DNA of 64,000 bases from Neophaeotheca triangularis. Its lineage: Eukaryota. Both the position numbers and the translations under genes were made by a program. This document shows, in pieces, positions 1 to 64,000 of the stretch (the stretch's first letter is position 1; the number at the start of each line of letters is the position of its first letter). The notes under the pieces are model-generated. The model worked only from the letters and a program-made list of their open reading frames with translations, had not been told where the DNA came from and searched no databases. The DNA is taken from positions 62,001 to 126,000 of the forward strand of contig BAAIJX010000023.1 of NCBI GenBank assembly GCA_054600435.1. Direction: 5' to 3'.

Positions 1-322
1 TGCTGCTACTATTACCGTCGACGACCTCAGCCTTGCGCTCTTTATTGTCTGCTTTCCTCCTTTCATCAACAACAGCAAGCATCTTCCGTCAACACCTCAG
101 TCTCGGTTTAAACTCGCCGCCGATTGCACAGGATACAAAGTACACGAAGCGGGTGCCCACTTGCTGATCCTTCGGCTGGCCGAGACTGCGAAATAAGTTC
201 GCGCACTCCGCAACCATGAAAACCCCAACATGTCTCGCCGCTAACCATGGACGCAGAATACATACAGCAGACGAGTGTAGAACGCAAAATTAGCCAAAAC
301 ATCCTCCCGAAAGGGGCTTGCT

Positions 323-2059
323 ATGGCACTTCTCAAGCGGGAATCCATCAGCCAGCAGACTCAGCCGCATGCAATGGCTTCTCCAGACGTAAAGAAGTCC
401 AATCGCCGGAGCGTTGGCGCATACTTGAAACGAAGATTGACTCGCGATGGAGGCAATACGACGAGTTCGAATTCGAGCACCAACGCTTCCTCCCCGGATG
501 CTCCTGGTACCCCTCGATTGAAAATCTCCCCGCCACCGCAAGAGGTTCGACCAGCACCGACATCGCTTCAGTCAACCCTCTCGACCAATGGGAATTTCAC
601 CTCGGATGCTCCTTACAAGTCCCCTGAGCTTACTTTGCTCGCTTCGAATGAAAATAGGAGCGACGATGATCCGGATCAAGCGATTTCTAACGGTGCCAAT
701 GACTCCGGCGACGATCTAGAGAAGACCCTTTCTGCCACTTCCAGAGGTGGCGGTCTGAGATGGGCAGAGGGCACGCAGCCAGCCGGGCCCTCTCGACAGT
801 TGAGCAGTGCCAACGTGCGCCGGTCGTCAATCTACTCCCGGCACTCGGAGGGTGGTTTTATGGCTGGCGCTAATACGGGTGTCGGGTCCAAGGCCAGAAG
901 GCTTTCTGTAGATATCCCTGACGAACTCCAAGTGGACGAATGCCAGTTGAATGACCACTTCAGCGTCCTCGCCAGAACTGGCAAGAAGACGATTGGCGAA
1001 GGTGGCGCGGCAATGGTGCAGCTTATGAAGAGCAAGACGGCCGGCGATGGCAAGTACAAAGACAAACTCTTCGCCGTGAAAGAGTTTAGACCATGGGAGA
1101 AAGACGAGGAGAGTGAGGAGGACTACGTGCGCAAGATCAAGAGCGAGTACGCAATCTCCAAATCTCTGGACCACCCCAACATCGTCGAAACTTTCCGCCT
1201 TTGCACTTCCGATAAACGCTGGTTCCACGTCATGGAGTACTGCGAGCCTGGTGACCTCCATGATCTAATCGGCAAACAATACTTCAAACCGGTCGATCGG
1301 AATTGCATGTTCAAACAACTCTTACGCGGCGTCGATTATTTGCACAGCCACGGCATAGCGCATCGAGATCTCAAATCCGAAAACCTCCTCCTGAGCAAAG
1401 ACGGCTGTGTCAAAATCGCCGACTTCGGCACAGGCGAGGTCTTCACCGGCGTGCACCCCGGCCTCCGACGGTGTCGAAAACAAAGCGCGTGCGACGATAA
1501 ATGCGACATCAAGCTCTGCGCACCGGGACTCTGCGGCAGCAGGCCGTACATGGCGCCCGAGATTATCGAGCATAAAATCGACTACGATCCACGCGCCGTT
1601 GACGTCTGGAGCTGCGCCATCCTCTACATCAGCATGTGTCTTCACTCCCTGCCCTGGGAGGCGGCGACACCCGACATCAATAATTTCAACATTTACTGCC
1701 ACAGCTGGGAACGCTGGCTCGAGAGCCATCCTGGTGACGGCGGCGACAGCGAAGGCCGCATTCTCTCCCCCGTCGACATGCCCGATTTCGCTTTCAGCCC
1801 GCAGTTCCGCAAGCTCGACGACATGCCTACCCGCAAGCTGATATTGAGCATGTTGCACTTGGATCCCGCTAAGCGGCTTACGATTAGGGAGGCTCTGGAC
1901 TCAAAGGTCGTCAAGGAGTATGCTTGCTGTCAGCAGGAGGGCTACAGCGATGATATCCGCAACCGCGAGCGCAAGGCGCTGCACAACCACTTGCCGCCCA
2001 AGGAGAAGAAGGGGCCGGGCAAGTTTCTCGCGCCGAACTTTGAGGCTAAGAAGAGCTGA
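323..2059 (+). CDS. Ser/Thr protein kinase, fungal HAL/NPR-type (PTK2-like), 578 aa, intronless CDS
   Basis: Kinase motifs GEGGAA, FAVKEF, HRDLKSEN, DFG, GSRPYMAPE, DVWS. The activation segment 'EVFTGVHPGLR...LCAPGLCGS' resembles filamentous-fungal Ptk2-like kinases. Ser-rich disordered N-terminus. Confidence 0.92.
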   Translation: MALLKRESISQQTQPHAMASPDVKKSNRRSVGAYLKRRLTRDGGNTTSSNSSTNASSPDAPGTPRLKISPPPQEVRPAPTSLQSTLSTNGNFTSDAPYKSPELTLLASNENRSDDDPDQAISNGANDSGDDLEKTLSATSRGGGLRWAEGTQPAGPSRQLSSANVRRSSIYSRHSEGGFMAGANTGVGSKARRLSVDIPDELQVDECQLNDHFSVLARTGKKTIGEGGAAMVQLMKSKTAGDGKYKDKLFAVKEFRPWEKDEESEEDYVRKIKSEYAISKSLDHPNIVETFRLCTSDKRWFHVMEYCEPGDLHDLIGKQYFKPVDRNCMFKQLLRGVDYLHSHGIAHRDLKSENLLLSKDGCVKIADFGTGEVFTGVHPGLRRCRKQSACDDKCDIKLCAPGLCGSRPYMAPEIIEHKIDYDPRAVDVWSCAILYISMCLHSLPWEAATPDINNFNIYCHSWERWLESHPGDGGDSEGRILSPVDMPDFAFSPQFRKLDDMPTRKLILSMLHLDPAKRLTIREALDSKVVKEYACCQQEGYSDDIRNRERKALHNHLPPKEKKGPGKFLAPNFEAKKS

Positions 2060-2198
2060 ACCTATTCAAGACGGCAGTGACAATATTTCAAGAAAGAGAC
2101 GAGGTTCTGTGACGCATAATTTGCGATTCGCGTCTGTGGTGATTGCTACGTATACGGCTTCCTCCGCTTTCTGGTCGGATTACTGGCAAGGCCAACGC

Positions 2199-3989
2199 TC
2201 ACCACAGTTCCCACACGGCAGATGGAGCAACTTTCCGCATGATGTGCCAGTGCCGCTTTGCGGAAGCAGCCTGCTGCGATGCCCACTGCGCTTCTTCGCC
2301 AGGCTGCAGCATGGCCTGCGGCGACTGTACAAACGAAGAGCCAGCGACAGAAGAGGGAAAGGCGATCTCCCAGTCCGCGCGAGGAAAGAGGTAGTGTCGG
2401 CGACTCTGGCTACCGAGGAGATCCGCCGGCAGCGGTTGGCGGAAAGCAATCGGACCCGGGCTGTTGCGGCAAAAGACGACCATGTTGAGGAACTCCGACG
2501 ACTCGCTGTCGTCGTCACCCTCCTCATCTGTTGAATGCGATGTCTTCCGGGAAGACAGAGGCTGGTCGCCGTAGATACGGCAGCGGCCATCGAAAACCGT
2601 GTAGATAGTCTTGAGAATCTTGGCCGTCAGCGGCGCTTCTACTTCTCCCGCGTAATTGATGGCAATGACACCATGAGTCGCCAGAATGCTCCGTAGATTG
2701 CGGACAAAGGGCTCAGTGAACAGCGCCAAAGGCTCGGCCCCGCCGGTGAAGACGTCGTGCAAGATGTAATCGTAGCTTTCGAAACTGCGCGGGTGCACGC
2801 TCGCTTCGGCCGCTTCGACTCCCACCCATGAAACGGCATCTTGCAGCACGGCCGTGTGGTTGCTCGGCAGCGCAAAATACTCTGTCGCGAACTGGTGGAC
2901 GACGGGGTCGAGCTCCACGACGGTCGTGTCGATGCCGTGGGCCAGGAGGGCTTTGGGAGCGGTGCCGACGCCCAGCCCGATGACCAGAGCGCGGGCTTCG
3001 CCGTCCGGCGTCGCGTACCCGTCCGGTTGCTGCATCAAGCGCACGGCTTCGAGCATTTCGAAGACGGCGTAGATGGGCTCGCTCGTGGTCCAGCCTTCGC
3101 CGCGGCGTTGCGGGGTCAGGGTCCATTCGCCGCCGAGGAGGGAGTGGTCGCAGCGCAGGACGCGGTAGCCAAGGTCGGCATTGTCGAGGACGGAGATGTA
3201 GCCTGTGGTGCTCCATTGCCGGGCGATGAGGTTCCAGCCGTGGTCGCGGTGGAGGTGCGTCTGCAGCATGTTGGTCGTCGAGCGCGAGGTGTAGGTTGTG
3301 TTGATGATGACGGTGTTGATGAAGGCGGGCATGGCGAGGAGAGCGGCTTTGGAGGGCAAGAGCACGAGGTACAGCGCGGCGATTAGGAGCTGTAGGTTTG
3401 TGGGTTCGAGGAAGGGCAGGCCGCCGCTGCTTGCCCACCACGTCGGGAGGAGGGTGGTGAGGTGGCGTTCCAGTGCGGTGAAGAAGGCGAGGCTGAGGGC
3501 TTGAGAGAGGAATTTGCCCCAGTTGTAGGTGTTGGTCGCAGGGTAGAGGCCTAGATTGTCGACGCTTTCTGCTGCTGCGTAGGCGGACAGGAGGATGACG
3601 CTTTGGCAGGACGCGAGGCTTGTGAGTCGAGGTCCGTAGGTTGGGCCGAGTAAGTCGCTGTAGCGGAATAGAGTCATCTCCAGGGGAAGTGTCCAGGCTG
3701 CCACGATAGGGAGAATCCGGATGAGGAGTCCCCGCGGGAATCGCGGTAGACGGTTCTTCAGTGTCCATTGCAGGGCGAAACCAAGTAGAATCGATAGGCT
3801 TATGGACTCCTTGTGGTTTACCGATGAAGGGATGGCGCCGTAGACTGGAGCGAGAGCGGCTTGCGATACTGGCGATATCAGCGCGGCCAGAGCTAGACAT
3901 CCAGGCGTTATGGTCCAATCGCGAAGTTTCCTAAGGGGACTCGATGGCGTTTGCTCTGCTGCCACCTGTGGCGGCTTTTTGGGAGGCAT
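2199..3989 (-). CDS. Membrane-anchored class I SAM-dependent transferase (spermidine-synthase-like/methyltransferase fold), 596 aa
   Basis: Several hydrophobic segments in the N-terminal ~230 aa, then 'STTGYISV', 'LRCDHSLLGGEW', SAM motif I 'LVIGLGVG', 'VVELDP', 'YDYILHDVFTGG'. Confidence 0.85.
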   Translation of the reverse strand: MPPKKPPQVAAEQTPSSPLRKLRDWTITPGCLALAALISPVSQAALAPVYGAIPSSVNHKESISLSILLGFALQWTLKNRLPRFPRGLLIRILPIVAAWTLPLEMTLFRYSDLLGPTYGPRLTSLASCQSVILLSAYAAAESVDNLGLYPATNTYNWGKFLSQALSLAFFTALERHLTTLLPTWWASSGGLPFLEPTNLQLLIAALYLVLLPSKAALLAMPAFINTVIINTTYTSRSTTNMLQTHLHRDHGWNLIARQWSTTGYISVLDNADLGYRVLRCDHSLLGGEWTLTPQRRGEGWTTSEPIYAVFEMLEAVRLMQQPDGYATPDGEARALVIGLGVGTAPKALLAHGIDTTVVELDPVVHQFATEYFALPSNHTAVLQDAVSWVGVEAAEASVHPRSFESYDYILHDVFTGGAEPLALFTEPFVRNLRSILATHGVIAINYAGEVEAPLTAKILKTIYTVFDGRCRIYGDQPLSSRKTSHSTDEEGDDDSESSEFLNMVVFCRNSPGPIAFRQPLPADLLGSQSRRHYLFPRADWEIAFPSSVAGSSFVQSPQAMLQPGEEAQWASQQAASAKRHWHIMRKVAPSAVWELW

Positions 3990-4596
3990 CTTGGGTATTG
4001 TTGTCGTGTTTCAACCGATATAGCACTGGCCTTGAATGGATAATTTCGTGTCCGCTTATGTCTTCAGTGCGTGGTTCTTTTTACATGCGGGTTGCACAGA
4101 TGTTCAACGGAGGTTGAAGGAGAGGAGAGGAGAGGAAGCACTATATCTGATACACACTGAGTCGCGTGGGCTGTGTTGTCTGAGCGTGCGTGAACGAAAA
4201 TGTAGCAACTCGATGTCTGCTGTTGTTCCTCAGAGATTGCTGTTGAAATTGTCTACCTAGCTACTACTTGTTAGGTATCGTCTGGGAACGCAGTCTTGTA
4301 TATAGGTACAGTAGTCTTTGGGAGTGCCCCCTATATATCCACGCATTCAGCCTGTTCGGCCCTGGCACCCCCTATGCGCCAAGAAATATGTCCCTCCCTC
4401 CCGCTCGGCTGGTCCCGAAGGGAGCTATCGCTGCCTCGTAGCGAGCTCCAACTTGTACCTCGCCCGCAGCCTCGCTCCCTCATTTGCGCGCATACACGTC
4501 GATATCTTCGACTTGTTCATCCTCACCCACTTTCACATAACAACACCTCGACCCGCGACCTCGAGCATCCTTAGCCCTTTTCCCGCAAGCGCAGTC

Positions 4597-6098
4597 ATGG
4601 ACCAGTCGCTTGACGACATTATTGGGGAGAGCCGCCATGTGAGTTACCAGTAAACATACCAAGGCCTTACGCACTTCACTGACAATGTATCTTACAGCAA
4701 CGTCCCAGAGGCGGCGGCGGCGGCGGTGGCCGTGGCAGGAATGGAGGAGACCGTCGTGCTCCGGCTCCGGCTCCGGCCCCACGCGCAGAGAGACCTCCCC
4801 CACGCGGCCCACGCGGTCCCCCAGCTGCCCACTACGCCAGAGACAGCTACATTGGAGAGGAGAAGAAAAAGGGAAGTCGCTCACCTCACTGCCATTCGCA
4901 TGCTGCATCTGCTAATCCTCCAGCAGGTACTTGATATTTCCCTTCCCCCACATGCGGCGACGAACGATCCCCGATCGATTAGCAATGCCCACGACCCGTG
5001 ACCGGCTGCGCCAAAGCGAATCACCTACTGACCGTGGACCGTCCGCCGTCAGGCATGGGACGATAGCAGGATCATGAAAGAGTATGCTCTCGGCAATCGC
5101 GTTTTTGGCGAGTGCCCCGTATTTACACGCAATGGCAGTGACTGGAAGCACGACCGATACTTCGACCCCCACCCTGCTCGCGAAGACAAGTACGACCGCT
5201 ACGAAGATACGCACCCTGTGCACCAGCTGTACGTCACCTTGCGCCCGTGGGAGAAAAAGTGGTGTTTGCTGACATTTGGTACCATTAGCGGCGAGTATGG
5301 AGTCAGGATCAGAGTGGAAAACCTACACTACAACATCACCACAGACGAGCTCTATGTGAGTACTGAAAGTTTTTACTAGACGATAAGTGAGGTTTCAGGC
5401 TAATCCACCATGTATAGGAACTTTTCACCCGCATCGGACCTATCACCGAGTCGACCATTGTGTTCGACAGGTCGAATCGCTCTACTGGCATCGCATTTGT
5501 CACCTACCCCGATCCTCTCGACGCCGAGCGTGCTCTTCGCGACTACAACGGTGCGAAGGCTGGCGGCCAGGTCATTCACCTTCGCGAAGTTCCATTGGCA
5601 CCACCCCCGAGGTCCGGCCCCAGAGTCGCCGAAGCTCCAAAGTCCCTTATGGATCGCATCGAGCGACCCGGCCGTAGCTTGGAAGATCGCATCGACCCGC
5701 CCGGTGGACGAGCTCGGGGTCGCGGTGACAGAAGAGGTAGAAGCCGCAGCGCTAGCCCACGCAGGATGAACAGGCCGGCTCCTGAGGGCGTAGATCGCTA
5801 CGTCCCTGGTGGTGATCGCGACGATCGCCGTGCTTCGCGCTCTCCCATCAGGCGTTCCCGTGGGCCGCGCGAGCAAGGTGGAAGAGGCGGACGTGGAGGG
5901 CGTGGACGTGGAGAGCGTAGAGAAGAAGGTCGTCCCAAGAGGGAGGACAGGCCTAAGAAGTCGGCCGCGGATCTTGATGCTGAAATGGACGACTACTTTG
6001 GTGGAGGATCCGGCGCAAAGACCCAGCAGAGCAACGGTGCGGCGCAAGCTCAGCCTCAGCCTGCCGCTGGGGACGACGACATTGATATGGCTTTGTAA
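4597..6098 (+). CDS. Aly/REF (Yra1/THOC4-family) RRM mRNA-export adaptor, ~360 aa. Exons 4597-4638, 4698-4871, 5053-5081, 5139-5228, 5289-5355, 5418-6098 (second donor non-canonical)
   Basis: N-terminal MDQSLDDII and C-terminal DLDAEMDDYF UAP56-binding-type motifs, RGG-rich arms, WKHDRY motif, RRM (IRVENLHY...STGIAFVTY). The joined exons total 1083 nt and are in frame. Confidence 0.85.
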
Positions 6099-6470
6099 TG
6101 GCAGGCAGAGTGAATCCTTGGCAGGCGTGGGAGGTGGAGAATCCATCTTTCCGGGGCAGGACTATGCAAAGGTTATTGGGTGGGTGGGCAGGTTGCATCA
6201 TAACTGGGATGATGCTGAGAAGTTCACAATGGCGAGCATAAAGTGAGCTAAAGGGTGTAAACCTGGCAACACTGCACGTACCTGTATCACCAAACCTAGG
6301 AAAGGCGGAGGATGGCAGCATCGGACAATTAATTCCATTCACAGAGCGAGTATTAAATAACCCATAAGCGCTCGCTATGACCCAAAAGAGAGTACACGCT
6401 TAGAACGCTCATCCAACAACGAAAATACGAAAAGATCGTTTCCCACCCCAGTCACGGTTCCAATGTGATC

Positions 6471-8486
6471 TCAAGCTCTATTCCTCGTCCGTTTCCGCTT
6501 TGGAACGTCAGCTTCATCCCCGTCGTACCCCTCCGCCTTTTCCTCTTCAACCTGCAATCCCTCCAAAGCCTCCTCCAACTCCGCATCCTCATCCTCATTC
6601 CCGCCCTCCCCTCCGTACTGACCAACCACATCCTCAACCCCCAACCAGCCCTCGACGAGCGCAACCCCAACAAGCCCACTCGCACCCCCTAAGCCCCCCT
6701 CGACCCCGGGATCCAAAAGCTCCTGAACCCTCCCCAACACCCCCTCCAACTCCAACGCCCTCCTGAAACCCTCACCCCCCTTTTTCCTCCCCCCCTTGAC
6801 CCCCCCAAACAAAGAGCTAGGCCACTCAACCCCCTCGAGCAATTTAAAAAGCACAAAATGCAACCACACGACATTGGTCCCAGGGCAGAAATCCCGCCAG
6901 CTCGTGCCCTTTTTCGCGACGTTGCGCTTGATCTTCCGCCACGACGTGTCCCAGTCTGCCAAGGGGGAGGAGAGGAAGAGTTGCGAGCGCATGTGGCGGT
7001 AGATTTCGTATTGGTACTCTTCGGTGCTGTCGCCTTCGAAGAGCTCGGGTTGGAGGGAGAGGTCCGTGTAGGCTATCGGGTGCTCCGGGGAGGAGGAGGT
7101 TGAGGTGCTGTGCGGGGTCATGGTGGCGCGGGAGATGGTGTAGTCGATTAGAGTTGTTTCGAGGGATGTGAAATTGAGTCGACGGTTTAGATCGAGGCTG
7201 CTGTAATCTGTGCTGGTTGTTGTCGGGGTTGGGGATGGCGCGTTTGAGCGGACGCAGATGTTGCCGAGATGGAGGTCGCGGTGTTCGAACTGCGCGCCCT
7301 CTTCGCCTTTGGCTAGGGTGAGCACGACTTGCCAGAAAACGTCCCAGACGGAGAAGATGTTGCTGCAGTTGCCATCCTCGACCAGTCTTTCCAGGTCTGT
7401 GCCGGCGTCTTGCATTTCTATCACTGCCCAGAGTTGGTCGTCAGTGTAGCTGGTTTTTTTGGACGGGTCCGGGAAGATGCTGCCTTCCTTGCCGGCGTTC
7501 TTTTGGTTCGTGTTGTATTCTTTGAAAGCTTTCACGAAAGGGGGCGGGGGTCTACCCTTCAGTATTCTCACGTCGCGGAAGTTGGTGAAACCTGGGATAC
7601 TGCTCATTCTCTGTAGAAGTCGTACTTCGCTTGCGACGTCCGAGGGCGCGGACATGGCTTCGGCTTTTTTGAGCGCAGCGTTGCGTTTGCGTTTGTCTTT
7701 TGGGAGTTTGGACTCTGGTGGTTTCAGAGCTATGATTTTTAGCACGGATTCGTCGGCTCGGGAGAAAGAGAGAGAGGATATGTGCGAGGACAAGCAGAGG
7801 CGGTAGACTTCGCCGAAAGAGGCTTCCGCGATTTTAATCAGGTCGAAATGCGTTGCTAGCTCTCCAGCCCAGGCAGAGAAGTCTTCCAACCCGTGTGCTG
7901 AACTTTGCAGTAGCTGTTCGCAGTGATCAGAGTATGCGTCTGGTGCTGGAAGCGGATCGCTCTCGATTTGGAGGTCTCCAATGGCCTTTGCCACCTTTTC
8001 TTCCCTTTCATCGAGCTCCTCATTGTGTCTGTGATTCTCCTCTTCATTGTATTGTTCCTCGTGTGTCTCTGGTATCTCCGGTGTGTGCTCAGGCTCGGGC
8101 CCCACCTCCGGCGCCTGGTTCTCCTGATCTTCGCCCATGGCACGAACGACAGCCTCACATTCTTCCGTCCTGCATCCACCATCAAACTCCCGCTCGTCCT
8201 CTTCAGTGATCAACCTGCCTGATCGCGGCCGCCGCCTGTGCCCTTTCCGAGAAATGACAGGGGATTGAACGACGACATTGGCATTCTTTTGGCCAAGAGC
8301 CACTCTTTCATTATCGGGAGAGCGAGCATCCTGGACCTGTAGCCTAGACAGCTCCTCAGATACCTCGATGACCTTCACGATCTCGGTATTGGCTTTACTG
8401 CTGGGCTTCTCTGGGCTGGCTGCGAAGATGGCGAAGGGATCGTGGGTCGCTCGCGAGCGCTTTCCGTATACTTGTTTGCGAGGCAT
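6471..8486 (-). CDS. Haspin-family atypical protein kinase (Alk1/2-like), ~671 aa from MPRKQVYGKR (in-frame upstream ATG at 8594 possible)
   Basis: Haspin-specific motifs KIAEASFGEVY, EHRDLHLGN, IDYTISR (DYT replacing DFG), YQYEIYR, TNVVWLHF. Confidence 0.92.
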   Translation of the reverse strand: MPRKQVYGKRSRATHDPFAIFAASPEKPSSKANTEIVKVIEVSEELSRLQVQDARSPDNERVALGQKNANVVVQSPVISRKGHRRRPRSGRLITEEDEREFDGGCRTEECEAVVRAMGEDQENQAPEVGPEPEHTPEIPETHEEQYNEEENHRHNEELDEREEKVAKAIGDLQIESDPLPAPDAYSDHCEQLLQSSAHGLEDFSAWAGELATHFDLIKIAEASFGEVYRLCLSSHISSLSFSRADESVLKIIALKPPESKLPKDKRKRNAALKKAEAMSAPSDVASEVRLLQRMSSIPGFTNFRDVRILKGRPPPPFVKAFKEYNTNQKNAGKEGSIFPDPSKKTSYTDDQLWAVIEMQDAGTDLERLVEDGNCSNIFSVWDVFWQVVLTLAKGEEGAQFEHRDLHLGNICVRSNAPSPTPTTTSTDYSSLDLNRRLNFTSLETTLIDYTISRATMTPHSTSTSSSPEHPIAYTDLSLQPELFEGDSTEEYQYEIYRHMRSQLFLSSPLADWDTSWRKIKRNVAKKGTSWRDFCPGTNVVWLHFVLFKLLEGVEWPSSLFGGVKGGRKKGGEGFRRALELEGVLGRVQELLDPGVEGGLGGASGLVGVALVEGWLGVEDVVGQYGGEGGNEDEDAELEEALEGLQVEEEKAEGYDGDEADVPKRKRTRNRA

Positions 8487-9323
8487 GGCGACAAGTATTA
8501 CGTGCGTTGCGTTGCTCTCTGAGTGTTTCCAGTCTCGTCTTGTCCACTTCCCATAAAATATCGAATGTCGAGTCTGATGTAGTAGGCCCTGCATTGCACG
8601 TACCGCACTCAGCTCGGACTCGATTATACGTCACTTGTTGATGATGGCTGCCATGGCAACAATCTTATCTGCAAGCACTTTACGCGAAAATACCTACGCC
8701 TCGCGTCTAAGATTTCGAGTCGAATTGTCGAGACTGTATACCTGTGTTGTGTATTGCGCCCATTGATACCTTTGATCGTATGTTAGCATACTCTACCCAT
8801 GGCATCATGATCCCAGCGAGGAAGATCACGCCCGACGTACAGGTGTCACACTGATTGCAAATACGCAGCGAGACTGCATTCATTGTTGCCCAGGTAGCTC
8901 TAAGAAATGCAATAAAAACCCCTCAAGCAAGAACAAGAGCAAAGTGATAGCCCCTGAGCCAGAGTACTGCTTGACTACCATATCCGCATCTTATCCAACG
9001 TCCAACAAAAAGAAATCGCCCCCAAGATCCAGCGGCTACGTTTACCCTCATTAACTAGGCTTTTCATCGGATCTGGGAAATGCTGTCCGGCCCGAGTGGA
9101 CGAAGAAAACGGTTGTCGAAGAGATAAAAACGGCTGCCCTTTGTCTGTCAGTAGAAGAAGCGAGGAGGAAGATTTTGAAAATATGGCCGAAATGGGACGA
9201 AGGTGTAAGCAGGCTGAAATGCATTCTTAAAGCAGTCGAGCCCGCGGAAAGGGGTGTCGATCGATGGGCTAGATATCGTGAGTATCCGAGGTCGCTTAGC
9301 CGTCTGTCCATGACAAAGTCGGC

Positions 9324-10613
9324 TCAAATGTTGGAATTGTTCTTCGCCGGGCTGTCTTTAGTGTCACGCTCAGTAGTGCGGAGACGAGCTGATCGTTTCC
9401 CGTGGCCCTGCGTCCATCCTTCGAGAGATCGCTGTGGCGTGTCCGTCGGTTTTGTTTGCGACATTGGTACGTTGGTGGCTTCTCCTGGCTCGCTGAGGCA
9501 GGGTAATATGAGCCGCTCACTTGAGCTTCTCAACCTTTCGGTAGAGCTTGACGTCGCTCCTCCGTAATTTAGCGCCATGTGCTCAAGCATGTCGGTTCCG
9601 TCTGAGGCTGTTGTAGGTGGGGACGAGGACGGTGTCGGTAGAAGGTCTGCTTCCATCTGGCCAGCTTTTGCAGTATACATCTCGCCACCCGGTGTCCCCA
9701 ATTCTGCCATATTGCTTTCTTCCAGTTGCTTTGGGCGAGTGTCTGCTGCGTCGTTCTGATGCAATGGCGCGACATCTTCATCGGAATCCGTATCAGTCGT
9801 ATCGTCTTCCGTCGTATCGCCATCCGATAAACCCACCGCTGCTGTAGCTGCGGCAACCCGTGCGAGGCTACGTGGCCAGAGCGGTCTCACGCTAGCATCT
9901 GCTGCGATAGCTTCTGTCCTGCAAGCTTGTAACCAACAGTTGAGACGCTCTCGGATAAAAATCTCGCTGTAGACTTGTAGCACATATTTGCGGTCGACGT
10001 CGAGCTCGCCAAAGTCTGCTGCAACATTCAGTGTCTCCCATTCGCCGGTGTCCGATCTGCGCATCAAAAGGTTCTTCCCGGTCAGGTCTTGATTTCGGTA
10101 AGTTGTGCATTGCCAAAGCCAATCTTTTTCGCAGAGGTAGAGCTTTCGCATAAACCGTCGCAAGGTAGATCGTGCTCTAGCAAATGGGCGCAGGTCTGGT
10201 CGATCTCCTTTGATCTTGTGCAGACGGAACATGGGAAAGTCCGCCACTATTTGCCGTGAGTACTCAGCAGCAGTGCTGCCTTCAGTCGCCGGAAGGAGGC
10301 GGAAGCTTGCTTCATCAGTCCCCGCCGCTCTAACATCGTCTCCCCCTGGGTCCAACTGACTGGACTTTTTCGCGAGTGTTGGGCTTCGGTTCGGGTCTTG
10401 AGCCTGGTATAGAATGGTACCGTCCCGCTGAAGCTGTTGTCGAACGGTGAATTTGACGGTTGCATAGGGCAAAGAAAGGCCGAGAGGAGTGTTAGCGAGC
10501 AAACGGATTTCCGCATCCCGTGGTAGCTCCCTTGAACTTCTAGCTGGTACTCGTGGTCGCAAAAGCTCGAACGGTGCAAATCTAGGCCCCTTAGGTAGAG
10601 CTCTTTGAGACAT
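9324..10613 (-). CDS. Hypothetical protein, 429 aa, no recognised domain
   Basis: Long ATG-initiated ORF with protein-like composition (ordered N-terminal half, acidic/Ser-Thr-rich tail). No motif recognised. Confidence 0.6.
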   Translation of the reverse strand: MSQRALPKGPRFAPFELLRPRVPARSSRELPRDAEIRLLANTPLGLSLPYATVKFTVRQQLQRDGTILYQAQDPNRSPTLAKKSSQLDPGGDDVRAAGTDEASFRLLPATEGSTAAEYSRQIVADFPMFRLHKIKGDRPDLRPFARARSTLRRFMRKLYLCEKDWLWQCTTYRNQDLTGKNLLMRRSDTGEWETLNVAADFGELDVDRKYVLQVYSEIFIRERLNCWLQACRTEAIAADASVRPLWPRSLARVAAATAAVGLSDGDTTEDDTTDTDSDEDVAPLHQNDAADTRPKQLEESNMAELGTPGGEMYTAKAGQMEADLLPTPSSSPPTTASDGTDMLEHMALNYGGATSSSTERLRSSSERLILPCLSEPGEATNVPMSQTKPTDTPQRSLEGWTQGHGKRSARLRTTERDTKDSPAKNNSNI

Positions 10614-11007
10614 ATCCTTGGACTGTTAGTCCGTGTGCGGATCGAGTTCGAGCGATGTGAGTCGATGTGGACCATGAGGTGGGTGAGAGGATTTCTCAGC
10701 GACTGCATGTTGAAGATGGAAAGCTTTCGGCACAGGATAACTTATGCACTCAGCACTGTGTTCGTGAATGAAGTTGTATGTTTTTGAAGCTAGTAAGAGA
10801 AACGTGAATGATTAGTAGGAAGCCAGGGAATCGGCTTACTAGCTAGTACTGGCTTCATCCTACCTTACTCGGAGAAATTGCTGTCCGGAGCCTTGTGGTG
10901 AATTTCGATTCTATTAATCAACACCCATTTGACGTACCGCCATCCTCTAATCTATAGTCTTTTCAATGCTGTTGCGTCTCCGTGCTCTCAATGATGGTGA
11001 CCGGCTT

Positions 11008-11710
11008 TCAAAGGTCTTTTCGCACTGTCCATTCGTCCACTAGGCTCTGAGGGACGTCTTTCAGTAGGACATGCACGTGATCCACTCCTCGGACGGACTG
11101 CAACTTCACCCAATTCTTGAACCATAGCACCCTATCTTGACCGTGATCGAGACGATCAACGAAGAACCTTTGGACGAATGCATCAATCAATTGCCGTGAC
11201 TCTGGCGTCACATCGCCTTGGTCGTCATCGACAGGAATCGGGGTCTTGGTCCACACAATGAAATGCCTTATACCGGGCGCGAAGCCGTATGGCCAGTCAT
11301 TCTCAAGAACAGCAAAGTCTGCTTGATTTTGCAAGGGTGGAGCATCGCTATGTTGGAATTGCGGTGGCTCTCCAGGCTGCGAGATGCTGGTCCAACGGAG
11401 CCGTTCTTTGACCACAAAATTGAGAATGCTGCCATACTGCTGCTTCGTCTCGTTCGACCAGGCCAGATACCGCCACAGGTCTGAAGGGACGCGTACGAGC
11501 TCATGGAGGGCGTTCCTGGCTGGGTATCGTTCAGCCACTGCCCGTCACAGCCATGTCGGAGCAACAAGTCAAACCTATTATGATGTCCTTGAGCTGATAC
11601 CATGTGGTGCGTTGAAAGTCTTCATCCTTGGTGGCGAGAATCTCTCTATCTCTGGCGGTCAGGTGGAAGGGAGGGTCTTCCAGAGAGAATTTCTCAGGTG
11701 CGCCGTTCAT
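11008..11710 (-). CDS. GIG1: Gig1-like (DUF3605, N-acetylglucosamine-induced protein family), ~215 aa. Exons 11710-11575, 11519-11008
   Basis: Motifs 'NDWPYG...HFIVWTK', 'WFKNWVKLQSVRGVDHVHV' (HIT-like HxH). One GT-AG intron; the joined CDS is 648 nt. Confidence 0.85.
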
Positions 11711-12265
11711 GGTGCGAGTGTGTGTGGGCAGCACGTGGGACGCAGACAGCATACAGTATATTAGATTATTGTGTGCGTGGTGACTACGGGCCAGCCTGTC
11801 CTCTTCCTGCAGGGCGTCTCGTAAAAGTTGTCATGATTGATAAGTTGAAGTAAGTGGGTTGGTTACTAGTAACTATCAGATCGAATTGGAGGCGTCTGGA
11901 ATCTGGATGCTGCCAAGTGTTACAATGTACTGTACTGCCCTGGTCGTCGTCGGAAAGAATTTCCAAAAATGAGGTTGGCGGTCCCGTCCACAGAACGACC
12001 CCACGACCCCACCACAGCAGGCAAGCTTGGAGTTTGCGGCCGAAGACGGTGGTGACAGGAGTGAACAACCTCGTCTGTTGCTTTTATTAATACCGTATTA
12101 TCACCACGCGTCCCGCCGTGTGCTACCAGGTACCTCCTACACCTTGTCGTCTTCCTCCTCGTCACTTCACCGCGAACACAGGCAGAGTGCCACCGCCCTT
12201 TGCTCGAACTTGCGCGCCCGCAATCATCCACCACCACCTTCTTCTTCACCACCACCACCACCACC

Positions 12266-13346
12266 ATGTCCACCAAACACACTGCTAAGCCCACGGGCAT
12301 ATTTGCGCCGCAGTATGTTACTGGCGTCTACATTCCCTCGACTGTCATGGTCGTGGGTGCTGCCATCTTCAAGTCATCATGGATGCCTCTCGCCGTCGCT
12401 GCGGCCGCGGCATTGGGAGGCTTCCAGTTCTATTCCAACCGTACTGCCTCATCCAGCCCCAACGCTTCTGCAGAAATCCCAAACTAACCGCTACTTTACA
12501 GAAACCAAGAAAGTCCTCGATCCAACAGCCTTCCAAGAATTCCCCCTCACCGAGAAGACGATCCTTTCCCACAACACCGCAATCTACCGATTCGGTCTCC
12601 CTAGCCCAAACTCCATCCTTGGTCTGCCCATTGGCCAGCACATCTCTCTCGGTGCTACCCTACCCGTAACAGACCCTAAGACTGAAAAGACTGAGAGCAA
12701 GGAAGTCGTTCGGTCCTACACCCCAATCAGCTCAGATGTCAACCCTGGCTTCTTCGACCTTCTCATCAAATCTTACCCCACCGGCAACATCAGCAGACAC
12801 TTGGCGACTCTCAAAATCGGCGATGTCATGAAAGTCAAGGGTCCCAAGGGCGCCATGGTCTACGAGCCAAACATGGTGCGCAGGTTCGGCATGATCGCAG
12901 GTGGTACTGGTATCACTCCCATGCTCCAGATCATCAGGGCGATCATCAGAGGCAGGGCGGCTGGCGACAAGACTGAAGTCGATCTCATCTTTGCCAACGT
13001 GAACCCAGAAGATATCCTTCTCAAGGAGGACTTGGACCAGCTCGCGAAGGATGACCCCGGATTCAGGATCTACTACGTTCTGAACAACCCACCTGAGGGC
13101 TGGACTGGAGGCACTGGATTCGTTACCCCCGAGATGATGAAGGTAAGGCATTGCAAGATTTACTGCTTTGGGAACTTCGTGCTGATGATGACATAGGAAC
13201 ATTTCCCTGCCCCTGCCAGCGACGTCAAGATCCTGATCTGTGGACCTCCTCCCATGGTCAGCGCCATGAAGAAGGCCACCGAGTCGCTGGGTTACGAAAA
13301 GCCAAGACCTGTCAGCAAGCTTCAAGACCAGGTTTTCTGCTTCTAG
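12266..13346 (+). CDS. CBR1: NADH-cytochrome b5 reductase, ~321 aa. Exons 12266-12440, 12502-13142, 13197-13346
   Basis: N-terminal membrane anchor, [13 protein letters not shown] (FAD), [11 protein letters not shown] (NADH), CGPPPM, C-terminal DQVFCF. Two canonical introns. Confidence 0.95.
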
Positions 13347-13662
13347 GTGATTATGAGGCGAGCGGATGCATAAAACTTGAGCGATGGAGTTGGCAGGTGT
13401 TGAAAGAAGATATTTACGCAGCCAGATGGACTGCTGAGCGGCCCTAGGGCTGTGGAGGCTGTGACGCTCTCGAGTCCATTGTGGACAGACGACCGCACGT
13501 CTCTCTCAGCACCGGTCGTGGCGCTTGGTGCAATATGTGTAGTTTGTTTATTTGAGTATATTCAAATACCGCATTCAGACCGTCAAAAGCTCCCATGGGT
13601 ATCACTAAAATTCTTTGCCGATTGCCGTAAACTCCTCGTCGTGTGATCTTCACCAGCCCACT

Positions 13663-14427
13663 TCAAGCCGCTGCCAGCTCGGCCAACTTCTTCCTCCTCT
13701 CTTCAGCCGCTTTCTTCTCTTCCCCGATGAGATCGTCAAGCTGCCCAGCACTATTCGACAGCATGGCCAGAATCTGCTTCTCGTACTCCAGCGAAAACGC
13801 GCCTCCCGACCCATTACCTCCGGGATCCTTGTCTGGCTTCACCTCCGGCAACTGCGCAGTCGGCTCCACAGCCCCCTCAAAGACCATATCCGGCTTCTTC
13901 CCCTTGCCCCTCCCCTTCTTCACCTTGAGCCAATTGAACTGCTCCTCATTCGTCATGGTCTTGTAGAAATCCTGCGTCGGCTCGTTGAAATCTATCGTCT
14001 CCATCCTCTCTGACACAATCCTGTTCGCTTTCGTCTGCATCTCCTGCTGCTCCGGGGGGCCGTACGCGGACAGGATTAGGTAGTGTTCGCGGTAGCAAGC
14101 CTTTTCCCCAGCTTCGCCGGGGAAATACAGGCGCATTTCGACGTTGAACTCGCCGTACCCGGACTCGAGGACTTCGTAGGGGCCCGGGGCTTCCACTGTT
14201 CGCGATGGGTCGGGGTACGTGTGATGGAGTTTGAATTGCACTTTCCGCAGCCATGTCGTGATGTCGGGTCCGTTTGGCAGCGGGCGGATGTAGACTTTCC
14301 AGCCTTTGGTGTGGCCTTCGGGTGGTGATGGGAAGAGTGGGTGTGGGAGCTCGTAGGCCTCGTTGCCGATGATGAAGTTGCGCGAGATTTTCAGACCTTT
14401 CATGCGGCGGGATGCGGCGGGTGGCAT
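13663..14427 (-). CDS. YAF9: YEATS-domain protein Yaf9 (NuA4/SWR1 subunit), 254 aa
   Basis: YEATS motifs 'GHTKGWKVY', 'KVQFKLHHTY', 'PYEVLESGYGEF', and a C-terminal coiled coil. Confidence 0.88.
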   Translation of the reverse strand: MPPAASRRMKGLKISRNFIIGNEAYELPHPLFPSPPEGHTKGWKVYIRPLPNGPDITTWLRKVQFKLHHTYPDPSRTVEAPGPYEVLESGYGEFNVEMRLYFPGEAGEKACYREHYLILSAYGPPEQQEMQTKANRIVSERMETIDFNEPTQDFYKTMTNEEQFNWLKVKKGRGKGKKPDMVFEGAVEPTAQLPEVKPDKDPGGNGSGGAFSLEYEKQILAMLSNSAGQLDDLIGEEKKAAEERRKKLAELAAA

Positions 14428-15075
14428 GTTGGGCTGTTGCGCGATGCGCGTGTTGTAATGGTCTCGTTGGTGTGGTTGTAGATGTCGTGGTTCACGCTTG
14501 ACAGAGACGTTGGCGGTCGCGTTCGCAACGCAAACTCTGACCCTGACGAGTGGTTGGCTTCACCTTTGCTGAAGGGACTCGACACTGGTGATGTTGTCGG
14601 TATATCTTCTTCTTGTCTTCAAGGTTGCAATTGGTTGCGTTATGCCGTCCTGATATCACTGTATATCGCTGGCAGGTTTCTGGGCCCGGAAGGGGTTGAA
14701 CTGCGTTCATATCTTGCTTTGGCATTCATCTACGACACTGGGCTTGCCATTGGGGATTTCCTCTCCTCGCCAATATCAACCCGTAGTGCCTACATACTGT
14801 AGTGGGTATGCATGGATGGACATGCCAGGCAGACAACGGTCCACGGCGACTTCCAAGTACTCGCTAATCGCGGTGGCTTCCTTACTTAAATATCCTATGC
14901 TACGACTCAAGGTAGGTGGCCTCGTGAAGGCGCTTCCTTGCCTACACAGCTATCACGTTGTTTCCCTCGTTCCACCAACAGGGCATGATACGGGGCGCAT
15001 TTCATACCAAAGAACGATCAATCGCTCGACACAAGGATTTCGTCTCTCCATTGACAACCGCATCGTGTATCGAAT

Positions 15076-18000
15076 ATGCTATCACGCTCGAACAGCAACG
15101 CCGCCGAACGCTTGAGGAGGGCCAAGTCAACCTCTTCAGCATACAGCAATGCTTCGGGGCACCAGAGATCATGCACCACGATCGATCCATTCATAACGAG
15201 GAGAGATGCAGAAGTGGCCGCTCTCGAGGCCTACCACCGGGCGAGGCAAAACGAGCAATCTGCATATCAAGACCCTAGACCAGTGCCTCCGAAGCTTCAG
15301 CGCAGACGGAGTCAGGCGACCAGAAGGTCTGAAGGGAGCCATTTTGAGGACGCGAGGCTAGGCCATCGCACGTCCCTGAAGAGAAAAGACTCCAAGGCCA
15401 AGACAAGACCCGCGCAACGCCAGGAGAGACAGGAGAAGTCACGGCATAGTGCTGTTGAACCGGCGGAGAAGGGCGACGGGCGGATCGTTACCAAAAAGCG
15501 ATCAGTTATACCTCCGGCATCAAGTAGCGGGTTTAAACCACAGCAAGATCAGCTGGCCGCTACGGCTCGACCCAGCATCCGGAGATCGCAGGCTTCCTAC
15601 ACCGATGGCAGTCCCACGCCGCGCTACGCTTCGAGTCTGCAGCAGCATAGCTCGACACTGCAACTCGATACACAGCGCCGAGCGAGAGACGATGGTTACG
15701 GTGGTAATCTTGAACAGCTCTCAGACTTCGGTTCGGCGAACGATCCTAGCCGATCAGAAGCGTTGACGCAGCTACCCGATCGAACACTGCAACGGGATGA
15801 AGACGCCATTGCTGCCGCTAGGGACCAATGCCTAAGGGACTTTAACGCGAAAAAGCTCAATAAACGAAAGTCTTTCCTCAAACTAACGTTCCCAAAGAAG
15901 CGTGCAACGACGATTCACCAGAACAGCACGTCTTCATATGATAGCGGTCTACCTCCATTCAATTTCGCCGGTGACGGAACAGCTCCTTCTCCCCCACCAC
16001 CACCAGAGCCTCCGTTTCCACCCCCTGCTGTGCCGGTGACGAAAGCAAAAAGTCGTGTGTTCTCCGATTCGTTCAAGGGTCGCTTCAAGAATGTGTTTCG
16101 GAAGGCCTCGCGAAGCTCCAGTGGACACCCTGCTCAACATCTTGAGGCCATGAACTATCATCGTACGCTGTTAGATCGATCGCCTCCTGTGGGATTTGGA
16201 TCAACCGAAGAGCCAGGTGGTGAGGCGTTTACCTCTTTTGATATGACTCATCGTAACGGCGCCGATCGGACTACTTCGCCCAATGTGGAGGTCGTCACCA
16301 AAGATCAAGGTAATACCGACGACGACGACGACGAGACAGCCAAATCTAGGGTCACGAGCTGGACTACCTCCACTGCAGCTGGCACTCTAAACGGGAGAAA
16401 TCCTGAAATTGACCGCGAAGGAGCCAGCGCAACGGGTAAGCTCCAACGATCTGGTAGCATGTCTACCCTCAAGCGTCAAACATCCTCCTTGTTCGGCCGA
16501 GCTATGCACAATCCTCTTCGTAGGCCAAGTCGACAAGCCCTTCAGAGCTCCGAAGAGAGCGAAAAGTTGTTCTCTGCCTTGCAGCGACGAATCAATGTGC
16601 CGAGCTCACCAGAGGATACAAGCCTGAATGTGCTAGTCAATGGCAGCCCGGCACCGAAAAGCTTTCCCGCAATATCGACTCTACCATCCCAGCAACGTCA
16701 GCCTATGGGTATGTCTGGCGCCCTCCAGAGAGCTGCTTCAACCATTCGATCGGTATCACCAGACCCAAATGCATACAAGCTTGATGTCATGTCGCCGGTG
16801 ACCGAAGCGATGAGCCCTGCGAACGAGTACCAGCCTCGAGCCTCCCCTGGCGAGCAAAGACCTACCGGCCCACCCATCTTTGGATCGAGCACTCGTCGCC
16901 AAGGCACAAGCGCTCGATACTCGAAAAGTCAGCTTGCGCAACGACTCGAAAGGACCAAGAATAGGTGGCAATCGCCTCTGGACGAAATATCGCCTCACCC
17001 TATGCGATCCGCCACGATATATGACAATCCTTACGAGATGAGGTCGCTCAGTCGGAACCTGCTAAATGAAAGCCAACCACCAAGAGGAAACGATCTCCCG
17101 CACCACGCTCGAGTCGGTGAGAACCCTCGCATGAACAGAGAGGCAGTCGTGTCACCAAGCGTGTATTCGCAGGCAACGAATGCAGCGCCGTCCAGACCCG
17201 ACACCCCTGGCTCAATGGGCGGTACGGTGATTACGATCACTGGCCGAGAAATCAAGCGGTATTCTATTTCGCCTCAGAAGCAGCCAGAGCACGCGGAAGA
17301 CAGACCGATTCATGCAAGTGGAGACTGGCGCAAATGGCTTTCTGAAGAGATGCTTTTTCCAGACTCGCCGGCGCCAGATGGGTTTTCGCTTCCCAGTGAC
17401 ATCGAGAGGCGCCCTAACAGAGGTTCTTCTACTCAAGAACCTTCATCTGACCCTGCAGATGATGCATCTCGTCGGCCCTCGAAGTCGTCGGCACCCACGC
17501 AGGATAAGGGAAGAAGGACAAGTTCCAGCAAGCCACCAACTGTGAGGAGTAGAAGAAGCTCAAGCTACATGAATGAACGTTATCCAATGGTCGACTCCAG
17601 CCGGAACTCCAGCAACCAGATTCTACAAGCAGCTTGCCCTACCGTGATCGCTGTCGACCCGCCAGCCAACCTTAATGAACAACCCACGATCAAAGTAACA
17701 CCCAGCACCCCTAGCGTTTCCGGTAAGCCAGTTGGCTGTAGGAAAGAAGAAGACCAGCACACGAGCATAGCAAAACCTATAGCCAAGCATCACTCTATGG
17801 CACAGATGAGGACCAAGGACCCTCTCCCTGCCCAAACGCTCGCCGTCCGCGATAAGCTACAAACCTCATCCGAAGACAACGCCATGGTCAACGCAGCTGT
17901 CATCTCCTCATACGCCGCCGACCCCGACCCTACCAACCGCCAACCAACCAAACCCAACCGCCCCAAATCCGCTTTCGACCTCCGAGCCAACTACAAAAAC

Positions 18001-18429
18001 AGCCTCACCCGCACGAGCCGACCACTCGAAGTCCGTCGCAAAGCCCAAACCACCACCGCAGAACCGAGCACCGAATTTCTCGACGACAGCACCGTCCTCG
18101 AGATCACCGCCGGTCCCTACGCCTCCCCCTTGGCTCAAGCAAGCAACAAAGAAAACCACCAACCGCAACAGCAATCCTCCGACGACGCTCTGCCTTCGCT
18201 CTCCAGCTCGGAGTGGCTGGGCGGTGGACCGCGTAGCAAGCGCGATCTCGGTAAGATTGATAGTGCGGTGGGCGTGCCGCTGAGGTCGACGAGGCATTCG
18301 CCCAGTAGGTCTACGACGTATTACAGTGCTGAGAGTGGGGGTGGGGGAAAGGGGAGCCCCGGGCAGCAGATGGCGAGTCGGTTTTTGAGTGGCAGGGCGA
18401 GTAAAGAGGGCACGCCTGCTTTTGTATGA
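15076..18429 (+). CDS. Large disordered Ser/Pro/Arg-rich hypothetical protein, 1117 aa
   Basis: Uninterrupted 3.35-kb ATG ORF, low-complexity. Short conserved-looking islands (RLRRAKS, SRVTSWT, SPSVYS, WRKWLS). No catalytic domain seen. Confidence 0.8.
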   Translation: MLSRSNSNAAERLRRAKSTSSAYSNASGHQRSCTTIDPFITRRDAEVAALEAYHRARQNEQSAYQDPRPVPPKLQRRRSQATRRSEGSHFEDARLGHRTSLKRKDSKAKTRPAQRQERQEKSRHSAVEPAEKGDGRIVTKKRSVIPPASSSGFKPQQDQLAATARPSIRRSQASYTDGSPTPRYASSLQQHSSTLQLDTQRRARDDGYGGNLEQLSDFGSANDPSRSEALTQLPDRTLQRDEDAIAAARDQCLRDFNAKKLNKRKSFLKLTFPKKRATTIHQNSTSSYDSGLPPFNFAGDGTAPSPPPPPEPPFPPPAVPVTKAKSRVFSDSFKGRFKNVFRKASRSSSGHPAQHLEAMNYHRTLLDRSPPVGFGSTEEPGGEAFTSFDMTHRNGADRTTSPNVEVVTKDQGNTDDDDDETAKSRVTSWTTSTAAGTLNGRNPEIDREGASATGKLQRSGSMSTLKRQTSSLFGRAMHNPLRRPSRQALQSSEESEKLFSALQRRINVPSSPEDTSLNVLVNGSPAPKSFPAISTLPSQQRQPMGMSGALQRAASTIRSVSPDPNAYKLDVMSPVTEAMSPANEYQPRASPGEQRPTGPPIFGSSTRRQGTSARYSKSQLAQRLERTKNRWQSPLDEISPHPMRSATIYDNPYEMRSLSRNLLNESQPPRGNDLPHHARVGENPRMNREAVVSPSVYSQATNAAPSRPDTPGSMGGTVITITGREIKRYSISPQKQPEHAEDRPIHASGDWRKWLSEEMLFPDSPAPDGFSLPSDIERRPNRGSSTQEPSSDPADDASRRPSKSSAPTQDKGRRTSSSKPPTVRSRRSSSYMNERYPMVDSSRNSSNQILQAACPTVIAVDPPANLNEQPTIKVTPSTPSVSGKPVGCRKEEDQHTSIAKPIAKHHSMAQMRTKDPLPAQTLAVRDKLQTSSEDNAMVNAAVISSYAADPDPTNRQPTKPNRPKSAFDLRANYKNSLTRTSRPLEVRRKAQTTTAEPSTEFLDDSTVLEITAGPYASPLAQASNKENHQPQQQSSDDALPSLSSSEWLGGGPRSKRDLGKIDSAVGVPLRSTRHSPSRSTTYYSAESGGGGKGSPGQQMASRFLSGRASKEGTPAFV

Positions 18430-19344
18430 GGTGGGTTGGTGCAGCGTAGTTCAGTCAGTCGGTCAGTGGGGTTGCTGGTAGTCTTAGGTAGCATTGTTAT
18501 TCAAAGGTGTGCAGGTTCGAAATCGATAGTTTTCTACAGGTTTTCTAAAGGTTGCTGTAGAAGTCTTCCCCGCCTTTGTCTAGTCAGTGACATACATCGT
18601 GAACAACATGGAAGGTCTGTTCCGCGGACGGGAGTATGTCAAAGCTCTCGCCAAACTGTAGCGACACAGCGCATGCTTCTAGTTCCGACAAAGCTCCTCA
18701 TTAACTCTGCAAACACTTTCACGGGATTAAAGGAGGGAGGATATGATCTCTCTACCTCCATGGGTCAGTCTACACCCAAATGAGCAATCTGACTGGCTAA
18801 ACGCACCTTCAGCGAGCTCCTGTGCTCTCTAGCCACATCACCCTTTACTTTGACCAATTGCGTCAACAAAAATCGACTTAAATAATTCAGAGGACCAGGT
18901 GTAACCCCTATATGCACAGCACGCGTCCAAAGTGTCGTACGCGGCCAAAACCCAACCAAGTCTTGGAGTCGACCCAAAACCGCGCACCAAACTTGAGAAT
19001 GTGGCACAATCCACAAGGGCAGAGAGAGGTTATAATTTCCCGCGCTTCAACCAAAGACCACACTTGGAGTGGCCTCGTCCATCCAAAGCGGTGACCTTGC
19101 CTGCTTCGAGGTGTTCGTTCCAATTATATAACCCCTGGCTGGCTTCTACCCGACTTTGCGCAGTAGCTCTGGCGGTGGTGCGTGCAAAGGTATGGGCGAA
19201 TCTGAGGCTTTCAGCCACCGACCGTCCTGGGCATTGCTGGAAGGAACTATGGAACGGGGATTGATGGGTAGTGGACTGCTTTTCGAGATCGCTGGGCTGG
19301 CCGTTAGGGGGCACGGCGACCGAGAGCGATTTTTTGTGAAGAGA

Positions 19345-19362
19345 GGAGAGAGAGAGAGAGAG
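19345..19362. repeat. (GA)n microsatellite
   Basis: gagagagagagagagaga run. Confidence 0.8.
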
Positions 19363-19805
19363 AAGTACGTTGGTTGGTCTAGAAGGATCGACTGTTGTTC
19401 AGTGAACTTGGGGGTAATGGACTCTGCGTTCTCAAACGGTCCCCGGCCTTGTCTACAAATTTCGGCGGACTGGCGATAGGGTTGCAGGCGCTGGTGTTGG
19501 GTAAGAGGCTCTCTAATGCAGAAGTGAGTGAGTTGGTAGGGTGAGAAGCGTAGACAATGGCCGGTGACGCTTTTGGTCTCGCTGGTTTTGCCTGCGAGTA
19601 CAGTTTCTCGGCGGAAGCTGGCTAGTCTAGCCTTTACACCATTGCTACCGTGTTAGTAAAATGTACTAATAGTCCTTCCACCGCCAGTGACAATGGGCAT
19701 AGTAAGCCGGTAGACGGAAAAGTCGGAGGCTCGGGGCATAGCAAAAGATACTGGCATAGACTACTAGAATATCAAACGTTTATTCGCGCTCATTGATCCC
19801 TCCCT

Positions 19806-22800
19806 TTAAAGCTGGAGCGAACAGGGACCCGTAAGCGGCAAATCGCAAAGAACCCCTTCGCCATCACCCTGCCCACCAAGCACGACCACGCTCTCAATAG
19901 CCACACCAGCATCGTATCCGAAGTCGCCGCTCATGCTGAACCTGCCCTGTCCATACGAGAAGTGAATGTAGCTAGTAGCGGCCTGCTCGATACTAACACC
20001 GTCATCGAGATAGAGGTCACCGCTCGCAGTGCCATCGAGACCAGGAGCGACGATGATAGTGAAGGGCTGATTGCGGAGCTCGGTAGTGGTGTTAGCGGAT
20101 TGCGAGCGCTGAGCGACGATGCTGCCGCCTTTGTAGAACAGTGGGATACTCGTGAAGGGCACGTCGTCGAGTTGGAGCATCTCGCCGGTGCCGCGGATGG
20201 CCTCGTGGGTGTAGAAGTCGTAGAAGATGTCGTCGGGAAGATAGACTTGCGAGGAGGTGGCGTTCTCGGCGGTCACGGGGGCTACGAGAATGCTCGGACC
20301 GTAGAAGTATTGGTAGGCGAGGCTGTTGACTTGCGGGTCGTTAGGGTAGGCGAAGAACATGGGGGAGACGACTGGGGTGCCGGTTTCGTGTTGGTCGTTC
20401 ATAGCCGTGTAGATGTAGTCGAGGAGGCGGTAGCGGATGTCGATTGCGTTGCGAGCGGCTTCGGCTACGACTGGCCAGAGGTAGAACTCTTGCGAGGCTG
20501 CCGAGTCGGCGTTGTGGTTGCGGTAGAAGGTTTGGAAGGCCCCTGTGGAAAGAGGGTTAGCCTGACGAGCTCTCTGAGGCCACCCAAGGTCTTGTTAGGT
20601 ACTTACCGAGCATTGCCCACCGAGCGCAAAGATTGGGAGTGGTGTCCCCCACAAAGCCGCAAACATCGCTTCCGACCATTGAAGTTTGGAAAAGCGATCC
20701 AAATTGCAACAGGGTGGATATCGACAGCAGGTATTGGGCATAGCTAGACACATTATCTCCTCCCCACTTTCCGACTTGACGACCAGAGCCTGCGAAGTTA
20801 GAGCGAGTGATGACCAAGGGGCGCAACTCAGGGCGTCGGTTTAGCATAGCTAGCCGACTGGATTCCGACATCATGGACCCGTACTATTTTCAGGTCAGCG
20901 ACAATGTGGCTTTCCGCCTCAGCACCAGACAGCACTTACCAGGTTATGTAGATCGTACTCGGCCATCCCGTTGGCATGAGTAAGGTTAGTCCTGAGGGTG
21001 TGGTTGCTCAAGCTGCCCTCCTCGTTATCAATCGTGTATTGCGGGTTGATGAGGTCACGCCCAGGCAAGCCCAACATATTGCCGGGAGCCTGAGATTGAC
21101 GCTTCTCGACGATCGAGATGCGCGAGTCCAGACTGCGGCTCTTGAGTCTAGACGGTGGTGTACCTTGCTCAGAAGTGATGGTGTCGTCCGTGCTACTGGT
21201 GCTTCCGCAGTCGCCGGTCGTGATGGTGCGGTTTGCGTCTTCCTCATAGATGTAGCTACCGTCGGGCTGGAAACGGAGGTAAGAGTATGTTACTTCGGTG
21301 TTTGCGGGCATGTCGATGGCTGCACTCCAGATGGGGTAGTTGTCAGGGCTCAGGGGTGGGGCTTGGAATTCGTCGAAGTTGCCAAGCGTTATTGCGGATC
21401 CGTACACGCCAATGTTCTCGCCGAAGAAGGTTTGGGCTTCGACGTTGAAAGTCACGACTGATTTGCATTGAGGCTGGAAGTCTTCCGAAAAGCCGGGAAT
21501 TGGTCTCGGGCTACCAAGTCGCACAGGCGGCGGACGTGGAGGGTTGCCATCAGTCTCCTCCTCTGGATTCTGGCACGGGTAGTCACAGAAGTTGCTGGCC
21601 TCTGTTTGATGCGATTGTTAGCCGTGATACAAACACTTTCAGTCGTGGTAGCACGTACCGTTCATATCAATCCACAGCCCATCAATGTCAATACCCGTCT
21701 CTGGGTTGAAAAACGTCTCGAACTCGGAGTTCCAGTACTGCTGCGTCCCGGCGGCGAACCAGTCGGGGAACACAGTCACGCCAGGCCATACAACGCCCTC
21801 GTAGAGGGAACCGTCCTCTTCCTTGAGGAAAGCATCGGCCTCAATTCCATTACCGTACGCCGGGTTGGCAGGATCAAGGTCAGCAGCGACGGCGGGATCG
21901 ACCATAACGATCTGAGCTCAGGGTCAGTAAGTCAAGATTAGCGAGGTGAATCGTAAGTACTTACATAGTGCTGCTGGTTGTTGTGCAGGTAATCAACAAC
22001 CTCCTGCATCAAATTGACCGGGTAGCGCAGCGGGTCAGTTGTGAAGATACGGCGACGGTCCATGTAATCGATATCAGTCCACATCGTCTCCAAAGGAATC
22101 CCAGCAGCAGAGTAATTGGCAATAACCTCAGCCACATTGTAGATATCCCGGTACCCGTAGCGGCATTGGTGGAAACCCAGACCCCAGTAAGGGAACATGG
22201 CGCTCTTGCCTACGACCTCGCTGTACTGCTGAGCGGCTTCGACGGGTGTGGGTCCCGCCATGAAGTAGAAGTCGAAAACGCCGCCGACGGTGTTGTATTC
22301 AAGGTACTGGCCGTTTTCCTGGTCGATGTTGATGTCCATGCCGTTGCTGTTCAGCAAGAAGACGGCGTGGGTGCCGCTCTCACGGTGGTCGTAGTAGACC
22401 GGGTGGGAAGCATAGAGATTGGTGCCAGGGGGGATGCCATAAGCATCACGGTTCCAGAGAGTGCGAGTGTAGTCGGTGGTATTGAGCATGCTGGGGTGGC
22501 GTCAGTGAAGCTTCTCGGCGAGGAATAATTACAACAGGACTTACAAAGGGTCAGTGTGTTCGCCTAGACCGTACAGACTGGGACTCTCAGGCAAGCTAGT
22601 CCTCAGTCTCAAGTACTGAGATTCGAAGACCAGGGACGCCGCAGAAGTGTCGAACAGGACTTCGCCAGACTGGCTACGACGGATAGAGAAGCTGAAGGGG
22701 CTGGTCTCGTAATGAAACTCGATCTCGTGCTGAGGCTGCTGAGGCTTGCCATGGGGACCTTTTCCATGGTGGCCCTTTCCAGGACGTCCCCATCCGGGTC

Positions 22801-23300
22801 GGCCCCATCCAGGGCGATCCCATCCAGGGTGATCCCAATCAGGGCGATCCCATCCAGGGCGATCCCAATCAGGACGACCATTTCCGTGGTCACCTCGCTT
22901 CTCGTAAGCCGACGGATCAGGTCTCTCAAAAGCCTCACTCGGGACTTGATAGACCTGCTGCGCCGCATCTTCGATGAGAACATGGATGCGAGTATCTGCA
23001 ACAAACCGTCAGCGACCGTCCAACTCTTCGGTTCTACTCAAACACCAGCATACCAGTCTCGTAAGTGACGCTCAGCCTGAGGTCCACAAGGTCGTCGCCG
23101 TAGGCATTACAAGCGGGGCCGGCCAAGGTGAGGTCAGCAGTCAAGCTGTTGCCAGTGTTCTGGACATTGGAGGCCTCGTAGCCGGGGCAAGAGTCGAGCG
23201 GGTTGCTGTTGGTGTCGTTTGCCTGACGGGGTAGGAGGGCGGAAGCGGAGCCCGCGGCCGCGAAGACGGCTCCCGATAGGAGCGGCTTGAGGTATACCAT
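19806..23300 (-). CDS. Secreted GH31 alpha-glucosidase with internal CBM20-like module, ~1050 aa. Exons 23300-23054, 22995-22545, 22490-21965, 21911-21659, 21601-20940, 20883-20607, 20542-19806
   Basis: Signal peptide, 'SCPGY', 'LYGLGEHTD', '[13 protein letters not shown]', 'WTDIDYM', nucleophile motif WIDMN|E, acid/base WGGDN, 'GSDVCGF', 'FYRNHN'. Six GT-AG introns; the joined CDS is 3153 nt and in frame. Confidence 0.93.
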
Positions 23301-23391
23301 TACTGTACTACAAGCACTCAAGCGGGAAGAAGGAATGGACGAATAGAGATGAAGGGGATAGACGGCTGCGATGGTCGCGGGAAGGTCGCCC

Positions 23392-23397
23392 TTTATA
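23392..23397 (-). promoter_or_regulatory. Putative TATA box of the GH31 gene
   Basis: TATAAA on the minus strand ~92 nt upstream of the ATG at 23300. Confidence 0.5.
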
Positions 23398-23740
23398 CGT
23401 GGACGACATGTGATTTCAACAATGTCTTGTGTGCGCACACCCACCTACCCACCTACTTACCTACCTACCTCTCATCATCACCTCCCCTCCCGTGTCTTTC
23501 GTACTGTGCCTGTTGATCACGGGCCCTAGTTACCTATGTCCCCTCTGCAGATTGGCGGGACAAGTCTCTGCAAGGGAAGTGTGGGGTTGGGCCAGTACAA
23601 GCAGTAGGAAGTACTACATGTAGTAGTGTGCACCTGGGCAGAGCTGCGCGTGTGACATTGATATTATTGGCAAAAGGGATGTACCCGACATACTCCGCAC
23701 GTTGGTCTTCTACCTTGGCCTTGAAGAGGGGTCTGGAGGA

Positions 23741-23820
23741 GTGGTGGTGGTGGAGGAGAGTAGTAGTAGTAATTATAATAATAGTAGTAGTGGTAGTGGT
23801 AGTGGTAGTAGTAGTACTAG
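23741..23820. repeat. Compound trinucleotide low-complexity tract (GTG/GTA/ATA)n
   Basis: gtggtggtggtgg...tagtagtagt aattataata atagtagtagtggtagtggtagtggtagtagtagtactag. Confidence 0.8.
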
Positions 23821-23886
23821 TCTTGCTGCGAGTGTGTAGTCTACTACTGCAGACACCATCTGCAGCGGCAAAGTGAAGGCAAAGTG

Positions 23887-23937
23887 AAGACGGGTAACAA
23901 GACGGGCAACAAGACGGGCAAGACGGGCAAGACGGGA
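23887..23937. repeat. Short tandem repeat AAGACGGG x5 (12,12,9,9-nt periods)
   Basis: CGG cores at 23891, 23903, 23915, 23924, 23933. Confidence 0.85.
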
Positions 23938-24493
23938 TGAGGTTGAGGTCTGCATTTCGGCTCGCAACTCTTCGTCGCCCGAAAAGCGTCGTCCCCACAT
24001 TCAGATGGACCGAACAAGGCCAGAGCTGGCAGACACAGTCGTTCATGTGCCTCGCCGCGGTCCGCGAACGCTTGTTTGCTCGTCATGACACTAGTAGTAC
24101 TTAGTACTATACGTGTACTGCCACTGCCAACCGCTTGTTTGGAGAGCTGCAGAAAGCTACAGACGCTCATCTGCACTTCAGAGACTGTGCAGACCTGCAG
24201 AATTGCGGCATTGCTCGCGCTTGCGCAAGAAAGTTACCCAACCTGCTCGTCGTCTACTGACGTTGACACTATTGTTGACGTTGACGAGTATGAGAGCCAA
24301 GGTGCTAAATAGTTGAAGGGCTGGCCGTTTTCCGTTGAGTAGAGTACACTGGTATCCATCGCTCACTGCAATGCACATGCATGCCTTTGGCCGCACCGCG
24401 AGCCTCCCCTGTCATCAACACGCCGTGCCCAACGCCGAGCATCTTCTGCTTGCCCTGAATCCTAAACGCCAGCGCCCGAGATGCGCTCAGACT

Positions 24494-26993
24494 CTACCGC
24501 TGCGAATCCTTACCCTTGGTCCTCTCGAGTACTGCCTCAGGCGCCGTCTCCTTGTTGCCTCTCACCCGCTCCCCTTCACCTACTGCTTCACGCTCTCCCG
24601 CGGCCTCCTCTTCCTCATGGATCTCCTCAAGCCTCACCCTCAGTCTCTCCTCTTCACTGACCTCGCCACCCATGTCGTCGATCCTCCTTTCTTCCTGGCT
24701 ACCAATGCTTCCGCCTTGCATCTGCCACTCCATCAACTTGGCAAAAGCACCCTCCTTATCCTGGCTCAATTCCTTGTACGTTCCGACCTGAGCCACCTTA
24801 CCATCTCCTCCTATGCAGATGATGCGGTCGCTGCGCTGAATGGTGGAGAGGCGATGCGCGATGGATATAGTAGTGTTGTTACCTTGTAGCAGCGAGTGAA
24901 GTGCTTGATTCACCAGCGTCTCGCTTTCGGCATCGAGAGCCGACGTAGCTTCGTCTAGGATGAGTATGTCTGGGTTCTTTAGTAAAGCTCGGGCAATTGC
25001 GATGCGCTGCTTCTGTCCTCCGGAGAGTTGGGTACCGCGTGCTCCAACGAAGGTCTCGAGTCCTTCGGGCTGTGGCAAAAGTCAGTATCCTGTGCGGCTT
25101 GTCCGTCTTACTTAGGATTGTACTCACGAAGTCAGAGATGAACTGGCAGTTCGCCTCCCTCGCTGCCTTTACAATTTCGCTACGAGTGGCCAACGGCCGG
25201 CCATACGCAATGTTCTCTGCTATAGTGCCACTGAACAGCACTGGCTCTTGACCCACGTACCCTATCTTGCGTCTTAGCTGCTTGGCGTTCATACTTGCAA
25301 TGTCTCTCCCGTCGATCTTGATAGTCCCCTCACTTGGAATGTAAAAGCGCAACAACAGACTTGCGACAGTACTCTTGCCGGCGCCCGAAGGTGCGACAAT
25401 GGCGACATTACTACCTTGAGGGATCAAGAAACTCAGGTCCTCGAAGATCTTGACGGCCGGTCTCGTAGGGTATGAGAAGCCAACGCCGCTAAACTCAATA
25501 GTACCGCGTGCGCTTTTGACCATGTTGCCTTTGGTAGGACTAATGGTTGGGTGCCGATCCTGGAGTTCGAACAGTCTGCTCGCTGCGCCGACACCTTTCA
25601 TGAGTTCACTGTAGAAGCCCGACAAGCCGAAAAGGCTGCTACCGGCGTAAGCGGTGTACATTAGAAAGCTGGTCAGGTCGCCGATCGAGATTGCTCCAGT
25701 CTTAACCATGCCACTTCCCACGTAGAGCAGAGCGATGAAGGTCATGTTGCCCATGAATCCGGAGGCAGAGAAAAAGGTAGCACTAATAAACGCCTCCTTC
25801 CGCCCCAGACTGAAGATGTCCCGCACTTGGTTGTTGTATCGGTGCACTTCCTGCAACTCTCCAGCAAAGGCTTGACTTGTCCGGACGTTGCCCAAACGCT
25901 CCTCGGCAATCTTCGTCAGAGTACCGAGGTTGCGTTGAATCTTCCTGCTGAGGTTACGAATGGTACGCCCGTAGAAAAAGGCGCCGACAGCCACTGGCGG
26001 GAAGAAGAGAAACAGGATTCCGGTCAGCTTCACGGACATGTATGCCATGAGTGACAGCCCAGCTGTAGCCGAAACAAACGAGCGCAAGCCATCGGAAACA
26101 TTCTGCGTTATGCTTTTGCCAACGATGATAGTGTCCGAGCCAAGACGGCTGATCAGGTCGCCAACTCGGTTGGCGTCGAAAAACTCTGCATTCTGGATGA
26201 AGGTACGTCGGAAGAGTTGAGAGCGCAGCTTAGTGACGATACGCTCTCCAACGATTCGAAGGATAACAATGCGTCCGTAGTTGGCTGTTGCTCCAGTTGC
26301 AAGCAACAACACAAGTCCACCGTAGAATGTTTGCTGCGGAAGCCCAAAGAGCAAATTTCCTTCTTCGCCGGTCTTGGTCGCTACATCCAGGATCTTGCCA
26401 ATAGACATTGGAATGCTCATGGTGATTCCACTGCTGATCAGCAGAAAAAGGAAAGCCCAGCTGAGAGTCTTCAGCTCAGGTCTTGCGATGCGTAACAGTC
26501 GGATAATCTCTGCCCAGCCTCCAGCACCTTTGCCGCCATCTGCACTATCCTTGCTCAACTTTGCACTTAGGTCGAGCTTGCCTGCTTGATTCGCTTTGTC
26601 TGATCTCTTGAAATCCTGTGGCTCGCCGTCTTCGTCGCGCTCGGTAGGATCTGATGGGCCCTTATTGACCTCATCCCGGTAGCTTTTCGAGTTGGTGTTT
26701 GAAGTCTGAGCTTCCTGTTGCTTGCGTGATATCTGGAGAGCCCGTTGTTGGCCGAAGGCGGGAGCTGTCTGGCTTCTGATAAGGGAGTTTGACTTGCGGA
26801 GGGACTCTGGCTTTCTCGCTGTACTCAAGCAACGCGAAGACGTCGCAGAACTCAGAGCAGAGAGAGAAAGGCTCCCGGACGAACGATTAAGGCCTGATTG
26901 GAGCGATCCTGCTGTGCGTATTCTCGTTGTGAAAAGCGCGCCGTTGCCTAGGCTATCCCAAGCTCTCCGTGCCACCATCTCCGAGGCGCGCAT
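24494..26993 (-). CDS. MDL1: Mitochondrial half-size ABC transporter (Mdl1/ABCB10-like), ~813 aa. Exons 26993-25128, 25069-24494
   Basis: Arg/Ser-rich presequence-like N-terminus, ABC TM domain ([17 protein letters not shown]), Walker [11 protein letters not shown]-loop GQEPVLF, signature LSGGQKQR, Walker [20 protein letters not shown]. Start could be 26993 or 26978. Confidence 0.92.
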
Positions 26994-27507
26994 CTTGAGC
27001 AACACGCAAGTATGAGTGGATAAATGTAAAATTGCAAGAAGCTATGCTCCCGTTACTCGTGGTCTTGCTATCGCTGGTAGAGCTAAGATGCGGATCTTCC
27101 AGCACCAGCCAAAGGCATTGTCGTCAAGCGAGCGAGCAGTTTCAGGGATCAATGGGTGTCCTGGAGCTTGACGAAGGACCTGGATACGGAGAGGGTATCA
27201 GGCGAAGCTTGCAGGCGTTGTCGCCCTCGATGTTGGCGTGTTGGAAGGTCGTGAAGCAAGCAGAGAAAGAAACATTGGATGGCGCGGTCAAGTCAAATCA
27301 ACTGAGCTCACCTCAACCTCGACCTCACTTCTAGAAGCCCGAGCTCGGAGATGATGCGGATACCTGTCTCGGCCCGGCTTTGCTTTACCTCCTGCGTTAT
27401 CGATAAGGAAGTATCAAGCGCCTGAAGAGACATGCATTTCTTTTCCAGGGCACTGAAATATCTCGAAGACCGTTCCAGGGTTCGAGTCGATTGTTACTAC
27501 AATCGAT

Positions 27508-28659
27508 ATGTCAGACCACCATGCAAGAGTAAGGGGATTGTTTTCTGTTCACCATCACCTGCACATTGCTAACGTGGCCGCAGAAGCGCAAGCGCAACGA
27601 GCGAGGACCCATTTCAGTAGATACGTCGAAGCCAACGGCTGTCTTCAAGCCAACAAGAGGACGTTCCCACACCTTGAGCGTCGCATTGCCCGGCAGTATC
27701 ATTTCCAAGTAAGTCTGTTTTCTTCAGAGCTTGAACGACCACCCATTACTGACATCTTTTCCAGCTGCAACACCCCAGAACAGAAAAACGCTCTCGCCGG
27801 GCAAATCGCTCGTGCCTGCGCCGTCTTTTGTGTGGATGAAATCATCATCTTTGATGATGGCCAGGTCAACAAGCGACCCCCAGAGGCAAACGGCTATACT
27901 GCCTTCACGGACCCGGACTTCTTCTTACACCACATTCTCAGCTACCTTGAGACACCGCCGCACCTTCGAAAGTCTTTATTCCCTATGCATCCTGATCTGC
28001 GAACTGCCGGAGCTCTTCCGAGTCTGGACATGCCTCACCACCTACGCAGCGAGGAATGGTGTGCTTATCGCGAAGGCGTAACTATCGGACCCGGACCCGG
28101 AGACTACCCATCATCGTACGTGGAGATTGGGTTGAGTCAGCCTATTCTGGTGGACGTCGGGTTGCCAGAAAACACTCGTGTCACTGTAAAGCTGCCGGAG
28201 AAGCCTGTGAAGCCTGCAGACATCGCCGGCAAAGCTGTGTCACCGGACGAACCTCGAGAGAAAGCAGGCTATTACTGGGGCTATAGTGTGCGGCAAGCAA
28301 CGTCTCTGAGCGCGATCTTTACCGAGTGTCCTTATGACGGTGGCTACGATGTCAGTATCGGGACTAGTGAGCGCGGCGTTGCGCTTACGTCTCTGTCGCA
28401 AACTCATGATAGTGCTTATGTGGAGCCGAAGTGGCAGCATCTCCTGTTGGTCTTTGGTGGTGTCGCTGGTCTAGAAGCTGCTCTGGCCGCTGACACTGAG
28501 CTGCAAAATGCGGGTGTTCAGGAAGTGAAGGAGATGTTTGACCGCTGGGTGAACCTTGTACCAGCTCAAGGAAGCCGTACCATCAGAACAGAAGAAGCGG
28601 TGTGGCTGGGTTTGATGGGTACAAGATCGTTGGTAGAAAGCAGGGGCGAACAGGGTTGA
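27508..28659 (+). CDS. SPOUT-family RNA methyltransferase (SPOUT1/C9orf114-like). Exons 27508-27528, 27584-27708, 27765-28659
   Basis: 'TLSVALPGSII', 'GQIARA', 'YLETPPHLRK', 'YREG', 'GYYWGY', 'IGTSERG', 'QGSRTIRTEEA'. Two canonical introns. Confidence 0.9.
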   Translation: MSDHHARVRGLFSVHHHLHIANVAAEAQAQRARTHFSRYVEANGCLQANKRTFPHLERRIARQYHFQVSLFSSELERPPITDIFSSCNTPEQKNALAGQIARACAVFCVDEIIIFDDGQVNKRPPEANGYTAFTDPDFFLHHILSYLETPPHLRKSLFPMHPDLRTAGALPSLDMPHHLRSEEWCAYREGVTIGPGPGDYPSSYVEIGLSQPILVDVGLPENTRVTVKLPEKPVKPADIAGKAVSPDEPREKAGYYWGYSVRQATSLSAIFTECPYDGGYDVSIGTSERGVALTSLSQTHDSAYVEPKWQHLLLVFGGVAGLEAALAADTELQNAGVQEVKEMFDRWVNLVPAQGSRTIRTEEAVWLGLMGTRSLVESRGEQG

Positions 28660-30760
28660 TGAAGCGCAGCAAGATAACCGGACCCCTCCGCTAGGATGCG
28701 AGGAAGCATCACATGGTCGCCGTTCGAGAACCGATACCGCGTCGAGGACGACGTACGTCTTGGGTACTTCGAAATCAATGCCGGAATACCTGTTAGGTCT
28801 GGGCCGTGGCAACACCCACTGAGGGAGACTGTTGGAAGTGGGCCTCTCACATTTTAGCAACAACCAGCCTCGAATATGTACGAAATTACGTCCCGGTACC
28901 TTTCTCCTCTTTACCGCCTTTCAGCTCGAACAATAATTCTGGTCCAAATTCCGGATAGTCGGAGAGCTGAGCCGACAAGTGCCAGGTACGTTTTGCTAAT
29001 TGGCACCACCTTCGGCTTTTGGAGCAGCTTTGCTGGGCACTGGTTCGCGGAACATTTCTCAAAAAGCTCCCCGGTTCCCATGGACACAGCGTCGACTGCC
29101 GCGCCCGTTTTGGAAGGGCTGGGACAAGCTTTTGTCGACTTTTGGCTATCGAACTCCTCGAAAACATTGGTTCGGTAAAACGACCAGGGACGGAATAGGC
29201 AAACCCGGAGCTCACGTGACTAGCATGTACTCAGCTACGTAATAAAACTTCAGGTATTAAGAAAACGACCAAACTAACGACTGCTGGCGAAAAAGGCAAA
29301 GATGCGGTCTCTTGATTTTAAAGGGCATACTTTTCAATCCATCGCTCTTCAACCTTTTGGTAAGTTCCTATACTCCGGGCTGGATCTGCTGCTACAGGCG
29401 ACTGGATGCTGGGACATGTGGCTGGCCGCAGTCAGCTCCATCATTCATGCAGGTAGGCGTTCCGCCCCCCTTTCTATCCAGACGTGCCGGCGGGATTGAT
29501 GGTAGTCATCAGATGAATAATCCACCCTGCGGCTACACTTCTGCAGCGCTACGCCATCGAAAATTCCTCGAGAGCACCGTGATCGTGCTCGAACAATGGC
29601 AGTACTACAGGGGTGAAACCCTTGTTCAGGGCTACTCAGCTTTCTATTTGACATAGCCACCAAGGATTTTAGTTGTGACGATGCCTCAGGGCAAATCAAT
29701 CATCACTGCTTCGGATACACTTACGATCGCTGCGGTCTGCGCCTGAGCAATGAGCGCGACTTTAAGCCGCAGTTGCCAGCTGAACCTTCACGGGCACTAT
29801 TATCGCATATGGAGCAGTCTGAAGCTTTCCACTGAAGAGCCAAAACAAGTTTGACAGATATCAGGGACCTGTTACAGCATAGAGCATGTCCCGAGGGAGC
29901 AGCAGGGCCGCCCTCCGATGGCACCGAGCTGCTGCACGCGAACCATGTGCACGATTTGAGTTGCGTGAAAGCTTTGCAAGCTCAGATGGAGGTGTTGTAT
30001 TCGTCCCACCGATCGCAAGCTACATGCCAGAGTCAACATGGTTTATCGTTGCAAAGTCAGCAAATGCCACGGTGATCTTCTTGATGACTGTCAGACGAGG
30101 TACCTGTATACCGTAGATCAGAGCTCCCGCCATGTCAGCACCGAAGACAGCTTTGGCGAACAGGTGGGAACTTTGTCGATCGAGACCGCTTCCCAGCTCG
30201 ACCGCTAGATCGCTTTCATTGACGTACCCAATACTCTCCGGACCAAAGTGTCTAGAGAGGCCAGTGGTGCTGACGCCGCCCTATAAAAGGTAACAGTGCT
30301 ACCTGGCCGGAGGATTCACGACCTTGCATAAATGGCAGCGGTACATGCCACTCCTTCCAGACCGTGCATGAAGACAATACCACTTTAGCCCATCTGCCAA
30401 CGCTGCGACTATGCTGTATGTGGTCCCGCTGTGCGTAAATAGGTACGTTTGCGTAATGTCTTGCTTGGAGGAGCTTATTGGCTCTCCTGATGGGATGACT
30501 ACTTAGCTTGCTCCAAGCTCTCACTTCGAGTTCCATATGTTGTCTATCTCTGCTTCCCAAGTGCCAAACCACAGAATTACAAGTGACAGAACTAGCAGCT
30601 TCGAAGCCCAGTAGTAACTATTTGCTAGCCCATTGGCCATTGACCCATCTTTGGTGGGCATAAGACTGTCTCAATGAATTTCGAGTCTTGCGAGCCTTGC
30701 GAGCCGCAACCATACCAGTACTTCGGGTGTCCGAGACATGCTGCACTCCTAAGCCCCGAG

Positions 30761-31798
30761 ATGGTTATCGACGACGTGAGGATCTATCAGGTACGTCCAG
30801 AGGAGAGAAAGTAGGACAGACGTCCATAGAAAGTCAAACAAGAACCATCACGCCATCAGCGGAAAAGTGCAAACTGCTCACAAACCGCCGACAGAGTCTC
30901 GAAGAGTCAATCAATCCAACATTTCCCTTCAACGAGCCGTTCGGACCCCTATCCCTCGGTCTGGATGCCGGTCTCACCAACTCGACCTCGACCCAAACGC
31001 ACCACCTCTCCCTCATCTCCAACTTTCCAACCGCGCGCAGCCTTACAGACCTCGATCACTCCCTCCCTTCTCACCAAACCGTCGAGACAGTAGCGAATAC
31101 AAATCCCAATGCCCGCTCACGCCCGCTCAATCTCGCCGTAAAGCCCAAAACCGCGCAGCGTAAGCCCTCGAAACTGCTTTATTGCCGTCTAAAACTAACC
31201 CCGTACTCGACGCAGCCAACGCGCCTTCCGCGAACGCAAAGAACGGCACGTACGAGACTTAGAATCCAAGCTCCACAGCCTGACATCCACGACCACCAGC
31301 CTTCAAGCCGAGAACGCGCAGTTGAGGCGACTACTCCACAAAGCCGCGACAAAGAACGAGATGCTTCGAGCCGGCCCAGGCGAAGAAGCTGCAACCACGA
31401 AAACCCCATCTGGCAGGGCCGACAGCCCCAAACTCCCCAGCACCCTCACTCCCGCGCCCAGTCTCGACGAGCGAACACCGCCCTTGGACACCTCACTGCC
31501 GACCTCGGCTCCCTTCCCCAAAGCTCCCGTCCTCGCCTCTCCTATCTCTTCGCCCGACACGCCTACGGTAGCCAAACCCCCTCCAGCCTCGCTCGAGACA
31601 CCGCACACGCTCTCCGCGCCGCAGACCTGGGAACTTCTGCAATCCCACCCGCGGTTCCTGGCGGGAGAAGTTGATTTGCGTGAAGTGTGCAAGTCGCTAG
31701 CGGAGAGAGGGAGAGTTGTTGAGGGGAGGGGGATGGTGTGGGAGGAGGGGGAGGTCAGGGGAGTGGTTGAGGGTGTTGCTCGCGGCGATGGGGCGTGA
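30761..31798 (+). CDS. bZIP transcription factor, Yap/Fcr3-like. 5' end uncertain; exons ~30761-30790, ~30897-31159, 31216-31798
   Basis: Basic region RRKAQNRAA|QRAFRERKE split by an intron, leucine zipper, C-terminal 'TWELLQSHP..GEVDL..VC..L' domain. Confidence 0.8.
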
Positions 31799-32490
31799 AG
31801 GCGGGGTGAGGTGGGGGGGAACTTGGAATGAGAGTGCGTTGATGGGATGGCGGCCTCCGCATGACAGCTTAGCGCGGAACGCGTTCTAAGGTTTAGTGTC
31901 GTACGTGCTTGTAGTCCCCGGGCTTACCTTATACTACCTACTGTTTGTAGCGTCTAGATAAAGTTACCGCCGGGAATAGGATACTTTAAGTAGTCAAGTA
32001 CATGGATACTATCATGTCATATTATTGTATAGGACACGTGAGCAAGCTATAGTAGTACCTTCAGTTAACTACTAGGTAAGGTCCACGGGTATTATTGAAC
32101 GCCACAGTTGACGGTGTGGCGCTGCCAAGGTCGGGTGTTTGAAAACAGGCCGACTCGAGAGGAGTAGTAGATTACAGTAGGAGGTAGTAGAGTAGGTTCC
32201 AGTGGTAGTAGTACATAATCGAAGTCAGTCAAGGTACACTTTCCACTTCTCCGACTTGTACTCTCTAGGTAATTTATAGGAGAGGAGGTAGAAGAAACGT
32301 TTCTTCACATGCTTCCAATTCACACGCTAACTGACCATCGAGCTACAGTACCTCAGTACCTAGTACCTCCTACTAGTAAGGTATAATAATCTGGCCGAGC
32401 CGACAAACGCACGCTAGACGCCGAGCTCTCGAGCCAACAACACCCGACTCTCACAGCAAACTTGGGCTTGCCCAGCTGTAAAACGTCAGC

Positions 32491-35400
32491 ATGGCAGCCG
32501 CCAGTGCCTCAAACACTACAAACGGCAACGCCACCACTCCCAACAAGGGGAAAATGGGTAACAAGAAGATGGAGAACGGCAATCCTCAATCGGGTAGCAG
32601 CAGCAGCAGCAGCAGCACATCACGCTCTTCCAGGGGCAGGAGAAGAGGAGGAGGAGGAGCCAAAGGCCAAAAAGCGGGCAGAGGCTGGACTGCTTGGTTC
32701 ACTGACAAGGTGCTCAAGGTGCTGGTATGGTACTCTATCATCACCCTCGCCTTCCGGTGTCCGACAGACCTCAAAGACATCACAGACGAGACTCCACGCA
32801 TCTGCAAACCTTCTCTGCAGCTGAAGTCCTTGGCCTATCCCCATCTCGAGCCCTATTACGATCAGTATGCCGCGCCATACGTGCAAAAAGCACAGCCGTA
32901 TGTCGACCAAGTCAACGAAAAGGCGTACAAACCGGGTCTTGCTGCCTACCGGCAGTATGGAGCTCCTCGCGTGGCCGATGCACAGAAGTTCGGCGCCACG
33001 CAGTGGGAGAAGACTGTACGGCCCCAACTAGAAGTGGCACGGAAAGAAGCTGGAAAGCAGTATGACACATACCTATCGCCGCACGTCAAAAAGGTGCAAG
33101 TCAAGGTTCAGCCGTACTACGACTCTGTCACGACATCGGCGAGCGATATCTGGGAGCTGGAGATTCAGCCTATTTACCGCAAAACATCTCCCTACGCCCA
33201 ACACCTGTACACTCAGGGCCGGCATTTTGCTGTCACGACTGTCTTGCCGCAAGCTCAAAAGGGCGCCGACGTCGCGTGGACCTTTGTCTTGAGGCAGATC
33301 TGGCCAAAGCTGCGCATCCTCTACGGTGAGACTGTGGAACCCCAGCTCATGCGTATCACCGAGAGACTGGGCAGGTACAAGGATGAGCGGAAGTTGCAAG
33401 CTGAGATCAAGAGCATGGAGAGTTCTTCTCGGGCTGACGAGAAGTCTTCGAGTTCCGCGTCCTTCTCTTCTTCCACATCCTCAATCATCTCGAAGGTCAA
33501 GGAAGACCCTTCGTCCGCGGCGAGCAGTGCTGTATACAGCTCTTGCACTTCTGAGCCTGAATTCAACCCTGCCGATAAGTTCAAGGAGGAACTGAAAAGC
33601 TGGGAAGCAATCAGCCAGACTGCGGCTGACGAAGGTGCTGCCGACCTTCAGGAAAGGGTTGGCGAGATAACGTCACAGCAGAAGGATAAGCAAGCGGATG
33701 GTGTTGGCAATGCTTTGGTGATCCAGCTGGAAGAAACTGTACAGGGTGCATTCAACAGCGTCAAAGCACGCATCCAGTCCGTTGTAGCCGACCTGCCTGA
33801 AGATGCGGACGACGAGGCTCAAGAACAGGCCTACGACAGCCTAGCTCAAGGTATTCGTGCTGCCGGCCAAACAGTCAAGCATCGCGCTCAAGCCATTCGA
33901 GACTGGCACGCAACCTACACTGAAGAGACTCAGGACCTTGTCGACAAGGCCGTGAAATCAACCATCGAAACCGTTGACGGCATTCGCGAACTCCGTCTCT
34001 ATGACATTGGGCGCAAGTATTCTTCCAAGAAGCTCTCTCATAAGGACTGGAGTCAATACAACGACCTCAAGAAGTCGTCCGGCGACTGGCACAAGCAGGT
34101 GGAGAAAGCCGCAAATTCCCACACTGGTCTCAGTCAGGCCAAACAAGCCGGCGACGATGTCGAGGCCAGGGGCATGGGCATTGCGGAGGAGGCTGCAAAG
34201 GAGCTCGCCAGGCTGAAGACTGTTGCGCACACCAAGCTTAAAGCTAGAGACGCAAGTGATGATTTCAGTTCGCACTTCATGGCTGGTGCGGCCGAGAAAT
34301 TGAGGAAGCAGGCGCGCGATGCCATGGGTCAGGCTTCAGAGGCTGTTGTTGGGGGCTCTTCGACGTCCACGCAGGGATCTGTCGAGTCTGTGACTTCTGC
34401 GGCTTCGGAGAAGTTGGCCGAGGCTACGGAGGGCGTCAAGGCCTCTGCTAGTTCGGTCAATTCTGTGGTTTCTGAGAGCGCCGAAAGCGCATCTTCCGAG
34501 TCGGCTCACCCACTCTCGAAATCTGCGGAAAGCGCTGCTTCAAAGGCGTCTTCCAACGTCGCTGGCTCTGACAACGCCGCCGAGAGCGTTGCTTCCCAAG
34601 CATCTTCTAGTGCTGCCAGTTCGGCTAGCTCGGTCAGCTCCGTGGTTTCTGAGAGCCTGTCGAGCGCATCCTCTTCTACCGCCACTCCATTGTCAAAATC
34701 CGCCGAGAGCGCTGCTTCAGAGGCATCCTCGAGCACCGCCAGCTCCAAAATTGCCGCCGAGAGCGTTGCGTCCCAAGCATCCGACAGCATCGCCAGTTCC
34801 GCCAGTGACATGGGAAACAGCGCCTCGTCCGCCAAAACGAGGGTCGCCGACCCTCCTGTGAGTGAGAGTCTTGGACCCAAAGCCGCAAGCATCCTCGCTG
34901 CCGCCAAGTCGAAGAAAGACGCAGCTACTAGCTCCGCGAAAAGCGCCGCCGAGCCAGAACAGTCAGACGAGCCAGTCACGAAGAAGGTTTTTGGCGGAGC
35001 GATGGCGCAGGCTGTTCCCAGCTCTTCCGGGCCGATTCTTGACGAAGACATTGTCGACACGGACGCCCACATCAGCGAGAGCGTTCAGTCGATGGTCGAT
35101 GATGCTAGAGAGGGGGCAGCTCACCTCACCCAAGCTGTCGCTGACGCTGTCGAAGGTGGGCAGTCGATTGCAAGTGAGCAATATCAAAGTGGTATGAGTG
35201 CTGCGAGTAGCGTTCTCTACGGAACCGAGAAGGGTGCGATGGAATCTGGGACTAGCATGGCGGCTGAGCAATACCAAAGCGCTGTTGAAGCGTGAGTACG
35301 ACTGGAGATCGTTGTAAATAGTGAATCGCTAACATCTCGTAGCGCCTCCGACGCAATCTATGGCAGCCCTACCCCTGTCGTCTCATCTCTGAGCTCCCAG

Positions 35401-37143
35401 GCGAGCGCTGCAGTGTATGGGACGGAGACCCCTCTCGCCGACTCTGTCGGCGCGGAAGCTCTCTCCTACTACAACCAGGCTTTGTCGCAAGCTTCATCTC
35501 ACTATGATGCCGCGATGTTGCGAGTCTCGGAACAAATCTCTGGCACCCCCTTGCCGATCCATGAGCAGATGTTTGCCAGCGTCGAGCAAGCATATTCGGA
35601 TTCGAAAGATGCAGCCACATCACGTTTGAGTGAATACTTCCCCAATGCCCCGCCAATGACCAGCGGTGGTTTTGGTGATGTACAGAGCGCCTACGCTTCC
35701 ATGTCTGTCATTGCCTCGTCCAGACTCAACGAAGGTCTCCAAGCTGCTTCTTCGCAGTTCTCCGAAGCTAAGATTGCCGTCGGTGTCGAACCAACGCCTG
35801 TATCTGAACAGTACCTCGACCAAGCCAGAGCGGCTTACTACCAAGGCATCGGGTACGCTCACGACCAGTACTCTCAATTCTTGTCGTCGGCTTCTGGTGC
35901 TGTGGGAGCTACTCCAACGCCTTGGCACCAAGCATACGTTGACTCGGCCTCCACTCAATACGAAGCTGCAGTTGCTGCTGCATCTTCGAACCTGCAAGTT
36001 CTGCTCGGTGCCGCGAGTACCATGGCTGGCAGCACTCCTACACCCGTCGCTCAATCGCTCTACGATGCCGCTTCGGCACAGTACGATGACGCGGTCCTTG
36101 CGGCTTCATCTCAATTCAGCGCCGCCCAAAAGATGGCCAGCGAAGCCATTTACGGAACGTCAACTGGTATGGCAGAGTCCTACGGTTCCGCCGCAAGCTC
36201 TGCGTTGTATGGTGGAGAGACCCCATGGGCTGAGGGAATGATGGCGCAAGCAGGACAAAATTGGGACGACATGATCTCCCTTGCCAGCGAACAAGTCTAC
36301 GGCACCCCACCGCCCTTCACCGCCTCCCTCTCCTCCTACGCCGCCCAGGCCAGCATCGCAGCCGCCTCGCAATTCGCAGCCATCCAGGACCTGTTCAACG
36401 AAATCGTCAACGACAAAGAACCCGACTTCACCGAATCCGTCATGAGCCGACTGCACTCGGCCTATTCCACCGGCTATCCGGCCATGGCGTCCAGCGCTTC
36501 CAGCTACGCCAGCGATGCTTACGCTTCCGCCTCTTCCGCTGTGGAATCCGTCTTCACCCCCCCGCCCACCGTCGAAGCGATGCTCGACAACATCCACAGC
36601 CAGCTCGACTCGGTCGTCGATGCCGCTAGCTCACAACTCTACGGCGCCGACAAAGGCACTTACGAAGAAGCCGCCGAAAACGCGGCCAACCAGGCCAGCG
36701 AAGCCCTTTACGGTCACGAAACCGGCTACCTCGAAGCCGCCTCCGCTAACCTCCTCGCCGCCGCCGAAACCGCCCAAACCGGTATCTCGGAAGCTCTCTT
36801 CGGCACCCCCACTATTACGGCTCTGGCCGACGACCCCACGGGCGCCGCCAAGAGTCTCTACAACGATTTCACAGAAGCCGCAAGCGAGCAGTACGACGCG
36901 GTGGCTTCCGGGCTCAGTTCCGCCGTCTATGGCCCCGAGCACGGCGCCATGGAGTCTGCGCAAGCGAGGATTGCGAGTGCGGTCGAGAGCGCGAGGGGTA
37001 GGATGGCCGCTTTTGGTGCTCAGGCGACTGGGGCTGTTGTTGGGGCTGCGTCCGGGGGTGAGGATGTCGAGGTTGAGCACGAGGCCGAGGAGGTTTTGAA
37101 GAGGAAGGAGGAGGAGATGGGGAAGGTGAGGGATGAGTTGTAA
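32491..37143 (+). CDS. She10-like type II ER membrane protein with Ala/Ser-rich repeats and C-terminal RDEL, ~1533 aa. Exons 32491-35291, 35343-37143
   Basis: Basic N-terminus, TM 'VLVWYSIITLAFRCP', 'PRICK..PYY..YAAPY' helical region, long coiled coil, 'KKVFGGAMAQ', terminal RDEL. One canonical intron; the joined CDS is 4602 nt. Family name is from recall. Confidence 0.82.
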
Positions 37144-37580
37144 TGGCGGTAGTGGGTATTGAGGTGATGGTGGAAGGGGTCGGTAGGGTGAGGGTTCAAG
37201 ACGATGGTCGAAACGTTTCATTCTCCTTTTGGTCTCGATCTACATGCCCGATTGCTGGATGGCGATGACGCTCTATTCCCCTCTTGCCTTGATTGTCGCT
37301 CTCTCTTGCTCTCTTTGTTCAGCGAGCGTTGCGCGCTTTTGGCCTTGTCATGTAAACATAACAGCACGAGCAACTTTGACGAGAATTATTTCCAATTCCA
37401 ACTCTTCTACGCTGTAGCGCACTGTATGTAGGCTCTCACCATCCTCCCATTCTCATCTCACTACCCTGCCCTACATCACACTCCTGCCAAGCATCGCCTT
37501 GGGGCCCCCTTAATTCCGCAAAAACCTGTATCAAACTCCAGCTACCAGCTACCAGCTACTAAGCATCTCCTCCACCCCAA

Positions 37581-38705
37581 TCAAGCTTTCAAAAAAGGCC
37601 AAACAACACACTCCACCCCATCATCAGGACAAACCTCCCTCCTCTCCAACTCCTTCATCCCGGGCCCAGTCGGCCCGTCCACAAACTTCCACAACAAATC
37701 CACCCCCAACCACCCAAAGTAATTTTCCTGCCTGTCATCGTCATCACCATCATCATCATCATCACCATCAGGATACTGCTGATCGCCCCAACGCCCCTGG
37801 TAATAAAGCCAACCAACCGGATCGTCGTCGCCACAATACGCCTCAAAACCCCCCCCGTCGGCATCGTAGCTGTAAGCAGAAGCCGAGAGCAGCGGATCCC
37901 AGTGGACGCCTTTATCGGCGGCATCCGCGACGACGGCGTCGGGGAGGTTGAAATTCGGAACCGCGTGCGCGTGCTTGCCGGGCGTGGCGTAGTTGGCGTG
38001 AGTGCCGTTGGCCACGTACACGACGGGCTGGAAAAAGACCATCACTCGTCAGTACAATTTTACCCGCCATGGATACTAGGATCGTGAGACCGAACTCACC
38101 CTTGCTCCCTCTTTCTCCACAATCGCCCATTCGAAAGCCTGGCCCCTAGCGTGCTGGCTGTACCATATCGCTTGTGGTTTGCCGTGGTCGAAACGTATCA
38201 TGTTGTGCTCCCAGTCGCCGACGTGGTTGCCGATGTTCAGGCCAAGGTACGAGCCCCCCCAGTCGAAGCTGTAGAAGTAGAAGTAGAAAGCGTCGATTAC
38301 GCCGTCGTGGTGGTCGTTGACGATGATGACGGTGTTTGTGGAATTCGGGGTTTTGCCCTCGGCGTTGGGGGTGGTGCCACGGAGCCAGGAGGCGTTGGGG
38401 ACGGCGCCGTCGAGGGTGGTTAGGTAGGTAGTTGAGTTGGTGAGGGTGTTGAGGGTGTTGAGGTTGCTGAGCGTTAGGGGGCAAGGGGCTTCTGGGATGG
38501 GGGACAAGTTGTTGGAGAAGGGTGTTGTGTTGTTGAGGTGGGTCTGGAGGTCTGCTGGTCTGTATGGATCTCTGGAGTAGAGGTAGGCGACGGGCGCATG
38601 GTCGAAGACGAAGGAGGGAATGTTGTTTTGGGCTTGACAGGCTGTGAGGGATGAGGCTGTGGTTAGAGTGCTTGCAAGCGTGAAGAAGGGGAGGATGAAT
38701 GCCAT
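37581..38705 (-). CDS. VPS62: Vps62-family protein, ~350 aa. Exons 38705-38100, 38027-37581
   Basis: Signal-like N-terminus, 'HAPVAYLYS.DPY.P', 'FYFYFYSF', 'GNHVGDWEH', 'GTHANYA', 'GRWGD', 'GPTGP'. Poly-Asp tract from a (GAT)n repeat. Confidence 0.85.
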
Positions 38706-39472
38706 TTTGCTGGTTGGAGAATAAGTGATTACACGCAGAGAGGACCCGGGGCTCACTCCCTGCTTTATGCTCTTCGAGCCGAGAGCGTCCTCGCGCTCTA
38801 CTACTCAAGAGTCCTCACGAGCGAGGTCAAATGTCCATCAGACCTACCAAAGGGATATTCGCCCGAGAGCTGCGCCAATACGGGATGAGTTCCAGTCGCG
38901 GACGTGCAAACATGGAGTTAGTAGCACCATTCCCATCAACCTATCAGCAACAACTTTCCCACAACAATCAGACACAGGCTTGAGGACGAGTGCGCAAAAA
39001 GCACTCTGATTCCCCTTATTACTATTGGTCGTGAGTGTTGATCTTGCGATATCATGTAAGCTCTCGAGGTCGTATTAAATATTAGTAGAAGCATACTGGA
39101 TGGAGCTTAGCGACCATGGTGAAAAAAGTTGAGCTCTGATTGGTCGAGTAATGGGGTCAAGCCGAATCACCGCAACTACTACAGCGCATCACAAGAACGA
39201 TAGCGACGGAGGTACGTGGTGTCAAAGGTAGTAATTTGATGATCTGCGAACTGTAATGTCGAGTCGCCGTTTTATCGTGGCCAAGTAAATTAGTTAGATG
39301 CCGAAACGCCAACCAGGAGTCCCACTCCCCCGTTTCCCGAAGGTGTTGAACCGGTATCTTTTTTCCGAAATGCCAGAACACCTTCGCTTTTTGATGAGTT
39401 GAACACGCTCGAAGTAAAACGTAAAGTCAAATGGTCGTCCAAGAGAAGTCACCAAACATGGTTCGAGATCCA

Positions 39473-41281
39473 TCAAAGGCCGTAAGCCGGAGGCGCCTCG
39501 TCCCGGCGACTGCCACTAGCCATGTACTCCTCGTCAGTCATGTGTGAAGGTCTCCAGATACCTTGCTCACCCCCTGTCGCTTTCTCCTCCGCAACTTTGC
39601 GAGCGATTTCGTGTGCCATCTTCATCAGCCAGGCTTGCTCGAGTATCCCACCTGAGCTACCAGCATTATCTGCAGGCTGTGGGTTGGCGAGCTCGTTCAA
39701 TCTCAGGCCAGAGAGTGATTGTGGCAGGGCTTCGGCAGTAGGTCTGTCGGAAGGAGCTTGACTTGGCTGCGTTCTTTGACCGCGATAGGGAGGCCGCGTG
39801 GGCCGGTCTTGTGGTGAAGATTCGGGAGCCTGCTTTGCTGGAAGGTATGTAGAGGCTCGCGGTGTACGGTCTATATCGTCGAAAGTATTCGCTGATATCG
39901 GCTCCCTAGGTGTGACCGGCCGACGTCGTATCGTGTTCTCACGTCGTGATTCTTCTGCCTGACGCCGCCTTGATGAAGCTCCCTTCCTCTCTGGGCTTTG
40001 AGGTGGTGTTGTGAGTTCTCCTTCACGCTCTTGGCTGCCGGTAGCACTGGTAGGCTCAGTCACGATGATGCTGCTTTGGTCGGCAGATCTACTACCACTT
40101 GCGCTTTCGGGATACCCAGTTGACTCGCTCGCTGCGTCACCGTTGTCCTTCTCTTTCTCAAGTGCAGTTTTGCGAAGATTGACCACTCTGTTCTTTCGCT
40201 TCTTGCCTGCTCGGCTCCGAGGTCCTGCGCTGCCAAGGCTGTATATAGAACCAGTAGAGGCGAAGCTTGCGAGGCTAGGCCTAGTACCGTGCGAAGCACT
40301 GTCCGAGGCCTGCGATGGTGTAGAAGGCGTCGTGTCGTGGATTCCGAGACTTGACTGTATCTTCGACAGCGTAGGTGGTCGGTAGGGCTGCGTGTAGGCG
40401 CTGGATGAGAAGCCTCGCTCTGTCGCACTTGCCCATGCGCGGTAGACGGTATCACTTATGCTGGGTGTAAACAACGATAGGGTGCGCTGCGATTCTGTCA
40501 GCGCCGCTAGTCGTAGCAAGCTCTTGGTCGAAAAGCTTGCGTAGGTATCCGGCTGTTGATCAAATGGCAGTGGCATCCCGTCGATGGTCGTGTCAGCAGT
40601 CTCATGTGATGATGCGGCAAAGGGATCGATCCCCTCTCTAGTGTCTGCAGAAGCCTTATTTGCTGCGTGTTCCTCAGCAGCTTGGTGCTCTGGGTTGAAC
40701 TTTCTCAGGGATAGGCGATGGATGATGGCGGGCAAGTCTTCCATGAACAACACCCGCAGCTGGCTTTCGATGGTCTTTTGGAGATAGTCACGAACAAATG
40801 GGATGCTATCGAATGTGCTCGAGACTTTGAGACTCTCCAAAGGGTCGTTCCTGAAGACGAGCGTGATTCCTTTTTGCCTTGAAAACACCAGTATCACAAA
40901 GCCAGACAGCCGAATATCAGACAGGGTGATTTGCAGCGGGATCGTCAAACCGGAACTCGCTGCGAGAGGGGAGGGCGACACGAAGCTAGGTTTTGTACTC
41001 AGATATGTATTCAACGGGTTTGCTTGAACCCTTGTCTTGAGCGTCAAGTATGCATCACCCCTGTAGCTCATCTTGAATATCCCTCTGAAGCGATCCTCAG
41101 CCAAGTCGCCAACCTCCAAAATCTCAAGCTCTGGGGGTTGAGATCCCAAGTTGAGCTCGTTCACAATGATGTCGTCGACGATGATCTCCGGTTTGGGCGA
41201 TTTGTTCAGGGCGCTTGTAAGCATGTCGCGCGCGCGTGACGTATCCGCTATCAGCGGTGACCAGTTGAATCCAAACGACAT
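39473..41281 (-). CDS. MDM34: ERMES subunit Mdm34 (SMP domain), 602 aa
   Basis: 'MSFGFNW', '[18 protein letters not shown]', 'FRGIFK', 'VQANPL', '[21 protein letters not shown]', C-terminal PPAY. Confidence 0.95.
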
Positions 41282-43682
41282 GTTGGAATGAACGGAAAGA
41301 GGCGAGAAGCAAGAATCCTTTGTATCGTTCGCTATCTTGCAGGCGGTGCAAGACCGTTGATCGCGTGTATCATGAAGAGAGCACGCGAGCAGCTGGCCGT
41401 CGCTGCTCCGGACCTGAGGCTGGTTGCCGCTCGAGGTAGCTACGAGGCACTCGATATGGGTCTGTAGTGACTGCGCGTGTAGTTAAGGTACCGTCCGGAT
41501 CCAAAAGTAGTAGGGAGACGTAGTGTTGCTTCTTAGTAGGTAGGTAGGTATCGCTGCCTAGGTAAGGTGTGGTATCGAGGTAAGGTACCTAGAGAAGAAA
41601 CAACGGCAACGACTTGCGTAGAGTTTCGGCTTCTGTTCCGTCCCCACTCGTCACAGTCCACAAGCCGATGGCCCGGGCCAACGTCACCTCCTCAACTTCG
41701 ACATGTGACCCGTGGACACTGACAGCATCCTAAGCCTCTGCCTTCTATCTAGGTATTATCTCGGCTTTCGCCTCTCAGTGTAGAGGTTGGTCTGTCTCTG
41801 TGAAGGCGCCCCGAGGCGAAAAGAAGACCATTGCAATTTGGGCAAGAGTCACGATTCGGTCGAGCCGAAGTGGGTGTTCCATACAAACATACCTAGTTTG
41901 CAGGCAAAAAGGCAAACTTGGGCGGTACTTATCGCCCTGTGCTAATTCGCAACAACGTAGCTGTTTAACTCGATCTTGCCTGCACTGTCTCTAGCCACGC
42001 CCCTGATTGTGCCGTCTTTTCGAGTTCTCCCGATGCTTGGGAAGTTGCCAATCGACCCAACCAACAAGTATCAGCACTACTACTACTACTACTGAGAGAC
42101 GCGCACTGGGGATCTACGGCCGCCCTCCCCAGTCATCTGGGAGTTGAAAAGGCGGAAGTCATGTTCATGAGCCACTTGTGTGGTAATATAGGTCTCTGGA
42201 CGTCAATACAGTTTCCGTGTGCCCGGTCAATCTCCACTGACGATTGCCTGGCTCCGTAAGTGCCCGGCTCCTGAACGGACATCGCTTTCGATGTGACTTA
42301 TTCCCGTATGCCATTCCTTGACAATGTAGACTTCCGATATCTTTATGCCTTTCCCGGAGAGCACTTGTAAACCTCGGCAAGGCAAATGGATCCTGTTGAC
42401 ACATGGACCTTTCCGCTACCATTGAACTGTCTAAATCAGCCCTGTAATATCCATTGGCTTCCACTGGCGACTACAAAGTGCTCAATGTCGATGAGGTCAT
42501 TGACTACAGCGTCCAGTGGATCTGTTCATCTTGCTTTGGACAGGCTTCCACCACCTGGGCCTCCCACCCGGGACCGCGGCGAGACCGGCGGCCGTCGCCC
42601 TCCAGCTATTCCCATCATCGCCTGAGCAATCTTGCACTGATAGCAGGAGGCAAATTCAACTACACGTGCCGAGGAAGCTCGACTTTAAACCAGTACTCAC
42701 AAGTTGTGAGTATAGGTGGTTATGGCAGCAGTTTCTTCTACTGACTCATTCAATCGCCTGAGAGAGAAAGTAAGTAGGTGTATTCTCTGGATAGTGCTCG
42801 CAGTCGGGCGACAATTTCGTACCACACGCTGTGCTCGCCCCTTGTACCACGTCGTGGAAACACTTAACACATACGCCTATAATAAAACACAAAACCAGAC
42901 GCCCTCAAATGCACAGAATAAGAGGCAGCGTATGGTAAGCCTTTGCATGGCAAGATTGCAAGCTATAAGACATCGTTGTTCTTCGAGCACGACAGCATCT
43001 TCATCCCTCCTCTATCACCACAACAAGCATCGCACTTCTAGCACCTGACAATCAACGAGCCTCAACCCATTCACCCGAGAGCTTCCACCACGATTGCAAA
43101 CAGCAAGGAGACCCACCAAGAAGATGTGCTCCCCTACCAAGCCAACTTCCCTAGCCGACGCTCGCTTCAGCAGCCGCAGCGGGCGAGGTGGAGAAGGGGG
43201 ACAAGGCGGTCGCCCAACTACTCGACCTAGGATGGAGGGGTATTGGTAGGTCATAGCGATTCAAGCCGTAGATTTCCAACCGTCATCATCAGCTCACTCG
43301 ACCTAGGGTTTGTCATATCTGTCGCCAGACGAATCGTCCCATGAACACGAACCCGGAGCGCTGCCCGGTTTGTGGTCATTATTTTGATCGTTGCTGCTAT
43401 AGGTATCCGCGCGGGAGTTGAGGGGAATTGCTCAGCATTGCTCCGGTGAACTGAGGCTTGGGCGACGCAGGCTATCGGGAGCTATCCGTGGTGTGGGTAT
43501 TGGCTCGGGATATGAAGGGTTCAGTTTCAGTGATGATCATTTGCAGACGCTCAAACGAGTGTTGGTGTTTTCAAGTATGGCTGGTATTTGATTGAGTCTA
43601 GGTCTTCGTAGTCAAGGTCTAGTACAAGACGTAGCGGCCATATGAGCTTGCATGACGTATAAACCCGAGCTAGAGGATACAC

Positions 43683-44683
43683 TTATCTGCAATTGTAGCA
43701 GAACCCAGCGTCAAGGTCCACCTCACGGGTGCCGCCGCAGTTGCAACAACGCAATGGCCGCCATCCCCCCTTAGCCATCTCCCTTACTAATCGATAGCAC
43801 AGTGAGTGAAACTCACTTATCACCGCATCCACTTCCGGCTCTTCCAACATACTGCGATGCTCGAGCAAGGTCTGCACGACCATGTCCCTCAACTCCCCGA
43901 CCTCCTCGGCCGTGCTCGTGAAGACGATGTGGATAGCCCTCGCCACGCCCTCTTTGTTCCATCCGCTCGCCATCGCCGCCTTGAACCTGCTGGCTGCCAA
44001 CTCCGCCATGCCTGGAACTTGATATTTGGTCGCGATGGCAAAGGCTTTGGCGTGGAGGATGGTGCGCGAGTCCCCAGGAGTCTTAGTTGAGTTGCTGTCG
44101 GGAGGTGCGTCGGTCATGGCGGTATCCGATGGGAGCAACGGTGGCCCAACCTCGGGGGAGACTGCACGGAGTCTCCTAGGTCGTCTCGGCCCGGTGCCAG
44201 GGTCCGCTCGCGGTGAGGTTGGCTGCACAGGTGGTGCTGGAGTCACCGGTATCAGATTTTCCTCATAATCCAAATAGTAAAAATACCTCATCATCCCCTT
44301 CACCATCTCCGGTTCATCAGCCGACGCATCCTCCTCCCCTTCACCCACAGCTTTAAGCTCCACAATGCCCGTTTCACTCTCCTATAACAAATCAGCAACC
44401 ACTCGCAAACGAAGGTTATCTCTCTCTGCCAACTCACTTTGAAAGTCCCCTCCTTGCAACAGACCCGAAAATACTCAGATTGAGCGCAGAGTACTGCCTT
44501 ATGGGCTGCGAATTCGTACCAGCCGCATTTGATCTTGAGGTCGGAGAGGGTGGAGGTCGTGAAGAGTCTAAATGCTCAGTCAGTCAAGTAGAACGACCTT
44601 GTGAAAGTTTGCCTGGGTGGTAAACGTGAATCGTACCTGGCTAGACCTTCTTTGAGAGTTTGGATTTGCGTTGATTCGGCCAT
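43683..44683 (-). CDS. BTB/POZ-domain protein (paralog 1), ~291 aa. Exons 44683-44637, 44567-44438, 44381-43683
   Basis: SDLKIKCG..FAAHKAVLCAQSEYF...FKE; 'HAKAFAIATKYQV'; C-terminal CxxC..CxxC. Confidence 0.88.
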
Positions 44684-45097
44684 GTTTGATGGTGAAGAGG
44701 GGAGTAGAGGGTTGAATGGATTCCGAACTTTGAAGGACGGTGGTATTGGTGAAGATTGAAGGGAAGGTGGGTTGATTTGAGATAGAAACAGAAGTGTTTG
44801 GTGTTGTTGTTTGAGAGGTGTTGAAAGTATTGTATTGGCACCAAACGTAGCGCGGGAGCCTGCATGCGAGGTATCAATTCTCGCGGCAGGGGCAACGCGT
44901 GGAAGCGAGCAAGTGAACCGAGAAGATGGGATCGACCAGACGAAAATCGATGGGGCATTTAGCTGAATATAAGAAGCAAGCTTGAAAATAGAGAAGACGA
45001 GGTTCGCTCCCGGTGAATATGCACGCTCGCTGTATTGCTATGATACGTTTTCCGGCATCAAACTGTCACCTAATCGCTTAAAATAAAGGCTCCGACG

Positions 45098-46600
45098 CTA
45101 CCTCTTAGCGTCCCTGGCCCTCATGTCCTTCTTCACGGCGGCTGGCTTGCTGTACAACCACAGCGCCACAAAGCCCAACCAACCCGCAACCGTGACGGTA
45201 ATGCCGCTAATCCAGGGGTAAGCGCCAGAAATGACAAAACTCCTCGGCCACTCATCGTGAGCGAAGTGGCGGACAGTCACTGTCCTCTTTTCCTCCACGT
45301 TTGTTAAGAGCGGGCGGCGATACTCCACCATGAAGTTGAAGATACCGTGTTGATCGGGAAGATCGAATTCGGCGGTGAAGATGGTGGCGTTTGCCGTTGT
45401 AGAAGTGGGTTTTAGGTCCAGACGGTGGAAGGGCGAAAGCATGCTAACTTCGAGCTGGACGCTATCGCCCGGGGGGGTCGTGAAGGGTTCCCAGGAGCTG
45501 GATTCGGCGTTCCAGTTGCTGAGGGCGATGCTGTAATGGACGTGGTTCTTGATGCGGTAAATGCTTGGGTTGGTGTCGATGTGGCCTGGCATCTGGGCTA
45601 CCGCGGTGGAATTGGCTTGGGCGCCTTCGGCGAGGTAGTGGGTAACCGCGCCGGGACGCACGACGCCAAGTTCCTGGAAGGTCCATGCAGTGATCTTGCG
45701 TGAGAACTCATCGTTGGCAACTGTTTGGGCTTTGCCGCCAGGGAGTTGCACGCTAGCCTGCAGCCAGTCGTCTTGAAGCATTTCGGCGCTTCCTACAACG
45801 GCGAATCGGGCGGAGTTGCGACCCTGGAAAGCAGCTGCCAGAGACAACTGCGAGCCGGCCGCGAAGAGCTCCTCCATAGCTTCGTTCTCTTCTGTAGGGT
45901 TGTAGCTGTATGCGGAGCTCGGACTGGTAAGGATTGGGGAGAGCAGAGGAGAAACATTGCCCAGAACCTGGCCGACAGCCCTAGGTACCGCAAGGGGTCC
46001 GTCGACAGAGAACAAATCCGCGACACCCTTCTTGCTGGGTTTAGGAGAAGGGACAACAAGGACATCATGTTTCTCCGCGCTGCTCTTGACATCATAATTG
46101 ATATGATCAACGACCAGACTCTTTCTGTCGGCTGGTAGAGAAATGTCGAGTTCGAGGAGTAGGTTGCTAATCGCGCTCGGGACAGCTTGTTCGGCCGTCA
46201 AAGCGAGTAGGATATTGCCTCCTGCATTGATGAAGTCGACGAGAAGGTTGGGAGTGAGCTGGGGACCAAGACCCTTTGCCTTGGTGGGGAGGAGTAGGAC
46301 ATGCGCGTAGGCGGGTTCGCCGAATTCGAAGAGGGAGAGCCCTTCGTCCTTGGGTGTCTTGAAAGTCGGTTGGTATCCTCGAGCTGTACAATATGTGTCA
46401 GTCTCTCAGTCAGAATCGTGCTTGTAGTTACCCTCTTTCCCTCCGTAGTACCACTCACCCTTCAACGAATGCCAAAGCATGCCATACTTGTCTTGATCCG
46501 ACTTGTCCTCGTGTACGACCAGCAATTTGCTGCCCGCAGCGCTCAAAGCCTGCGCCAGACCAAATAGGCCCAGCAGCAAGCTAGCAATCAAAAAGCGCAT
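45098..46600 (-). CDS. WBP1: Oligosaccharyltransferase beta subunit (Wbp1/OST48), ~475 aa. Exons 46600-46459, 46383-45098
   Basis: Signal peptide, 'GGNILL', 'QGRNSARF', 'YRIKN', 'LPDQHGIFNF', 'VRHFAHDEWPRS', C-terminal TM. Confidence 0.95.
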
Positions 46601-46858
46601 CTTTATCGTTTGTCAATGGCAGTAGACTGTCCTTCTTCCTCTGCTCCATTCGTCTCAAGTTGGAGAGCTGTCTACGTTGCGCTTCGACGGGGCCCTGCCA
46701 AGACCTTGATCAAGATTGAGATAAGATAACATCAGCTTCTCTCTACAGGAACGGAACACAAGCTCCACTCTCCAGCAACCGCACCTGGTCAAGCCATTGA
46801 CTGCGCCAACATCTCTGCCCGACCCTACACTCTTCGCAGACCCTCGACTCTACTTATC

Positions 46859-47269
46859 ATGGCCCCCGTCGCTTTCTGGGAAGCCCCGCGCATGTACATG
46901 CAATGGGCAGTACGACACAAGCCCGCCATCGTATGGGCTATCGGTGTTGGCTGCGTCGGACCGCTCATGGTTGTATGTGTTGCACACTCTACGGCAGTAG
47001 GTCAACAGGGGATGCTGATACGCAGATTATAGGCCTTTGTTCCCCCAATCAGATACAGACTAGGCGATGGACCACGACAGCAGATTCCTCTTAGCTACCC
47101 GGGTAAGTCCCCTGCTCTCGCGACAAATCTATGCGCGAAAGAGATGGAAGGGAAGATTATTCGGGCAAAAGCGTGAAGTCTGGGACCCGGGAATTGTTGA
47201 CGTATATTAACATGTCGGCAATTAGTTCCCCAAGGACCTCGCAAGATACCCGAAGGTTTTGACGACTAA
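46859..47269 (+). CDS. NADH:ubiquinone oxidoreductase 9.5-kDa subunit (NI9M/NDUFA3-like), 75 aa. Exons 46859-46972, 47033-47102, 47226-47269
   Basis: Spliced translation MAPVAFWEAPRMYMQWAVRHKPAIVWAIGVGCVGPLMVAFVPPIRYRLGDGPRQQIPLSYPVPQGPRKIPEGFDD. Canonical introns; absent from the ORF track. Confidence 0.9.
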
Positions 47270-47649
47270 GCCGATGCCACCGGTGCGAGGCGCAAGAACT
47301 ATGGGAGCAGCCATGAGGACGTACAGCGAGTACGTGTGGCTAGGTGGAATGGCGTTCAGGAGCTATCAATGAGGATTTTGTGTACAGAAGCATACCATGA
47401 TATGAGAAGAGTCGAGTCAGTAGCCCAGAGCTTCATGTTCCAACCGACCACAAATACCCCGTTTCCCTTGCTGGAGACTCGCTGGCGAGAAAGTCTAAGT
47501 AAGTCCTTCATAAGGAAATTGCTCACGATTCAACTCCCCGGTCAAGAAGAAAGATGCGCTGTTCACCCGGCCCAGTCGCGATTGCAAATCCTCGCCCATC
47601 CCGCACCTCACCCACACGCTCGAACCTAACGCCCACCCCCCTACACCCC

Positions 47650-48231
47650 CTAGACCCCCAAAACCTCCCCCCTCCTCCGACGCACATACTCCATCTCCGG
47701 TCCCCATACCCAACAAACCCCTCCATAAACCCCCAGCCCCAAACCCACTAAAATTACCACCCCAAGCAGCCCCCAAATCCATCTCCCCAACTTCTCCTTT
47801 TCTAACCGCAAAAGCTCCCTCTCCTCCCTCGCCTGCTCCATCAGAGTCGTCGAGACGAGGTTTTCGGCTTCCTGGATTTTCGTTCGCGTGTGCAAGCGGC
47901 TGCAACGTGATGTTGTGTCGCGGAGGGTGGTTGTTAGGCGGGCTTGAGTGCGGCGGAGGGTGAGGAGTTCACTGGTTTGATCTTGGTTTGTTTGGCTTTG
48001 GGTGGAAGGGGTTGGGGGATGGGAGTGGCGGCGGCGGAGGTAGGAAGGGGGCTGTGGCTGTGTTTGTTGGGGTTGGTTTTGGGGGTTGGCCTTTAGGGGT
48101 TCTCGGTGGGTTTGGACCGGGCTGGCGGAGATGTGGGAGGGTTGCGGGGAGTTGAGTTCGCTGCGACTGCTGGAGCTGGTCGTGGGGCTGGAGTGGTAGG
48201 AGATTGGGGTTGAATCTCTTGTTGTTGACAT
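47650..48231 (-). CDS. Hypothetical tail-anchored protein, ~193 aa (disordered N-terminus, coiled coil, C-terminal TM)
   Basis: ATG at 48231 (MSTTRDSTP...), heptad-like stretch, hydrophobic 'WIWGLLGVVILVGLGLGVYGGVCW' followed by a short basic tail. Confidence 0.65.
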   Translation of the reverse strand: MSTTRDSTPISYHSSPTTSSSSRSELNSPQPSHISASPVQTHREPLKANPQNQPQQTQPQPPSYLRRRHSHPPTPSTQSQTNQDQTSELLTLRRTQARLTTTLRDTTSRCSRLHTRTKIQEAENLVSTTLMEQAREERELLRLEKEKLGRWIWGLLGVVILVGLGLGVYGGVCWVWGPEMEYVRRRRGEVLGV

Positions 48232-49077
48232 TGTTGAGTGTGCTCCTTTAGGTAGGTAGGTGTAAATGTCCGTTATGGTTGTAAGTAGGTATGTTGTGAT
48301 GCTCTTTTTCCTCCGAAGCGCGGTTCTAGTATGAAGCCAGGAAGCGCAGCTATTTACGTTGTATGATCCTATGGTAGAAGAGGCAACAAAGTAATCGACA
48401 CGATGAGACGTTTCACCTGTCCAGCACATGCAGTGTCATAACACCTCTCAATTCTGAGACATCCAGAGCAGATAATGCAGGGCATCCGACACGTCCGCCG
48501 GCGTAATCTCACAGTGACAGCCCCGGCTGAAACACAATTGAAGAGGACTATGGGCATGCCAGTTGTGGAATCAGGGAATTCGATAAAAAGAGTATCTGGC
48601 TGTGTGACACTACAGAGTTCCTACTCCACGCAACAGCATAGCGGGTAGGCCGCAATACCAAATTTCAAAAGAAAATTTCCGACACAAAACCCCTTTACCA
48701 CCGATTTGGAATGGAGGGGGCAAGGTTGTATATATTGATTATGACAATAATGGCGGCGGGCGGTGGGCTGGCGTTCGACGCCTGAGGCTGAGGGGTGCTG
48801 CTGTGGTCGTCTTGCTTGCGCGCTGCCTGAGGGTGACTCTTCCACTTCACTGTGAGTTGGATTTTCTCACTTCTGGCACCACTCCCTCATTGCAACCTTC
48901 TCTGGTGGAATTCTCCTCTTCTTCCTTTCGCGCTCCGACCCTTCGACCTGCCTAGGAGCCGTTCAGCAGCTTCGTCTCTCCCAAGCACTTTCAAGCTGCT
49001 ACCCAATCATCACCGACAAGCAACTTCTCTTCGCCTTCACCCGCGCTGCTCATAAACGCACAACCGCCACCAACAAC

Positions 49078-49883
49078 ATGACTGAAGGACAAGGCATCAA
49101 GACCATGATGACCGGTTTAGCGAGGTACGTTGCAAGCCACAAAGCCATTCTTGATCCACTTGATTGCTTGTCTTGCAACTCTTTGCTAACGGCCATCTCA
49201 GTCTCTACAAGAGCGGCGAGCACTCCGACCTCAAGATCAAGTGCGGGTGGTTCGAGATGGACGCCCATAAGAGCGTGCTCTGTACGCAGTCGGAGTTCTT
49301 CAAAGCCGCATTCAAGATAGCGACGTTCAAAGTAAGCGCAAACCTCGTTTCGAATCGCGTATACTTGTTGACCGATGGGCGATCTTCTCGTCAGGAGGGC
49401 AAGGAAGGCGTCATCACCCTAAGGGCCATCGATCCAGAGGTCGACGACGACTCCGCGGACTCTCCGGAAATGGTCTCGCTGCTGATGAAGTTTCTCTACC
49501 ACCACAACTACAGGGTTGCTTTCTGCGAGCCAGTGGTGAACGTGTTTGAGCCTTGCTGCGTTTTCGAGCCCAAGTATACCAGCTCGATGCTCATCGACGC
49601 CCAGGCCTTCGCAATCGCCGTCAAATACCTGGTTCCAGGTCTCCGCGAGCTTGCTGCATCTCGCTTCGAACAAGCTGTGAACAGGGACTGGATGATGCAT
49701 TGCTTTGCCCCAACCGTCTACGTCGTTTTCAAGAGCACCCCGGAGGACGTTAAAGAACTGCGCAGCGTCATCGTACAGGCTATCGTCCACCACCGCAGAT
49801 TGCTGAAAGAGCCTGACATCATCGCCGCAATGGAAGACATTCACTCTTTGTGGCTTGCCGTGCTCACAGAACTCGCGGCCTAG
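49078..49883 (+). CDS. BTB/POZ-domain protein (paralog 2), ~221 aa. Exons 49078-49124, 49202-49331, 49395-49883
   Basis: LYKSGEHSDLKIKCG..AHKSVLCTQSEFF...FKEG; 'AQAFAIAVKYLVPGL'. Confidence 0.88.
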
Positions 49884-50341
49884 GAACGATACCGGCCACT
49901 GCGCGGTCTCGACGAATAGCTGCGAATTCGGTGCCATCGTACTACTCCGCCACGCACGTACGAGATGGAATGTTGTGCGCTACCGTGAAAGGCTCAAGAA
50001 AATCACGAAAGGAATACCACCAGAAAGATAAAAGCTTCTCGGCCTGTGTAATGAGACATATGGCAGGGAGAGCTCGATGCAGCGGGTTGATGACAGAGCT
50101 GCTGCTTTGGCGAGTGAAACGTAGTGTGGCTCTGCCAGGCTAGCTTCTAATGCGGCTCATGACTTCTCGATGCAGCGCAGCTTTTCAAACAAACCAAAAA
50201 AGATGCTTCACGATATGCCCCGTACATTAGTCGCGTAGAAGCTATTGCTTTCGGTCCTTTTCGCGGCTGGTATACAGATTCTCACTGCCATCGTGTCAAC
50301 AAACATCCTCCCTCGCATCAACTAGCTACACGACGATAGAC

Positions 50342-50569
50342 TCACGCTTTCTCCCCTTTCCCGCTCTCCCCCATCTTCTTGCCTTCTATCCGCTCTAAGC
50401 TCTCTTCGATGAGACCGATGTGTCCTCGTAGCGTTCCTTCGAGCTCGTCAAAGCGTGCTTCCCGCTCTTCTGCGTTCTCCATGTGCCAGCTTCGGAGGTA
50501 GTAGGTTGCGCCGCCTATGGATGCTAGGTTGACGAGGCCGAGAAGGGTGGAGGGGGAGCGGAGTGACAT
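50342..50569 (-). CDS. Small single-TM coiled-coil protein, 75 aa
   Basis: MSLRSPSTLLGLVNLASIGGATYYLRSW... followed by a charged helix. Coding-like codon usage. Confidence 0.55.
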   Translation of the reverse strand: MSLRSPSTLLGLVNLASIGGATYYLRSWHMENAEEREARFDELEGTLRGHIGLIEESLERIEGKKMGESGKGEKA

Positions 50570-51053
50570 GGTCGAGTGTGCAGAGATGGGGCCTAAATTC
50601 GAGTGGTTAACCTGAGAAAAAATCACAAAGTTCCGCCAACTTCACTTGATTCGATTTTTCAATTTCAACAAAGCAATGTCTCTTCATAGTAATAGGCTAC
50701 AGCGATGAGGTGCCGTTATCCCGAGGTCGTCTCATTCAAGGTGAAGTCAGTGACGATATTGATCTTATCTTATCTCGACCCTTGATCTCGGAGTTAAAGT
50801 CACAGTTACACCGTTACATCTCGCGACCTCTTTGTGCTCCTCAGCTAACTTACCTACGTTATCTTACCGTACCGTTATCCTACCTGACACTTTCCCTAGA
50901 TCGCCACGTTGTCCAACAGTATTGTTTACCTTGCCTGCTCACTTTCCTTTCAGCGCGCAAACGCACTTCCATCGTACCAAGAAGACAGATGAACTAAACC
51001 CCTCTAGTCCTGCCTTGACGGCACCAGACAAACACGATACGAACAAACTCTCG

Positions 51054-54000
51054 ATGATGGAAGACACTCCACCGTCCCCGAATGCTATGGCAGACTTCGA
51101 GCCGATCATACCAGATGCACCAGATGCAGAAACCGGCCCAGATGTCATGAACGATCCCGCCTTCAACCCGCCGCAGCGAACCAACACCAACTCTACCAAG
51201 GCCCCCAGCGAGGCCGGATCCTCTTCCCCCGACACATGCCGAATATGTCGCAGCGAAGGCACGCCGGAGGAACCCCTTTTCTACCCCTGCAAATGCAGTG
51301 GTAGCATCAAGTTCGTCCACCAGGAATGTCTTATGGAATGGCTTTCTCACAGTCGCAAGAAGCACTGCGAGTTGTGCAAGACACCTTTCAAGTTCACGAA
51401 GCTCTACGATGCCGACATGCCGCAGACGTTGCCTTGGAGGGTGTTTGTGAGGCGGGCTTGCATGCACGTGCTCATGACTGGTCTCCAGTGGCTACGAGGG
51501 CTGTTTGTAGCCGGCGTGTGGCTGTTGTTCCTACCGTGGCTTGTTAGATGGGGTTGGAGATGGACTTTCTGGATAGCTGATGCAGGTTGGGCAAGGGAGT
51601 TATTCATGCATAAGATGAAAGGCCAGTTCATGCGAGGAATGGAGCAGGCCGGACCACGCAATGAGACTTCCCCTTACGCAACAGTCGTAGACAATTACTT
51701 CAAGGGACTGGTGGACAAGAGCAATGGAACCAATAAGGCACCAGAAGGACCGTTGGTCTACAGCTGGGCAAACGAAGTGGTCGCTGCTCTCACAGGACAA
51801 ACTATCGACGGGCCCAAGAATGCGACTTCGGCTGTTCTGGACGCGACGCCGTGGCACCTGGCAGACAGTTCGCTTTTCTCAGAATGGTCTTATATATCTC
51901 ACATGTCCGATTCGCCGCGCTTCAACCGCCTTGTACTCGACATCTTCGAAGGCCAAGTCATCACTTGCGTAGTAATTGCTGGCTTCTTGCTGGTATTCCT
52001 CATCCGAGAGTGGGTGGTGCAGCAGCAACCTCTCGCGAACCTCGCGGAAGCCAATCAACAGCTTCATCAAGCCGTCGATCACCTGCAGGAAGAGCACGAC
52101 CACCTCCATGACCGGGAGCGGCAACTGCAACGCCAGGTACAGCTGCTGGATGAAGCGCAACGACAGCTGCAAGCCTGGGAAGAGGAATCAGGAATGACCG
52201 CAGCTGAATTACGCGATGTGGGAGAAGACGCTACCACCGACCAAGATGAGTTCATGGACTGGCAAAGACTCGATTACCTCATGGACGAAGTCACCCAACG
52301 CTTGCACAATCAAACGGATGACGGCGAATACTTTCGGTTGGGAGCTGCGCAAGTCATCAGGCAAAGCGCGCCTGCCAAGCGCGCCGGGGTCAGCTCTTCA
52401 GAGTTTGCGGACTGGATTTTTGCTCGTTTGAGAAACATGGAGGAAGAAGATAGGAGGCAGTGGGAGCTAGTGCTTATGAGCGAGATGAGGAGGCTGGCGC
52501 GTTCCGAAGCCCTTCCCCAAGAAGTTCGAAGCGCTGTGGCTGAGGGGGCCTCTTCGGAGCAGCAGCCAGAAGGTCAGCAGGAGGACAGTGACAGTAGCCA
52601 TGGTCGACCAAACATGCCAGACCGAGATACCTCATTTAGAGCGACAGAGGTTCAGAGACTATTGCAGGAGGCCGAGGGCGTTCTAGGTACTCCTGAGGAA
52701 CGAGAAGCTAGGACACGTCAATTCGAGAGAGCCCAACGGGGCCTAGACGCATTCACTGGACTCGCCAATGCGGAGAGCATTCATGCAACGAAGCGTGCCG
52801 ACAGAGATCCCAGTACGAAGGGTTCTGAAAAGCCTGCTCCCCCCGAGCCACTTCCCATCACGAACGCTGGACCGGAAGCTAGGATGAACATCAAACGTGT
52901 CGGCACTGAACGAGCCAGGCCAGTACCGGAGCCGTACAATGCGAGTGACGTGATAGTCATCAGTCACACCAAGCTTGGCCTTCCTGCTGGTGACGACAAT
53001 TCGGACGGGCAAGACGCCTGGCCGGATGAGTCTATAGGATCTGCACAGAGTAACAACGAAGAGGGCATAGATGAACCCACAGAGACCGACGAGAATGATC
53101 TCTCTGAAGAAGAGCTCGAAGAGCTTCAAGAGGAGATTCAGCAGGAAGAGGACACTTTTAGCAACCGTGTTGCCAGTGTATTCAGAGAGGAATTCGGACT
53201 AGACGAGGCAGAGGAGCTTGAGAACTTGCGGCAAGCTGGACTGGGCCCTGGTGGTGAAGCCGCTGCGAACGATGCACCAGCGGAGTCGGAGCCGAGTTTC
53301 ACCCCCCGCCCACAGGAGCCTCCAGCGGTGCCACACGACGACTATGCTGGCCGGCTGTTTCAATGGTTCTGGGGTGATATCACACTCAACAACACTGGCG
53401 AGCCTGCTCCAACCGCAGCGAACGAGGAGCGTTTAAACGCTGAAGGCGACCAAGGTCAGCAAGCGCCTTTTGTGCCTGTGCAAGACGGCCAACCCGTGCA
53501 GCATGCCAATCATCAACGCCCGCAGGCTCAGCAACCCAACCAACCTCGGCAAGAGAACGCTGAGGCTGACCCAGAAGTCCTCGCAGCTGCTCAACAAGCT
53601 GGTATTGATGCCGAAGCTATAGAAGACGCAGAAGACATCGAAGGCATCCTAGAGCTGATCGGCATGCAAGGCCCGCTCATTGCTCTCGTTCAGACTTCTG
53701 CGTTCTGCACAGTCTTGGTCTGCGGCACGGTCCCCGCGGCGGTGGGTCTACCCTACATGGGCGGCAAGCTGGTGCTCAGCATCATTGGCAGCCCCATCGA
53801 CTTTGCCTTCAAGCTCCCACTGCAGATTCTCGGCTTCGCGGCCGACCTTCTGGTGGATACAACTTTGTTCGTCGGTGGTAGCTTGATCTTGGCATTTTCC
53901 GTCACGCTCGCGTACGTGAGCCAAGGATTGGAACTCGTTTTGCCCGGCCTCAAGCTCGCCAGCTTGTTTGGGAAGCTGACTGATGGCGCCGCGATTTCCT

Positions 54001-56420
54001 CGAATGCGGCAATTGGCCGGCTTGAGAAGCTGTTCACGACTCCAGGAGATGGCCTTGGTGGAAGTTTGGGCTTGGGTGTTAATTGGATCTTCCTCCAGGC
54101 TTCGATGCACGCTCATGCTTCACTCAACAACCTTGAGGAAGAGACAAGATGGGTCTTCCACACCACTGGTCAGACACTGTACGGCTTTGCAGAGACAATT
54201 GCCACCGGCTCTCCATCTTTTGCATGGATGAAAATCTGGGGTGTCATGTCTTACCTCTCGTACACACCCATCAAGTTATTCAGCTACCTGGGAGGGGTCT
54301 GGACGCCTTTCTGGCAGTCTCTGAGAACGACAGGAAGCGTGACTCTGACATTTAGATCCGCAGCGGCTCCACCAGATCCTAGCCTTGTCTGGTGGTCTAC
54401 TCACGATCGCTTCCTAACTATCATGGTTGGGTACACCGCGCTCGCTATGATTGCTACAATCTATGTGGCCCTCGACACCCCTATTACCTCCTCCCCATCC
54501 GGTCAACGTACCGAGAAACTTGTGCGCGATACTCTACGCCAAGCAGGAGGTGTGCTCAAGGTCATCCTGATTATAAGCATTGAGATGTTGGCCTTCCCAC
54601 TCTACTGCGGCATTCTCCTCGACGTCGCCCTGTTACCGCTGTTCGCTGGATCTTCCCTGGCTTCTAGACTGGCTTTTGCGGCGAGCAGCCCGTACAGCTT
54701 CTGTTTCGTGCACTGGTTCGCAGGCACGTGCTATATGTTCCACTTCGCACTCTTTGTGGGCATGTGTCGCAAGATCTTACGCAAGGGGACTATATGGTTC
54801 ATTCGTGACCCGGATGATCCGACGTTCCATCCTGTTAGGGATGTGCTAGAGCGTGGCGTCGCAACGCAGCTCCGCAAGATCGGCTTCAGCGCGCTAGTCT
54901 ACGGTGCGCTCGTCATTCTATGTCTGGGCGGTGTCATCTGGAGTATCGGGCGCATTTTCGAAGGCGTCTTTCCTGTCAGATGGATCAGCACCGAGCCCAT
55001 CATCGAATTCCCAATGGACTTACTGCTCTACAACTTTTGCACGCCCATCGTCTTCCGCTTGTACAAGCCAAGCGATCTTGTCCACGCAATGTATGGATGG
55101 TGGTTGAGGAAGTGTGCTCGTTGGCTCAGGCTTTCGCATTTCCTTTTTGACGACCGCCGACAAAATGAGGAAGGGCAATCACTTAGCTCAGGCTGGCGCA
55201 AGTTTCTCGGTACCTCACCTGACCCAGATGAAGCGAGGAAGGACGACTTTGAGCGGGAAGGCAAGTTTGTCTTCACCCCATGCAGTGATCAGTACAGGCC
55301 ACCCAAGCCGAACGAGGTCTACTTGCACTATACGCCCGACGATGTCTACATCGCCGATGCTGCTGGCAAGAAGCACGAGCACTTCGCTGCGGTCTACATT
55401 CCTCCGGGTTTCCGCAAGCGTATTGCAACTTTCATGGTCTGTCTCTGGTTGTTCTCGGCTGCGATGGGTCTGAGTGCCACTCTTGTGCCTCTCTGCGTGG
55501 GGAGAGGCATGTTGGCAGCCGCATTTGGTCGTGAAGTTCAGAGAGGCATCAACGACGTCCACGCCTTCTCTCTTGGCGCCTACACCCTCTTCGGGCTGAG
55601 CATGATCCTGGCGAGAAGCAAAGCCGGCGCCAGAGCTGTCAAAGACAAAGTCTCAAATCTCGACCTTGCGCCCGTTAAACGCTCAGCCATGCAAGCCCTC
55701 CGCTGCGCCTACGTCTACGGCTTCCTCGGCATCATCATGCCCCTAATTGCAGTCTTGATCCTGCAATTCTACCTCGTCCTCCCACTTCACACCTACGCCG
55801 CAGCCAACAAAGCCTCCAACTCCCCATCAGCCGGCACCTGCCCGGCCTCTCCCTTATTCACCACGCCCCCTCCTACAAACCCGACCTGCCCCGTCACAGC
55901 CGCGAATCCCATCAACCCCGTCAATCACACCATCCACCTCCTCCAAGACTACGCCCTAGGCGCTCTCCAAATCCGCCTAGCCGCCCGCCTAGTCTTCACA
56001 GCTCCCGCCTCGCGCTGGGCCGAAGCCTTCCGTCGCATCACCGCCGCCGGCTACGCCAACCCCTCAATCCGCCTCTTCACCCGCTACGTCACGCTCCCAA
56101 CCCTCCTCTTCGCGAGCATCATCCTCCTCCTACCTCCTCTTATCGCCAAAGCAGGCTTGACAATCCTTCCCGCTATGCTGCCTGTCGCTCTGGCGGGCAA
56201 GTTGGCAACCGAGGGTTTCAACACTATGGTCTATCGCTATTGTTTCCCGGCTTGTGCGGGGCTGGCGGGGGTTTTTGCCGGGGCACAGGAAGTTAAGCGG
56301 CTGACGCTTAGGTGGCGTCAGAGTATCAGGGATGAGGTTTATCTCGTTGGTGAGAGGTTGCATAATTTTGGGGAGAAGAAGCCGCCCGTGGGGAGTAGGG
56401 GGATTATGAGGAAGGTTTGA
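51054..56420 (+). CDS. DOA10: ERAD E3 ubiquitin ligase Doa10/Ssm4 (MARCH6), ~1788 aa, intronless
   Basis: RING-CH 'CRICR..PLFYPCKCSGSIKFVHQECLMEW...CELC', 'FLIREWVVQQ', TD domain 'KVILIISIEM..FP..CG', 'FIRDPDDPTFHP', C-terminal 'IRDEVYLVGERLHN'. Confidence 0.96.
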   Translation: MMEDTPPSPNAMADFEPIIPDAPDAETGPDVMNDPAFNPPQRTNTNSTKAPSEAGSSSPDTCRICRSEGTPEEPLFYPCKCSGSIKFVHQECLMEWLSHSRKKHCELCKTPFKFTKLYDADMPQTLPWRVFVRRACMHVLMTGLQWLRGLFVAGVWLLFLPWLVRWGWRWTFWIADAGWARELFMHKMKGQFMRGMEQAGPRNETSPYATVVDNYFKGLVDKSNGTNKAPEGPLVYSWANEVVAALTGQTIDGPKNATSAVLDATPWHLADSSLFSEWSYISHMSDSPRFNRLVLDIFEGQVITCVVIAGFLLVFLIREWVVQQQPLANLAEANQQLHQAVDHLQEEHDHLHDRERQLQRQVQLLDEAQRQLQAWEEESGMTAAELRDVGEDATTDQDEFMDWQRLDYLMDEVTQRLHNQTDDGEYFRLGAAQVIRQSAPAKRAGVSSSEFADWIFARLRNMEEEDRRQWELVLMSEMRRLARSEALPQEVRSAVAEGASSEQQPEGQQEDSDSSHGRPNMPDRDTSFRATEVQRLLQEAEGVLGTPEEREARTRQFERAQRGLDAFTGLANAESIHATKRADRDPSTKGSEKPAPPEPLPITNAGPEARMNIKRVGTERARPVPEPYNASDVIVISHTKLGLPAGDDNSDGQDAWPDESIGSAQSNNEEGIDEPTETDENDLSEEELEELQEEIQQEEDTFSNRVASVFREEFGLDEAEELENLRQAGLGPGGEAAANDAPAESEPSFTPRPQEPPAVPHDDYAGRLFQWFWGDITLNNTGEPAPTAANEERLNAEGDQGQQAPFVPVQDGQPVQHANHQRPQAQQPNQPRQENAEADPEVLAAAQQAGIDAEAIEDAEDIEGILELIGMQGPLIALVQTSAFCTVLVCGTVPAAVGLPYMGGKLVLSIIGSPIDFAFKLPLQILGFAADLLVDTTLFVGGSLILAFSVTLAYVSQGLELVLPGLKLASLFGKLTDGAAISSNAAIGRLEKLFTTPGDGLGGSLGLGVNWIFLQASMHAHASLNNLEEETRWVFHTTGQTLYGFAETIATGSPSFAWMKIWGVMSYLSYTPIKLFSYLGGVWTPFWQSLRTTGSVTLTFRSAAAPPDPSLVWWSTHDRFLTIMVGYTALAMIATIYVALDTPITSSPSGQRTEKLVRDTLRQAGGVLKVILIISIEMLAFPLYCGILLDVALLPLFAGSSLASRLAFAASSPYSFCFVHWFAGTCYMFHFALFVGMCRKILRKGTIWFIRDPDDPTFHPVRDVLERGVATQLRKIGFSALVYGALVILCLGGVIWSIGRIFEGVFPVRWISTEPIIEFPMDLLLYNFCTPIVFRLYKPSDLVHAMYGWWLRKCARWLRLSHFLFDDRRQNEEGQSLSSGWRKFLGTSPDPDEARKDDFEREGKFVFTPCSDQYRPPKPNEVYLHYTPDDVYIADAAGKKHEHFAAVYIPPGFRKRIATFMVCLWLFSAAMGLSATLVPLCVGRGMLAAAFGREVQRGINDVHAFSLGAYTLFGLSMILARSKAGARAVKDKVSNLDLAPVKRSAMQALRCAYVYGFLGIIMPLIAVLILQFYLVLPLHTYAAANKASNSPSAGTCPASPLFTTPPPTNPTCPVTAANPINPVNHTIHLLQDYALGALQIRLAARLVFTAPASRWAEAFRRITAAGYANPSIRLFTRYVTLPTLLFASIILLLPPLIAKAGLTILPAMLPVALAGKLATEGFNTMVYRYCFPACAGLAGVFAGAQEVKRLTLRWRQSIRDEVYLVGERLHNFGEKKPPVGSRGIMRKV

Positions 56421-58398
56421 GGTGGCGGGGAGAGGGATTTGTTGGGAAGTTTGGAAGTTTGAAGGAATGAGAACCAACAGGGGTAGGAGGCGTTTTTTGT
56501 AGAGATTGTATGATACCCATGTCATTTGCATCGTCGGTGGTATACATTCGAAACACTGCTCGGATCTCTGTAATCCGAGTCGAAAGAAATTCGTCACCTC
56601 GGTTTAGCTACAATTTGAGGTTACGACTGACCACGCTCTGCTGGCTCCAGTCTTTTGCTCACGTGCCGTATCGTTCGTTGGTGTTCACCTTCCCTCAAGG
56701 ATCCTTCTCTTACATTCCGGAACTCCAGTCTTTACAGCGCGCACACATGGCAGCACGTTCGCCACCTGCGCAACTCTTGCAGACAACCGTTAGCCCGCTC
56801 CCGCTTTTATTGTAGATCCTCACCTCTCTGTGAGCGGTACAGCGGGAGAGCAGGGTGCTACAGGTGCCACATAGGATTTTACCCCTTCCGTCACTCGAGG
56901 GCGGCATGTCCTGATGAGATTGAGCTAGCTGTGCGCCTATGCTCTTTGATGAGAAGTCGGTCCCACTATGATATTGTTACACGCGAGCGTCTGCCTGGGC
57001 CAACTTCAGCTGGTCAAATTCGGCCGTGTTTTGTTGGCGCTGCTCAACAGCGATGTTGTGGAAGACGTAGGCTTTAAGGGCAAACTTAGAAAGGATGAAG
57101 TCAAGCAGCCTTTGATGATGCGCAAAGAACTGAAAGAAATAGGTCAGACAGGTATGCGATACCCAAAAGTGCCAAAGAAACTCTCCCCGTCGGGAGAGAA
57201 GAAACCGACTTAGCAGACGATGTACCCGAAGGCTGGTTTGCTTTTTCCTGGGGGGTTTTTTTTTTCTTTCTACGGTCCTGTAATTTGTAGTGCCCTTGGG
57301 CGGTCAGCGGTGAGGGGGGTTTCGAACGGGGGGTGGGGGATGGCATACCTTGTCCTTGGCGCACTACCCAAGTTGCCAAATGCCCGGAGGCAAGAAGTAT
57401 GGCGGGTGGGTTGATTATATGGTCTGGCTTCGTTTTGCTTCCAGATGAGGTACTGTTGGCATTGTGGTGGGTGTGTTCGGGCTGCTGGTGCGAGGCTCTG
57501 GTCTCTTGGCCATGGTGAGTGGCTCTTTGCTCGATATGCTAGGCGTCCGAGGGCGGGAAGGTACGCGGTCACATTGGAACCTGTTCGTCCTAACGGTGAT
57601 ATAGGCCGGGTTCTCGACGATGCTGCCACTCGGGAACATGGGCTTCCCATGACTAGGCTCACGGATTGTACTCGCTTGGTAACCAGTGGCCCCGACAAGT
57701 TGTCCGGGTCTCGGGCCAGTAATAAGTAGTGATGGGAGTAGAAATCTATGTCCCATTGGTGAACGCGACAAAGAGCAATCTGTCGCCGAAGTCCAGTACC
57801 ATGGAATCTTTGCCATGGACGGCGGTCCGCATCCGAAGTACTATATCACACTCGCGTTTTCCACTTCATGTCATGATCAGTTGACGCCTTGTTCACATAC
57901 CTCTATCTGCTTTCACAGAGTACCCGCCCCTGGCCAGTCGCTGAAGACTGTGGGAGCCACCATACCGTGCACCTACTAGTTTTATGCTCGTATCATGAGC
58001 ACTCAAAACTTCTCAGCAGGAAAGTGTCCGATTAAAAAAAAAAATGTATCTCCTCCCAAGGAGGAAAAGCGGCGTTCATCATGAGGTGAAGTCGAAACTA
58101 GCACAAACACTTACCCTACACACTCAGCCTAGCACGCATTGCACGCCTAGGTACATAGCGACTCGGCCAGGGCGGCCGGGGTCCCACTATCCATGCTGAC
58201 GTCCATTGCCCTTACCCTCAATCACCAGCCGACAATCGTAGTTGCGTGCCTTTGAATTTTGATTGTGCCTTGTCATATGAGCGAACGCTTTAGCAGTTCA
58301 AGGGTATTTAACGGCGGCGATCACTCAGCAGGAAAACAACACAAATAGAAAAGCTTAAAGCAAGATTGAATTCATTTGGGCATCCTCCCCATTGGCGC

Positions 58399-59330
58399 TT
58401 ATATCGAAGCCATCCATGACGAGCTAGCTGTGGGAAACGAACGCCTCCTCCGAGCTCGATACAGGCTACTCAGAAAGCTCACTCTCCTCGAGGAATCATT
58501 GAGCAGATCGTAGCAGAGCTCGTGTTTCTCCTGAACAAAATCGTCGATTGCCTTGTGGTCCATGAGCTTCGAATCGAATAAATTGAGCGTCTGGACACAC
58601 GCGATACGAAGCTCACCAATCTCGCGCGGCGTAAAGCTGTAGACGACGCGGAGAGTCTCGGCCACAAGTGCCCCCGGTTTGGTATCGTACTGTGCAAGGA
58701 GCTCGAACTCCTGTCGAAAGCGCCGAATGGAAAACTTGTACAGATCGTGCACCTGATACTTCACTGCCATTGCGAAGACTTTGGCGTGCATGATTGCGGG
58801 GATGTCGCCGTTTTCGAACTTGGTTCCTCCGTCGTATTCGAGAATATTTGGGATTGGATTGGCGCTGCCTCCCAGGTTGGCCTTTGGCGTTTCGTAGTTT
58901 TGATGGTGATAAAAGAAGTACATCATACACAACACGACTTCGGGGTCGTCAAGCTCGGAGTTGGATACGTCGTCAACTTGTGCCTGGTCGCCGGAGTCGA
59001 TGGCTTTGAGGTTGATGACGCCAGTAGAGCCCTCCTAGAAACGAATCAGCTTGCTTCCGTGAGGACCCAGGGGGGTGCCTCTAGACTTACGATGAAGCGC
59101 CCATCTTTGCATGCAGCTTTGAAGAAGTCGGACTGACAGCAAAGCACGGCTTTGTGCACTCGGAAGTGGTAGGGGCCGCATATGACTTTCAAATCAGAGT
59201 GTTCGCCGGAGTAATACAGCCTCGCGACAAGTCAGCAACATATCAGCATTGCACGCCTGGATAGTAAGACTAACTTCGCAAAGTTCTGCTTGAAGACGTT
59301 CTCCACCGCCTGTTCCTCGCTGCTGGACAT
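58399..59330 (-). CDS. BTB/POZ-domain protein (paralog 3), ~273 aa. Exons 59330-59275, 59220-59091, 59034-58399
   Basis: LYYSGEHSDLKVICG..FRVHKAVLCCQSDFFKAAC; 'DDPEVV..MMYFFY'; 'MHAKVFAMAVKYQV'. Confidence 0.86.
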
Positions 59331-59818
59331 GACTTTGAGAAAACTCTTGCGGCGGATATTGCTGTTGGAACGCTGCGTACGTGAAGCTAGGAGGGTGAAG
59401 ACTTAGTGATGGTCGCGAACCATGCCATCAAGTGGCTGTGACTTGTCGACCGTGTGAGCGAAGAGTTGACTCAGGCTCAGATGGCGGAGCGAATGAAGAT
59501 GCTTGCAAGGGTGCCCGCCAAGTAGGAAGCGAAAGGCTAAAAGTCCGAAGCTGTTTAGAAGACTTTGCCGGGCATGTATGTGTGTGTTGTGAAGGACGTG
59601 GTTGTAGAAGATGAAAGTGTTTTGGCCGTTTCGGTGGCGAGGAAAGAGTGGACTTAGGGAGAGCCTTATGAGGGCAGGCGCGCAAGCAATCGTCACGACA
59701 ACCTCCCGCAACAACACGCAGGTGGACCTATAGAAAGCCCTACATGTACCAGCCGGGAGGAGAGCAGGTTACCTACCTTTGTCAGAACTTCACCATATAC
59801 CTAACCATCAAGAAGTTT

Positions 59819-60772
59819 TCACGTCTCCTCCACCTCCCTCCCCATAACCACATCCAACGCCCTCCGACTAACACTAACATTCCGCTCCAACGCCCCCAAC
59901 TTGGCCATGGCAGCCATAAGACTGGGATCCTGGCTCTCGACCCTCACCTTCTCCTTGACCCTAACCTCCCGCCCTTTCCAAACGAAGACCTCATCCGCCT
60001 CCTCATGAACCGGCTGTCTCCCACCACCCAATGCACTTGCAAACCTCTCTCTCAACGAGAAGCCCGAATAACTCGACGCAGTCCCGGCACCCAGCGGTGT
60101 GGTGGCACCCGCACCAGCACCCGCAGCCTCCAAAGTCCTAACATTCAACAGCACAGCCGCCTCGGAGACACTCAGATGAAACGACACATTCGGCGGTAAT
60201 GGCGGATCAAAAGCCGCTTCGTCAGCAGCTTCCTCCCACCACTCCTTCTGCCCAGGCGTCCAACCCTTTAGCGCTCCTTTCGCTTCCTGGATATTCTCGT
60301 GCAGTAGCTTCAATTGCCCGCAGATAAAGCCCGCGTCCTGGCTATCTCCCGTCCACCGCGTAGCGTCCACGACGTCGAGACAGGCATTTATAAGCGTGCG
60401 CGCGGTCGTCAATTGCTCGAGGACAATCGTTGGAGCGGTGGATTGGTTCGAGATGGAGAGTTTATAACTGCTCTGGCCTTTTTGCTGCGGTGGGAGGGAA
60501 GGAAGTCGCAGGTGGATGTCACCTTTGACGACACGAGTGCCAATGCGGGTCACGAAGCCTTTGAGCGATTCGCTGCGCAGCGAGGACAGCACGAGCGTGC
60601 TACCGGGTTCTTGAGGCGCGAGCAATTTCGCGCAGTCTTCGAGGCCGGCTTTGAGGGCTTGGAGCGTTTCTTGCAGAGAGGTGAGGAGCCAGGTTAGCTC
60701 GCGCGCGATGGTGGCATCTTCTTCGGCGATGAGGGTCTGGGGGTCGGTGGGCGGCCAGACGAGCGTGGACAT
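59819..60772 (-). CDS. RAV2: RAVE complex subunit Rav2 / Rogdi leucine-zipper protein, 317 aa
   Basis: 'RELTWLL.SLQETL..LK.GL', 'STLVLSSLRSE.LKGFVTR.GT', 'V.VKEKVRVESQDP.L', typical of the Rogdi_lz family. Confidence 0.85.
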   Translation of the reverse strand: MSTLVWPPTDPQTLIAEEDATIARELTWLLTSLQETLQALKAGLEDCAKLLAPQEPGSTLVLSSLRSESLKGFVTRIGTRVVKGDIHLRLPSLPPQQKGQSSYKLSISNQSTAPTIVLEQLTTARTLINACLDVVDATRWTGDSQDAGFICGQLKLLHENIQEAKGALKGWTPGQKEWWEEAADEAAFDPPLPPNVSFHLSVSEAAVLLNVRTLEAAGAGAGATTPLGAGTASSYSGFSLRERFASALGGGRQPVHEEADEVFVWKGREVRVKEKVRVESQDPSLMAAMAKLGALERNVSVSRRALDVVMGREVEET

Positions 60773-60935
60773 GATGGATGCGATTGCGTGTGCTTGCGTT
60801 GGGCAGAAGCAGACGATGCCTAAACCCGTGACTGGGGAACGGGTAGAGGTAGGGTGAGGTGTCGAGGTATGTTTACGATTCGATAGGGTTTGGGATGGTG
60901 GAGCTACCGGATTGGGAGTAGTTCCGAAGAGAGAA

Positions 60936-60952
60936 GGGGGGGGGGGGGGGGG
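60936..60952. repeat. Poly-G tract (17 nt) upstream of RAV2
   Basis: Homopolymer run seen directly. Confidence 0.85.
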
Positions 60953-61766
60953 ATCGTCAAAGGCTCAAAGCCACTTCTAGTAGTAGTGACTGCGGCGCGA
61001 GCTCAGCTGATCTGAACCTTGGAAGGTTTTGGATGCGGTAGTGCGGAAGTGCCCGTTGAATGCCCTTTACCGCCGGCGTACATGTACATTCCTCGAGGTG
61101 GACTGTTGTCATGGGAGCGCCATAATTTAATATTTTGTCGATAGAAGACATGTCTATACATTCAATTAACTACAGTATCACATTATTCACGTCAAACTCG
61201 AGAAAAAGAGCTATCGCGAACAGAGTTCAATTGGAGCTTCCGTCCGCGCTTCATGGCGCCCAATTATTGGAGACGGCCGCGGCTTGGATAGAGACTTCCA
61301 TTATCGTACCTACAGGTAGGTACCTAAGGTAAGGTAGGTAAGGACGGAGGACGGGTACCTAGCTCCTAGTAGTGACGTCGCAAACAGGACGGCCGAGGGA
61401 GACAAAAGCCGTTTGCGTCACACGTCGAGCTTGGCCCAGACGACAGCTCCCGTTAGCGGCCTGATGCTGAGACAATCCTCCTCAAATCCTGCCCTCCCCG
61501 TCCTACCATTAACCGTCAACCTTGTCTTCTGCTCTCGTTGTTCCTCCTCCTACATTGCTTTCCTATAGCTATCGCACACTTCCACTCCTCCTCGTGTCAC
61601 CTCCGCCCTCGTGCGCATCGCGTCGCCTGTGATATCCCATCCCCCCCTCCTGGCCTGTACGTCCTCACCCACCATTCACAGCCTAGACGTCGTTTCTTTC
61701 TAACTGTTTACAGCGGACCTCGGACCTCCCTCTACTCGACTTCTACCCTCTGTAATAACCGTCAAG

Positions 61767-62652
61767 ATGGGCGCAGCTCGTACGTCCCACACCCCGGCAA
61801 CACTAAAACCACCCCCACACCCACACCCACTGACAATGCCCCCCCTCCAGGTCCCCTCATGGGAGCAGCCTCCCTCCTCATCCTCGCCGGCGGCATAGTC
61901 CTCCAACTCTTCGTAATCCTCTCCGGCATGGGCGCAGGAACCCCACTCAACCTCGTCTATTTCCTACAAACCACCACCGACAACATCGACGGCGCATCAC
62001 GCAACCCAGTCCGCTGGACCTTCCTTGCAATCTGCGGCACCGACGACAGCGGCAACAACGCAAACTGCCGCTCCACGCAACCCGCGCTGCCCTTTGACCC
62101 GCCCAACAACTTCGACACGGAGCAAGGCATCCCCGACACTTTCATCGGCACCAACAAATTCTACTACCTCAGCCGCTTCATGTTCGCCTTTTACCTGATC
62201 GCCCTCTTCTTCGCCGTCGTCTCGCTCTTCGTCGGTGTGCTCGCGCTCTGCACGCGCCTTGGCTCCTATCTCTCCGGCTTCACCGTCTCCATCGCGCTCT
62301 TCTTTCAGACCCTCGCAGCAGCGCTCATGACGTGCGTCTCCCCTACCCTGCCAAACCCCCTCGAACCCTGTCCCCCAACTAACACTCCTTCAGCGCCTGG
62401 ACAGTCCAAGGCCGCAATGCCTTCCGCAGCAACGACGAATCCGCCCAACTCGGCCGCTACGCTTACGGCTTCACCTGGGCCGCCATGGCCTGTTTCCTCA
62501 TCTGCACGGTCCTGTTCTGCATTGGCGGCCGCGCGGGCAAAGACAGCACGTATCAGAAGAAGAGCTATTTCGGCCGCAAGAGGAGTACGCGGAGTCGGGG
62601 TAGCTTTGTTGACGGTGAGAGCCAGAGGAGGGTAAAGGATGAGTATGAGTGA
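61767..62652 (+). CDS. SUR7: Sur7/PalI-family tetraspan plasma-membrane protein, ~250 aa. Exons 61767-61779, 61851-62331, 62394-62652
   Basis: Four TM segments, claudin-like 'RWTFLAIC...C', 'PFDPPNNF', 'YYLSRFMFAF', 'RSRGSF' tail. The joined CDS is 753 nt. Confidence 0.92.
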
Positions 62653-63519
62653 GGCAATGTTGAAAGGACAGGAGGAGGGTGGGAGGGTAGTTGTTTGATC
62701 GGATTGGATACCCGTGCAAGAGCTACGCGACGCGATGTCACGGGTTGGGTTGGAAACGGAAATGGAATGGATGAAAATCAAATCGCGCGGAATCTCGTAA
62801 CAAATCTCCGGTTGTTTTTTTCTAAACTTGCTTTTTTTCTTCTTTTTCTAAACGAACGCCGCTCGCACTGCCGTACCGACATGGGAAGAGGAGGGTGGTT
62901 TTTTGTCGTCTCTTTTGCAAGCAAAGCCTGCTGGAATGTACGGATCATGTAGGGCTACGTATACTTAATGTCTCTTTTATACCTTGGCTCTTCTCGTTTC
63001 TCGTGCTAGCGAATGTCATGGGTCTTTTGGTCAATGGATGTGCGCACTCGGTTGCGGGTACTGGATTCGACTGGCTATCTAAAGGATTCGAGAGTTCGAT
63101 GGATGAGAAGAAGTACGATGGATGAAAAGAAGGGATGTGAGAGGCTCGGGACCGTGAATGCAACCGAGCAGTTCGAGTAGAGTGTCTAGCTTGCTGGAGC
63201 AAAAAACTGGAAAAAGGCCCGTCCGCCCGTATGGCCGCAGCTCGAAGAAAGCGTCGATGAGGTAGTTGATGCTTGCCCACGAAGTCAGACGGACGGAAGC
63301 TCCAGGCGGCGGCACTCTGTCCTCCTCACGTCAAAGGTTCCCTTCATCTGCTGCTGCGGCTTTTCCTTCCCGTGTTCGTAGCAAAGCACTGGAAAAGGAA
63401 ATCTCTCGCCATCCTGCCCTCGGGATTCACGTACCCCTTTGCCCTTTCCCTCTGCCCCTCACACGACGACCCCTCATACAACGCTCGCTACCTACCCTCC
63501 ACCCTCCTCCTAAAACCCC

Positions 63520-64000
63520 CTAGCAAGCGCCCCGACAATCCGACTCCCCCGCCTGCCGAAGCGGATGCTCCAACGCCGCTGCCCCCAAATGCGCCGGCGT
63601 CCTCTCAGCCGCCCCAACCCCGCCGCTATAACCCCGCCCCACCCCTTCCTCCTTCCCGTCCTCTCCCGCGGTTTTCGCGCGTTCCAGGAACTTGCTGCTC
63701 GGGCACGTGCACCATCCGGTGCATTCGCAGGGGTTCCACAGTTGGCGGAATTCTTCGCGCGTGAGCGGCGTGGCGGGGGTGTAGGGGTTGGTTCCTTTTG
63801 CTGTGGCTGGGGGAGGGGAGAGCGAGGGCGAGGGCGAGGGCGAGTGCGAGGATGGGGTCGGGCTGGCCGGCTTGGTCGTGGCGAGGCTTGGGTGGTCGGG
63901 AGGGGGTGTGGGGCTGCTGGATGTGGTGGTGGGTGACGCGTGGTCGGTGGTTTCGGCCAAGGTGGCGGTGATGGGGGCGCTGAGGGAAGCGGGTTCGACG
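63520..64000 (-). CDS. 3' part of a hypothetical Pro/Ser/Thr-rich protein entering from beyond the window edge
   Basis: Open frame to the window end, with a 'WNPCECTGWCTCP' Cys cluster and the same C-rich to G-rich coding gradient as neighbouring genes. Confidence 0.45.
   Translation of the reverse strand, partial: VEPASLSAPITATLAETTDHASPTTTSSSPTPPPDHPSLATTKPASPTPSSHSPSPSPSLSPPPATAKGTNPYTPATPLTREEFRQLWNPCECTGWCTCPSSKFLERAKTAGEDGKEEGVGRGYSGGVGAAERTPAHLGAAALEHPLRQAGESDCRGAC

Follow-up and report, generated by a model that had tools for sequence, protein, structure and literature searches.

The window analysed here is a stretch of 64,000 nucleotides from Neophaeotheca triangularis (GenBank assembly GCA_054600435.1, contig BAAIJX010000023.1, positions 62,001 to 126,000 of the forward strand), and all positions below are counted within it. 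By its sequence features, the gene at 4597-6098 on the plus strand is that of an Aly/REF (Yra1-like) mRNA-export adaptor. Members of this family are recognized by a central RRM and by short terminal motifs flanking RG-rich regions, and all of these were found. On the public protein of this gene, P0003, the RRM was matched by Pfam RRM_1 with an E value of 1.4e-18, and FoP_duplication (Pfam) scored 30.5 bits, above the cut-off of 24.6. The N-terminal motif reads MDQSLDDII, and a motif of the same type is present in 22 homologs; the C-terminal motif, DLDAEMDDYF, follows the RG-rich region. The source records of the homologs call them THO complex subunit 4 or Aly/REF, and a W.HD motif was found in 52 of 122 proteins, counting the homologs together with the window's own translations. 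No second copy from N. triangularis was present among the 120 homologs listed, and no Rfam family matched the region 4400-6300 at E values up to 1.

The gene model lies entirely on the plus strand, and its spliced product is open throughout its 360 codons. Exon 1 (4597-4638) carries the ATG and the SLDDII-type motif in 14 codons and is followed by a GT..AG intron of 59 nt (4639-4697), the join from 4638 to 4698 being present in RNA contigs of two metatranscriptome runs (X3 record 12 and X10 record 1). Exon 2 (4698-4871), covered by contigs from X3, X10 and X11, is RG/PR-rich and ends in phase 0 with EEKKK after 58 codons. The next intron (4872-5052) is 181 nt long and has the ends GG and AG, with AAG|GGAAGT at the donor and the CAG at 5050-5052 as acceptor, as joined in X10 and X11. 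Inside it lies an internal unit (4911-4932) made of a branch-like GCTAAT (4911-4916), a CAG ending at 4926 and then GTACTT (4927-4932); a C/T-rich tract is located just 3' of the internal GT (4937-4949). The branch-like ACTGAC at 5027-5032, about 20 nt upstream of the productive acceptor, is what we take to be the branch point on the basis of the fungal branch consensus. A mini-exon of only 29 nt (5053-5081), encoding AWDDSRIMK plus 2 nt, is flanked by an RNA join at either end in X10 and X11 and contains an alternative acceptor CAG (5067-5069). It is followed by a GT..AG intron of 57 nt (5082-5138; joins in X10 and X11), an exon with the motif DWKHDRY (5139-5228) seen in the RNA contigs, a GT..AG intron of 60 nt (5229-5288; join in X11 record 7), an exon in which the RRM starts (5289-5355), likewise seen in the RNA contigs, a GT..AG intron of 62 nt (5356-5417; the join from 5355 to 5418 is in X3 record 13) and the last exon (5418-6098), which encodes the remaining RRM, the RG-rich region and DLDAEMDDYF up to the stop codon.

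The introns at 5082-5138 and 5229-5288 are multiples of three, in frame and stop-free, and their retention would give a longer in-frame protein. The sole identical public protein, P0003, is a 320-aa 'hypothetical protein' of N. triangularis whose model starts at the internal ATG at 5074 and translates both of these introns. Gene predictors fail at this gene; that the annotation pipeline left the N-terminal exons unlinked is expected if a non-canonical site is needed to reach the rest of the gene.

The GG donor in RNA and DNA

An earlier note on this DNA, made from the letters alone, had described an exon 2 read in frame to AAG (4869-4871) and followed by GGAAGT (4872-4877), and further downstream GCTAAT, two CAGs at 4923 and 4926, GTACTT, ACTGAC and the CAG at 5052. 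All of these were found in their places, and the readings of phase and stop built upon them hold as well: donor use of the GT at 4876 or at 4927 gives phase 1, unspliced read-through ends at a TGA (4932-4934), and translation after the acceptors at 4923 or 4926 used alone runs into the stop that had been claimed. From this it had been predicted that a GG donor at 4872 serves the in-frame mRNA by a junction from 4871 to 5053.

The region 4450-6250 was compared with a single DNA run (X2) and with RNA from three runs of marine metatranscriptomes; X3 and X11 come from one sample and X10 from another, all within one study. The predicted junction was present in contigs of both RNA samples (X10 record 5 and X11 record 7), and every piece of these contigs matches the window with 0 mismatches. 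Both are also spliced from 5081 to 5139, and the X11 contig from 5228 to 5289. The raw join lies at 4869 to 5051 and 3 nt fit on either side, giving four placements that skip AG..TC, GG..CA, GG..AG or GA..GG; an AG acceptor is found only with 4872-5052, and the choice of the GG..AG placement rests on requiring an AG end. The RNA derives from environmental strains and not from the sequenced strain, its own intron letters being unseen, and the stretch 4877-4998, which has no cover in the RNA runs, carries no evidential weight. Depths of the RNA contigs are low (2-4.8) and unusable for isoform ratios. With these features of the data taken into account, splicing of 4872-5052 as a GG-AG intron is highly probable.

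Only with the join from 4871 to 5053 are the N-terminal motif and the RG region read in one frame with the RRM, the DW.HDR motif and the conserved mini-exon. The broader claim that frame rescue is possible only from the donor at 4871 was too strong, as 24 GT/GC..AG combinations are formally open in a scripted search, mostly through poor GC sites or via the AG at 5079-5080; none of them, however, was found in the RNA contigs. The mini-exon is entered at 5053 as had been proposed, but it ends at 5081, and the 57-nt intron behind it, documented by the X10 and X11 joins, had been overlooked because it is in frame and stop-free and was therefore read through. A 3-nt CAG microexon had been suggested as an indirect route into the same frame; its extra CAG was in none of the three RNA contigs reaching the donor, a number too small to speak against rare forms. 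U2-type and U12-type introns are told apart by their consensus motifs, and the signals of the present intron are U2-like, with G.AAGT after AAG, ACTGAC about 20 nt before the AG and no ATCCTT-type donor. From these motifs we infer that 4872-5052 is an intron of the U2 type.

A second splice form, which breaks the frame, was found at the same donor. In X3 record 12, exon 2 extends to 4872 and is followed by 20 letters corresponding to 5071-5081 plus 5139-5147. This loose end, together with the shared AGG, points to a join from 4871 to 5070, in which the GG donor is used with the acceptor CAG at 5067-5069. Compared with the productive form, 17 nt more are removed, the frame is shifted and a TGA is reached after 4 codons; the stop is placed at the junction of the mini-exon with the next exon, and two more exon junctions lie downstream of it. 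A frame-breaking or 'poison' acceptor had been foreseen correctly in kind, but the one observed is at 5069 and not at 4923 or 4926. RNA using these two was not present among the three contigs reaching the donor, which are too few to speak against rare forms.

The G at 4873 was checked in independent DNA. A contig from X2, a separate sample of this organism, spans 4450-5231 at a k-mer depth of about 114 and differs from the window by 6 substitutions and one 6-nt insertion, none of them at 4872 or 4873. In X1, the possible source sample, the sampled words were present at 1.00. An assembly error at 4873 is very unlikely in view of both results. At 5202-5310 the X2 sequence is resolved into two contigs (depths 56.8 and 44.2) that are 6 substitutions and 1 inserted base apart inside the 60-nt intron, so that the X2 sample must hold two alleles or copies; the region of the GG donor is a single full-depth contig in which the alleles are merged. 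The GGC repeat at 4709-4727, which encodes a glycine run, is polymorphic in length: X2 carries 6 additional nucleotides behind 4709, and an indel sets the RNA contigs of X3 and X10 apart from the window, 6 nt of the repeat being absent from them at 4722.

A composite intron in orthologous loci

Eighty metagenome loci were fetched from the alignment of 23 homologs, and the W.HD motif was present in 76 of them. Removal of 15 duplicates, and of 12 loci that lacked introns or had too little upstream sequence, left 49 distinct loci, of which 48 entered the scripted tables; the remaining one, L046, was left out for lack of flank. The exon ending in ...RDGV(R/K)K AAG is followed by a GT donor in 48/48 loci, and L046 has GT too. 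Conservation of AAG|GGAAGT, which the earlier note had named as a check, was thus not borne out. The orthologous donor is GT throughout, an outcome that the same note had set down as refuting its reading; in combination with the RNA evidence it shows that the GG is specific to this lineage and does not refute its use. The AAGT found at +3 to +6 of the donor in the window occurs in only one of the 48 orthologs (L008), and its presence in the window is consistent with compensation for the change at +2.

The productive frame agrees with that of the orthologs, which read ...RDGVRK | (R)RDE..N.D. | DW.HDR[FY]. Three further sequences, L045, L069 and L077, are intron-free from the ATG to W.HD and have the same two exons joined as predicted; they are probably assembled transcripts.

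The internal build of the intron is shared as well. In 48/48 loci a branch-like motif and an AG abutting a GT lie within the intron, followed by a C/T-rich tract with a CC.C or CCTCC-like core, which corresponds to the tract at 4937-4949 of the window. The first unit of this composite intron, with its branch-like motif and AG end, measures 47-132 nt (median 59). Further downstream lie another branch and AG, a mini-exon (29-53 nt in 44 orthologous loci) and a short intron with a median of 56 nt, the composite intron as a whole measuring 165-301 nt (median 244, n=44). It can be seen, for example, at L001:2360-2572 and L002:2404-2635. Flanking peptides match Trichophyton proteins in L057 and resemble a Penicillium protein in L074, and from these affinities the composite build extends beyond the Dothideomycetes.

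Retention of the second unit alone leads to a stop in 45/45 sequences and retention of the first unit alone in 38/45, the window being included in both counts. The internal GT is nearly without donor consensus, having a purine at +3 in 9/48 loci, an A at +4 in 1/48 and a G at +5 in 5/48. Its junction AG|GT could be a recursive or an alternative splice site, or else an element bound by a protein. That the first donor is kept markedly weak in the orthologs was considered and rejected, as it differs just modestly from the donor of the next intron (G at +5 in 35/48 against 40/44, purine at +3 in 36/48 against 34/44).

Readings of the GG intron

The reading that we prefer combines a genuine GG-AG intron of the U2 type with inefficient splicing that caps the level of the protein, and to this joint statement we give a probability of about 0.6. 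The GG would have arisen by a T-to-G change at +2, and it may be tolerated because all the other donor positions (AAG|G.AAGT) fit the consensus for pairing with U1. Productive splicing would be made inefficient by the weak donor in combination with the composite build and with competition from the frame-breaking acceptor: with a G at +2 and a rival acceptor 17 nt downstream, the yield of productive mRNA should be lower. A low splicing yield would in turn cap the level of the export adaptor, possibly with feedback as in yeast YRA1. The regulatory part taken separately, that is throttling or feedback through the GG intron, is suggested by analogy and is tentative, with a chance that falls somewhat short of even.

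A wider proposal would place the control in the composite intron itself. The Aly/REF composite intron of Pezizomycotina would then be a conserved splicing switch, and the GG donor a tuned extreme variant of it and not an accident. The parts of such a switch would be the internal branch-CAG|GT, the CCTCC-like element and the mini-exon of 29-53 nt just downstream, and by using the internal site recursively or alternatively, perhaps with feedback, it would set the output of export adaptor. This proposal is doubtful. An RNA intermediate of recursive use of the internal AG|GT was not found among the three contigs reaching the donor.

Pairing of the donor with the C/T-rich tract in a stem, by which the donor would be hidden, was also tried and rejected. 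The minimum free energy fold of 4846-4965 does pair both elements, with z-scores of 0.04 and 0.93 against shuffled sequences. In 49 sequences the donor-tract duplex had an energy of -10.88 with the locus's own tract, -11.05 with the tracts of other loci (Wilcoxon p 0.54) and -11.70 with shuffled tracts.

The alternative that survives best accepts the GG-AG intron as real and regards it as neutral and tolerated, the form joined at 5070 being splicing noise, without any feedback. It would agree with the occurrence of GG in this lineage alone (0/48 orthologous loci), with the consensus at all remaining donor positions, and with the low frequency of GG-AG introns in the curated annotation of a fungus (20 of about 92,000, as tabulated in PMC11590231). 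Set against these points is the depth at which the frame-shifted form was assembled, 4.39 (X3) compared with 4.8 (X11) for the productive form in the same sample, a similar low value, although contig depth is a poor measure. Moreover, the GG site is located inside a conserved and unusually long composite intron, and the yeast orthologs are regulated by poor splicing according to the accounts in PMC2911113 and PMC2864733. On balance we hold neutrality to be possible but on the unlikely side.

The spliced RNA could also have come from related strains with a GT donor, in which case the GG allele would not be productively spliced and would represent a hypomorph or a broken copy. The strains that supplied the RNA do differ from the sequenced one, as seen from the 6-nt indel at 4722, and the intron sequence of the RNA source was unseen. 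However, GG is present in two DNA samples, one of which, X2, has diverged more from the window than have the RNA contigs. The X2 sequence shows GG in a single full-depth contig, though alleles are separated elsewhere in that sample. The remainder of the gene is intact, and a broken sole copy of an export adaptor is unlikely given that a second copy was missing from the 120 homologs listed. This account is therefore very improbable.

Finally, that nested canonical splicing of a stwintron-like kind circumvents the GG, or that the G at 4873 is an error of assembly, can be set aside almost completely: a branch/CAG|GT unit does lie inside 4872-5052 and stwintrons have been described in Pezizomycotina, but an internal intron creating a GT would have to begin at 4873 (GA) or 4872 (GG), excision of 4876-4926 merely restores GGAAGT, no GT/GC..AG excision puts a T after G4872 so that no such chain yields the observed junction, and the assembly error is contradicted by X2 at about 114x and by X1 with all sampled words.

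Relation to known introns

The closest known case to our preferred reading, an inefficiently spliced GG-AG intron that caps the level of the adaptor, is yeast YRA1. The homologs of this gene in hemiascomycetes are described as inefficiently spliced and as carrying a long intron whose branch point is deviant, and the YRA1 pre-mRNA as undergoing autoregulated export and decay in Saccharomyces and NMD in Yarrowia (PMC2911113, PMC2864733). The yeast gene and the present one belong to the same Aly/REF family, and in each a single intron stands out by its unusual length and by a core splice signal that is deviant; the YRA1-type trait of a suboptimal core signal in one intron is represented here by the GG donor. 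In yeast, however, the deviant signal is the branch point, whereas in N. triangularis it is the donor dinucleotide, and feedback has been shown in yeast while in N. triangularis it is proposed by analogy. The yeast intron is located inside the part coding for the RRM, whereas the N. triangularis intron precedes the RRM. It is plausible that splicing control here is independent of that of yeast YRA1, as had been supposed. The locus would thus join two known kinds, a non-canonical intron of the U2 type and the control of an export adaptor by poor splicing, the latter a reasonable idea by analogy. If it is true, this would suggest a longer history and a greater variety of splicing-based dosage control in export adaptors than the yeast case indicates.

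In the more common GC-AG introns, the change at +2 is offset by a near-perfect consensus at the other donor positions. The GG donor is like these in carrying a single change at +2 within an otherwise strong consensus, and unlike them in that the base is G, which is far rarer than C. In the curated annotation of Ganoderma lingzhi, Table 1 of PMC11590231 gives GG-AG for 20 of about 92,000 introns (0.022%), and GC for 1.85% in the same annotation. A testis-specific GG-AG case is described for human CPSF3, and GA-AG sites for the FGFR genes, where the GA site needs a GT 6 nt upstream (PMC4176328). Few splice types are as rare as GG-AG introns, and artefacts are suspected behind many of the cases reported; rare non-GT donor sites are prone to misannotation, as stated in PMC4176328 and PMC11590231.

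The sites in FGFR, CPSF3 and Ganoderma share with the present one an AG acceptor and a U2-like consensus around a non-GT donor. They differ from it in that the sole productive form of a core housekeeping-type gene depends on the GG here, and in that, as judged from the orthologs, the GG arose recently at a site where GT is conserved. The GT needed by the FGFR site is upstream of it, and the GT nearest to the GG donor lies 4 nt downstream. Taken together, the conserved frame, the RNA junctions, the second genome sample and the 48 orthologs with GT make the locus a clean natural test of a G at +2.

The arrangement of an internal branch and an AG abutting a GT is also the layout of a recursive site with a zero-length exon. 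A stwintron is defined by an internal intron interrupting a splice signal of the outer intron, and 4872-5052 falls outside this definition, as its internal unit interrupts no donor, branch or acceptor of the outer intron. A search of the literature, covering abstracts and text passages, found neither the splicing of Aly/REF genes in Pezizomycotina nor this composite intron described.

Among the orthologous loci, L026 carries a GC donor (GCAAGT, L026:924) at the intron that follows the mini-exon, and the corresponding donor is GT in the other 43 scored loci.
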